Shown here: positions 1-30,744 of the stretch, piece after piece
Layout of the letters: each line of letters starts with the position of its first letter
Position numbering within the stretch: the first letter of the stretch is position 1
Assembly (NCBI GenBank): GCA_030668875.1
Contig: DAOVER010000034.1
Location: 1 to 30,744 of the forward strand
Direction: 5' to 3'
Origin: Candidatus Heimdallarchaeota archaeon
Lineage (GTDB): Archaea > Asgardarchaeota > Heimdallarchaeia > Heimdallarchaeales > Heimdallarchaeaceae
DNA length: 30,744 nt
The notes under the pieces: model-generated
Databases searched by the model: none
What the model was told of the DNA's origin: nothing
Seen by the model: only the letters and a program-made list of their open reading frames with translations
Program-made: the position numbers and the translations under genes

Positions 1-245
1 TGAATAGCTCCAGTTATTGGAGATTTAGATATTGCTTTCTCTGGACATGCTTCTATGCATTTCCCACATATAACACATACTTTAGGGATTGTAATCCCCT
101 CTACTTCGTTCTTAATAACTTGGATTCTAGAGAGAAAAGGAGAGAAAACTTTCTCATGTTCAAAAGAACATCGTAGTTCACAAATCCGACACCCATTGCA
201 CTTTTCTTTTTGAACGAATATTCTTTTTTTGATCTCTGAATTCAA
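1..245 (-). CDS. 4Fe-4S dicluster (HydN/CooF-like) electron-transfer subunit, partial (runs off the window start; absent from ORF track)
   Basis: Manual translation from TTG at 245: MNSEIKKRIFVQKEKCNGCRICELRCSFEHEKVFSPFLSRIQVIKNEVEGITIPKVCVICGKCIEACPEKAISKSPITGAI..., with two CxxCxxCxxxC motifs. An AGGAGG SD lies inside the end of the AOR gene, and the start is 2 nt after the AOR stop. Confidence 0.9.
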   Translation of the reverse strand, partial: MNSEIKKRIFVQKEKCNGCRICELRCSFEHEKVFSPFLSRIQVIKNEVEGITIPKVCVICGKCIEACPEKAISKSPITGAI

Positions 246-246
246 T

Positions 247-2157
247 TTATTTCTCCTCCTTTACTAAATTATAAATTTTTGCTGATTCAAGAAGATCCAA
301 TTTCCTTAACAAGGATTCCTTTGGTAATCCTGTTTCAAAATCCCATCCCCTCAATTCATAATATTTCGGGAGCATTTTGTCTAACTCTACATATTGGCCT
401 TTTGCAGGTCCTTCAGACAAAGGTTCCTCTGTAAATCTCTTAGGAAGGTTATCTTCATCTTTTCCTATTCCTTCCCTTAAATTAAACAATCTTTCTAAAT
501 TGTATATTCGTTCCCCTATTAGAAGCATTTCATCAGAGGAGATATTTCTTCCAGTTGTGAGAGACAGAAAAATAGCCATATCTTCTGGTCTAACTGCATA
601 CGCGGAAAAACAAGTATACTTGCACATTTCTGCTGAATCAACTATAGCCCCAAAATTTTCATGCCAGACCACCATCCTTGGTTTTCCTTCATGAGAGTAA
701 GGATCTACTGCTTTTTCAGAACCAAACCATTCCAAACCTTTTTCAGGTTCGTAACCCAGCAACTCAAAATTAGGTAAAGCTGCTAGGTGGTCAGCTCCTC
801 TTGTAGCTGTTGCCCATCCTAAACCGAAAGCTTTTGCAGTTCTAACATCATATGCTGGTGGTTCCATTCCTTTTATGTGAAGTGCAAACTCTTCAGATCC
901 AGCATTTATTTTTTCAGAGAATCTCTTTGTTCCTTCAGCAAGATCATTACCAATTCCTTCACGAAAGGCTACTTTTCTGATTAGTTCAATTAAAGCGTCA
1001 TCATTTCCCCATACTAATTCTAATCCATCTGTATCTTTTGATGATAGGATACCTTTTTCATAAGCCTCCATAGCAAATGCTATAGTATCTCCCAGTGAGA
1101 TAGTGTCCAGACCAAATTTATTGGCTAATTCATTCGCTTTTAGAATTGCTCCAAGATCCCCAATTCCGCATTTGGACCCTAAACATACTACTGTTTCATA
1201 TTCAGGACTTCCACCTTTAGTTCCAGCATATTTACCAGTTTTTACCTTGGAATACTTTCCACAATGAATAGGACATGCAAAGCAGCTTTCAGACTTAATT
1301 CTATATAATTCATCAAAAGTTTCTGCGGAAATGTTCTCATATTGGTCAAATATACCTGATTGGTTATTTCTAGTTGCTAGTCCTCCACTTATATAAGCTA
1401 AATCAACCAAAAATGTCGTGCCATAATATGAAAGACTTGGAAATGCAGGATCATCATAAATTTTCTTAAGAGTTTCATCAACAAAATCATGGAATTCTAA
1501 TGGGTTGGCTATCTCTACTCCACCAGTTCCTCTAACAGCAATAGCTTTCATGTTCTTTGAACCCATTACTGCTCCTAATCCAGTTCGGGCTGCAGCTCTG
1601 GATAGATTGTTCATTAGTGCCGCGTATTTAACTAGATTTTCTCCTCCTTGCCCTATGCATAGTACTTGAAAATTTTCAGATAACTCATTTTTTAATATTG
1701 CATCGGTTTCCCAAGTATCTTTTCCCCAAAGATGAGATGCATCTCGTAATTCTATCTTGTCATCTTCAATGTAAAGGAATACTGGTTTTTCTGATTTACC
1801 ATGTAGAAAGATAGCATCATATCCTGCATAAGCAAGTTCTGGAGCAAAGTGTCCTCCAGAATTTGCATAGCCAATCCCCCCAGTCAGAGGAGATTTTGCT
1901 GCAACAGTATATCTAGCTGTTGAAGGAGCAGATGTCCCAGTAAGTGGTCCTAGACTTACGACAAGTATATTTTCTGGACTAAGGGGATCAATACCCTGCT
2001 TTAAATTATCATAAAGATACTTAATCGCCCAACCTCGACCTCCTAAATAATTCTCAATCAACAAGGGATCAGTTTCTTTTACAAGAAAAGATTGTTTTGT
2101 TAAATCTACAACTATGGTTTTTCCTCTATATCCTTTATAGTGTATGGTGGAGTTCAA
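247..2157 (-). CDS. aor: Tungsten-containing aldehyde:ferredoxin oxidoreductase family protein
   Basis: 636 aa with AOR motifs: GPLTG, KSPLTGG..SGG, RTGLGAVMGSKNMKAI, CFACPIHC, GLDTIS, RGADH, YYELRGWD. TTG start with GGTGA SD. Confidence 0.95.
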   Translation of the reverse strand: MNSTIHYKGYRGKTIVVDLTKQSFLVKETDPLLIENYLGGRGWAIKYLYDNLKQGIDPLSPENILVVSLGPLTGTSAPSTARYTVAAKSPLTGGIGYANSGGHFAPELAYAGYDAIFLHGKSEKPVFLYIEDDKIELRDASHLWGKDTWETDAILKNELSENFQVLCIGQGGENLVKYAALMNNLSRAAARTGLGAVMGSKNMKAIAVRGTGGVEIANPLEFHDFVDETLKKIYDDPAFPSLSYYGTTFLVDLAYISGGLATRNNQSGIFDQYENISAETFDELYRIKSESCFACPIHCGKYSKVKTGKYAGTKGGSPEYETVVCLGSKCGIGDLGAILKANELANKFGLDTISLGDTIAFAMEAYEKGILSSKDTDGLELVWGNDDALIELIRKVAFREGIGNDLAEGTKRFSEKINAGSEEFALHIKGMEPPAYDVRTAKAFGLGWATATRGADHLAALPNFELLGYEPEKGLEWFGSEKAVDPYSHEGKPRMVVWHENFGAIVDSAEMCKYTCFSAYAVRPEDMAIFLSLTTGRNISSDEMLLIGERIYNLERLFNLREGIGKDEDNLPKRFTEEPLSEGPAKGQYVELDKMLPKYYELRGWDFETGLPKESLLRKLDLLESAKIYNLVKEEK

Positions 2158-2218
2158 GTTAATACCATATCACCATTTTAGAGGATATAAGCTTTACTTC
2201 ATAATGCAAAATCAACAA

Positions 2219-2758
2219 TTATTTAGGCATGATTTTAACTACTTCAACTAATTCAGAGAAGGATGTAAAATCAGCTGTTGTAGGATCATCAGTTTGAGGA
2301 TTCCAACCAAATAGCATCTTAGCAGCCCTAGGATATTTAGTTACATACCACTTAAACAAATCATTCTTGTGCTCAATGGATGCAAGTAATTCAAAACCTA
2401 TAGATTGTTTTCTGAATCCAACTTTAATTCTAACATCTTTTGGATTTGCTAACATATTCTTGAGCCAATGTGCTTTCATCCCTCTACTTGCAACAAAATG
2501 AATTATTCCATCTTTCTTTCTATATTCTACTGGAATAATCCTTTTCTTACCTGTTTTTCTTCCTTTAGTATAAAGGAGTAAAAAGATTTTTCCAAAACCG
2601 AATAAGGGGAGAATATTTGCTCGATATAAAGGGATAGTGAAGTATTTGTTTAATCTCTTCCAAGTCTTGAGAGTCTTTGCTTGAGATTCTGAATCTCCGA
2701 ATAATATGTTGTACTCAGCAGAACCTGGACGAGGAAAATCAGAGATTTGATCAGTCAT
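2219..2758 (-). CDS. Deazaflavin (F420)-dependent nitroreductase family (DDN-like) oxidoreductase
   Basis: LLLYTKGRKTGKKRIIPV..VASRG...WLKNMLANPKDV matches the DDN/F420H2-dependent quinone reductase signature. Confidence 0.85.
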   Translation of the reverse strand: MTDQISDFPRPGSAEYNILFGDSESQAKTLKTWKRLNKYFTIPLYRANILPLFGFGKIFLLLYTKGRKTGKKRIIPVEYRKKDGIIHFVASRGMKAHWLKNMLANPKDVRIKVGFRKQSIGFELLASIEHKNDLFKWYVTKYPRAAKMLFGWNPQTDDPTTADFTSFSELVEVVKIMPK

Positions 2759-2869
2759 ATTTAATAATAATTCTTTACATTCAAAAAAATTGTTGTTCAG
2801 ATGAAAGTGAAAATATGAAATAGGAAAGATTTATCTTTGTAGATACTAATCTAAAACTGGGGATTTTCC

Positions 2870-3232
2870 TTGTTTACTGAAGAATTTATCATCGAAGAAG
2901 AACTTCATTTAGAAGAAGACGAAATTGAAGATATATACCAGTATCATGGTGCAGAGTATGATGAACTTCCCTTTAAAGAGTTCAAAGATTATGAGGGGGA
3001 GAATCATTCTGATTACCATTTAACTCTCTTCTTTGCACTATTGTTAGCTATTGTAGGTGCTGTTGTACTCGGTTTCTTAACTCCTCGAACTTACGGAGAA
3101 ACATTAATCAATATTTACTGGTGGACTCCTCTCATTGGAGGTTTGATTGGTGCTTTTCTAGGAGGTTTCATTGGTTTAGTGATAGATTCTCTAATTTATG
3201 CCAGATCCAAAGGTAATCAACAAACAGCATAG
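2870..3232 (+). CDS. Small membrane protein: acidic N-terminus plus two TM helices, unknown function
   Basis: 120 aa; very Glu/Asp-rich first 45 aa, then two hydrophobic segments (LFFALLLAIVGAVVLGFL; LIGGLIGAFLGGFIGLVI). TTG start. Confidence 0.7.
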   Translation: MFTEEFIIEEELHLEEDEIEDIYQYHGAEYDELPFKEFKDYEGENHSDYHLTLFFALLLAIVGAVVLGFLTPRTYGETLINIYWWTPLIGGLIGAFLGGFIGLVIDSLIYARSKGNQQTA

Positions 3233-3269
3233 ACATTATTACTATTGATACCTAACAATCAGTAATAAT

Positions 3270-4043
3270 TCATGTTTCTTTTGATGACATAATTAAGAAT
3301 CTATGACTCACATAGTCTATATATTCACTATCAGATATTATTGTATGAAGTTTAAACAGTTTATCTCTGTATTTTCCAACTGTGAATCCAGGCACTTCCC
3401 AAGGAACCGCCAACAGATAAAAAACAATTGCACCCACATCAAAAAATCGAGTTATTGGAAAACACTCTTTCTTCTTGAGAATCTTAAATCCATTATTTTC
3501 TAATTGATTTGCTGCGAAATCTGCAGTCCATTCTGGATAATCACTCACTTTATCATTAAGGAAAAATTCTCTTAAACCATCATCATTATGAGCTCCTACT
3601 TGCTGAGTTAGAAAAATACCTTCTTCTGAGAGTATTCTATGAACCTCAGAGGGAGAATAAGATTCATGTCTATTAATAATCAAATCAAATATGCCATCCT
3701 CAAAGGGCAGGTTTTCATCACCACTAATACCAACAATCTCTACGCCTAAAGATTCTAGTCTTTTTTTTGCAACTGGAACATTGGGGTCATGGGCTTCAGT
3801 GGCACATGTTTTTTCTGGAAAAGGTTGTAACATTGATAGAAGCTCTCCACCGCCTGTTCCCATATCAAGAAGAGAATTAACCTGCCTTAACACCGGTAAT
3901 ATCTCCGTTGTATAACTCCACTTTAATGGTGCTGTAACCATTCTGTCTTTAACATAGGAAAAATCCCATCCAAGAAAAGGTCTTTGAGCTTCTTCAATTA
4001 ATAGTTCAAATGTTTTTTTATGACTTCTAGAATCATTATCCAT
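3270..4043 (-). CDS. Class I SAM-dependent methyltransferase
   Basis: Motif I LLDMGTGGG; LPFEDGIFDLIINRH. Confidence 0.9.
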   Translation of the reverse strand: MDNDSRSHKKTFELLIEEAQRPFLGWDFSYVKDRMVTAPLKWSYTTEILPVLRQVNSLLDMGTGGGELLSMLQPFPEKTCATEAHDPNVPVAKKRLESLGVEIVGISGDENLPFEDGIFDLIINRHESYSPSEVHRILSEEGIFLTQQVGAHNDDGLREFFLNDKVSDYPEWTADFAANQLENNGFKILKKKECFPITRFFDVGAIVFYLLAVPWEVPGFTVGKYRDKLFKLHTIISDSEYIDYVSHRFLIMSSKET

Positions 4044-4149
4044 ATTACAAACTTGAAAGTCTCATTAATTATTTTTGTGGATGGAGAGACTATTTGTATG
4101 CATTCAAAAAGCAGTGACTTTATTGGAAAAAGATTAAGAAATTTTTACT

Positions 4150-4170
4150 AAAAAAATAGAAAGAAAAAAG
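4150..4170 (-). terminator. Oligo-T archaeal terminator after the superoxide reductase gene
   Basis: Minus strand reads CTTTTTTCTTTCTATTTTTTT just after the stop at 4178. Confidence 0.5.
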
Positions 4171-4177
4171 AGCATTT

Positions 4178-4561
4178 TTACTCTACTTTTACTTCTTTTT
4201 CATATTTCCAAAAACCGTGTATGTTACAATAAGATGTTGCAATAAGCTTTCCTGGTTTGTCAGTTTTTAATTGAAAAACTGCATAAGGTTCTGAATAAAC
4301 ACCGCTTGTATCAGGTCCTTTAATTGAAGCTCCATGAGCATCAAAATTGACTAGACCAACTTGATATGGGTATTTTTCGTCTTCTGGCCAGAACATTAGT
4401 TTTATCCAAGAAATATGATGTTCTGTTTTGTTAGGATGAGCAATTTCTTTTCCAACACTAACAGTTACAAGAGTTTTTTCTCCAGCTTTAATAACATCTG
4501 CAATTTCAATAACAGGTACATGTTTTTCTGTTTTCCAATCAGCTGTTCCATATAAATCCAT
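4178..4561 (-). CDS. Superoxide reductase (neelaredoxin / class II SORL, 1Fe-SOR)
   Basis: EKHVP, HPNKTEHHISWI and CNIHG iron-ligand motifs; GGTGA SD upstream. Confidence 0.92.
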   Translation of the reverse strand: MDLYGTADWKTEKHVPVIEIADVIKAGEKTLVTVSVGKEIAHPNKTEHHISWIKLMFWPEDEKYPYQVGLVNFDAHGASIKGPDTSGVYSEPYAVFQLKTDKPGKLIATSYCNIHGFWKYEKEVKVE

Positions 4562-4667
4562 ATGTACTCACCTAAGTCATTGGAACTACATCTATAAATA
4601 AATTTCTTGGAAGAACAAAATTCTACAAAATAGTGTTTAACAACAAAAGAAAGGGGAAAGAAAAATT

Positions 4668-5099
4668 CTAATCATCTTCAAGAACAGTAGGTTCAAGTGG
4701 GTAGGATTCCTTTGGTTGAGATGGTTGACCAGACTGATGAGCTGAAATATCACCTTCTATTTCATTCAATTCTTGCTCTAGTTTATCTATTTCGTCTTCA
4801 ACCTTTTTGATTCTTCTCTCAAACTCTCTTATCTTATATTCTTTTTCAGCAATATGTGCTTCTTTCTTCTTTGCTGCAACTTCACATTTGAAAGATTTAT
4901 CTATCAGTTCTTGCTGTTCAAAATCAATTTTCTTTAATAGCTGTTCTTCTCGTTCTCTATTATCACGAGCTTTCTTCTTCATTTGTTCAGCAATTTTTTT
5001 CTTCAAATCTTGCAAATCGCTTAGTTTTTTGAAAATATCTTCTTCTACATCATGCTTTTTCTCTAGAAGCTTAAAATATTGAACATTCGATTCACTCAT
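4668..5099 (-). CDS. Coiled-coil protein, unknown function
   Basis: 143 aa K/E-rich heptad-like sequence with a Pro/acidic C-terminal tail; own intergenic spacers on both sides. Confidence 0.75.
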   Translation of the reverse strand: MSESNVQYFKLLEKKHDVEEDIFKKLSDLQDLKKKIAEQMKKKARDNREREEQLLKKIDFEQQELIDKSFKCEVAAKKKEAHIAEKEYKIREFERRIKKVEDEIDKLEQELNEIEGDISAHQSGQPSQPKESYPLEPTVLEDD

Positions 5100-5286
5100 A
5101 TTAATCCAAACTATTAGGGGTAGCGCTTGTTTTTAAGGTTATAGAAATGAGGGTAAATGAGAGAAATCTATTAAATTATTAAAAGAAAAAATAGGACAAA
5201 TAAATGAAGATAGAAAAGAAAAATTTAAGAAGAAAAGCAATTGAAAGACAATAGGTGTAAGAGAAGTTCTCATACACCAAAAAAAT

Positions 5287-5410
5287 CGGGCCTTAGCTCA
5301 GTGGCTTAGAGCACCCGGCTGTAGTCAGAAGACACCCTTGTGATCAATGATCAAGGCGTCAGCCGGTGGTAACCGGGCGGTCCCGTGTTCAAATCACGGA
5401 GGCCCGACCA
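5287..5410 (+). tRNA. tRNA-Tyr(GTA) with 47-nt intron at 37/38 (5325-5371); CCA encoded
   Basis: Acceptor CGGGCCT (5287-93)/AGGCCCG (5400-06) with C1:G72; D-arm GCTC/GAGC; anticodon stem CCCGG/CCGGG with GTA at 5321-23; T-arm CCGTG-TTCAAAT-CACGG; 5-nt variable loop; A73 then CCA (5408-10). Confidence 0.96.
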
Positions 5411-5420
5411 TTCTCTTATT

Positions 5421-6179
5421 TTATTTGTTTTTCTTACCTATTGCTGTAAATACTGGTATGAAGATCATTCTTCTATTCTGCTCAATCAGTGTTTTCTCTT
5501 TTTCTACAATTTGTTTGAAATCTGTTTCTGTTATCAAGTTTGCTTCCAACACTCTCTTCCACTCTTCTTCTATGTTATTGATTAAAGATTCTTTATTCCA
5601 TGTTTGAGCAATCACAGAAATCTCAGTTTCTAGCCCTACGGTTTCAAAATAGGAGAGTATTTTTCTTCCAGCCAAAGGATCAGCACCTTCATCTCTTAGA
5701 TATTCAATATGTTTTGTACCAAGGTTCATTTCAGGGTACTCTACCCACCCTCCATAATCAGGTTCAGCTAATGCTACTACAAATCCTTGTTTTTTGCATA
5801 CTCTATAGATTTCGTTCATTGCTCTAATTGGATTTTTTACCCACAACAAAAGATATTGAAAAAGTATTATATCGAATTTGTTATCTTTCAAAGAAAGGTT
5901 TTCAACACTCTCCGCAAGAAATTCTACATTTTCAACTCTCTGCTTTGCTACTTCAATCATTCTTTCGTCTATATCGATAGCTGTTATCGCAGCAGATGTT
6001 CGATCTCTTAGTTCTTTCGTTATTGTGCCCATACCACAACCAATCTCTAAGATATTTTTTGCTTTGGTTAAACCTATCTTTTTGTAGATTTGATTGCGAA
6101 AAAAAAGGGTCCAAGATGCTTGACGTTCAAACTGTTCTTCTATTTCTGGACCCCAATTAACTCTTGATTTTTCATTCAT
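5421..6179 (-). CDS. Class I SAM-dependent methyltransferase, third gene of the radical SAM cluster
   Basis: ILEIGCGMG motif I, AIDID, ENLSLKDNKFDII. Start placed at ATG 6179 (MNEKSR) because the ORF-track extension to 6299 overlaps the radical SAM gene; 22 nt separate it from the rSAM stop. Confidence 0.88.
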   Translation of the reverse strand: MNEKSRVNWGPEIEEQFERQASWTLFFRNQIYKKIGLTKAKNILEIGCGMGTITKELRDRTSAAITAIDIDERMIEVAKQRVENVEFLAESVENLSLKDNKFDIILFQYLLLWVKNPIRAMNEIYRVCKKQGFVVALAEPDYGGWVEYPEMNLGTKHIEYLRDEGADPLAGRKILSYFETVGLETEISVIAQTWNKESLINNIEEEWKRVLEANLITETDFKQIVEKEKTLIEQNRRMIFIPVFTAIGKKNK

Positions 6180-6201
6180 TTGAGACACACATTTGACAAT
6201 G

Positions 6202-7509
6202 TTATGAGAAGGATTCTCTACAGATGGTAGTAGGAGCATCATAATTGAGAGGACATCCTCCTCCACAGATTTCCATTTCAGGACAATTAGTGCATTCATC
6301 GGGTAGATATTTCATATTCCTGAGACTTTTAGCAAGCTTGCTATTCCATATCTTTTTCCATTTTGTGTTCAGGATATTGCCTAGTGGCTCGAAATAGCTT
6401 TGACAAGGGAGAACCATACCATCGGGTTCTATTGCCATTGCAATATGAGCTGCTGTGCATTGTTTTAATCCTAATCCTTTCTCAATTGGATTAAAATCAC
6501 AATATCTTGTAGGGCTGTACCATAGGAAACTCATGTCTTTTTCTTCTGCTTTCTTCATTATCCTGCTAATGACATCATCTAGAGTTTCGACAGAGAGAGT
6601 GAAATCTTCATCTTTTCCGCCTCCAGATTTGATAATACCATTTGCAGCAAAATGGTCTATGCCTAGAGAATCGAGGAAATCTATTGTTTTCTCAATGTCC
6701 TTTATATTGTAAGGAGTTATGGTTGTATTTGTTAGGATATACACTGGAGTTGGAACAATGTTTTTTATTCCTTGGACAGTTTCCTTCCAAGCCCCTTTAA
6801 ATCCACAAAGTTCATCGTGAAGCTTCTCATCATGACTCTCAATTGTAATTTGGAAATGATCTATTCCAGCAGAAACTAGTTTGTCTACAAATTTCTTATC
6901 CTTGAACATCCTACCATTTGAGATTATTCCAGTGATAATACCTAAATCCTCAGCATATGCCACTAGTTCTGGTAAATCCTCCCTTAATGTTGGTTCTCCA
7001 CCAGTAAAAGTAACGTGAGGAACACCAATTTCCCACAAATTGTCTAATACTTGTCTCCATTCATCAGTTGTCAATTCGATAATTTCTCTCTTATGCTCAA
7101 CATAACATTTAGAACATTTGTTGTTGCATCTGTAGGTTAAGGCTAAATCCATGCGTAAGGGAGCTGAGAAAGGAGTTTCTAGTAGAGAACTGATATCTTG
7201 AGATAAGTGTTGCACAGGATCGATATCAGGTTTTGTTAAGAGATCCATAATCGATGTCTTGAAACCCACTAAATCGTCCATCAATTGAGTCTCATCTACA
7301 CGATATTTTCGTTTAACTTTGGAAACAATTTCCTCGTTGGTTTTTCCTTCAATTATCCCAGAAGCAAAATCTGTTGCAGTTCTGTTTAAGTGAAAAATTC
7401 GAGTAGCATTAACTAAGAGCAGACTATTTCCTTTTTTCTCTTTTCTTAAATGCATACGTGCAAAAGTATCAAGATTTCTTATATGGGACATTTTCTTTTC
7501 TCGCATCAT
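6202..7509 (-). CDS. Radical SAM enzyme with N-terminal PqqD/RRE-like domain and C-terminal SPASM domain (PqqE-like peptide maturase)
   Basis: CNNKCSKC (CX3CX2C), TGGEP; SPASM C-X12-G-X4-C...CX2CX5CX3C-X10-C. The N-terminal LLLVNATRIFHLNRTATDF...GKTNEEIVSKVKRKYRVD...DDLVGF has the PqqD/RRE pattern. Start at ATG 7509/7506 overlaps the upstream TGA, with a GGAGGTG SD; ATG 7491 is an alternative. Confidence 0.93.
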   Translation of the reverse strand: MMREKKMSHIRNLDTFARMHLRKEKKGNSLLLVNATRIFHLNRTATDFASGIIEGKTNEEIVSKVKRKYRVDETQLMDDLVGFKTSIMDLLTKPDIDPVQHLSQDISSLLETPFSAPLRMDLALTYRCNNKCSKCYVEHKREIIELTTDEWRQVLDNLWEIGVPHVTFTGGEPTLREDLPELVAYAEDLGIITGIISNGRMFKDKKFVDKLVSAGIDHFQITIESHDEKLHDELCGFKGAWKETVQGIKNIVPTPVYILTNTTITPYNIKDIEKTIDFLDSLGIDHFAANGIIKSGGGKDEDFTLSVETLDDVISRIMKKAEEKDMSFLWYSPTRYCDFNPIEKGLGLKQCTAAHIAMAIEPDGMVLPCQSYFEPLGNILNTKWKKIWNSKLAKSLRNMKYLPDECTNCPEMEICGGGCPLNYDAPTTICRESFS

Positions 7510-9236
7510 CTTCCACCTCCTGCACAAGCACAGGCACAAGCACAGGCACAAGCACATCCTCCTCCCCCACCTCCACCACCAGATCGACCACTACTTCTAG
7601 TAGCTGGTGGGCGTGTAACTTTTTGTAAAGCCTTTGTGAAGGTTTGTGGTTTATTAATAACTCCAGATAAGAGACTGTTTATCGGAGCTACATGCGAAGA
7701 TCCGGCATGTTGAGTAATTCTGAAGAAAGATCTTGAAGGAGTTTCAGAATATGAGCGACCAGTGTAGAAGTAATAATTTCGGACATACCAATGTGGGTAA
7801 TAATAACTACCACCACGTCTATCTAGTCTTTCCTCATATCCCTCATCGACCATAATCCAGAGAAATGCATCTTTTAATTCTGGAGCTGTTTTCTTCATCT
7901 CTTCCCACGATCTATCAATAATCTCCTCGTAATGCTTCTTTGTTCTTCTAACAGAGTATCCTTTCATTTTCTTTGATACACCTTTTATACGAGTGATAAG
8001 AGCTTTCTTTAGATCTGTTTGATGAACAGGTTCATGGGGGATGGTTCCAGAACTAGCACCTTTCTTCCATTTCTCATCTTCTTTATTTCTTTTCTTAATT
8101 CCAGCGATAAGCTGTTGTTGGTATTTTGGTAATTGCCTTTCAACTAGAGATTCTACAGTTACAGTAAATCTTAATGCAGGTTTAGTCTCTTTTATTTCTA
8201 AATATCCAAGTTTCATCATTTCAAAAAGCATCAATGTTGCTACTTGCGTTAGAGGTCTTTGTAAGAGAATCGCTACTTGCGAAGGAGTGAGATCTTTTTT
8301 CACACTACCACCAAGAGTTGTTACTATAGGGGGTAGATATTCCTTGCTCTTCCTTCTTTTTCGAAGTAAATAAAAAATAACAATCACAGCGACCACTGCA
8401 AAGAAGATTATAACATCTAAATTATTGTAAACTGTCAAACTCCAAAAAACACTGTGTACTTTTACATATTCTTCTGGGAGAGCAACAGCAGACATATATC
8501 CGTCATATGGAGAGCCTATGTCATTGAATTCAATATAGAGCCCAGGAGCATTAATACTAGCATCACTTAATTCAGCATCCACATAACTAGAAGTAGTTTC
8601 TCTTACGACTGCTTCATTTATATCAGTCAGCGTATCAGGAAAATGATATCTTACACGTTTTGCGGTATTTCCAGAAGTATAAACACCGGAAACCCCACCA
8701 AACCAAGTTTGCAAAAATACACACGAAGCAAAACCATCCTCACTATCAGGATATACCATCGCAGGATTATGACAGTATACTTCAAAAACTGCAGATTCAC
8801 CGGGATAAATATATCCAACATCTGTAAGCCAGATTTCAGCTGCAATCTCAACATATTCACTTTTCTTAATCCTTGAACTATCTATTTCTGTTCCATTTAA
8901 TTTTGCTGTAATAGAAGATAGTTGGTAATGATTATTTGGAAATCCAACATCAATAACATCTATTGGTTGATAACCACTTAGACAGTTAAATTCCATTTCA
9001 TAGTAGATATCTATGGAACCATCTTCAAGGATGTATATGTCTGTATATATATATGACATTTCAAATCCATAAGCACCCAAGGTAATTGTTCCATCATCAT
9101 CAAGGTCTTTTGCTAAACCAGCTCCAGATACAATAAAAATTGATATGAATATAGAACAGCTCACAATCATTAGTAATTTTGATCTCAATTTTTTAACTCC
9201 CCTATTTTTTCTCAAAGTATATCTATAATATGTCAA
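7506..9236 (-). CDS. DUF2207-like single-pass membrane protein with C-terminal G7-(CA)6-GGGR Cys-rich tail
   Basis: Signal peptide, about 230-aa exported domain, one TM helix (VIIFFAVVAVIVIFYLL) followed by RKRRKSK, then DUF2207-like LTPSQVAILL...LMLFEMMKLGYLEIKE and a Tyr/Ser/Gly-rich end. TTG 9188 with an upstream GGAG is a plausible alternative start. Confidence 0.85.
   Translation of the reverse strand: MTYYRYTLRKNRGVKKLRSKLLMIVSCSIFISIFIVSGAGLAKDLDDDGTITLGAYGFEMSYIYTDIYILEDGSIDIYYEMEFNCLSGYQPIDVIDVGFPNNHYQLSSITAKLNGTEIDSSRIKKSEYVEIAAEIWLTDVGYIYPGESAVFEVYCHNPAMVYPDSEDGFASCVFLQTWFGGVSGVYTSGNTAKRVRYHFPDTLTDINEAVVRETTSSYVDAELSDASINAPGLYIEFNDIGSPYDGYMSAVALPEEYVKVHSVFWSLTVYNNLDVIIFFAVVAVIVIFYLLRKRRKSKEYLPPIVTTLGGSVKKDLTPSQVAILLQRPLTQVATLMLFEMMKLGYLEIKETKPALRFTVTVESLVERQLPKYQQQLIAGIKKRNKEDEKWKKGASSGTIPHEPVHQTDLKKALITRIKGVSKKMKGYSVRRTKKHYEEIIDRSWEEMKKTAPELKDAFLWIMVDEGYEERLDRRGGSYYYPHWYVRNYYFYTGRSYSETPSRSFFRITQHAGSSHVAPINSLLSGVINKPQTFTKALQKVTRPPATRSSGRSGGGGGGGGCACACACACACAGGGR
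7521..7556 (-). repeat. Coding tandem repeat, 3 x 12 bp (TGTGCTTGTGCC/A) encoding (Cys-Ala)6
   Basis: Read directly: six TGT Cys codons alternate with GCT/GCC/GCT/GCC/GCT/GCA. Confidence 0.95.
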
Positions 9237-9268
9237 ATCATTGTTGAAGGTAATAATTAAAGTTATTG

Positions 9269-9283
9269 CATAAATATTTTCGA
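9269..9283 (-). promoter_or_regulatory. Possible BRE/TATA promoter of the membrane protein-rSAM-methyltransferase cluster
   Basis: Minus strand reads CGAAAATATTTATGC about 35 nt upstream of ATG 9236. Confidence 0.3.
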
Positions 9284-9432
9284 CTGTTAGGATTTATTAC
9301 ACTCAAATAATTACACCAATTATTAAGGGGTTGGAAACTTTACTCAATTGCACGAGAAGAACGCATTGTTCGAACTGGAGATAAATGTGAATATGTCTGG
9401 AGTGTAGCTCAAAAACCAGAACAAAATGAGCA

Positions 9433-10350
9433 TTATTTATTCTTTATAGTCCTTTCACCTTTTACTAGTTTCTTTTTACCTTTCTTCGTTGCAGGTGATT
9501 TCTTGATTCTATAAATGATTCTTTGGATATCTTTCTGTACTTCAATTTCTATCTTAATTCCGCTACTTTTAGTTCTCTCCTTCCATTGATAACTGATTAA
9601 ATCAATGTACTCCTTTTCAGTCATTTTCTTAACAGTTGTTAATGATTCTAATGCTTCAAGTTCTCTAAATCCATCAAAAATAACCTCATAAGAGCCACTT
9701 TTTTTCATAATGACACCTTTCCACCCTTCCACATTTGCCCCCATAACAGCTATATAGGAGATATATTTGAAGGGTCCCTCAAGAAAACCAAATAAATTAT
9801 CAACTTCTTCAAGAAACTCTGTTTTGTCATTAAACAAGGTTTTGGCTTTTTGCTTCCCACTATCCTCTTTTACTTTCATATACATTTTATTTATGAGATC
9901 AACTTTTCTTATAGCTAACATAAATCCCCTCCATTTTTCATCCAGCCTTGGAATCTCCGTTCTTTCTCTTCGAGTTTCCTCATATATTGGCACAGTCATG
10001 GAATTAATGCTGAATATCACTAGTTTTTGAAATTCATTTTTTGGATGTTTGAGAGTCCAAGTAATGTCCATAGTTTCAATTGGAGAGATTCGTGTCGAAC
10101 TATGAATACGAATCCTACCGTCTTCGAGTTTTTTGATGAAACGTGGATATACCCTGAACTTTGCCATTGTATTTTGGAAATTTGCTATAATCATACTAAG
10201 GAAAGCTTGAATCACACCTTCCAAACCATCTCCCTCAAGCAAAGTTTCAATTTCCCATTGCCTTTTTTCATTTACCACAGATTCAAGTGATAACAAAAAT
10301 TGGTTGATTAACTCAAGTTCATTTTCTGAAATATTAACTGTTTGAACCAT
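9433..10350 (-). CDS. Hypothetical soluble protein with basic C-terminal tail
   Basis: 305-aa ORF, no recognisable motif; ends KKSPATKKGKKKLVKGERTIKNK. Confidence 0.8.
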   Translation of the reverse strand: MVQTVNISENELELINQFLLSLESVVNEKRQWEIETLLEGDGLEGVIQAFLSMIIANFQNTMAKFRVYPRFIKKLEDGRIRIHSSTRISPIETMDITWTLKHPKNEFQKLVIFSINSMTVPIYEETRRERTEIPRLDEKWRGFMLAIRKVDLINKMYMKVKEDSGKQKAKTLFNDKTEFLEEVDNLFGFLEGPFKYISYIAVMGANVEGWKGVIMKKSGSYEVIFDGFRELEALESLTTVKKMTEKEYIDLISYQWKERTKSSGIKIEIEVQKDIQRIIYRIKKSPATKKGKKKLVKGERTIKNK

Positions 10351-10458
10351 AATAACCAGCAGAGTATATTATTATATCAAATTCTCATGGAGCCTATATG
10401 TGTTTTTGCATTTAAAAAAATGAAGCAAAAGCGAAAAAAGGAAGAGTATTAAGTTACA

Positions 10459-11184
10459 TTAGAAGAATAAGTGTTCTTCATCTTTAGCCTTTTTCTTTTT
10501 CTTTCTTACTCTTCGCTTTTTCTTATTAGTTTTCTCCAATTCCTCTCTTGTAATTGATAATATTGGTTCCTTGATGCCTAAGTCCTCATCAAGTATTTCT
10601 GCTATCTTTTTCATTGTCTGATAAAATAGTTGTTTCATTTTACTTTTTGTTTCTCTCTTATATACACGTTTTAGTGTTTCCAAAGACTCTGAGTCAGCGT
10701 AATTAATTATAATGTTCAGTGACATTTGAATAGGGAAAACAGCTTTATCATTTTGAATTATTTCAAGAAGTAATTCTCTTATTTTATCTTTTTTTAATTT
10801 TCCTCGTTCATGTAATTTACGAATTGCCATTGAACGAATAACATCATTTTCATCCTCTTTGGATATTCTGATTAGAAAATCTTCGATTTTTGGAGAAGAC
10901 ATATCACCGATCACTTCAGCTAACACAAGTTTAATGCTATTTTCTCTTTCGTACGCATAAAACTCCATTAGCTTTTGTGCAATTTCTTTCTTCTTAGTAT
11001 CCTTTAGAATAAAAATAGCTTTAATTCTAATCCTCTCATATTTTTCCTTCTCAAAAACTTTGATAAGGAATTCCAGGATATTTTCATCAATTTCTTGTTC
11101 CGATATCGAAACAAGCTCTTCCAACTTCATCTTATCAGTAAGGTTATTGAATTTTTTCAGTTTCTTCTCCAATTTTGGATTCAT
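10459..11184 (-). CDS. HEAT/armadillo-type helical repeat protein
   Basis: Recurrent E...IR..AI..L pattern (ERIRIKAIFIL, ENSIKLVLAEVI, DVIRSMAIRKL); Lys/Arg-rich C-terminal tail. Confidence 0.8.
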   Translation of the reverse strand: MNPKLEKKLKKFNNLTDKMKLEELVSISEQEIDENILEFLIKVFEKEKYERIRIKAIFILKDTKKKEIAQKLMEFYAYERENSIKLVLAEVIGDMSSPKIEDFLIRISKEDENDVIRSMAIRKLHERGKLKKDKIRELLLEIIQNDKAVFPIQMSLNIIINYADSESLETLKRVYKRETKSKMKQLFYQTMKKIAEILDEDLGIKEPILSITREELEKTNKKKRRVRKKKKKAKDEEHLFF

Positions 11185-11269
11185 TGTATTTAGTAAGTGC
11201 TTTGCTTCTTTTAAGGTTGCTCAATTTTTGAGGTTTTTATAAGATTATGAAGAGAGATAATGAAGACAT

Positions 11270-11824
11270 TTGACTACGATGCTAGACGAAAATAAACAGA
11301 GTCATGAGGGTTATGCTATTGTTTATTTTGCTGAAAGTGGTTTTGAATTATTTGCATCTGATCTTGCTGATCTTAAATTAGAGATTACTCTGACAAACTA
11401 TCCTACATTAATGGGGATGATGCAAAATCAGAGCATAGAAGGTTTAGCTTCCTCAAAAATTAATAACAACGCGTTTCTTTTTGCTTATGCTTTGAACTTG
11501 AAAAACTTAAATGCAAAAGATTCCCGCTTGCAACATAAAACAGTAACAATTGTCAATTTTGTAGTCTCACGAGAGCTATACAAAGAACTTATCGTAAACT
11601 TCGATGATTTTGAACAATTCTTGGAAACCTATTTTCAACCCATCAAATTTCTTTTTGATCTTTATGCAGTCGACTTTACTAAAGTAATACCTATCTTTCA
11701 AGAGAGACAACGTATAATAGAAAAAACCAAAGAAAGAAACAAAAGAGATGGAGAAAATTCCTTAGCTATGGAATTTAACAGTTGGCTGAAATCAGCTGAT
11801 TTTTCCCAAGAAAAAAATAAGTGA
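11270..11824 (+). CDS. Hypothetical protein, possible longin/uDENN-like fold
   Basis: 184 aa with YAIVYF...G.EL at the N-terminus and FAYALNLKNLNAKDSRL..TVTIVNFVV. The fold call is inference. ATG 11279 is an alternative start. Confidence 0.6.
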   Translation: MTTMLDENKQSHEGYAIVYFAESGFELFASDLADLKLEITLTNYPTLMGMMQNQSIEGLASSKINNNAFLFAYALNLKNLNAKDSRLQHKTVTIVNFVVSRELYKELIVNFDDFEQFLETYFQPIKFLFDLYAVDFTKVIPIFQERQRIIEKTKERNKRDGENSLAMEFNSWLKSADFSQEKNK

Positions 11825-11881
11825 CATGCATATAGTATTTTTTTTATATCACCTCTTCCCTTGTCCCTTAAGTGAGATTTA

Positions 11882-12796
11882 ATGCATGAAATTCGGTTCC
11901 ATGGTAGAGGAGGTACTGGGGCTGTTATGGCTTCAAGAGCACTTGCTAAAGCAGCTTTTTATGCAGGTAAGAATGCTGTGTCCTTTCCATCTTTTAGTGC
12001 TGAGAGACGAGGAGCATTGGTTCTAGCATTTGCTCGAATCAACACTAAGAAAATCTACAGAAAGTCACAAATTTACGAACCGGACACAATTGTTGTTTTA
12101 GATAATTCTCTAATTGAGTTAAAGGATGTCGCAAAAGGTCTAAAGCCAGACGGGATCGGAATTATCAACACAACAAAGAAACCTGAGGAGATAACATTTT
12201 CCAAAGAGATTGACCTTGGAGTGGTTGATGCTACAAGTATTGCTAAAGAGACTCTAGGACATCCTTTTGCAAATAGTGCCATATTAGGTTCTTTAATTAG
12301 GAGCACAGAATTAGTTGGGATGGAAGAATTAGAAAAAGGGATTCTTTCTGTATTTGGCGCAAAATTGGGAGAGAAACAAGCAAAGAGAAATGTTGAAGCA
12401 GCTCGTATAGGGTATGAAGAAACACAATTTGGTAAATCACAAGGAGGAAGAAACTACTCTAAATTGCAACCATGGTTACCATCTGTGGAAGAGCTACCTA
12501 TAGGAGCTATCCTACCAAAAACCACAGTTTCAACTGGTCAATCAATCGGACCAGGATCTGCAACCACAAGAATTACAGGTACGTGGAGTTATATTAAAGC
12601 AGATATCAATCAAGAACTCTGTATAAAATGTCTTAAATGTGTATTCCATTGTCCAGAAGGGACAATTCATAAAAAAGATGATGTTGTTATTGTAAATAAA
12701 TCATATTGTAAAGCATGTGGTATTTGTGAATCAATATGTCCAGTTAATGCGATTACAATGATAAAAATAAAAGAATTTTCAGAAATTAAACCCTAA
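11882..12796 (+). CDS. 2-oxoacid:ferredoxin oxidoreductase, fused gamma-delta subunit (PorC/PorD-like)
   Basis: Gamma: EIRFHGRGG.G, AERRGA, EPD.IVVLD, NSAILG. Delta: TGTW plus CIKCLKCVFHCP and CKACGICESICP. Confidence 0.92.
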   Translation: MHEIRFHGRGGTGAVMASRALAKAAFYAGKNAVSFPSFSAERRGALVLAFARINTKKIYRKSQIYEPDTIVVLDNSLIELKDVAKGLKPDGIGIINTTKKPEEITFSKEIDLGVVDATSIAKETLGHPFANSAILGSLIRSTELVGMEELEKGILSVFGAKLGEKQAKRNVEAARIGYEETQFGKSQGGRNYSKLQPWLPSVEELPIGAILPKTTVSTGQSIGPGSATTRITGTWSYIKADINQELCIKCLKCVFHCPEGTIHKKDDVVIVNKSYCKACGICESICPVNAITMIKIKEFSEIKP

Positions 12797-12800
12797 TCTC

Positions 12801-13682
12801 TTATCTGTATTTGTCTAAATCATCCTTGTTGTTTCGGTATTTTCCTGAGATTGATTCAGAATCAAAAGAAAAATTATTCTTTGAATTACCTTTCTTTGAA
12901 TCATTTTCAAAATCTTCAAAATCTTCTTCATTCTCAAAATCGTCGAAATCGTCGAAATCATTATCTTCTGTTTCTTGGAAGAACTCTATTTGTGTTTCAA
13001 GAAACGAAGTATCAAATTCAGCAATTTTCTTTGAGTGAAAATCTTGATTTATATGGGTTTCTACTTCTTTTAGAGCCATTAATGCGGCATCATAATCGAT
13101 GTCAAAAGTATTGCAATAGGACAGAACAGCTAATACTGGAACACTGTAAGCTGTACCTTCTGTGAGGAGGAAACTTATTGGTCCTCTGATAGATAAATCA
13201 TCTCTGAAGGTTCTTTTTGTCCCATAAACTTCCGTATATTTATTGGTCGGAACCAATGCTATCCAAGAATCATCCGTAGTGTCTCTAACATCTTCCCTCA
13301 ATCCACCAATTATGATGTATCGCTTAGCATTCCAAGACAAAATCTCCTGTACTAACCACTTCCAGAATGCGTCTGGTAAAGCATCATAACCAACTACAGG
13401 AATTGGTAGGCGTGAAGCTACTAATACAACTTTTTCTTTATTATCACTTGAATCCAGATTCATGGAATAAACAGTGATTGGAGCTTCTATGTTGTTATTA
13501 TGAAACCAACTTATCGTTCCCCAAAAACCAACGGAATTAACATTGGTTTCTTCGACAAGATGATTTAAAACAGATGTTCCCACTGAACCGTAGCCTGTAA
13601 AACCTAGAATCACGGTTGTATCAGAATCTATAATTGAAGTATCAAAGGACATCTGATTAAGGAAAAGTGCATTGTTTTTCAT
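12801..13682 (-). CDS. PAC2 family proteasome assembly chaperone with acidic tail
   Basis: VILGFTGYGSVG...NHLVE; YIIIGG and ISFLLTEG...VPVLAVLSYC are typical PAC2/ATP-grasp-like segments. D/E/F-rich C-terminal extension. Confidence 0.85.
   Translation of the reverse strand: MKNNALFLNQMSFDTSIIDSDTTVILGFTGYGSVGTSVLNHLVEETNVNSVGFWGTISWFHNNNIEAPITVYSMNLDSSDNKEKVVLVASRLPIPVVGYDALPDAFWKWLVQEILSWNAKRYIIIGGLREDVRDTTDDSWIALVPTNKYTEVYGTKRTFRDDLSIRGPISFLLTEGTAYSVPVLAVLSYCNTFDIDYDAALMALKEVETHINQDFHSKKIAEFDTSFLETQIEFFQETEDNDFDDFDDFENEEDFEDFENDSKKGNSKNNFSFDSESISGKYRNNKDDLDKYR
12937..12959 (+). repeat. Short coding repeat (AAATCGTCG x2.5) encoding DFDDFDDF in the PAC2 tail
   Basis: Read directly from the sequence. 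Confidence 0.7.
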
Positions 13683-13778
13683 TGGTTGATGAAGATATTT
13701 ACATGTGGTTAAAAAATTGATGGTTAGAGCGTTTTTTCACACTCAAGTTTTAAGTGAAAAAATTATCTTATCGTAAGT

Positions 13779-15383
13779 TCATGTCTCTTCAGATTCAATG
13801 GTTTTCTCTTTTCTCCTCACTTTCGATGTATCAATAAAATCCTCTTCAGCAGGCCATAAGAGAGAAGCAATTGTCGTAAGAATAAGCAACAGAACTATTG
13901 GGATCAACAATCCTATGAGGTTGTAAGCAAAGTTATCTGTTCGATTAGAAATTGCAAATACAACTGTTAATGCAATTCCACCTAGAATTATACCGATGAT
14001 TTCACTAACTGAAATGATAGTTTGTTGTATACTCATAGTGGATCCATGTCTTTCCTCTTTATGTCCGATGGAACTACTATCACCTAGACGACCACTGATT
14101 GCGGGAAAGTATGCAGACCCTAGAAAGAGTGAGATCACTAACAGTGCGGCTATCCACCAATTACTCGTAAAACCCCCTGGATTAAATTCAGAAGTTGGAT
14201 CATACCAAGGCCCTACTGTCATAAAGTTACCAAAGAAAGCAATTCCAATAACCACTGCCATCATTAATAGTCCAGCAACACCTATAGTTAGTGCTTTTCT
14301 TCGCCCAATTTTATCAGCTAACCAGCCCCATAAAGCCATGGGTAATCCCATAGATAGGGTAAATAATACCGTAGTTAGACTCGCATCAGCGGGATTTGAT
14401 TCGATTGATAATATAAGAAAACCCCAGTTGTTTAGGATGCCAATTATGGCTGCTGTTCCGAGAAGAGGTAAAACTATTCCTCGTCTATTCTTATCTGTCA
14501 TTAATTTCCATGACATTAACATTTCTTGTTTAACACTATAATCTTCATGTTCAAGAACAGGTTTAGTTTTGTCTACCATGAAATAAACAGCGACTATAGA
14601 TATGACTATTGCGAAAGAAAATAGGAGGTAGAGATATACAAGTCGTTGAGGATAGATTGGGGACCAATATGATATAACATTTCTTACAGCTGTAAGTTCA
14701 CTAACATCAGCAATAATATTACGTTCTGCAATTCGAATAAGTTCATTAATACCAATTAAAGCATTATACAAAACACCAGCAAGTATCACCCCAACGGATC
14801 TACCTCCCGACACAGCAACATTGTAAAGACCCATTTTTGTTGCTCTAGTTTCATAAACAGAAAATCTTGAGATATAACCATAGGAGGCATTCACCTTTAT
14901 CGATCCTGCCAATCCATGAAGGAAATGGAATAGACTCATTCCAAAAATCATCAAACCATTAGCTAACGGAATAATGCCAATCCACCCCTGCCAGTTAAGA
15001 GCACAAATTCCGTACCCAACTAATATCAAACCACCTGCTGCAGTTCCAAGAAGAATCCAGCGTTTAGCATCAGATACATCAGACCTAAAGCCGAAATAGC
15101 CCGAACTAATTATAACAGCTAATGCATAAGTCACCTCAACAAAAATTATTGAAAGATTTGCTTCCCACCCTTCCATCTTTAAGTGAAGAAAGATATAAAT
15201 TGGCATTAGTACGGTTGTACTACCAAATGCGACTCTGAGGAAAAAAGTTGAGATTAGAATTCCAATAAAAGAAAGAGTGGGTTTTTTTTGAGTGTATAAA
15301 TCATCAGCATTAGTACCATTGGTAATATTAGTACTGTCAAAAGTGTCATCAGAGTTATTTGATGGTTTCGTACTCATTTTCAT
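13779..15383 (-). CDS. Major facilitator superfamily transporter
   Basis: About 12 hydrophobic segments; motif A copies GFRSDVSDAKR and GWLADKIGRRK. Confidence 0.92.
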   Translation of the reverse strand: MKMSTKPSNNSDDTFDSTNITNGTNADDLYTQKKPTLSFIGILISTFFLRVAFGSTTVLMPIYIFLHLKMEGWEANLSIIFVEVTYALAVIISSGYFGFRSDVSDAKRWILLGTAAGGLILVGYGICALNWQGWIGIIPLANGLMIFGMSLFHFLHGLAGSIKVNASYGYISRFSVYETRATKMGLYNVAVSGGRSVGVILAGVLYNALIGINELIRIAERNIIADVSELTAVRNVISYWSPIYPQRLVYLYLLFSFAIVISIVAVYFMVDKTKPVLEHEDYSVKQEMLMSWKLMTDKNRRGIVLPLLGTAAIIGILNNWGFLILSIESNPADASLTTVLFTLSMGLPMALWGWLADKIGRRKALTIGVAGLLMMAVVIGIAFFGNFMTVGPWYDPTSEFNPGGFTSNWWIAALLVISLFLGSAYFPAISGRLGDSSSIGHKEERHGSTMSIQQTIISVSEIIGIILGGIALTVVFAISNRTDNFAYNLIGLLIPIVLLLILTTIASLLWPAEEDFIDTSKVRRKEKTIESEET

Positions 15384-15680
15384 TATCCCATAATTAATAA
15401 TCGAAATGCGTCACTGTGATATTAAAATTTATTGTTAAAATTTACAAGTTAGTTGTTGGTAATTAATCAAGTAATTAATAAAATTAATTCGTAATTAAAA
15501 CATCAACTTTGTGTACTTAAATGAAAATAGACACTGTTCATAAATCAAATGTCTAATTAATTAAAAGAAATATCGCGAAATATACGAGAAGTAGCGTAAA
15601 GTATTTAAGAAAGGCATAAAGTATTTAATACTGTAGTAACATAAAATAATTATCAATAGAACAGATGGAGAATTAGAAAA

Positions 15681-16109
15681 ATGAGCAGTGAAAAGCAGTC
15701 CGTAACAATTGCTAAAATGGTGAAATTAGAGGCTGAAAAGCCGATTGAACTCCCCGAAGAATTTTTATCAGCTCTAAAACCCGATGGCAAGACTTTTGCT
15801 GTCTTGATTTTAGCTCCCAACACTCGAATTATTAGAATAATTCCAACAAGTACAAATGAAGTTGCGAAGATCAACATTAATATTGGGAAACTTTCTCCTG
15901 ATTTCCTTCGTAAAATGGGTTCTATTTTCATTAGACTTGGTATTAAGACACTTTACAGTACTGGTCTTTGTTTCACTCAGAGCGCCTGTGTGTATGAAGG
16001 TTATATTGACTCTGATGAATTGAAGGAAGTCAGTATTGACCAGATCAAAGATGAGCTTGAAAGAATTGAAGGCGTATCAAGTGTCGAGGTAGAAACTCTA
16101 ACAGTATAA
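15681..16109 (+). CDS. Small putative regulator (possible AbrB-like N-terminus plus ACT-like C-terminus)
   Basis: 142 aa; PIELPEEF..AL, then a beta-alpha-beta pattern ending ELERIEGVSSVEV typical of ACT domains. Inference only. Confidence 0.6.
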   Translation: MSSEKQSVTIAKMVKLEAEKPIELPEEFLSALKPDGKTFAVLILAPNTRIIRIIPTSTNEVAKININIGKLSPDFLRKMGSIFIRLGIKTLYSTGLCFTQSACVYEGYIDSDELKEVSIDQIKDELERIEGVSSVEVETLTV

Positions 16110-16123
16110 AGGGGCCAACCTTA

Positions 16124-16840
16124 TTGGTTCAACGGAGTAGGAAAAAAGAAAAAAGACTCAATTTACTCCTTCACCCTTTGCGCCGTGAAATCTACCGTCT
16201 AGTTTGTGAAACCCCAGGGGTTTATTTTTTTGAATTATCTAGCGCATTAACAGCTCCGCATGGAACAGTTAACTGGCATCTTAGAAAACTAGAAGAAGCA
16301 AGTTTGATAAATTCCATGAAATTTGGAGGAAAAAGAGTTTTTTATTCCCGAAATTTGCGCACCCAAGATGTTGAGAAAGCATTTGTGGTTTTAAAGCACA
16401 TAACAGCACGGAAGGTGTTTGCACATATATTAAACTGTGAAAATTGTCACCAAACACAAATTGCCCGGAGCTTGGGTATTCATCATGATACAGTTCGTCA
16501 CCATACTCTACGTATGGAAAAGGCAAATTTGATTGAGAGTTTTAAAGATGGAAGAAAAACTTGCTATAAACTTGGTGAGATTGGGATAAAACTGCAAGAA
16601 GAAAGTTTGAATACAATCTCGAACACTTATATCGCTGCTTTGATGGACGTTCTTGAAGAAAGCTGTCTTCATCCAGAGATAGAAGAAATGAGTACAAGTC
16701 ATTTGACAATAAGAATCGAGTGTCCTGGATCAACGGATGCTACTTTTACAATTTCATTAGACCAATGGTCATTTGATGAAGAGGAATTCGATGTAACACA
16801 ATCTAAGGGTGAAAAAGAGATCGTTCAAGAAGAAACATGA
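16124..16840 (+). CDS. Tandem winged-helix (double ArsR-like HTH) transcriptional regulator
   Basis: HPLRREIYRLV.ETPG.YF.EL...GTVNWHLRKLE and a second ARKVFAHI...HQTQIARSLGIHHDTVRHH..RME. TTG start. Confidence 0.85.
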   Translation: MVQRSRKKEKRLNLLLHPLRREIYRLVCETPGVYFFELSSALTAPHGTVNWHLRKLEEASLINSMKFGGKRVFYSRNLRTQDVEKAFVVLKHITARKVFAHILNCENCHQTQIARSLGIHHDTVRHHTLRMEKANLIESFKDGRKTCYKLGEIGIKLQEESLNTISNTYIAALMDVLEESCLHPEIEEMSTSHLTIRIECPGSTDATFTISLDQWSFDEEEFDVTQSKGEKEIVQEET

Positions 16841-16852
16841 TTTCCTTTTTTT
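16841..16852 (+). terminator. Oligo-T terminator after the wHTH regulator
   Basis: TTTCCTTTTTTT immediately follows the TGA stop. Confidence 0.5.
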
Positions 16853-16895
16853 ATTGTTAATAAGGCGGTTCATTAACCGAAAATAAATTTCTTCA

Positions 16896-16913
16896 AAAAA
16901 ATAGCTTTATAAG
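16896..16913 (+). promoter_or_regulatory. Probable BRE-TATA promoter of the MoxR operon
   Basis: AAAAAATAGC-TTTATAAG about 35-45 nt upstream of ATG 16948; GGAGTG SD at 16936-41. Confidence 0.5.
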
Positions 16914-16947
16914 GGAATTTGGCAATCCATCTTAAGGAGTGTCAAAT

Positions 16948-17967
16948 ATGAGTTCGAAGACTAAAGTATCTTCCACCAGTAAAAGTAAGAAATCAGCTAA
17001 AATCAACATAAATGCTCTTGCAAAGAAAATTCAAGAAATTAAAAAAGATATGAGCAAAGTAGTTGTTGGACAAGAAGAAGTTATAGATGCAATGATTACA
17101 GCACTTATAGCAGATGGGCATGTTCTGCTTGAAGGAGTCCCAGGAATAGCAAAAACATTGATGGTACGAGCATTATCAAAGGCAGTATCTGCAGAGTTCA
17201 AGAGAATACAGTTTACTCCAGATCTTATGCCATCAGATGTTACAGGAGTTATGGCATACAAACCTGAAACTGGAGAGTTTTACTTCAAACAAGGACCAGT
17301 TTTTACTAATTTGTTATTAGCAGACGAAATTAACAGAGCACCACCCAAATCTCAAGCATCAATGCTTGAAAGTATGCAAGAAAAACAAGTTACAATTGAG
17401 AAAAAAACCTACAAACTTCCAGAACCATTTGTTGTATATGCTACACAAAATCCAATAGAGACAGAAGGTACATACCCCCTGCCTGAAGCTCAAATTGATC
17501 GTTTTGCATTCAAGGTTCTAGTAACATATCCAGAAGAGGAGGATGAAGTAGAAATCGTAAATAGATTCACTGGAGAGCAAGATTCTTATGATAAATTGGA
17601 AGAAATCAAGCCAACACTGACCGCAAACCAAGTAATTAATCTCCAAAAACTGATTCGTAAGGATGTTACCATCTCTGATGAATTAGCTAAATATATCGTC
17701 CGTATCGTTAATTTGACTCGTGAGAGTGAGGAGGTATATATGGGTGCAAGTCCAAGGGCGAGTTTATGGATGACAATTGCTGCAAAAGCATCAGCAGCTA
17801 TGGAAGGCAGAACCTATGTTAATCCTTTTGACATACAGAAGATAGCTAAGAATGTTCTTAGACACAGAGTTCTGATTAAGCCTGAATACGAATTTGATGG
17901 AACTACATCTGAAATAATTATTGATCGAATCCTAAAACACACTCCTGCACCTAGTATTCAATCATAG
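16948..17967 (+). CDS. moxR: MoxR family AAA+ ATPase
   Basis: GHVLLEGVPGIAKT (Walker A), RIQFTPDLMPSD, LLADEINRAPPKSQ (Walker B), ATQNPIE.EGTYPLPEAQIDRF, GASPRAS. ATG 16948 preferred over GTG 16939, which lies within the SD. Confidence 0.97.
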   Translation: MSSKTKVSSTSKSKKSAKININALAKKIQEIKKDMSKVVVGQEEVIDAMITALIADGHVLLEGVPGIAKTLMVRALSKAVSAEFKRIQFTPDLMPSDVTGVMAYKPETGEFYFKQGPVFTNLLLADEINRAPPKSQASMLESMQEKQVTIEKKTYKLPEPFVVYATQNPIETEGTYPLPEAQIDRFAFKVLVTYPEEEDEVEIVNRFTGEQDSYDKLEEIKPTLTANQVINLQKLIRKDVTISDELAKYIVRIVNLTRESEEVYMGASPRASLWMTIAAKASAAMEGRTYVNPFDIQKIAKNVLRHRVLIKPEYEFDGTTSEIIIDRILKHTPAPSIQS

Positions 17968-17970
17968 AGT

Positions 17971-20166
17971 TTGAAAATTATGAGACTATCTCGGAAATCC
18001 ATATTCCTATTAGTTATTGTTCTTGAAATATCAGGACTATTAGTGGCAAGTGGGCTTACAATAAACTCAAAGCTGAATGGGTCATCAATGAATGTTCAAG
18101 CTCAAGCTGAAGGTCTAACAGTGGTTATCGAAAGAGATCAGTCATATTTCAAGAATGACACTATGAGAACAAATGCCTACATCTATTGGGCAGAACTTGA
18201 AGGTGGTCGGCTAATTATTTATGGAAACACTACAGATATGTACCAGATAGAATTTTGGGATGGTATCGGCAACCTTACTCTAGGGGCAGATTATTATATT
18301 TTTTCAGATAAGATCGAAATTACTATTCGAACAACAGAGCTGTATTATCAAATTCGAAGCAATTATTATCCCGATTATTTTATTGATACAAATTTCATAG
18401 TTATTTTTGACACATTCTGGGCGCAATTCAGTTATTTGACTCCAGAAGGAGAAGAGAGATATGCACCAATAAATTATCATAATAAACAGTTACTTCCAGA
18501 AGGAGCAGGATTAGTAAGCTATGCCCCAACAGATGGTGCCATAATTGTAAAAGAAGGAAATTCATTTGGAATTGTTTGGGAATATTCTGAAAGAGCTATG
18601 GACCCCTTCCATGACCCATTAACATATGAAATAACATATAGTTTTGATCCAATCTATCTGCAGTTTACAGAACAGATGTACAACAATCAACAGCAGCAAC
18701 AAGAAAAAGAACAGATAGACAATTTGCTAGATTTATTACAAACATACTTCAAACTGATAGCTACTCTCGCTATTGTACTAAGTCTTATAGCTGCCCTTCT
18801 TGGTTATTTAAGAGCAAAAAGAAAATTTCAATCACGATTAAATGAAGCACGAAATATGCCAAAAAAAATGCTGAAAGATATCGAAAAAGAAACTGATCCT
18901 GGTAAAAGGGTTTCTTCAATGTTCAGTGTTCTTTTCTTAGTATTAATTTTATCTTCAGCACTTTCTCATGGAGATAATTTGACAGAAGCTCAAGATGTTT
19001 CTTACTTAGTTAATAATAGACAAGTTACAATAGAAGACTATTCTGAACTAGAAGCTTCTGGCGACAATATATTGTACGATACTTCAATTGATTTAGGAAA
19101 AGATGGTATTGCTTATGAAACAGTGACAATTGATCTCCCATATTCTGTAGACAATTTCAGTATCTGGGTTGATACAACAAAAGTACTTGATTTCAGAGCT
19201 TATAACGAGTTGGGAGCCCCAGTCTCTTATCAAGAATTTACAGATCATTTTCTGATAAGAAATGTTCAAGGATATATCCAATATGAAATTGTGAAACCTT
19301 ATGTTTACTACAATAATAGCAATATTCTAGTATATATTGATTATTTCTGGTTGCTTTTCATAGATGAAGAAGCAGGGGAGGATGATACAGGATACTTGAA
19401 AGCAGACATAGATTTTACCATCGTAGCTCCAGAAGGAGCGATTCTATATAGTGCTTCTCCAGAAGAAATAATGACTCTCTCTCAAACTCCTGAGGGAAGA
19501 AGAAAAATAACATTTTCGGATACAGATAGACAAATCGACCCTTATCATGAACTTTTCTCAACACAAGTAACATTCTCCTATATAGATGTGATAGAAGCAA
19601 TAGAAAACCAATCAGCTAGATTTGAGCATTTTCAAGTCGATATAGAACTGACTCAAGAGCAGATAGTTGAGTTTACTAGAAATCTGATCTTCATAAGTTT
19701 ATTAGGTTTAATTGCCCCGGTACTAGCATTTCTTTTAACATACTTTATTATGAGAAGAAGGATGATGCGGAAGATCAAAGAAGAGGAACAAAAGCATGAG
19801 ATGCTTATATCAGTAGAGGAAATTCAACTGAGGGCGATGAAGGATTCTCTAAAAATAGATCTTTCAAAAGAACCTTGGAAAGCAATGCTTGGAGAATATT
19901 GGGAATTATTGTCCTATCTCAGCAGGTTTACACCCATTAATATGCTTGGTTTAAATGAAGAGATTCATGAAAAGACAGTTCGTAAATATCTTCCTTCAAT
20001 GCTAATATCAGAAACCTTAGAACTATTATCTATAGGGAAAGCCATTTCAGACAATTGGAAGGATGAAGAGCAGATATATTATACAAGACCACAAGCACGA
20101 GATTACCTTGAATCAGTTATGAAATTAATTGAGAAAATGGAAAAATGGAGGAAAGAGAATTCATGA
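17971..20166 (+). CDS. Membrane protein with two tandem paralogous exported domains
   Basis: Signal peptide, domain 1, TM, second signal-like helix, domain 2, TM, helical cytoplasmic tail. Internal repeat PEGA.L.S..P...DP.H. ATG 17980 is an alternative start. Confidence 0.85.
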   Translation: MKIMRLSRKSIFLLVIVLEISGLLVASGLTINSKLNGSSMNVQAQAEGLTVVIERDQSYFKNDTMRTNAYIYWAELEGGRLIIYGNTTDMYQIEFWDGIGNLTLGADYYIFSDKIEITIRTTELYYQIRSNYYPDYFIDTNFIVIFDTFWAQFSYLTPEGEERYAPINYHNKQLLPEGAGLVSYAPTDGAIIVKEGNSFGIVWEYSERAMDPFHDPLTYEITYSFDPIYLQFTEQMYNNQQQQQEKEQIDNLLDLLQTYFKLIATLAIVLSLIAALLGYLRAKRKFQSRLNEARNMPKKMLKDIEKETDPGKRVSSMFSVLFLVLILSSALSHGDNLTEAQDVSYLVNNRQVTIEDYSELEASGDNILYDTSIDLGKDGIAYETVTIDLPYSVDNFSIWVDTTKVLDFRAYNELGAPVSYQEFTDHFLIRNVQGYIQYEIVKPYVYYNNSNILVYIDYFWLLFIDEEAGEDDTGYLKADIDFTIVAPEGAILYSASPEEIMTLSQTPEGRRKITFSDTDRQIDPYHELFSTQVTFSYIDVIEAIENQSARFEHFQVDIELTQEQIVEFTRNLIFISLLGLIAPVLAFLLTYFIMRRRMMRKIKEEEQKHEMLISVEEIQLRAMKDSLKIDLSKEPWKAMLGEYWELLSYLSRFTPINMLGLNEEIHEKTVRKYLPSMLISETLELLSIGKAISDNWKDEEQIYYTRPQARDYLESVMKLIEKMEKWRKENS

Positions 20167-20882
20167 AAAAAGTCAGTAAAATTATAGTTATTATTTTACT
20201 TGTAAATATACTAGCTTTAGCTTTTACAAGTTATATTTCAATAAGTCAAGAGTCAGTATATACATCACCAAAAGATACTATGGAAATAAACGGGGATACA
20301 AATTTCACAGTATATTCAACAGCACCTTTAACCTGGGAATCAAATGGTCAGGAAAATTACACAATTTACTTTAATTCCACTGGAGTACCAGTAGGTGAAA
20401 ATATTACTCTTGTAAGCGTCTCAATTTATTATAATGTTCCTGATAATCCTCACAGAGAATTAGCTCGTGTTGTTACTCCACAAGTTAATCTAACAGGAAT
20501 TAACCAACAATATGAAATTTTAAGCACTCTAAGACCTCCCTCTGATGCAGATGAGTTTAACATAACAATTGAAATCATTGCTAGAAGCACATCTGAACCA
20601 GAAAACCAATTATTTGATGCACAATTTCCAGGCGATGGAATATATATTGATATCCAAAGTGATTTGGTTTTACCTATAATAAATCTCCCAGGATTTCCCG
20701 ATATTGAAACTTTTGCAAGGTGGATCTTCATTTTCGCAGTAGCATTTGTAATAATCTCATTACCATCAATTTTTGTTGCGGTATTCAAAATTCAAGAGTA
20801 TGTAAAAACACGTGAGAAAGGTGGGAAGAAAGAGAAAACCAAAACAAGAAAAAGAAAAAGAAAAGGAGGAAAGAAAAGATGA
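20163..20882 (+). CDS. Single-pass surface protein with basic cytoplasmic tail
   Basis: ATGA overlap with the upstream stop (start 20163). N-terminal signal helix, beta-rich domain with N-x-S/T sequons, TM helix, KKEKTKTRKRKRKGGKKR tail. Confidence 0.85.
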   Translation: MKKVSKIIVIILLVNILALAFTSYISISQESVYTSPKDTMEINGDTNFTVYSTAPLTWESNGQENYTIYFNSTGVPVGENITLVSVSIYYNVPDNPHRELARVVTPQVNLTGINQQYEILSTLRPPSDADEFNITIEIIARSTSEPENQLFDAQFPGDGIYIDIQSDLVLPIINLPGFPDIETFARWIFIFAVAFVIISLPSIFVAVFKIQEYVKTREKGGKKEKTKTRKRKRKGGKKR

Positions 20883-22471
20883 GCTCTAAAGAAACTACCA
20901 CACCGCTTGAAAGATCAATGAAAAAAATGGATGTTTTAATGCGATCTTTTGGAATGCGCACTAGAATCTTCAAGGGAAAAACTCGAGCAGTTGTTAAGGG
21001 AACTAGAAAGGTTTATCCTTACGAGTTAAATGCCACTATCGTTGAAACTGCTAGAGGGGTTGGTATCAGGGTTCAACTAGAAAGAATCGTGTATACTTTT
21101 CTCAAATTAATTCCATTTCTGATAATATTATTATTTTCATTCTTACAATACTTTGTTCCATCTGCTGGACAAGTTATTTCAGATGCCACAGGGGTGAATC
21201 TTTTTCTACTTATATTAGGACCTACCTCTAACCCAATTGGACTCTGGGTCATTCTACCAATAATTAGTATTGTAATAGTTGGTTCCGAGATTCTTGAACG
21301 GATAATAAGAGCAAAATACATACAGAATAGAATGCCTCGTTTCTTAAGTGGTGCAGAATGGATGGTTGCTGAACCTCCTATTGCACTTGATATAGTAAGT
21401 TCATCCAACAATTTAATTTGGTTAATGTATGTGATACTTATTATCATCTTTGCACCTTTATCCTTCCACGAAGAGATCTATGCAAATTTCCTAGAGGTTT
21501 ATCAAGTTGAATCCGCTGCTCTACGAAGCACAACTATGCTTATCTCCATTTTAGATGTGGCTCTTGTATCTGGGATTATGTTTGCTATCCTTTATCAGAA
21601 TTATGAAAAATTTAGAGGAAGTTTAGACAGGCAGCAAATGAGACATGACATTAAAATTGAAGGTCAAACACGACAAATGTTTCAAGTTGTTCTAGGAGCA
21701 ACTTTTCTTGCAACACTTGAATTATCATTATTCTATTTCACCTTCTGGTCTGCAATCACAATTGTGCAGGTTCTAATGTTTTATGGGATAATTGTTGCTT
21801 CAAGCACGATAGGTTGCTGGTTGTATTGGCAAAAGGAGAGTTACAATTTTATTGCAATGGCCATCTGGTTCTTCTTATTAGATGTCATAATGATTTTCCT
21901 CAATGCTAATGATTCTTCCTACTCTTGGATGATTATCTGTCATCTATTTCTCATACTCCTAATTGCTATTCTTTCAATGAACAGGTATTTTGAGCAATAT
22001 TTAGAAAAAAAAGGCGTGTTTGAACCTAGTTGGATTTTCAATCCCTTGCCAATATTTTCTTTCATTGCAGTATTTCTTAAGAAAAAGGCTAGGGGAGCTA
22101 AAGGAGTAGAAAAAGATTTAGATGAAATCTTAGAAGAAGAAATGAAAGACAAAGTGAAGGAAAAAGAACCTTTATTCATCGACATAGGAAAAGTTCGAAT
22201 CAAGGGTAAAGAAGCAGTTAAAATTATTGAATATTATGAAAAGTTAACTTCGAGAATAGTTAAAGGCGAGTTAAATATTCTATCACTCACAGCTCTTGAT
22301 GATCAAATTAAAGAGATTGTTAGATCTGATAAAAATCTAAGAAAAGAGGCTGATTTGTTTTTTGCAACTGTTGATAGTCTCCTATGGAACGATGATTATA
22401 AACTCAAAGATGGTGAAAAAGTTCTCAAAATTGGAGAGAAACTGTATAATGAAATAATTAAAACTAGGTGA
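20879..22471 (+). CDS. Polytopic membrane protein (about 9-10 TM) with C-terminal helical domain
   Basis: ATGA overlap with AGGAGG SD; many hydrophobic segments; charged helical C-terminus. Confidence 0.85.
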   Translation: MSSKETTTPLERSMKKMDVLMRSFGMRTRIFKGKTRAVVKGTRKVYPYELNATIVETARGVGIRVQLERIVYTFLKLIPFLIILLFSFLQYFVPSAGQVISDATGVNLFLLILGPTSNPIGLWVILPIISIVIVGSEILERIIRAKYIQNRMPRFLSGAEWMVAEPPIALDIVSSSNNLIWLMYVILIIIFAPLSFHEEIYANFLEVYQVESAALRSTTMLISILDVALVSGIMFAILYQNYEKFRGSLDRQQMRHDIKIEGQTRQMFQVVLGATFLATLELSLFYFTFWSAITIVQVLMFYGIIVASSTIGCWLYWQKESYNFIAMAIWFFLLDVIMIFLNANDSSYSWMIICHLFLILLIAILSMNRYFEQYLEKKGVFEPSWIFNPLPIFSFIAVFLKKKARGAKGVEKDLDEILEEEMKDKVKEKEPLFIDIGKVRIKGKEAVKIIEYYEKLTSRIVKGELNILSLTALDDQIKEIVRSDKNLRKEADLFFATVDSLLWNDDYKLKDGEKVLKIGEKLYNEIIKTR

Positions 22472-22475
22472 GAAC

Positions 22476-23414
22476 TTGACTGTAGCTGATGAAAAAAAGA
22501 CTGTTCGAGAAGAAAAGGATAAAGTAAAAATACCTCTCAAAAAGATTAAGAAATTAGAAATCTTAGCGAAAGAGAGGTCCACAAGTTTTCTTCAAGGACA
22601 TCGCAGATCCATTTTCAGGGGCCCAGGAACCGAGTATGCTGATCTAAGAGAGTATACCGAGGGAGACGACCTGAGGTTCATTGATTGGAATGCATCATCA
22701 CGTGTTCCGTTCAAATTGATTGTGAGAGATTACGAACAAGAGAGAAATACTAACATAATCATGATGATGGATACTAGTCATTCCATGTTACTTGGAGAAC
22801 CAATTCCAAGAATAAAGATGGCTGTTGAATCCATCGCTACACTTGCTTATACAGTAATGAACAACAGAGATAAGTTTGGATGGGCATCTTTTTCTGATAA
22901 AATACACAACTATATTCCACCAAGAGGGGGAAAAACTCATCTCTATCATATTTTTAATGAAATGCTGAAAATAGCTCCTGTTGGAACAACTACTATTGGA
23001 GAGACTGTCAGAGAGATTGCACTTTCACAGAAAAGGAGATCTATCATAATTATCTTAACTGATTTGCATGGAGATTTAGAAGGGGCATTAGACGGCTTCA
23101 AAGTTGCTAGAGCTAAAAGACATGAGTTAAAGCTTATACATATTCATGATCCAGAGGAATTCTTATTCCCAAAACAACCTAGACAGATTAAATTCCAAGA
23201 CCCAGATACTGAGGAGATACAAGTTATGAACTTCAGTAATCTTCTAGAACGAGGCAAATTTATGTTTGAACTTGGTTTGCAAATTAAAAGGATTAATGAC
23301 TTTAAACGAAGTATAAGAGGACTCAATATTGATGTTATAGATGCGCCTACAACAATCTTAACAGAAAAATTGTTGCTAGCTTATTTCGGAACTAAAAGAA
23401 GGAGCAGTATGTAA
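22476..23414 (+). CDS. DUF58 family vWA-domain protein (MoxR partner)
   Basis: GPGTEYADLREYTEGDDLRFIDWNASSR, MMMDTSHSM (MIDAS DxSxS), IIILTDL. TTG start with GGTGA SD. Confidence 0.95.
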   Translation: MTVADEKKTVREEKDKVKIPLKKIKKLEILAKERSTSFLQGHRRSIFRGPGTEYADLREYTEGDDLRFIDWNASSRVPFKLIVRDYEQERNTNIIMMMDTSHSMLLGEPIPRIKMAVESIATLAYTVMNNRDKFGWASFSDKIHNYIPPRGGKTHLYHIFNEMLKIAPVGTTTIGETVREIALSQKRRSIIIILTDLHGDLEGALDGFKVARAKRHELKLIHIHDPEEFLFPKQPRQIKFQDPDTEEIQVMNFSNLLERGKFMFELGLQIKRINDFKRSIRGLNIDVIDAPTTILTEKLLLAYFGTKRRSSM

Positions 23415-25276
23415 TGAAGAACATAAAAATATACACTGTATCTATTATTTTATTGGTCTTATTCAGTTCAAGTAATTTGTCAATTATTGAAAAAACAAAT
23501 ATCGTTATTGCAGGAAGTTCAAGTTCAGGAGATCTTCCACCCCCAAGTGGCCCTGGTGGCGATACAAGTGGGGGAGGAGCTACCGGAGGATTGTATCTAA
23601 ACTATAGAATCCCACTAATATTCCGCTCTGGTCCCTATGGCCCTTCTTTAATTGCTATTAATTCTCTACAGAATGAGACGTTGATTATCTTCGATTTCAA
23701 CACCACAATATTTCCAGACTACACTGCTGTGATAAATGTAGGGGAAACTTTGATTCTAGATCCTTCAGAAATACTGGAACTCAGGAATGGTACACTCATT
23801 CAAGCTTTTACTCCACTTCAGATTACTGTTTTTCATCAATCTAATTCACCTGGATTCGATGACACATATTCTTACTCACCTCTAGTGATGCAAATGTGGG
23901 GTAGAATTTACCAATCAGTTTACGATAACATGCATGCTATCATTGTAGCAGGGTATAATAACACGGAAATTGAGATTAGAACCCCCGGAGAAGAAACTGA
24001 ATATATTGATATTCCTTTAATTGGCCAAACTACAGATATCACTGTTTCTAAAGACACTATTATAGAAGCAAATGGTCCAATTGGAGTAGTTTTTTACTCT
24101 TTATCTAGTACAACTGGTTCTTTTACTTTTACAGGCATACCACGCTTTCTCTGGGGTACTGAATACTTCATCTACAGTAGACCACCAACCGACACCATAC
24201 CTCTACTTGAAGGTGACATGGAACTTTCAGCATCAGCTGTAGGGTTAGGAGAGAATGTACATGCAATAACAAATCTCTATGTCGATCATCTTGTTGATAT
24301 TCCAGATAATGGTTCAGTTTTAGTTCCAAATAGTAATCTAGATCCCGGAGAATATTATCACCATTTTGAAAGTCTTGCCACCGATTTTTCGATTACAGCT
24401 TTGTATAATTATGTATATAATGGGACAGCTCACAAATCAGCTGTTGGATATATTTCGGACGATAATATGAAATATTCAGAATTATTCTACACAAGATTCG
24501 CTTATAATAATAGTGAACTAAAAGCTGTTATCTTAACAGATGCAACACCAGTGATACCTTTCTTTATTCTTGGAATGGATGTATACGCTGACATAGAAAA
24601 TTATGCCGAACTAAACAAAGGGGATTACTTCTCGTATAGCGGACATGAGTATTTAGGTATTTTGGGGAACGGATCAATTTATTCTTTTGTAGAAACTTCC
24701 ACACCCGAATCAACCAACTGGAATAGTTCCACAAATATCCTTTATCCTCTTAATTTATTCTCAGAGAAGTATAGTACATCAATCTCCTTTCCCTCTTGGT
24801 ACAGATTCCCCAATATTAACGTAGAAGAAGTTTTAATTAGTCCAACAACACCTACTGAATTTCGCAGACTACAACTAGATATTTTTGTTCAAAACAACGG
24901 TTCAATTCCTTCAGCACCTTTTTGGGTAACAGTTTATGTTAATGATTCGTTGAAAATCAACACAAGACTGGATGGTATTGATATTAATCAGAGCATACCA
25001 GTAATTTATGAAGAATTCCAAAGCTTTGGTTTAAAAATTCTAAATGTTTCAATATTCACGGATTCTCAAAACCAAATATTCGAACTCGCAGAATTTGATA
25101 ACTCACTTCAATTCTTTATTGAAATTAAACGTAATTGGAATATAATTTATACAGGGATTGCTATCGCTGTAGCAGTTGTAGGGTTTGTCGCATACATTGT
25201 TACAAGAAAGATAATGAAACAACGTAAAAAGAACAAATCTCGATTCGATGTTATTCTTAGTGATATTGAGGTCTGA
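23414..25276 (+). CDS. Cell-surface protein: IgGFc-binding-like domain, CARDB Ig-like domain and C-terminal TM anchor
   Basis: Signal peptide; IEANGPIGVV..IPRFLWGTEY (IgGFc_binding-like); VQNNGS..SAPFWVTVYVN..DSQNQIFELAEFDN (CARDB-like); TM plus basic tail; TAATG overlap. Confidence 0.8.
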   Translation: MKNIKIYTVSIILLVLFSSSNLSIIEKTNIVIAGSSSSGDLPPPSGPGGDTSGGGATGGLYLNYRIPLIFRSGPYGPSLIAINSLQNETLIIFDFNTTIFPDYTAVINVGETLILDPSEILELRNGTLIQAFTPLQITVFHQSNSPGFDDTYSYSPLVMQMWGRIYQSVYDNMHAIIVAGYNNTEIEIRTPGEETEYIDIPLIGQTTDITVSKDTIIEANGPIGVVFYSLSSTTGSFTFTGIPRFLWGTEYFIYSRPPTDTIPLLEGDMELSASAVGLGENVHAITNLYVDHLVDIPDNGSVLVPNSNLDPGEYYHHFESLATDFSITALYNYVYNGTAHKSAVGYISDDNMKYSELFYTRFAYNNSELKAVILTDATPVIPFFILGMDVYADIENYAELNKGDYFSYSGHEYLGILGNGSIYSFVETSTPESTNWNSSTNILYPLNLFSEKYSTSISFPSWYRFPNINVEEVLISPTTPTEFRRLQLDIFVQNNGSIPSAPFWVTVYVNDSLKINTRLDGIDINQSIPVIYEEFQSFGLKILNVSIFTDSQNQIFELAEFDNSLQFFIEIKRNWNIIYTGIAIAVAVVGFVAYIVTRKIMKQRKKNKSRFDVILSDIEV

Positions 25277-25281
25277 AAATA

Positions 25282-27495
25282 ATGGCTACCAATCTAGAAG
25301 ATGATCAAATTAAGAAGCAGAAAGAAAACGAAGAAGAGTTTACACCTCTGAGCGTGTTATTAACTAGAGATTTAATTTTCATGGATTGGACAATTCAGTT
25401 CGGGGGACAGATATTAGGATTAATACTTGGTTTAATCTTAGGTTTTCTAGTTGGAGGAGATGTGTTAGCAATGTTTGGCATTGGTGACTCTGATACCATT
25501 GACTTGTCAGTTTACCTTGCGTTACAGATAGGAACAATACTTGCAGTTTTAGTATTAAGCACTTATTATATTCAGAAGATGGGTATTAAAATCAATTCTC
25601 CAAAGAAAACTGCGCGAAATGTATCAAATATCACAAAAACATCTTTCTTTGGTCTGTCTTTCATCTTTGCTATAGCGTATCTCTATAATTCAGTACTAGT
25701 ACCATCGGTTCACAGAATTGCCGGAATAATAGCTGAACCAGGAACTGGAGAACCACCATCAGAACCCCCTGGTCTTTATGTTGATATCAGAACAACAAAC
25801 CAGTATATTCTCCTTCTAATAACAATCATGTTGGCGGTAGCGGTTTTTGCTCTACTTTATGCTGGGATAATATATTCAATCAACAAGAAAGTAAATACAA
25901 AAGCGGGTGTTGCAATAGGTACCTCAACTATACTATTAACCTTCTTTCTTCTTTCTCAAGGTTCCTTTCAATCATATTTTTTTGAAGCGTTCACATCGAG
26001 CTCCTATTCCTTATTGCTAGTCTTCTTGACAGATATGTTTTATTATCTTCTAGTATCATTTATTACAATTCTAGCGTATCATTTAAGCCGACGGATTGAA
26101 TTGTCGATATTAATTCTATTTATCGGATATACATTTGGTTATGGTGCCCCTTCAAACGTAATCCTACAAATAATTGCATTAAAATGGGGTTTTCCAAATT
26201 CCTCAGATGGCATCACTACAACTGCAGACATTTTAGCTAATACAGTTAAGGGAATCCAATATGCAGGTATATTTGGTATCTTCTTGTATCCTTTCATCTT
26301 CTATAAAGATACAATTGAGTTTTTCAAACAATTCTGGGTTACTTTGAAGAAACAAGGGTTTGCGTTACTTATATTTACTGTAGTGATTTTCATTATAGAA
26401 TTAGTGATTCAATTTTTGTTTGGTTTTTTAGGCATTTTCATTTCTTTTATTATTTTCATAGGTCTCGTTTTACTAGTCAACATGTTTATTTCTAGAAAAT
26501 ATGGAAAGCATAGCTATACTGGTTTAATGAAACAAATGACATTGAAAACTCTTCAAATGAGTGATCCAATTATCCCGAATCTAAAAAATCAGACGAGGTT
26601 TTTAGATCGTAATACAAAGAGACGAGATGTAACTTCAATAATCCTAGGAACTACGATCCCTGTAGCTATTTATTTTCTAGTAATGTATATAACAACCGCA
26701 ATTACAAGTACAACCCAATTAGGCACATCAATTTTCTTATTCACCGCTGTCCCAATTTCTATTGCTGTAATGTCATTTGCTACCATATTTTATTTCTTAA
26801 GAGATCCTCTAATCAAAGGATATTTCAGTTACCCAATCAAACTATTTCTTCTCGTAGGAAGCATTTTCTATTTCTTCTACGTTTATGATGCTTTAGTCTA
26901 CAACTCGTTAGGATTTTATCCATTAATCGCTATTGCATATATTCCTTTTATTATACTGCCTATAGTTAGAAAAGAGAAAATTGGAACATTGCTTCTGGCG
27001 ATTGCTGGAGAAAACAAGCAGAAAGTTTTGAAGAAATTGTTAATTAGAAAAGAGGTAAATTTTGATATCTTAGAAGAGACTTATTATAAATCTCCAACTA
27101 CTCTCAAAAACTGGCTAGCTTTGCTTTTGACAAAGAAAGGTGAGAGAGAGTCCACATTAAAGAATCTTGAAACTTCTTTAACAAGCAGTTTTCCGTTGGA
27201 ACGAGCTACTGCAGCTTTGTGCTTCCTTTACCTGAATGAAGAAAATATTTTAGAAAGAATCATCATTCTTTTGGAAAATGATTTAGATCCAAGAGTAAGA
27301 AATGCAATAGCATATGGTTTACGGTATACTGAAGATATCCACGAAGAATTATACAAAAGAGTAATTGATTCACAACACTACGAGGATGATGCTCAAGTAC
27401 TGCAAACACTGAAAGAAACTATTTCCATACTTGATCAAGCTTTTTCCTTAAAGCTAGAAGAGGAGGAAGAGGAAATAGGTTTGGAAGAAATTTAA
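25282..27495 (+). CDS. Large polytopic membrane protein with C-terminal HEAT-like repeats
   Basis: About 14 hydrophobic segments; C-terminal PLERATAALCF..DPRVRNAIAYGL HEAT pattern; acidic tail. Confidence 0.82.
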   Translation: MATNLEDDQIKKQKENEEEFTPLSVLLTRDLIFMDWTIQFGGQILGLILGLILGFLVGGDVLAMFGIGDSDTIDLSVYLALQIGTILAVLVLSTYYIQKMGIKINSPKKTARNVSNITKTSFFGLSFIFAIAYLYNSVLVPSVHRIAGIIAEPGTGEPPSEPPGLYVDIRTTNQYILLLITIMLAVAVFALLYAGIIYSINKKVNTKAGVAIGTSTILLTFFLLSQGSFQSYFFEAFTSSSYSLLLVFLTDMFYYLLVSFITILAYHLSRRIELSILILFIGYTFGYGAPSNVILQIIALKWGFPNSSDGITTTADILANTVKGIQYAGIFGIFLYPFIFYKDTIEFFKQFWVTLKKQGFALLIFTVVIFIIELVIQFLFGFLGIFISFIIFIGLVLLVNMFISRKYGKHSYTGLMKQMTLKTLQMSDPIIPNLKNQTRFLDRNTKRRDVTSIILGTTIPVAIYFLVMYITTAITSTTQLGTSIFLFTAVPISIAVMSFATIFYFLRDPLIKGYFSYPIKLFLLVGSIFYFFYVYDALVYNSLGFYPLIAIAYIPFIILPIVRKEKIGTLLLAIAGENKQKVLKKLLIRKEVNFDILEETYYKSPTTLKNWLALLLTKKGERESTLKNLETSLTSSFPLERATAALCFLYLNEENILERIIILLENDLDPRVRNAIAYGLRYTEDIHEELYKRVIDSQHYEDDAQVLQTLKETISILDQAFSLKLEEEEEEIGLEEI

Positions 27496-27591
27496 TAGTG
27501 ATTTTCACAGACGTGGAGTCTTTTCTTTACTAATTCCATATTTCCTTTGTTTCAGAGAATTGCTTATAAATCAGTGAATAAAGCTGATATT

Positions 27592-28458
27592 ATGAAGATT
27601 AGATTTGTAACAGATAGTGGTTCTGATATCGATTTAGACTATGCTGATAAAATTGGTGTCAAGGTTGTTCCTTTAAGTGTGACATTCAGTGACGCTGATG
27701 ATGTTGATCATTTTGAAGATAAGAATTTTGATGTAAAAGCATACTACAATAAATATAAAATCGATAACGATTTCTTTGCAAAAACTGCACAACCTAATCC
27801 AGGTGCATTCTTTAAAACTTATCAGGAACTAGTTGATAAGGGGGCTCAAGAAATCATTGTTGTTACTTTGAGTTCAAGTTTAAGTGCAACAATTAACAGC
27901 GCCCGCTTAGGTGCCAATATGCTCAAAAAGAAAAATGATGCGATAAAAATTCATCTTGTTGACGCACTTAATGCTTCTTACTCTGAAGTTTTCTTAGTGG
28001 AGGAAGGAATCAGATTGAGAGATGAAGGGAAGTCTGGAGACGAGATTGCTAACCTATTAAGAGACCATACAAAGAATATTAAGACATACATACTCTTACC
28101 ATCGTTGAAATATTTGCGTAAAAGTGGAAGAATATCTGTAGCCAAATATATCCTTGGTAGACTATTGAAGAAAAGACCAATAACTGTTGTTAATAGTGAA
28201 GGTAAAAATGAAGTAGCTGCCACAGTAACAGAGACAGATGAGGGAATTCACAAGATTATTGAACTAACCACAGAAAATTTCAGGAGATTCCCAAAACAAG
28301 TGACTATTATTCACGGTAATAATCCTGAGAGAGCTAGTCTTATGGAAAAAGCAGTTAAAAAATATATTAAAGATGTTATAATAAACATAAAGTGTACAGG
28401 AGTTACTATTTCTGCACACACTGGACCAGATGTAGTCGCTTTAATTTCTGAATTCTAA
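27592..28458 (+). CDS. degV: DegV/FakB family fatty acid-binding protein
   Basis: KIRFVTDSGSDI, KTAQPNPG, LSSSLSAT.NSA, L..LRKSGRI, ISAHTGP. Start ATG 27592 (the track starts at TTG 27547). Confidence 0.92.
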   Translation: MKIRFVTDSGSDIDLDYADKIGVKVVPLSVTFSDADDVDHFEDKNFDVKAYYNKYKIDNDFFAKTAQPNPGAFFKTYQELVDKGAQEIIVVTLSSSLSATINSARLGANMLKKKNDAIKIHLVDALNASYSEVFLVEEGIRLRDEGKSGDEIANLLRDHTKNIKTYILLPSLKYLRKSGRISVAKYILGRLLKKRPITVVNSEGKNEVAATVTETDEGIHKIIELTTENFRRFPKQVTIIHGNNPERASLMEKAVKKYIKDVIINIKCTGVTISAHTGPDVVALISEF

Positions 28459-28461
28459 AAA

Positions 28462-29145
28462 CTATTTTAGAATTATCCTAGCATCTACAGGAAAGATTCC
28501 ATCTTCATTAGCTATAATTGGATTAATATCCATTTCAGCTATGAAGTCTCTATTTTCCCAAGCTAATTGAGAAATTTTGACTAGTAAATCAGATAACTGA
28601 TCTTTGTTAACTTTTGGTTGGCCTCTAAATCCCTCAAGTAGGATTTTTGCTTTTATCTCTTCGATTGCGCCTAGAGCTTGTTCTTTTGTAACGGGACACA
28701 TTCTAAAAACAACATCTTTTATAGCTTCTACAAGCACACCTCCTACACCAAAGAGGATTACAGGACCAAAAGTTGAATCAGTACTTGTACCAATGATCAG
28801 TTCAAGTCCTTTCTTAACCATTTTTTCAACAAGAACACCAGCAATTTCAACATTGTCAAACCGCCTCATAAAATCACTGTAAGTTTCTTTAACTGCTTGT
28901 TCATTTGATAATCCTATTACAACGGCACCAGAATCAGTTTTGTGCATAACATCCTTGGACATAAGTTTTAACACAACTGGAAAGCCAAATTCTTTTGCAG
29001 ATTCAATAGCTTCTACTTCTCTCAAAACTAGTTTTGATGGAGGGATAAGAATGTTCATGTTTTGTAAAACTTGTTTAGCTTCATGTTCTAATAACCAGCT
29101 TCTATTTTCTTGCTTTGTTTTTTCAAATAATTCTCTATTATTCAT
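28462..29145 (-). CDS. acdB: ADP-forming acetate/acyl-CoA ligase, beta (ATP-grasp) subunit
   Basis: LLEHEAKQVL, GFPVVLK...HKTD.GAV, GVLVEKM, FGPVILFGVGG, EMDINP. GGAGG SD in the acdA end. Confidence 0.93.
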   Translation of the reverse strand: MNNRELFEKTKQENRSWLLEHEAKQVLQNMNILIPPSKLVLREVEAIESAKEFGFPVVLKLMSKDVMHKTDSGAVVIGLSNEQAVKETYSDFMRRFDNVEIAGVLVEKMVKKGLELIIGTSTDSTFGPVILFGVGGVLVEAIKDVVFRMCPVTKEQALGAIEEIKAKILLEGFRGQPKVNKDQLSDLLVKISQLAWENRDFIAEMDINPIIANEDGIFPVDARIILK

Positions 29146-29147
29146 TA

Positions 29148-30578
29148 TTAATCCTCCACATGTATTGATTTTGGATCTACTCCATGTTTTCTGAGATATT
29201 TCGTATAATTAGTAAGTATTCCAAGTGCTCTAACTGCTCTTCCAGGACTTGGAAATACAGGTATATCTTCAGCTAGTAATTTATTTGTAGCTTTAGTTCC
29301 TTCTTCACCTCCAATCATGGCAGTAACAAAGGGTTTTTTCTTCTTATGCGCAAACTCACTTGTATATTTAACATAATCATCAATATCTAAATCGGGTATA
29401 CAAGGAATATTTAGATTTACTATGGCATCTACATTTGGATCATTGTAAACTGCTTCAAATGCATCGCGATAATCTTCAGCAGTAGCACTTCCTGTGAGAT
29501 CAATAGGGTTACCAGTAGAATAGAAAATTGGAAAGGTTTCATCGAGTTTTTTCTGAACATCAGGTGAGAATTCTGCTAATTTCAAATTACAATCTGAAAC
29601 CATGTCGGATGCCATAACACCCGCGCCACCACCATCTGTGATAATTGCAATTCTGTCACCTAGAGGAAGTGGTTGGGTACCAAAAGCCAAAACACAATCC
29701 GCTAATTCATCCCAGGTAATTACACGAAGGATCCCAGCTTCATTCAAAAGATCATCAACTATTGCATCGTTTGATGATAAAGCAGCTGTATGAGATGCTC
29801 CTGCTTTAGCTCCTGTTTCAGTTCGATTTGCTTTTATTCCCAGTATTGGTTTTTTCAAAGAAATTTTTCTTGCTATTTCCATGAATTTCCTACCGTCCTT
29901 GAAGTCTTCTAAATAAATGATAATCATTTTTGTGTCAGGATCCTCCCCAATATATTCTAAAGAATCTGTTTCATTGATATCACTAGCATTTCCATATGAT
30001 ACAAATTTGGAAACCCACTGACCAGACCCCAAACCTGAGAGTTGATCAATGAAGGCTGCACCGAATGCACCACTTTGTGTAAATATAGAAACGGGGCCAC
30101 TTTTTGGACGCTTTAATTTTGAATCAGGTAAGAACATTGTATCAATCCCAAGAGCAGGAGAATAAATACCAAGACAATTAGGACCAATCACATTGAGATT
30201 ATACTTTTTCATTATTTCATACATCTGATTCTGTAAAACAATTCCTTCCTCTCCAATTTCACTAAAGCCACCTGTTGTAACAATAATATTTTTGATGCCT
30301 TTTTCTCCACATTGCTCTAATGCTTGTGGAGCATATTTGGCAGGAACTATTATGCAAGCTGCATCAATTTCCCCTTCAACATCTAAAACAGATGGATATA
30401 ATTTATTTCCATACAACTCTCCTCCTCTAGGATTAACCAGGTAGGTTTTTCCTGGGAAGGAATTAATAAAATTGTATGCTACTACATTTCCAGGTTTATT
30501 GGGTGTTGTGGATGCTCCCACAACACAGAAGGATTTTACATTGAAGAAATTCTCAAGTCTTGCAGTCATTATTATCAT
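29148..30578 (-). CDS. acdA: ADP-forming acetate/acyl-CoA ligase, alpha subunit
   Basis: VVGAS..P.KPG, GGFSE, IGPNCLG, SQSG-like TQSGA, active-site ASHT, NPIDL. ATG 30569 is an alternative start. Confidence 0.94.
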   Translation of the reverse strand: MIIMTARLENFFNVKSFCVVGASTTPNKPGNVVAYNFINSFPGKTYLVNPRGGELYGNKLYPSVLDVEGEIDAACIIVPAKYAPQALEQCGEKGIKNIIVTTGGFSEIGEEGIVLQNQMYEIMKKYNLNVIGPNCLGIYSPALGIDTMFLPDSKLKRPKSGPVSIFTQSGAFGAAFIDQLSGLGSGQWVSKFVSYGNASDINETDSLEYIGEDPDTKMIIIYLEDFKDGRKFMEIARKISLKKPILGIKANRTETGAKAGASHTAALSSNDAIVDDLLNEAGILRVITWDELADCVLAFGTQPLPLGDRIAIITDGGGAGVMASDMVSDCNLKLAEFSPDVQKKLDETFPIFYSTGNPIDLTGSATAEDYRDAFEAVYNDPNVDAIVNLNIPCIPDLDIDDYVKYTSEFAHKKKKPFVTAMIGGEEGTKATNKLLAEDIPVFPSPGRAVRALGILTNYTKYLRKHGVDPKSIHVED

Positions 30579-30744
30579 TGGTCATTGTGTGGAAAGTAAT
30601 AAAAATATTTGCAATAATGCTCAAAAAATGTTCTTAAAAACAACTTTCTAGTTTCCAAACAATTAAATAATTATATGTTAAATAATGATTCATGGCTAGA
30701 AATAGGTTATTATTTGATTTATTAGGAATAATCCTAGGTTTTGG

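Follow-up and report, generated by a model that had tools for sequence, protein, structure and literature searches.

The locus described here raises the question of what a radical SAM enzyme does beside a membrane protein that ends in an alternating Cys-Ala repeat, and whether this tail could be its substrate. The window—the whole stretch of 30,744 nt that was analysed—comes from contig DAOVER010000034.1 of a Candidatus Heimdallarchaeota archaeon (Asgard, Heimdall-group), and the ORF list places all three genes concerned, g1, g2 and g3, on its minus strand (Table 1). The first-pass annotation had described them as co-oriented, the first two overlapping and the third 22 nt away, and this arrangement was seen again: the ATG start codon of g2 shares ATGA with the stop codon of g1, an overlap of 1 or 4 nt being retained in all congeners, and 22 nt separate the g2 stop from the g3 start. 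The length of 576 aa given earlier for g1 is that of the longest ORF (7506-9236, TTG start), but a TTG at 9188, 7 nt after AGGGGAG, appears the more plausible start from the sequence, because congeneric homologs begin there, and shortens the protein to 560 aa. As already stated in the first-pass annotation, no separate short precursor, protease or exporter was found nearby, the intergenic DNA of 3000-11500 containing no short Cys-rich ORF and the 8 neighbouring ORFs (3270-11184) giving no protease or transporter family match in Pfam; the ORFs at 4668-5099 and 9433-10350 had zero Pfam matches. Genes for AOR, POR and desulfoferrodoxin are among the context of the window.

Table 1. Features of the g1-g2-g3 locus, in window coordinates.
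Feature	Position	Strand	Description	Basis
g1	7506..9188	minus	560-aa membrane protein, Cys-Ala tail at end, candidate substrate	ORF, RBS, TTG start
Extracytoplasmic beta-sandwich	8466..9077	minus	g1 residues 38-241	AF2 model, pLDDT mostly >90
Single TM helix, then RKRRKSK	8346..8420	minus	g1 residues 257-281	helix in model; sequence
Winged-helix-like plus helical domain, cytoplasmic	7614..8285	minus	g1 residues 302-525	model secondary structure
T-x-P motif (T525, P527)	7608..7616	minus	candidate recognition segment	alignments A2, A3
Gly8 spacer	7557..7580	minus		read from sequence
(Cys-Ala)6-Gly-Gly-Gly-Arg tail	7509..7556	minus	candidate core for modification; (Cys-Ala)6 7521-7556, GGGR 7509-7520	conservation, model
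ATGA stop/start overlap g1/g2	7506..7509	minus	translational coupling	sequence
g2	6202..7509	minus	435 aa, RRE / radical SAM / SPASM enzyme	Pfam, model, Foldseek
RRE (PqqD-like) domain	7234..7491	minus	g2 residues about 7-92	PF05402, model
CX3CX2C radical-SAM cluster motif, then invariant Tyr	7105..7128	minus	C129, C133, C136, Y137 of A1	
SPASM domain (CX12GX4C ... CX2CX5CX3C)	6280..6459	minus		PF13186 E 3.8e-11, invariant Cys columns
g3	5421..6179	minus	252 aa, class I SAM-dependent methyltransferase, accessory cassette member	Pfam

The tail had been read as seven Gly, (Cys-Ala)6 and GGGR, of which the repeat and the terminus stand while the spacer is in fact eight Gly long; among homologs this spacer differs in length and composition. 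The amino acids of the tail are unchanged in 20 congeners, with synonymous differences at 14 of its 16 codons, and (Cys-Ala)5 occurs in one genome. Purifying selection acts on the tail at the protein level, and the number of repeats, that one genome aside, is constant. The Ala residues and the terminal GGGR are no less invariant than the Cys. Nowhere else in the 3.2-Mb genome do Cys-Ala codon pairs follow one another at least three times, control matches numbering 0, and the tail is not a chance pattern; the genome carries one tail and one enzyme ortholog. Variants of the tail keep six or seven Cys in C-x-C spacing, symmetric about a short centre (A-G, V-S or nothing), and the g1 model leaves the tail disordered (pLDDT <50).

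The remainder of g1 is a folded protein whose model contains the one transmembrane helix previously claimed. Since this single helix is followed by RKRRKSK (positive-inside), the tail is placed in the cytoplasm, where it would be reachable by an Fe-S enzyme, and the model shows g1 as a type I membrane protein with the sandwich outside and the tail inside. The best solved match of the beta-sandwich is yeast Ost1 227-446 (Z 15.6, rmsd 2.8, 179 aligned), human ribophorin I scoring a Z of about 14 (Ost1/ribophorin I range 13-15.6) and the M1 aminopeptidase N-domains being weaker, at about 11. The label 'DUF2207-like' attached to g1 earlier survives at the level of fold only: residues 38-516 align with an Atlas cluster that has both DUF2207 and DUF2207_C (TM 0.50) and the cytoplasmic domain has a feature similarity of 0.90-0.94 to DUF2207_C clusters, but the Pfam search returned no DUF2207 match at E<=0.01, and none to Ribophorin_I either. 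About 19 residues ahead of the first Cys lies the T-x-P motif, its Pro invariant and its Thr at least 90% conserved in two alignments that span Asgard, Thermoplasmatota, Chloroflexota and others. That this motif is a recognition segment is an inference, and the succession of T-x-P, variable Gly/Ser spacer and invariant core may be said to resemble a leader/core layout.

By sequence and model, g2 is built like the RiPP maturases that bind a leader, combining RRE, radical SAM and SPASM domains, with SkfB and SuiB as its nearest counterparts. The earlier proposal that its N-terminus is an RRE is well founded: PqqD (PF05402) reaches 26.1 bits where the cut-off is 23.4, model residues 8-93 form strands and then three helices, and g2 can be aligned from end to end with SkfB (6EFN, TM 0.65/0.73) and SuiB (5V1T, TM 0.70), both of which bear an RRE and are its best Foldseek matches. 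The model (pLDDT 86.5, pTM 0.89) continues with a radical-SAM barrel and a SPASM domain, the corresponding Pfam matches having E 4.6e-27 and 3.8e-11. The SPASM region, previously described as having seven Cys, contains eight, seven of which are family-conserved. Across 43 orthologs, the RRE with its H-L-R triplet and the complete catalytic CX3CX2C are invariant, and within congeners g2 is much better conserved than g1 (71-95% against 48-91% identity). Compared with curated NCBIfam cut-offs, g2 falls below all the named maturase families, and homology therefore does not reveal its reaction. The Tyr after CX3CX2C and an F-T-G-G-E motif agree with the sactisynthases SkfB and StsB, the StsB counterparts being Y113 and F146/T147 (PMC10288494), whereas PqqE and SuiB diverge at these positions. 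This comparison covers only two of six active-site positions, and together with the StsB precedent it gives hints toward thioether chemistry.

The consistent adjacency of tail and enzyme, which the first-pass annotation had named as a check, is borne out well beyond this genome. Syntenic g1 homologs were present in 21 of the 23 congeneric genomes searched, and the trio was syntenic in 20/20 further congeneric genomes fetched. When the tail DNA pattern was used as seed, a g2 ortholog started within 400 nt downstream in 56 of the 74 loci with enough flank and lay immediately upstream in 6 more; when the enzyme was the seed, a Cys-x repeat tail ORF stood beside the g2 ortholog in 65 of 75 judgeable loci. 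A tail-blind g1 profile found 1247 representatives at E<=0.001, and among the best 150 of these at least 127 have a Cys-x repeat tail as their terminus; of the remaining 23, about 16 stop within conserved domains and so look like truncated fragments, and the other 7 could be frameshifted or genuinely without a tail. Of 40 relatives, 22 have the tail protein as well as the enzyme ortholog and in 18 neither was found; in none does one occur without the other. Exceptions do exist, about 10 of the 75 close enzyme relatives having no adjoining tail gene. Five were checked: the tail was elsewhere in the genome in three, and the exact tail pattern was not found in the other two, whose genome completeness is unknown. 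No enzyme was present within the fetched flanks of three tailed g1 homologs (L047, L069, L073). Some genomes (L033, L069, L121) have two tail proteins to one enzyme, which fits an enzyme recognising the tail module. Seen from three independent seeds, numerous anaerobes among both bacteria and archaea have the tail-enzyme pairing, the cultured Ornatilinea apprima P3M-1 being one carrier. No Pfam or NCBIfam family exceeds its cut-off for the pairing and the tail motif is mentioned in no paper of the literature searched, so the recurring pairing is probably the sign of a modification, so far unknown, that is carried out on a whole protein.

The methyltransferase is a looser associate. The identification of g3 as a SAM methyltransferase stands (Methyltransf_11, E 2.4e-23), and g3 follows g2 in all congeneric loci whose sequence extends far enough. 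A g3-like gene occurs in 32 of the 74 tail-seeded loci, none being found in six Thermoplasmatota-group loci (five labelled as such and L100, a metagenome assembly assigned by tree); its absence from many loci puts it outside the core of the system.

Taken as a whole, the explanation that g1, g2 and g3 form one operon for protein-borne, RiPP-like maturation of the g1 tail is regarded as reasonably probable, its chemistry being untested. Translation of g2 is coupled to that of g1, and its N-terminal RRE is inferred to dock, most likely, on the conserved segment ahead of the tail. The tail, itself the inferred substrate, would then be subjected to 5'-deoxyadenosyl radical chemistry. The type of chemistry is again inference, the form considered most likely being sactionine-type thioethers that join Cys-S to the alpha-carbon of Ala or Gly, which would produce a cross-linked hairpin or ladder. 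It is further inferred that g3 probably methylates this same tail, once or several times, and that the modified product most likely remains attached to g1. The first-pass reading of a RiPP-like system acting on a membrane-protein tail has genomic support, and of the three refuting conditions set for it, those on tail-enzyme linkage and on the RRE fold both turned out in its favour; no chemistry on the tail has been observed.

The alternative that survives best, possible but not likely, keeps g2 acting on the tail and replaces the thioethers by epimerisation, oxidation of the Cys beta-carbon or new C-C or C-S links. YydG or PoyD, which epimerise alternate residues, and anSME, which oxidises the Cys beta-carbon, would be its models. 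A tail whose residues alternate strictly would lend itself to chemistry at every second residue, the structural neighbours of g2 include anSME, and g2 lies under the cut-off of every sactisynthase model; the tail lacks, however, the C-x-(P/A)-x-R motif used by anSME, and among solved enzymes a sactisynthase, SkfB, is closest to g2 in both sequence and fold.

It is rather unlikely that the tail is instead a metal, Fe-S or sulfur-relay site without covalent modification, with g2 a functional partner—for instance sharing or receiving a cluster—or acting elsewhere. Alternating Cys-x-Cys is a classic metal or Fe-S ligand pattern, the symmetric C-x-C on either side of a short variable centre might juxtapose Cys pairs, and the carriers are anaerobes rich in Fe-S proteins, with AOR, POR and desulfoferrodoxin encoded in this window. 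However, simple metal ligation needs neither the invariant Ala nor GGGR, and it leaves aside the peptide-recognition RRE and full CX3CX2C of g2, invariant in its orthologs, and the translational coupling of g1 and g2.

Doubtful as well is the idea that g1 serves as a giant scaffold or leader from which the modified tail is cleaved to give a small cofactor or peptide, in the way that PQQ or mycofactocin is made. PqqE is among the best NCBIfam scores of g2, MftC also scores (below NirJ2, AhbD, SkfB and others), and the near-absolute conservation of the core is closer to that of a cofactor precursor than of an antibiotic RiPP. Yet no protease, peptidase or exporter was found in the window or in the few other loci with annotated neighbours, and what precedes the tail in g1 is no dispensable leader but a folded and conserved protein of three domains. 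Finally, that the adjacency is functionally meaningless, or the tail a slippage-prone DNA repeat without a protein-level role, is scarcely tenable despite the short hexanucleotide-like repeat that encodes it, being contradicted by linkage spanning both domains of life and all three seeds, by co-occurrence, and by synonymous sites that vary freely around a fixed repeat number.

The proposed maturation of the g1 tail shares elements with several known systems. DUF2207 proteins (PF09972/PF20990) and ribophorin I/Ost1 have the layout of g1, an outside beta-sandwich, a TM helix and a cytoplasmic helical domain, though g1 matches neither in Pfam. anSME, a SPASM radical-SAM enzyme, modifies Cys in a full-length protein, its target motif lying inside a folded enzyme, but it has no RRE, unlike g2. 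The radical SAM/SPASM enzyme of the ACGX-repeat system (TIGR04340, rSAM_ACGX; g2 72.3 bits against a cut-off of 400) targets a short Cys-containing peptide with an Ala-Cys-Gly-x repeat and not, as here, a membrane-protein tail. PqqE, the second-best PDB match of g2, likewise pairs a radical SAM/SPASM enzyme with a PqqD-type RRE and a highly conserved substrate; g2 reaches 141.6 bits against the 381 of TIGR02109, PqqE has Ser at the Tyr and Thr positions of g2, and PqqA is a short peptide that acquires a Glu-Tyr C-C bond.

In the StsB/StsC/StsA system, an alternating CxCxC core is linked to GxGxG, giving a hairpin with three Cys-to-Gly alpha-thioethers (PMC10288494). StsB resembles g2 in its active-site-proximal Tyr and Thr, but g2 scores 88.7 bits against the cut-off of 625 of NF045574, the Sts system has a separate RRE protein and a small precursor peptide, and the g1 tail lacks the GxGxG acceptor block, leaving only Ala or GGG as possible acceptors. 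By analogy, QhpD provides the precedent for a product that stays attached: it makes radical-SAM intra-chain crosslinks in QhpC, the gamma subunit of quinohemoprotein amine dehydrogenase, that are kept in the mature protein (PMC7876137). QhpC is small and soluble, its links are Cys-to-Asp/Glu and a quinone cofactor comes later; unlike g1, it has neither a repeat tail nor a membrane protein context. Closest of all is the sporulation killing factor sactisynthase SkfB with its substrate SkfA, SkfB being the best PDB match of g2 by profile (E 1.1e-30) as well as by fold and having, as g2 does, an RRE, a radical SAM domain and a C-terminal auxiliary-cluster domain. Both enzymes carry the Tyr after CX3CX2C and T-G-G-E, and SkfA is also a Cys-containing substrate. 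g2 nonetheless scores 113.9 bits against the cut-off of 300 of the SkfB model TIGR04403, and whereas SkfA is a short secreted peptide, here a 560-aa membrane protein bears the candidate substrate at its end.

RRE-radical-SAM machinery is here tied to the final 16-19 residues of one large membrane protein, a tail that is nearly letter-for-letter the same in bacteria and archaea. In the Heimdallarchaeota contig, the genes concerned are g1, encoding the membrane protein with its Cys-Ala tail, g2, encoding an enzyme of the RRE/radical-SAM/SPASM type, and g3, encoding a methyltransferase. All three are co-oriented on the minus strand, the start ATG of g2 overlapping the stop codon of g1 as ATGA and g3 starting 22 nt past the g2 stop, which confirms the layout of two overlapping genes and a closely spaced third that had been described in the first-pass annotation. 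The length of 576 aa given there for g1 is that of its longest ORF; the start common to the congeneric homologs is a TTG at 9188, placed 7 nt after AGGGGAG, and shortens the protein to 560 aa. Its C-terminal end consists of eight Gly, not the seven initially counted, followed by six Cys-Ala pairs and GGGR. In the genome (3.2 Mb, 92% complete) a run of at least three Cys-Ala codon pairs is confined to a single place, the g1 tail, and g2 has a single ortholog-grade copy. The reported absence of a separate short precursor ORF, protease or exporter nearby was borne out: the intergenic DNA near the operon holds no short Cys-rich ORF, and Pfam gave no protease or exporter family match among the eight neighbouring ORFs scanned. 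A precursor peptide gene (<100 aa) is absent beside g2, the sole Cys-rich candidate being the end of the 560-aa protein itself. No RNA datasets containing the operon (5421-9236) are listed, those listed being marine-sediment and cold-seep DNA runs, of which four may come from the source sample.

Coordinates of the features discussed, in the window and in homologous loci fetched from other genomes (L numbers)
Feature	Sequence	Positions	Strand
g1 from the homolog-shared start	window	7506-9188	-
g1, longest ORF	window	7506-9236	-
g1 beta-sandwich	window	8466-9077	-
g2	window	6202-7509	-
g3	window	5421-6179	-
Intron-containing tRNA gene	window	5287-5410	+
Coiled-coil protein and desulfoferrodoxin genes	window	4178-5099	-
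Two tandem g1 homologs	L033	4252-8331	+
Protein of about 122 aa	L033	3787-4155	+
Protein of about 122 aa	L098	6440-6811	-
Enzyme paralog (Chloroflexota)	L098	2121-3278	-

Of 23 further genomes in the genus, 21 have g1; this g1 query detected it in none of 16 genomes from other genera of the order. The distribution of g2 orthologs (E below 1e-96) coincides genome for genome with that of g1, the two congeners without g1 also being without g2, and outside the genus the order yields only distant radical-SAM proteins (E 9e-32 or weaker). All 20 fetched congeneric loci preserve the order g1-g2-g3 as far as the contig allows, together with a g1/g2 stop/start overlap of 1 or 4 nt; identity across these loci is 71-95% for g2 and only 48-91% for g1. 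The tail reads GGG-(CA)6-GGGR in 20 genomes and is reduced to (CA)5 in one, and since 14 of its 16 codons vary synonymously across congeners without any amino-acid change, the constraint acts on the peptide and not on a DNA repeat. Occurrence in 21 congeneric genomes as well as on the complete chromosome of Ca. Heimdallarchaeum aukensis indicates that the system is truly Asgard-encoded and not a binning artefact, with the caveat that loci of one genus are not independent. Wider synteny in the genus places a HEAT protein upstream of the operon and, downstream, a coiled-coil protein of 143 aa together with a superoxide reductase-type desulfoferrodoxin, the latter two being syntenic in 17 congeneric loci. 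These genes are missing from the few distant loci annotated, and their synteny was judged to reflect vertical inheritance within one genus. Convergent to g3, and ending 10 nt from its stop codon, lies an intron-containing tRNA gene, which default ARAGORN and Rfam did not detect at 5100-5500 and which was found only by intron-aware ARAGORN as tRNA-Asn(GTT), its 47-nt intron interrupting position 36/37; visual inspection also allows a reading as tRNA-Tyr(GTA) with an intron at the canonical 37/38 site.

Beyond the genus, the linkage of tail and enzyme was followed from three seeds. The tail seed, a degenerate DNA pattern encoding CACACAGGGR and the stop codon after it, matched at least 119 stretches in species-representative genomes; because it fixes the last ten residues, tail variants are visible only via the other two seeds. 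The matches listed come mostly from Anaerolineae and other Chloroflexota and further from Methanomassiliicoccales, other Thermoplasmatota, Planctomycetota, Heimdall- and Hodarchaeota, Aminicenantes, Hydrogenedentes, Fermentibacterota and more; they include the complete chromosome of Ca. Heimdallarchaeum aukensis and one cultured organism, Ornatilinea apprima P3M-1. Among the matches listed, 74 loci have at least 600 nt downstream, and in 56 of these a g2 ortholog (31-77% identity) begins at most 400 nt past the tail stop codon, an outcome in favour of the adjacency of tail protein and RRE-radical-SAM-SPASM gene that the first-pass annotation had put forward as a check. A g3-like methyltransferase is present in 32 of the same 74 loci. 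A second group of g1 homologs has a different pre-tail segment and, in six loci, the order enzyme(s), tail protein, methyltransferase. For three tail proteins (L047, L069 and L073) the flanks that were fetched contain no enzyme; in the L069 genome, a complete cassette lies on a separate contig (L121).

The enzyme seed, a search with the g2 alignment, returned eighty loci at 43-95% identity and adds Bathyarchaeia, Hermodarchaeota, Coatesbacteria, Nitrospirales, Zixibacteria, Cloacimonadota and Actinomycetota. A tail ORF ends just upstream of the enzyme in 60 of them, just downstream in two and further upstream on the same strand in three, ten judgeable loci being without one and five more not judgeable. 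An enzyme occurring mostly without the tail would have refuted the proposed modification of the tail, and this is not the case, as 65 of 75 judgeable loci have the tail ORF. The adjacent tail gene is missing in about one in eight close enzyme relatives, and the tail pattern is present elsewhere in the genome for three of five genomes scored as lacking it, with no control matches. The homology seed, a g1 profile without the last 35 residues and so blind to the tail, gave 1247 representatives at E<=0.001 among 1.84 billion proteins. In the best 150 of these 1247, a Cys-x repeat tail was recognised in 123 by regular expression and in four by eye; about 16 of the 23 others break off within the conserved cytoplasmic or TM region and resemble fragments truncated at the C-terminus, and seven may be truly tail-less or frameshifted. 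Distant homologs (24-28% identity) inspected one by one are likewise directly followed by a radical-SAM/SPASM gene in two of three loci, the downstream gene of the third being cut at the contig end.

Several of the fetched loci depart from the simple pair. In L033, two tandem g1 homologs of 554 and 776 aa, each with a Cys-Ala tail, precede a single enzyme gene, the outer domain of the longer one being duplicated. Immediately before the tail protein, bacterial loci including L033 and L098 encode a conserved protein of about 122 aa. It begins with two hydrophobic helices and has a zinc-ribbon-like end (CxxC...CxxC), and tblastn did not find it in the window. Enzymes of a sister group (45-48% identity to g2) are encoded in four Anaerolineae loci (L208, L230, L232 and L248), after tandem SIMPL/DUF541 genes and not after a tail protein; in L208, the only locus of that group annotated, a methyltransferase still follows. 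The genomes of L208 and L232 were checked for the tail pattern, which the former has elsewhere and the latter does not. As alternative substrates beside tail-less enzyme relatives, the SIMPL/DUF541 proteins were set aside because their C-terminus is the mere end of the SIMPL domain.

The tail varies only at its centre, in one or two residues, and at its final few positions. The form (CA)6 occurs in this genus and in Thermoplasmatota, (CA)3-G-(CA)3 in Hodarchaeota and others, (CA)4-G-(CA)3 in most Chloroflexota and (CA)3-G-(CA)4 in the second group of g1 homologs, and the tails of Bathyarchaeia (loci within L184-L236), with (CA)3-C-V-S-(CA)3 and then GGGAR or HGGAR, show that two central positions and the final few tolerate change. 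A g3-like methyltransferase was found in none of six Thermoplasmatota-group loci (five labelled so and L100, an untitled metagenome assembly placed by the tree), which reduces the core of the system to the tail protein and the enzyme. In most Chloroflexota loci, for example L098, the enzyme is directly followed by a paralog about 30-34% identical to g2 that has kept the RRE and barrel and lost CX3CX2C and every SPASM Cys (0-4 Cys in total); the Planctomycetota-type paralog keeps the CX2CX5CX3C block. There is no Cys-less paralog in this Asgard genome, where a search with the Ornatilinea copy matched only g2. In the enzyme tree the Asgard sequences group together (SH-aLRT 96), adjoining Thermoplasmatota, and the Chloroflexota form one group (95), which speaks against recent transfer or bin contamination.

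The protein bearing the tail has no match to named families: no Pfam family reaches E<=0.01 for g1 or E<=0.1 for any of ten homologs, and NCBIfam gave nothing for g1. In its model (pLDDT 81) an N-terminal helix precedes a beta-sandwich (38-241) and a TM helix (257-281); the cytoplasmic part (302-525) combines a winged-helix-like unit with a helical domain, and the tail (532-560) is of low confidence. The C-terminal half is assigned to the cytoplasm on account of the RKRRKSK that follows the TM helix. A conserved T-x-P segment lies about 19 residues upstream of the first Cys and is followed by a variable Gly/Ser spacer. The earlier label DUF2207-like has at most some support at the level of fold and none from the Pfam models (PF09972 and PF20990), which remain unmatched: an ESM-Atlas cluster (100% DUF2207 plus DUF2207_C) aligns with residues 38-516 at TM 0.50 over 394 aligned residues, and the cytoplasmic part scores 0.90-0.94 against DUF2207_C clusters in language-model features, a lead only. 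The best solved matches of the sandwich are chains which we take to be yeast Ost1 (membrane-proximal lumenal domain) and human ribophorin I (both lumenal domains) of the OST complex, with Z 13-15.6 and rmsd about 3 A, M1 aminopeptidase N-domains matching less well (Z about 11). Both OST proteins run on into a TM helix, as g1 does, the likeness being of fold only.

By motif, SPASM and RRE tests, g2 is built like the RRE-dependent radical SAM/SPASM peptide maturases; the criterion of a short precursor fails. The Radical_SAM domain (Pfam PF04055, E 4.6e-27) forms a partial TIM barrel in the model, the three Cys of CX3CX2C (C129, C133 and C136) are invariant in 43 orthologs, and the SPASM domain (PF13186, E 3.8e-11) has invariant CX12GX4C and CX2CX5CX3C. 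The RRE that had been proposed for the N-terminus is upheld by a PqqD-like PF05402 score of 26.1 bits against a cut-off of 23.4, by the four strands and three helices of an RRE layout at residues 8-93 of the model (pLDDT 86.5, pTM 0.89), ahead of the barrel and SPASM region, and by structure comparison, in which g2 aligns full length with SkfB and SuiB, RRE included. These are the best solved matches (TM 0.65/0.73 for SkfB, 0.70 over 463 columns for SuiB), with PqqE, BlsE, CteB and anSME next, and SkfB and PqqE rank first in a profile search of PDB sequences too. In NCBIfam, no named family comes near its cut-off with g2, the highest scores being about 142 bits for NirJ2 and PqqE (TIGR02109, 141.6 bits, cut-off 381.35), followed through SkfB (TIGR04403, 113.9, cut-off 300), StsB (NF045574, 88.7, cut-off 625) and AlbA (NF012164, 74.5, cut-off 850) to the radical-SAM enzyme of the ACGX system (TIGR04340, 72.3, cut-off 400), and no PqqA-like ORF (E-x3-Y) lies near g2. 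Six catalytic-site-proximity positions have been defined for group 1 sactisynthases (PMC10288494), and at positions 1 and 2 of this profile g2 has the Tyr after the motif and the Thr in F-T-G-G-E that match StsB and SkfB, whereas PqqE and SuiB differ. The methyltransferase encoded by g3 has a class I, Rossmann-type SAM-binding domain (PF08241, E 2.4e-23), and its nearest PDB chains are generic class I enzymes, including the RiPP methyltransferases LahSB and BamL, matched in the core only.

From the translational coupling of the genes, the cytoplasmic, disordered and invariant tail, the T-x-P segment and the cross-domain linkage, it is inferred that the enzyme docks on the membrane protein and modifies its tail. 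The RRE of g2 would dock on the pre-tail segment, for which there are no binding data, g2 would then modify the tail by a radical chemistry that is inferred throughout, g3, where present, may act on the same tail, and the modified product would stay on g1. A complex prediction of g2 with the last 85 residues of g1, built on the alignments of both and including three 4Fe-4S clusters and SAM, scored 0.16 against a mark of 0.32 and speaks neither for nor against binding. Loci with annotated neighbours contain no protease or exporter. Sactionine-type thioethers are favoured, a weak inference that covers two of six profile positions, because the nearest solved enzyme is a sactisynthase, because g2 has its Tyr and Thr in common with SkfB and StsB, unlike PqqE and SuiB, and because StsB joins CxCxC to GxGxG in a hairpin (PMC10288494); epimerisation, Cys oxidation or a new type of link are not ruled out. 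The main rival reading, in which the C-x-C repeat would merely bind a metal or cluster, must contend with Ala and GGGR residues as invariant as the Cys and with an enzyme whose RRE and catalytic motif are intact. In a further reading, which is tentative and in our judgement less likely than not, modification turns the tail into a covalently cross-linked, possibly methylated structure staying on the protein. As a new protein-derived prosthetic group or structural knot, this structure would occupy the cytoplasmic terminus of a membrane protein resembling DUF2207 and ribophorin I, and would be common to anaerobes of many phyla including Asgard.

Modification of the tail in place, if real, would amount to a protein modification that is widespread among anaerobes and has had no name so far, with Asgard carriers that are relatives of eukaryotes. 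The system is directly testable, offering a short substrate fragment, simple expected mass changes and at least one cultured carrier (Ornatilinea apprima P3M-1). The strings CACACAGGGR and ACACAGGGR were not found in the roughly 8.4 million papers and preprints searched, nor did the literature searched contain DUF2207 or ACGX together with radical SAM, or anything relevant on radical SAM/SPASM and membrane-protein tails or on Asgard/Anaerolineae and RiPP. RRE-bearing radical-SAM/SPASM enzymes are known as tailors of small peptides that are later cleaved and exported; the g1-g2 system resembles such an RRE-dependent RiPP maturase system but is without one defining feature, the short precursor gene. 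Radical-SAM enzymes acting on whole proteins have precedents in QhpD and in anSME, which acts on sulfatases, and we know of none among such precedents that involves a membrane protein or a repeat tail. QhpD is reported to cross-link QhpC, in which the links are retained (PMC7876137). Modification in place would extend RiPP logic to whole proteins and, if true, would be the first known case of radical-SAM 'RiPP' chemistry on a full-length membrane protein.

Follow-up and report, generated by a model that had tools for sequence, protein, structure and literature searches.

To our knowledge, most of the described radical SAM/SPASM maturases work on small peptides that are secreted, and few of them (QhpD and, in 2026, CrpC) act on whole proteins. 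The ACGX-repeat system of anaerobes (TIGR04340) pairs a short Cys-containing repeat with a radical SAM-SPASM enzyme. The substrate of QhpD is QhpC, a small periplasmic subunit of quinohemoprotein amine dehydrogenase that contains Cys-Asp/Glu links. The radical SAM enzyme QhpD introduces thioethers, as intra-protein crosslinks, into this whole-protein substrate (PMC7876137). CrpC of Methanococcus voltae, an archaeal RRE-radical SAM-SPASM enzyme, forms thioethers on CrpA, the whole Cys-rich protein encoded beside it (PMC13692751). In the StsA/StsB/StsC system of Streptomyces sparsogenes, StsB, a radical SAM-SPASM enzyme with an RRE, builds a hairpin ladder of three sulfur-to-alpha-carbon links in a CxCxC core, with Gly residues as the acceptors for Cys2, Cys4 and Cys6 (PMC10288494).

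Here we analyze a 30,744-nucleotide stretch of a Heimdallarchaeota contig (hereafter, the window) in which a gene for a membrane protein with a (Cys-Ala)6 C-terminus overlaps a gene for an RRE-radical SAM-SPASM enzyme (Table 1). This tail hardly differs between archaea and bacteria, and its gene accompanies that of a radical SAM enzyme; the tail therefore probably undergoes an undescribed modification, carried out on the whole protein. Our literature search yielded no paper that describes the tail or the tail-enzyme pair, and we found no family model of the cassette.

The tail shares with StsA the i, i+2, i+4 spacing of Cys residues (CxCxC) and the flanking Gly residues (PMC10288494). It differs from StsA in that the X position is an invariant Ala and the number of Cys ranges from 5 to 10; furthermore, StsA is a small free peptide that works with a separate RRE protein, whereas the core in the window ends a 560-residue membrane protein. 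A point in common with CrpA is that C-A-G-x is among its modified motifs (PMC13692751, TIGR04463), but CrpA is soluble and is characterized by C-x-x-Q/D motifs and a repeat of 17 residues (PMC13692751). The sequence of QhpC is not similar to that of the tail protein, and the links in QhpC serve cofactor biogenesis. In the ACGX system, the repeat is Ala-Cys-Gly-X and is located in a small peptide.

Table 1. Features of the tail-enzyme locus in the window. Residue numbers follow the 576-aa reading from TTG 9236.
Feature	Residues	Coordinates	Strand	Basis and remarks
Class I SAM methyltransferase (Methyltransf_11 type)		5421..6179	minus	22 nt downstream of the radical SAM stop
RRE(PqqD)-radical SAM-SPASM enzyme, 435 aa		6202..7509	minus	Pfam: Radical_SAM, SPASM, PqqD
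Gene of the tail-bearing protein		7506..9188	minus	longest ORF 7506-9236; DUF2207-like single-pass membrane protein (predicted)
GGGR (7509-7520) and stop TGA (7506-7508)		7506..7520	minus	direct reading of the sequence
(Cys-Ala)6 core	561-572	7521..7556	minus	12-bp unit x2.9; invariant family columns
Linker, Pro/Ser/Gly, flexible, eight Gly at its end	542-560	7557..7613	minus	column conservation; pLDDT
Leader-like amphipathic helices	517-541	7614-7688	minus	inside the cytoplasmic domain
Cytoplasmic winged-helix and helical-bundle domain	300-541	7614..8339	minus	AF2; column conservation
TM helix, then RKRRKSK (292-298)	273-291	8343..8420	minus	hydropathy; AF2
Extracytoplasmic beta-sandwich	58-254	8475..9065	minus	AF2, pLDDT mostly >90
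N-terminal signal anchor / signal peptide	21-39	9120..9176	minus	hydropathy 2.46; AF2 helix 5-39

A single-pass membrane protein with a Cys-Ala end

The tail gene is present in a single copy in its genome. Its likely start is TTG 9188, which is preceded by AGGGGAG and yields a product of 560 aa, and homologues begin at the equivalent MRSKLL; the longest ORF, to TTG 9236, encodes 576 aa. The 3' end of the ORF, on the minus strand, reads SSGRS, eight Gly, (CA)6, GGGR and the stop codon. The original prediction listed these parts in the correct order, with seven Gly where we count eight. It also described a 12-bp unit repeated three times with varied Ala wobble bases, in agreement with Tandem Repeats Finder, which reports a period of 12 and 2.9 copies with 100% matches at 7522-7556; the unit on the coding strand is TGT GCT TGT GCC, and the variation is confined to the Ala wobble base.

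Searches of Pfam and NCBIfam produced no family match for the whole protein (E<=0.01) or for its last 74 residues. Nevertheless, the body of the protein appears to be of the DUF2207 type, judging from sub-threshold HMM matches and fold similarity. The protein itself gave no PF09972 match and 13.4 bits against PF20990 (cut-off 33), whereas its relatives reach 24.1 (P0008) and 17.9 bits against PF09972 (cut-off 24.4) and 17.2 bits against PF20990. Compared with the DUF2207/DUF2207_C clusters of the ESM Atlas, the full-length model has a TM-score of 0.35, and the cytoplasmic domain alone reaches 0.55-0.56. The layout, from the signal anchor to the Gly-rich end, is common to DUF2207/YciQ-like proteins (PF09972 and PF20990). 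In contrast to the window protein, however, the canonical members examined carry plain Gly/Ala/Ser tails, as originally claimed and as seen in the canonical ORFs of other Asgard genomes, and occur in genomes that lack the enzyme (it is encoded in 0 of 7 genomes with plain Gly-tailed DUF2207 ORFs).

The signal anchor has a K/R-rich n-region (7 K/R before it) and is followed by an acidic stretch (4 D/E). Foldseek relates the beta-sandwich to ribophorin I/Ost1 and to the N-domains of M1 aminopeptidases, with E-values of 1e-8 to 1e-6. The single internal TM helix (Kyte-Doolittle mean 3.03) leads directly into RKRRKSK, and the cytoplasmic domain, modelled alone, has a pTM of 0.81; a likeness of this domain to GOLPH3/Vps74 (Z 5.8 and 5.0) was too weak to retain. 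From the signal anchor, the ectodomain, the single TM helix and RKRRKSK, we infer that the tail is cytoplasmic, a location that follows from the positive-inside rule and from the order of domains in the AF2 model; this is the placement originally proposed, and the topology prediction does not put the C-terminus outside. AlphaFold2 models the tail as disordered, with pLDDT <50 from residue 555 onward.

Conservation within the protein is highest in the tail

The family profile matches 881 clusters (at 50% identity) from bacteria and archaea. The same tail is found in 144 of the approximately 155 family proteins, the representatives of which share <50% identity; given such divergence, the pattern cannot be attributed to chance. 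In an alignment of 95 relatives with a mean column identity of 23%, the only invariant columns are those of the tail, C-x-C-A-C-A-x-G-G (C567, C569, A570, C571, A572, G574 and G575), so that, by alignment, the tail is the most conserved portion of the protein. The Ala positions are fixed to the same degree as the Cys positions: in the 144 tails, Ala directly follows each of the last three Cys, with one exception (430 of 431). Synonymous codon differences in the tail among seven loci indicate that codons are free to differ and, therefore, that selection acts on the peptide. Thus, the Cys pattern is not scrambled among homologues and the GGG-R end is fixed, as the original prediction would have it, and the three-part architecture that it proposed, a conserved amphipathic segment, a Gly/Ser linker and an invariant Cys-Ala core with GGG-R, holds.

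Some of the conservation of GGGR could have a different cause. The codons GGA GGT GGA (7512-7520) double as a Shine-Dalgarno reading for the downstream enzyme gene, the ATG of which (7507-7509) overlaps the tail gene stop as ATGA, and this role may account for part of the constraint; still, GGGR is kept at a locus with 43 nt between the two genes.

The number of Cys depends on the lineage, with (CA)5 in the closest relatives and (CA)6 in another genus of the same family. The proposal that slippage tunes the copy number was not borne out: we observed differences between lineages only, and the contigs of three samples (X1, X2 and X4; the comparison includes a co-occurring strain about 92% identical) carry no indel in the tract, although assembled contigs would miss rare variants. 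At the population level, the tract varies at 7527 (A>G) and 7545 (G>A), and both changes are synonymous (Ala wobble). In sample X5, the contigs of relatives break at 7557-7579.

The original prediction placed a putative leader upstream of the linker. A conserved amphipathic segment is indeed present there, but its T-N/R-P motif occurs in only 71 of the 144 tails, and AF2 models the segment as two helices within the folded domain (pLDDT ~92) rather than as a free leader. Where the motif is present, the linker has a median length of 16 residues and is 62% G+S (G 36%, S 26%). A predicted complex of the enzyme with residues 490-576, SAM and three clusters scored 0.10, against a mark of 0.32, and carries no weight either way.

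Alternatively, the cysteines could be lipidation sites, or the Cys/Ala block could dip into the membrane and re-anchor the C-terminus. The longer Cys/Ala variants are hydrophobic on the Kyte-Doolittle scale. However, in most members the block is too short for a helix span and is followed by GGGR, no conserved acyltransferase is encoded nearby, and the linkage to the enzyme would be left unexplained; we consider this explanation extremely improbable.

An RRE-radical SAM-SPASM enzyme outside the named families

The radical SAM core of the enzyme is recognized by PF04055 with 95.8 bits, and all of the 68 orthologs aligned share its CxxxCxxC cysteines (C128, C132 and C135). The SPASM domain (PF13186, 44.7 bits) contains the seven-Cys motif for two auxiliary clusters; in the same orthologs, six cysteines of this domain (C337, C351, C369, C409, C415 and C419) are invariant and two more (C406 and C430) are almost invariant. 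The PqqD-type RRE (residues 29-79) is detected by PF05402 with 26.3 bits, a small margin over the cut-off of 23.4. The nearest solved structure is that of the thioether synthase SkfB (98 bits); those of PqqE (6c8v, 77 bits) and SuiB are also close.

None of the named NCBIfam radical SAM equivalogs (NirJ2, PqqE, AhbD, SkfB, WgkB, StsB, AlbA, the ACGX-system, SCIFF-type and others) matches the enzyme at its cut-off. The best scores are for NirJ2 (142.3 bits, cut-off 500) and PqqE (141.8, cut-off 381); SkfB (114, cut-off 300), StsB (88.9, cut-off 625) and the ACGX system (72.5, cut-off 400) score lower. The CrpC family, TIGR04463, is outside the best 25 of the 76 matching NCBIfam families so that any match to it would score <66 bits.

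The reactions of SPASM enzymes are diverse, and the enzyme could modify the tail by chemistry other than thioether formation, for example, epimerisation of every second residue, conversion of Cys to formylglycine, C-C or C-methyl formation or thio-oxazole formation, with the methyltransferase as a finishing enzyme. The top NCBIfam scores, for NirJ2, PqqE and AhbD, with SbtM also scoring, would fit such a possibility, as would the persistence of the pairing between the methyltransferase and the enzyme even when the tail gene is elsewhere; this pairing is found also in L006, L034, L027 and L028. The core, however, lacks the anSME-type C-x-P/A-x-R motif and offers only CAGGGR, and, in the published cases examined, the Cys-rich cores encoded beside RRE-SPASM enzymes yielded thioethers (PMC10288494, PMC13692751), which makes a different chemistry rather unlikely.

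The proximity to PqqE, among the closest named relatives by both profile score and structure, together with the position of the conserved block at the extreme C-terminus, would also be compatible with a scaffold role, in which a small cofactor or metabolite would be built on the C-terminus and then set free, as with PqqA/PqqE and MftA/MftC, the membrane protein being a mere carrier. We regard this as very unlikely, given that no conserved protease or other tailoring gene was detected across the loci examined and that a two-domain membrane protein of 560 residues is an improbable disposable carrier. The searches for short forms do not favor a scaffold either. The tail is present in 118 of the 120 listed short proteins; the two that we looked up in their contigs lie at contig ends, and two others are chimeric, with RuvA-like and response-regulator N-termini. 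Because the short tail proteins examined are contig-end fragments or chimeras, they provide no evidence for a separate precursor peptide, and the idea of such a peptide was dropped.

Linkage and co-occurrence of the tail and the enzyme

The enzyme gene directly adjoins the tail gene in the window and at L001/L002, L003, L004, L025, L026 and L034, as well as in Chloroflexi (L005), Promethearchaeota (L006) and Bathyarchaeota (L007); at L032, it is one gene away. In all, a Cys-bearing putative substrate is encoded beside the enzyme in the window and at 10 further loci. Among 121 Asgard genomes, an enzyme ortholog (at least 405 bits) is encoded in all 22 that have the Cys-Ala tail, and the two genes are adjacent in 14 of these. 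Within families, the tail and the enzyme are present or absent together (2 of 4 genomes for both in f23, 1 of 15 for both in f9). In the 8 genomes of family f12, the two genes are unlinked, being located on different contigs or 40 kb apart. A sister family in Asgard family f6 has another Cys-rich tail, with a CHSA repeat (two genomes); in 11 of 12 genomes, the contig that carries it also encodes, at a distance of 1-8 kb, a related RRE-radical SAM-SPASM enzyme of its own.

These patterns have to be weighed against the possibility that the tail is an unmodified metal- or Fe-S-binding arm (Fe-S, Cu, Zn or Ni), in which thiolates at i, i+2 spacing line one side of an extended chain and might pair across the two tails of a dimer, and that the enzyme is linked for another reason, for example, because it uses or loads the cluster. 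Cys-X-Cys arrays are classic metal ligands, and this spacing is typical of thiolate clusters; in the sister-family tail, Cys alternates with His, which is a metal ligand too; neighboring genes encode a desulfoferrodoxin in the window and, at L006, a VIT1 iron transporter; and the f12 tail genes have no adjoining enzyme gene. The metal-gene neighbors, however, are not conserved between loci, the enzyme is kept in every tail-bearing Asgard genome, and it contains an RRE, a peptide-binding domain. Moreover, metal binding alone leaves unexplained the invariant Ala and the fixed GGG-R end. The tail has the Cys-X-Cys spacing of metallothionein-like segments, in which X is variable, but its X is an invariant Ala. 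An Ala fixed in this way would be expected of an enzyme substrate or acceptor and is not needed by a plain metal site. We consider an unmodified metal-binding arm unlikely, yet more probable than the other alternatives.

The tail as a proposed substrate in cis

With somewhat better than an even chance, in our estimate, the tail is an in-cis substrate of the adjoining RRE-radical SAM-SPASM enzyme, most likely for thioether crosslinks. Both the contact between the enzyme and the tail and the kind of chemistry we infer from the evidence above. Counting for this reading are the status of the Cys-Ala tail as the sole invariant part of the protein, the RRE, the full SPASM set, the gene linkage, the co-occurrence, the analogous pairing in the f6 sister family and the precedents of StsB, CrpC and QhpD. 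Counting against it are the unlinked genes in f12, the absence of the leader-like motif in half of the family and its modelling as folded helices, the use of Cys-X-Cys arrays as metal ligands, with His added in the sister tail, and the best NCBIfam scores, which are for NirJ2 and PqqE rather than for a thioether synthase and lie far below the cut-offs.

Under this scheme, the Gly/Ser linker would hold out a disordered end consisting of (Cys-Ala)n, GGG and Arg; the enzyme would be made from the same mRNA via translational coupling and would join the Cys sulfurs to carbons of nearby Ala or Gly in sactionine- or ranthionine-type thioethers; and the methyltransferase, where present, might add a further step. 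The acceptors in the core are limited to Ala, Gly and Cys, and thioether formation has precedent for Gly and little for Ala. A link from sulfur to the Ala beta-carbon, if it exists, would mean that radical chemistry can form lanthionine-type bridges with no need for dehydration.

More speculatively, the enzyme may build a thioether ladder on the (Cys-Ala)n end, via Ala or Gly carbons, as an ancient cytoplasmic modification common to Asgard archaea, Bathyarchaeota, Chloroflexota and many other anaerobes, with the CHSA sister family as a second substrate class; we consider this broader scenario less likely than not. If the tail is modified, anaerobes would have a widespread post-translational modification at the cytoplasmic end of a protein that has escaped notice until now, on an unusually simple Cys/Ala/Gly core, and DUF2207-like proteins would gain a first functional handle. 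The simplicity of the core, an enzyme of 435 residues and the precedent assays make a direct test in E. coli feasible.

As a separate observation, a small zinc-ribbon protein with 2 TM segments is encoded upstream of the tail gene at L001, L005 and L007. A search of the window's genome for this protein gave no convincing match (best E 0.098). At L026, a 170-aa zinc-ribbon protein is encoded in the place upstream of the tail gene.

Co-occurrence of the Cys-Ala tail with the radical SAM enzyme

We searched 121 Asgard genomes for the Cys-Ala-tailed membrane protein and for orthologs of the adjoining PqqD-radical SAM-SPASM enzyme. An ortholog (at least 405 bits) is encoded in all 22 genomes that carry the tailed protein, and the two genes are adjacent in 14 of these, namely, all 12 genomes of families f1 and f23, plus G040 and G112. 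Within families, presence and absence of both genes coincide (2 of 4 genomes for both in f23; 1 of 15 for both in f9). Seven genomes contain DUF2207 ORFs above the Pfam cut-off, with plain Gly/Ala/Ser tails, and none of the seven has the enzyme. A sister family from Asgard family f6, consisting of DUF2207-like proteins of 660-720 aa, matches the cytoplasmic part of our family profile (E 1e-19 to 1e-37). The tail, read in two members, is a four-residue Cys/His repeat, CHSA, with CV[ST]HDA variants and an S-G-G-[F/Y]-R end. By coordinates, 11 of the 12 f6 genomes have a related PqqD-radical SAM-SPASM gene (344-368 bits) on the contig of the sister-family gene, at a distance of 1-8 kb and often divergent from it. 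From the 22/22 co-occurrence, the Gly-tailed genomes without the enzyme and the pairing in the Cys-tailed sister family, we infer that the enzyme clade tracks the tail cysteines rather than the protein body.

A Methyltransf_11-type methyltransferase is encoded 22 nt downstream of the enzyme gene. In eight f12 genomes (among the loci read, L027, L028, L029 and L031), the tail gene is unlinked from the enzyme gene, being located on another contig or 40 kb away, and the methyltransferase remains the neighbor of the enzyme, so that the system apparently can work in trans. In nine further f12 genomes, which are 72-89% complete, the enzyme is present and the tail gene was not detected.

Coordinates of the features (window unless a locus is named)
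Feature	Location	Strand	Remark
Tail-protein ORF	7506..9236	minus	576 codons from first TTG; ends SSGRS, eight Gly, (Cys-Ala)6, GGGR, stop
Cys-Ala block	7521-7556	minus	in tail gene
Cytoplasmic domain	7614-8339		
Ectodomain model	8475-9065		
Enzyme gene	6202-7509	minus	ATG overlaps TGA of tail gene (ATGA)
Enzyme and methyltransferase, f12	L027 3246-5358; L028 3946-6038		
Sister-family genes	L023 3924-6092; L024 58-2034	minus; plus	G055:C16; G075:C1
Two-TM zinc-ribbon proteins	L001 5663-6007; L005 2977-3333; L007 3071-3406		
170-aa zinc-ribbon protein	L026 731-1243		
305-aa protein	9433-10350	minus	
Its counterpart	L004 53-1000		
HEAT-repeat protein	10459-11184; L003 3490-4125	minus; minus	
Desulfoferrodoxin/neelaredoxin-type gene	4178-4561	minus	PF01880, 109.6 bits

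Conservation and variation of the tail

With a family profile built from seven sequences, 881 clusters, each represented at 50% identity, were matched at E<=1e-3, of which 234 reached E<=1e-30; named sources are Heimdallarchaeota, Hodarchaeales, Promethearchaeota, Bathyarchaeota, Chloroflexi and others. A tail is recognizable in 144 of the ~155 sequences read, the remainder being truncated, and comes in three types: the commonest, CACACACA-G-CACACA-GGGR or a 3+4 arrangement (7 Cys); an unbroken (CA)5-GGGR in the Heimdall-type subgroup; and a Bathyarchaeota-type tail with 10 Cys in three blocks split by V-S or A-S and a GGG-V-G end. There are 5 Cys in 14 tails, 6 in 24, 7 in 75, 8 in 11, 9 in 2, and 10 in 16 (n=144). 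As anticipated in the original prediction, homologs retain the Cys pattern and the terminus: in a 95-sequence alignment with a mean column identity of 23%, no column of the entire protein is invariant except C567, C569, A570, C571, A572, G574 and G575, and GGGR ends 124 of the 144 tails. Ala follows the last three Cys in 430 of 431 cases in these tails; earlier Cys pairs also take Val (44), His, Asp or Thr at the second position. Two kinds of database artefact were encountered. The public MAG protein P0004 ends in CLLYTSDA, presumably a translated Nextera adapter, and in the short proteins P0292 and P0368, the conserved tail follows a RuvA-like or response-regulator N-terminus; these joins probably stem from contigs that are chimeric at the conserved DNA of the tail.

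Between seven loci, the synonymous codons chosen for the tail Cys, Ala, Gly and Arg differ, and selection acts on the tail peptide. The end of the window protein is as originally described except that the Gly run comprises eight residues, not seven, and Tandem Repeats Finder recovers the predicted 12-bp repeat (2.9 copies, 100% matches; coding-strand unit TGT GCT TGT GCC), in which alternation is confined to the Ala wobble base. Cys-Ala copy number differs between lineages: the closest relatives, P0001 and P0002 (89-90% identity), have (CA)5, and L026, from another genus of the same family, has (CA)6. The further proposal that slippage tunes this number found no support, as contigs of three marine-sediment samples, possibly the source of the window, contain no indel in the tract, although contigs mask rare variants and slippage may occur at low frequency. 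In one of these samples, X4, a second allele of 7472-7651 carries 15 substitutions and zero gaps; the tract variants, 7527 A>G and 7545 G>A, affect Ala wobble bases only.

The last Gly codons, GGA GGT GGA, double as a Shine-Dalgarno-like GGAGGTGGA at the correct spacing to the enzyme start, and the junctions in comparison loci L003, L004, L006 (Promethearchaeota), L007 (Bathyarchaeota) and L001 (JGI metagenome) are similar overlaps or gaps of 0-2 nt. In the Chloroflexi locus L005, 43 nt and a separate GGAGG lie between the two genes and the tail still ends in GGGR, which argues that the peptide itself is under constraint here, beyond any ribosome-binding role of its codons.

Candidate modification of the tail

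The enzyme matches Radical_SAM (95.8 bits), SPASM (44.7) and PqqD (26.3; cut-off 23.4), and 68 orthologs (57% mean column identity) all share its CxxxCxxC and SPASM cysteines. The closest solved structures are SkfB (98 bits), PqqE (77) and SuiB (61); scores against NCBIfam equivalogs all fall far short of the respective cut-offs. We found no paper, and no Pfam or NCBIfam model, describing the cassette.

Most economically, the tail would be the in-cis substrate of the neighboring enzyme, and we lean slightly toward such modification. Beyond linkage, the strongest single argument comes from the Ala and Gly positions, which are fixed as firmly as Cys; an active site with defined acceptor carbons would require this, and a thiolate metal site makes no such demand. 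This weighs against the main rival, in which the arm would bind metal or Fe-S without being modified. That reading, which we consider unlikely, draws support from the His of the sister tail and from the unlinked genes in f12. Returning to the modified tail, thioethers specifically are a tentative suggestion, drawn from three precedents. In the CxCxC core modified by StsB, Cys2, Cys4 and Cys6 become linked to Gly11, Gly13 and Gly15 (PMC10288494); CrpC forms thioethers in an entire archaeal protein, C-A-G-x motifs included (PMC13692751), and QhpD forms crosslinks in the QhpC protein (PMC7876137).

Topology and fold of the tail protein

Translation likely starts at TTG 9188, 8 bases past AGGGGAG, yielding MRSKLL as in homologs; residues are numbered from TTG 9236. 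Hydropathy delineates an N-terminal signal anchor (21-39; 7 K/R ahead, 4 D/E behind) and a single internal TM (273-291) directly followed by RKRRKSK, which by the positive-inside rule would place residues 292-576 in the cytoplasm. The AlphaFold2 model, for which 95 family sequences were used, has a mean pLDDT of 84 and the same layout: residues 58-254 form a beta-sandwich and 273-297 a helix, a winged-helix and helical bundle reaches residue 541, and the end is disordered from 555 (pLDDT <50), in agreement with the predicted cytoplasmic side of the tail; the cytoplasmic part modelled alone has a pTM of 0.81.

The predicted DUF2207-type body stands with respect to fold, the cytoplasmic domain resembling ESM Atlas clusters annotated DUF2207_C (TM 0.55-0.56), but not by the Pfam cut-off: the window protein has no significant Pfam match, and relatives come to 24.1 bits for DUF2207, against a cut-off of 24.4, and to 17.2 for DUF2207_C. 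"DUF2207-like" is thus a fair term for the fold, short of formal membership. Among solved structures, similarity of this domain is weak, the only PDB matches above Z 3 being GOLPH3 and Vps74 (Z 5.8 and 5.0). The ectodomain model resembles M1 aminopeptidase N-domains and ribophorin I/Ost1 of the eukaryotic oligosaccharyltransferase, the latter weakly (Foldseek E 1.6e-8, low TM). The ribophorin and GOLPH3/Vps74 resemblances, both weak, are curious for an Asgard archaeon.

Of the predicted leader and linker, the Gly/Ser linker and a conserved amphipathic stretch are present. The family consensus of the latter is F-A-x-x-V ... F-T-x-x-V-T-x-x-T-N-P-x-P (F-T-K-A-L-Q-K-V-T-R-P-P in the window), but the T-[N/R/H]-P motif occurs in the last 60 residues of only 71 of the 144 tails; in these, a linker of median 16 residues (interquartile range 14-19; 36% Gly, 26% Ser) precedes the first Cys. 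AlphaFold2 packs the stretch into the domain as two helices (517-526 and 530-541, pLDDT ~92), so that it may not be a free leader.

Other neighboring genes

In L001, L005 and L007, the tail-gene start is overlapped by a gene for a two-TM protein of 111-118 aa with a C-terminal zinc ribbon and an EEP[K/T]W end, 29-40% identical between phyla. A 170-aa zinc-ribbon protein occupies the equivalent place in L026, a Heimdall-family genome; the genome of the window has no convincing homolog of the two-TM protein. Directly upstream of the window tail gene is a 305-aa protein without a Pfam family, kept in that position at 70% identity in L004, where the tail protein is ~50% identical. Two Heimdall-type loci, the window and L003, encode a HEAT-repeat protein close to the cassette, on opposite sides of it. 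The desulfoferrodoxin-type gene, separated from the methyltransferase gene by a coiled-coil ORF and lying ~0.9 kb downstream of it, is consistent with an anaerobe meeting oxygen stress.
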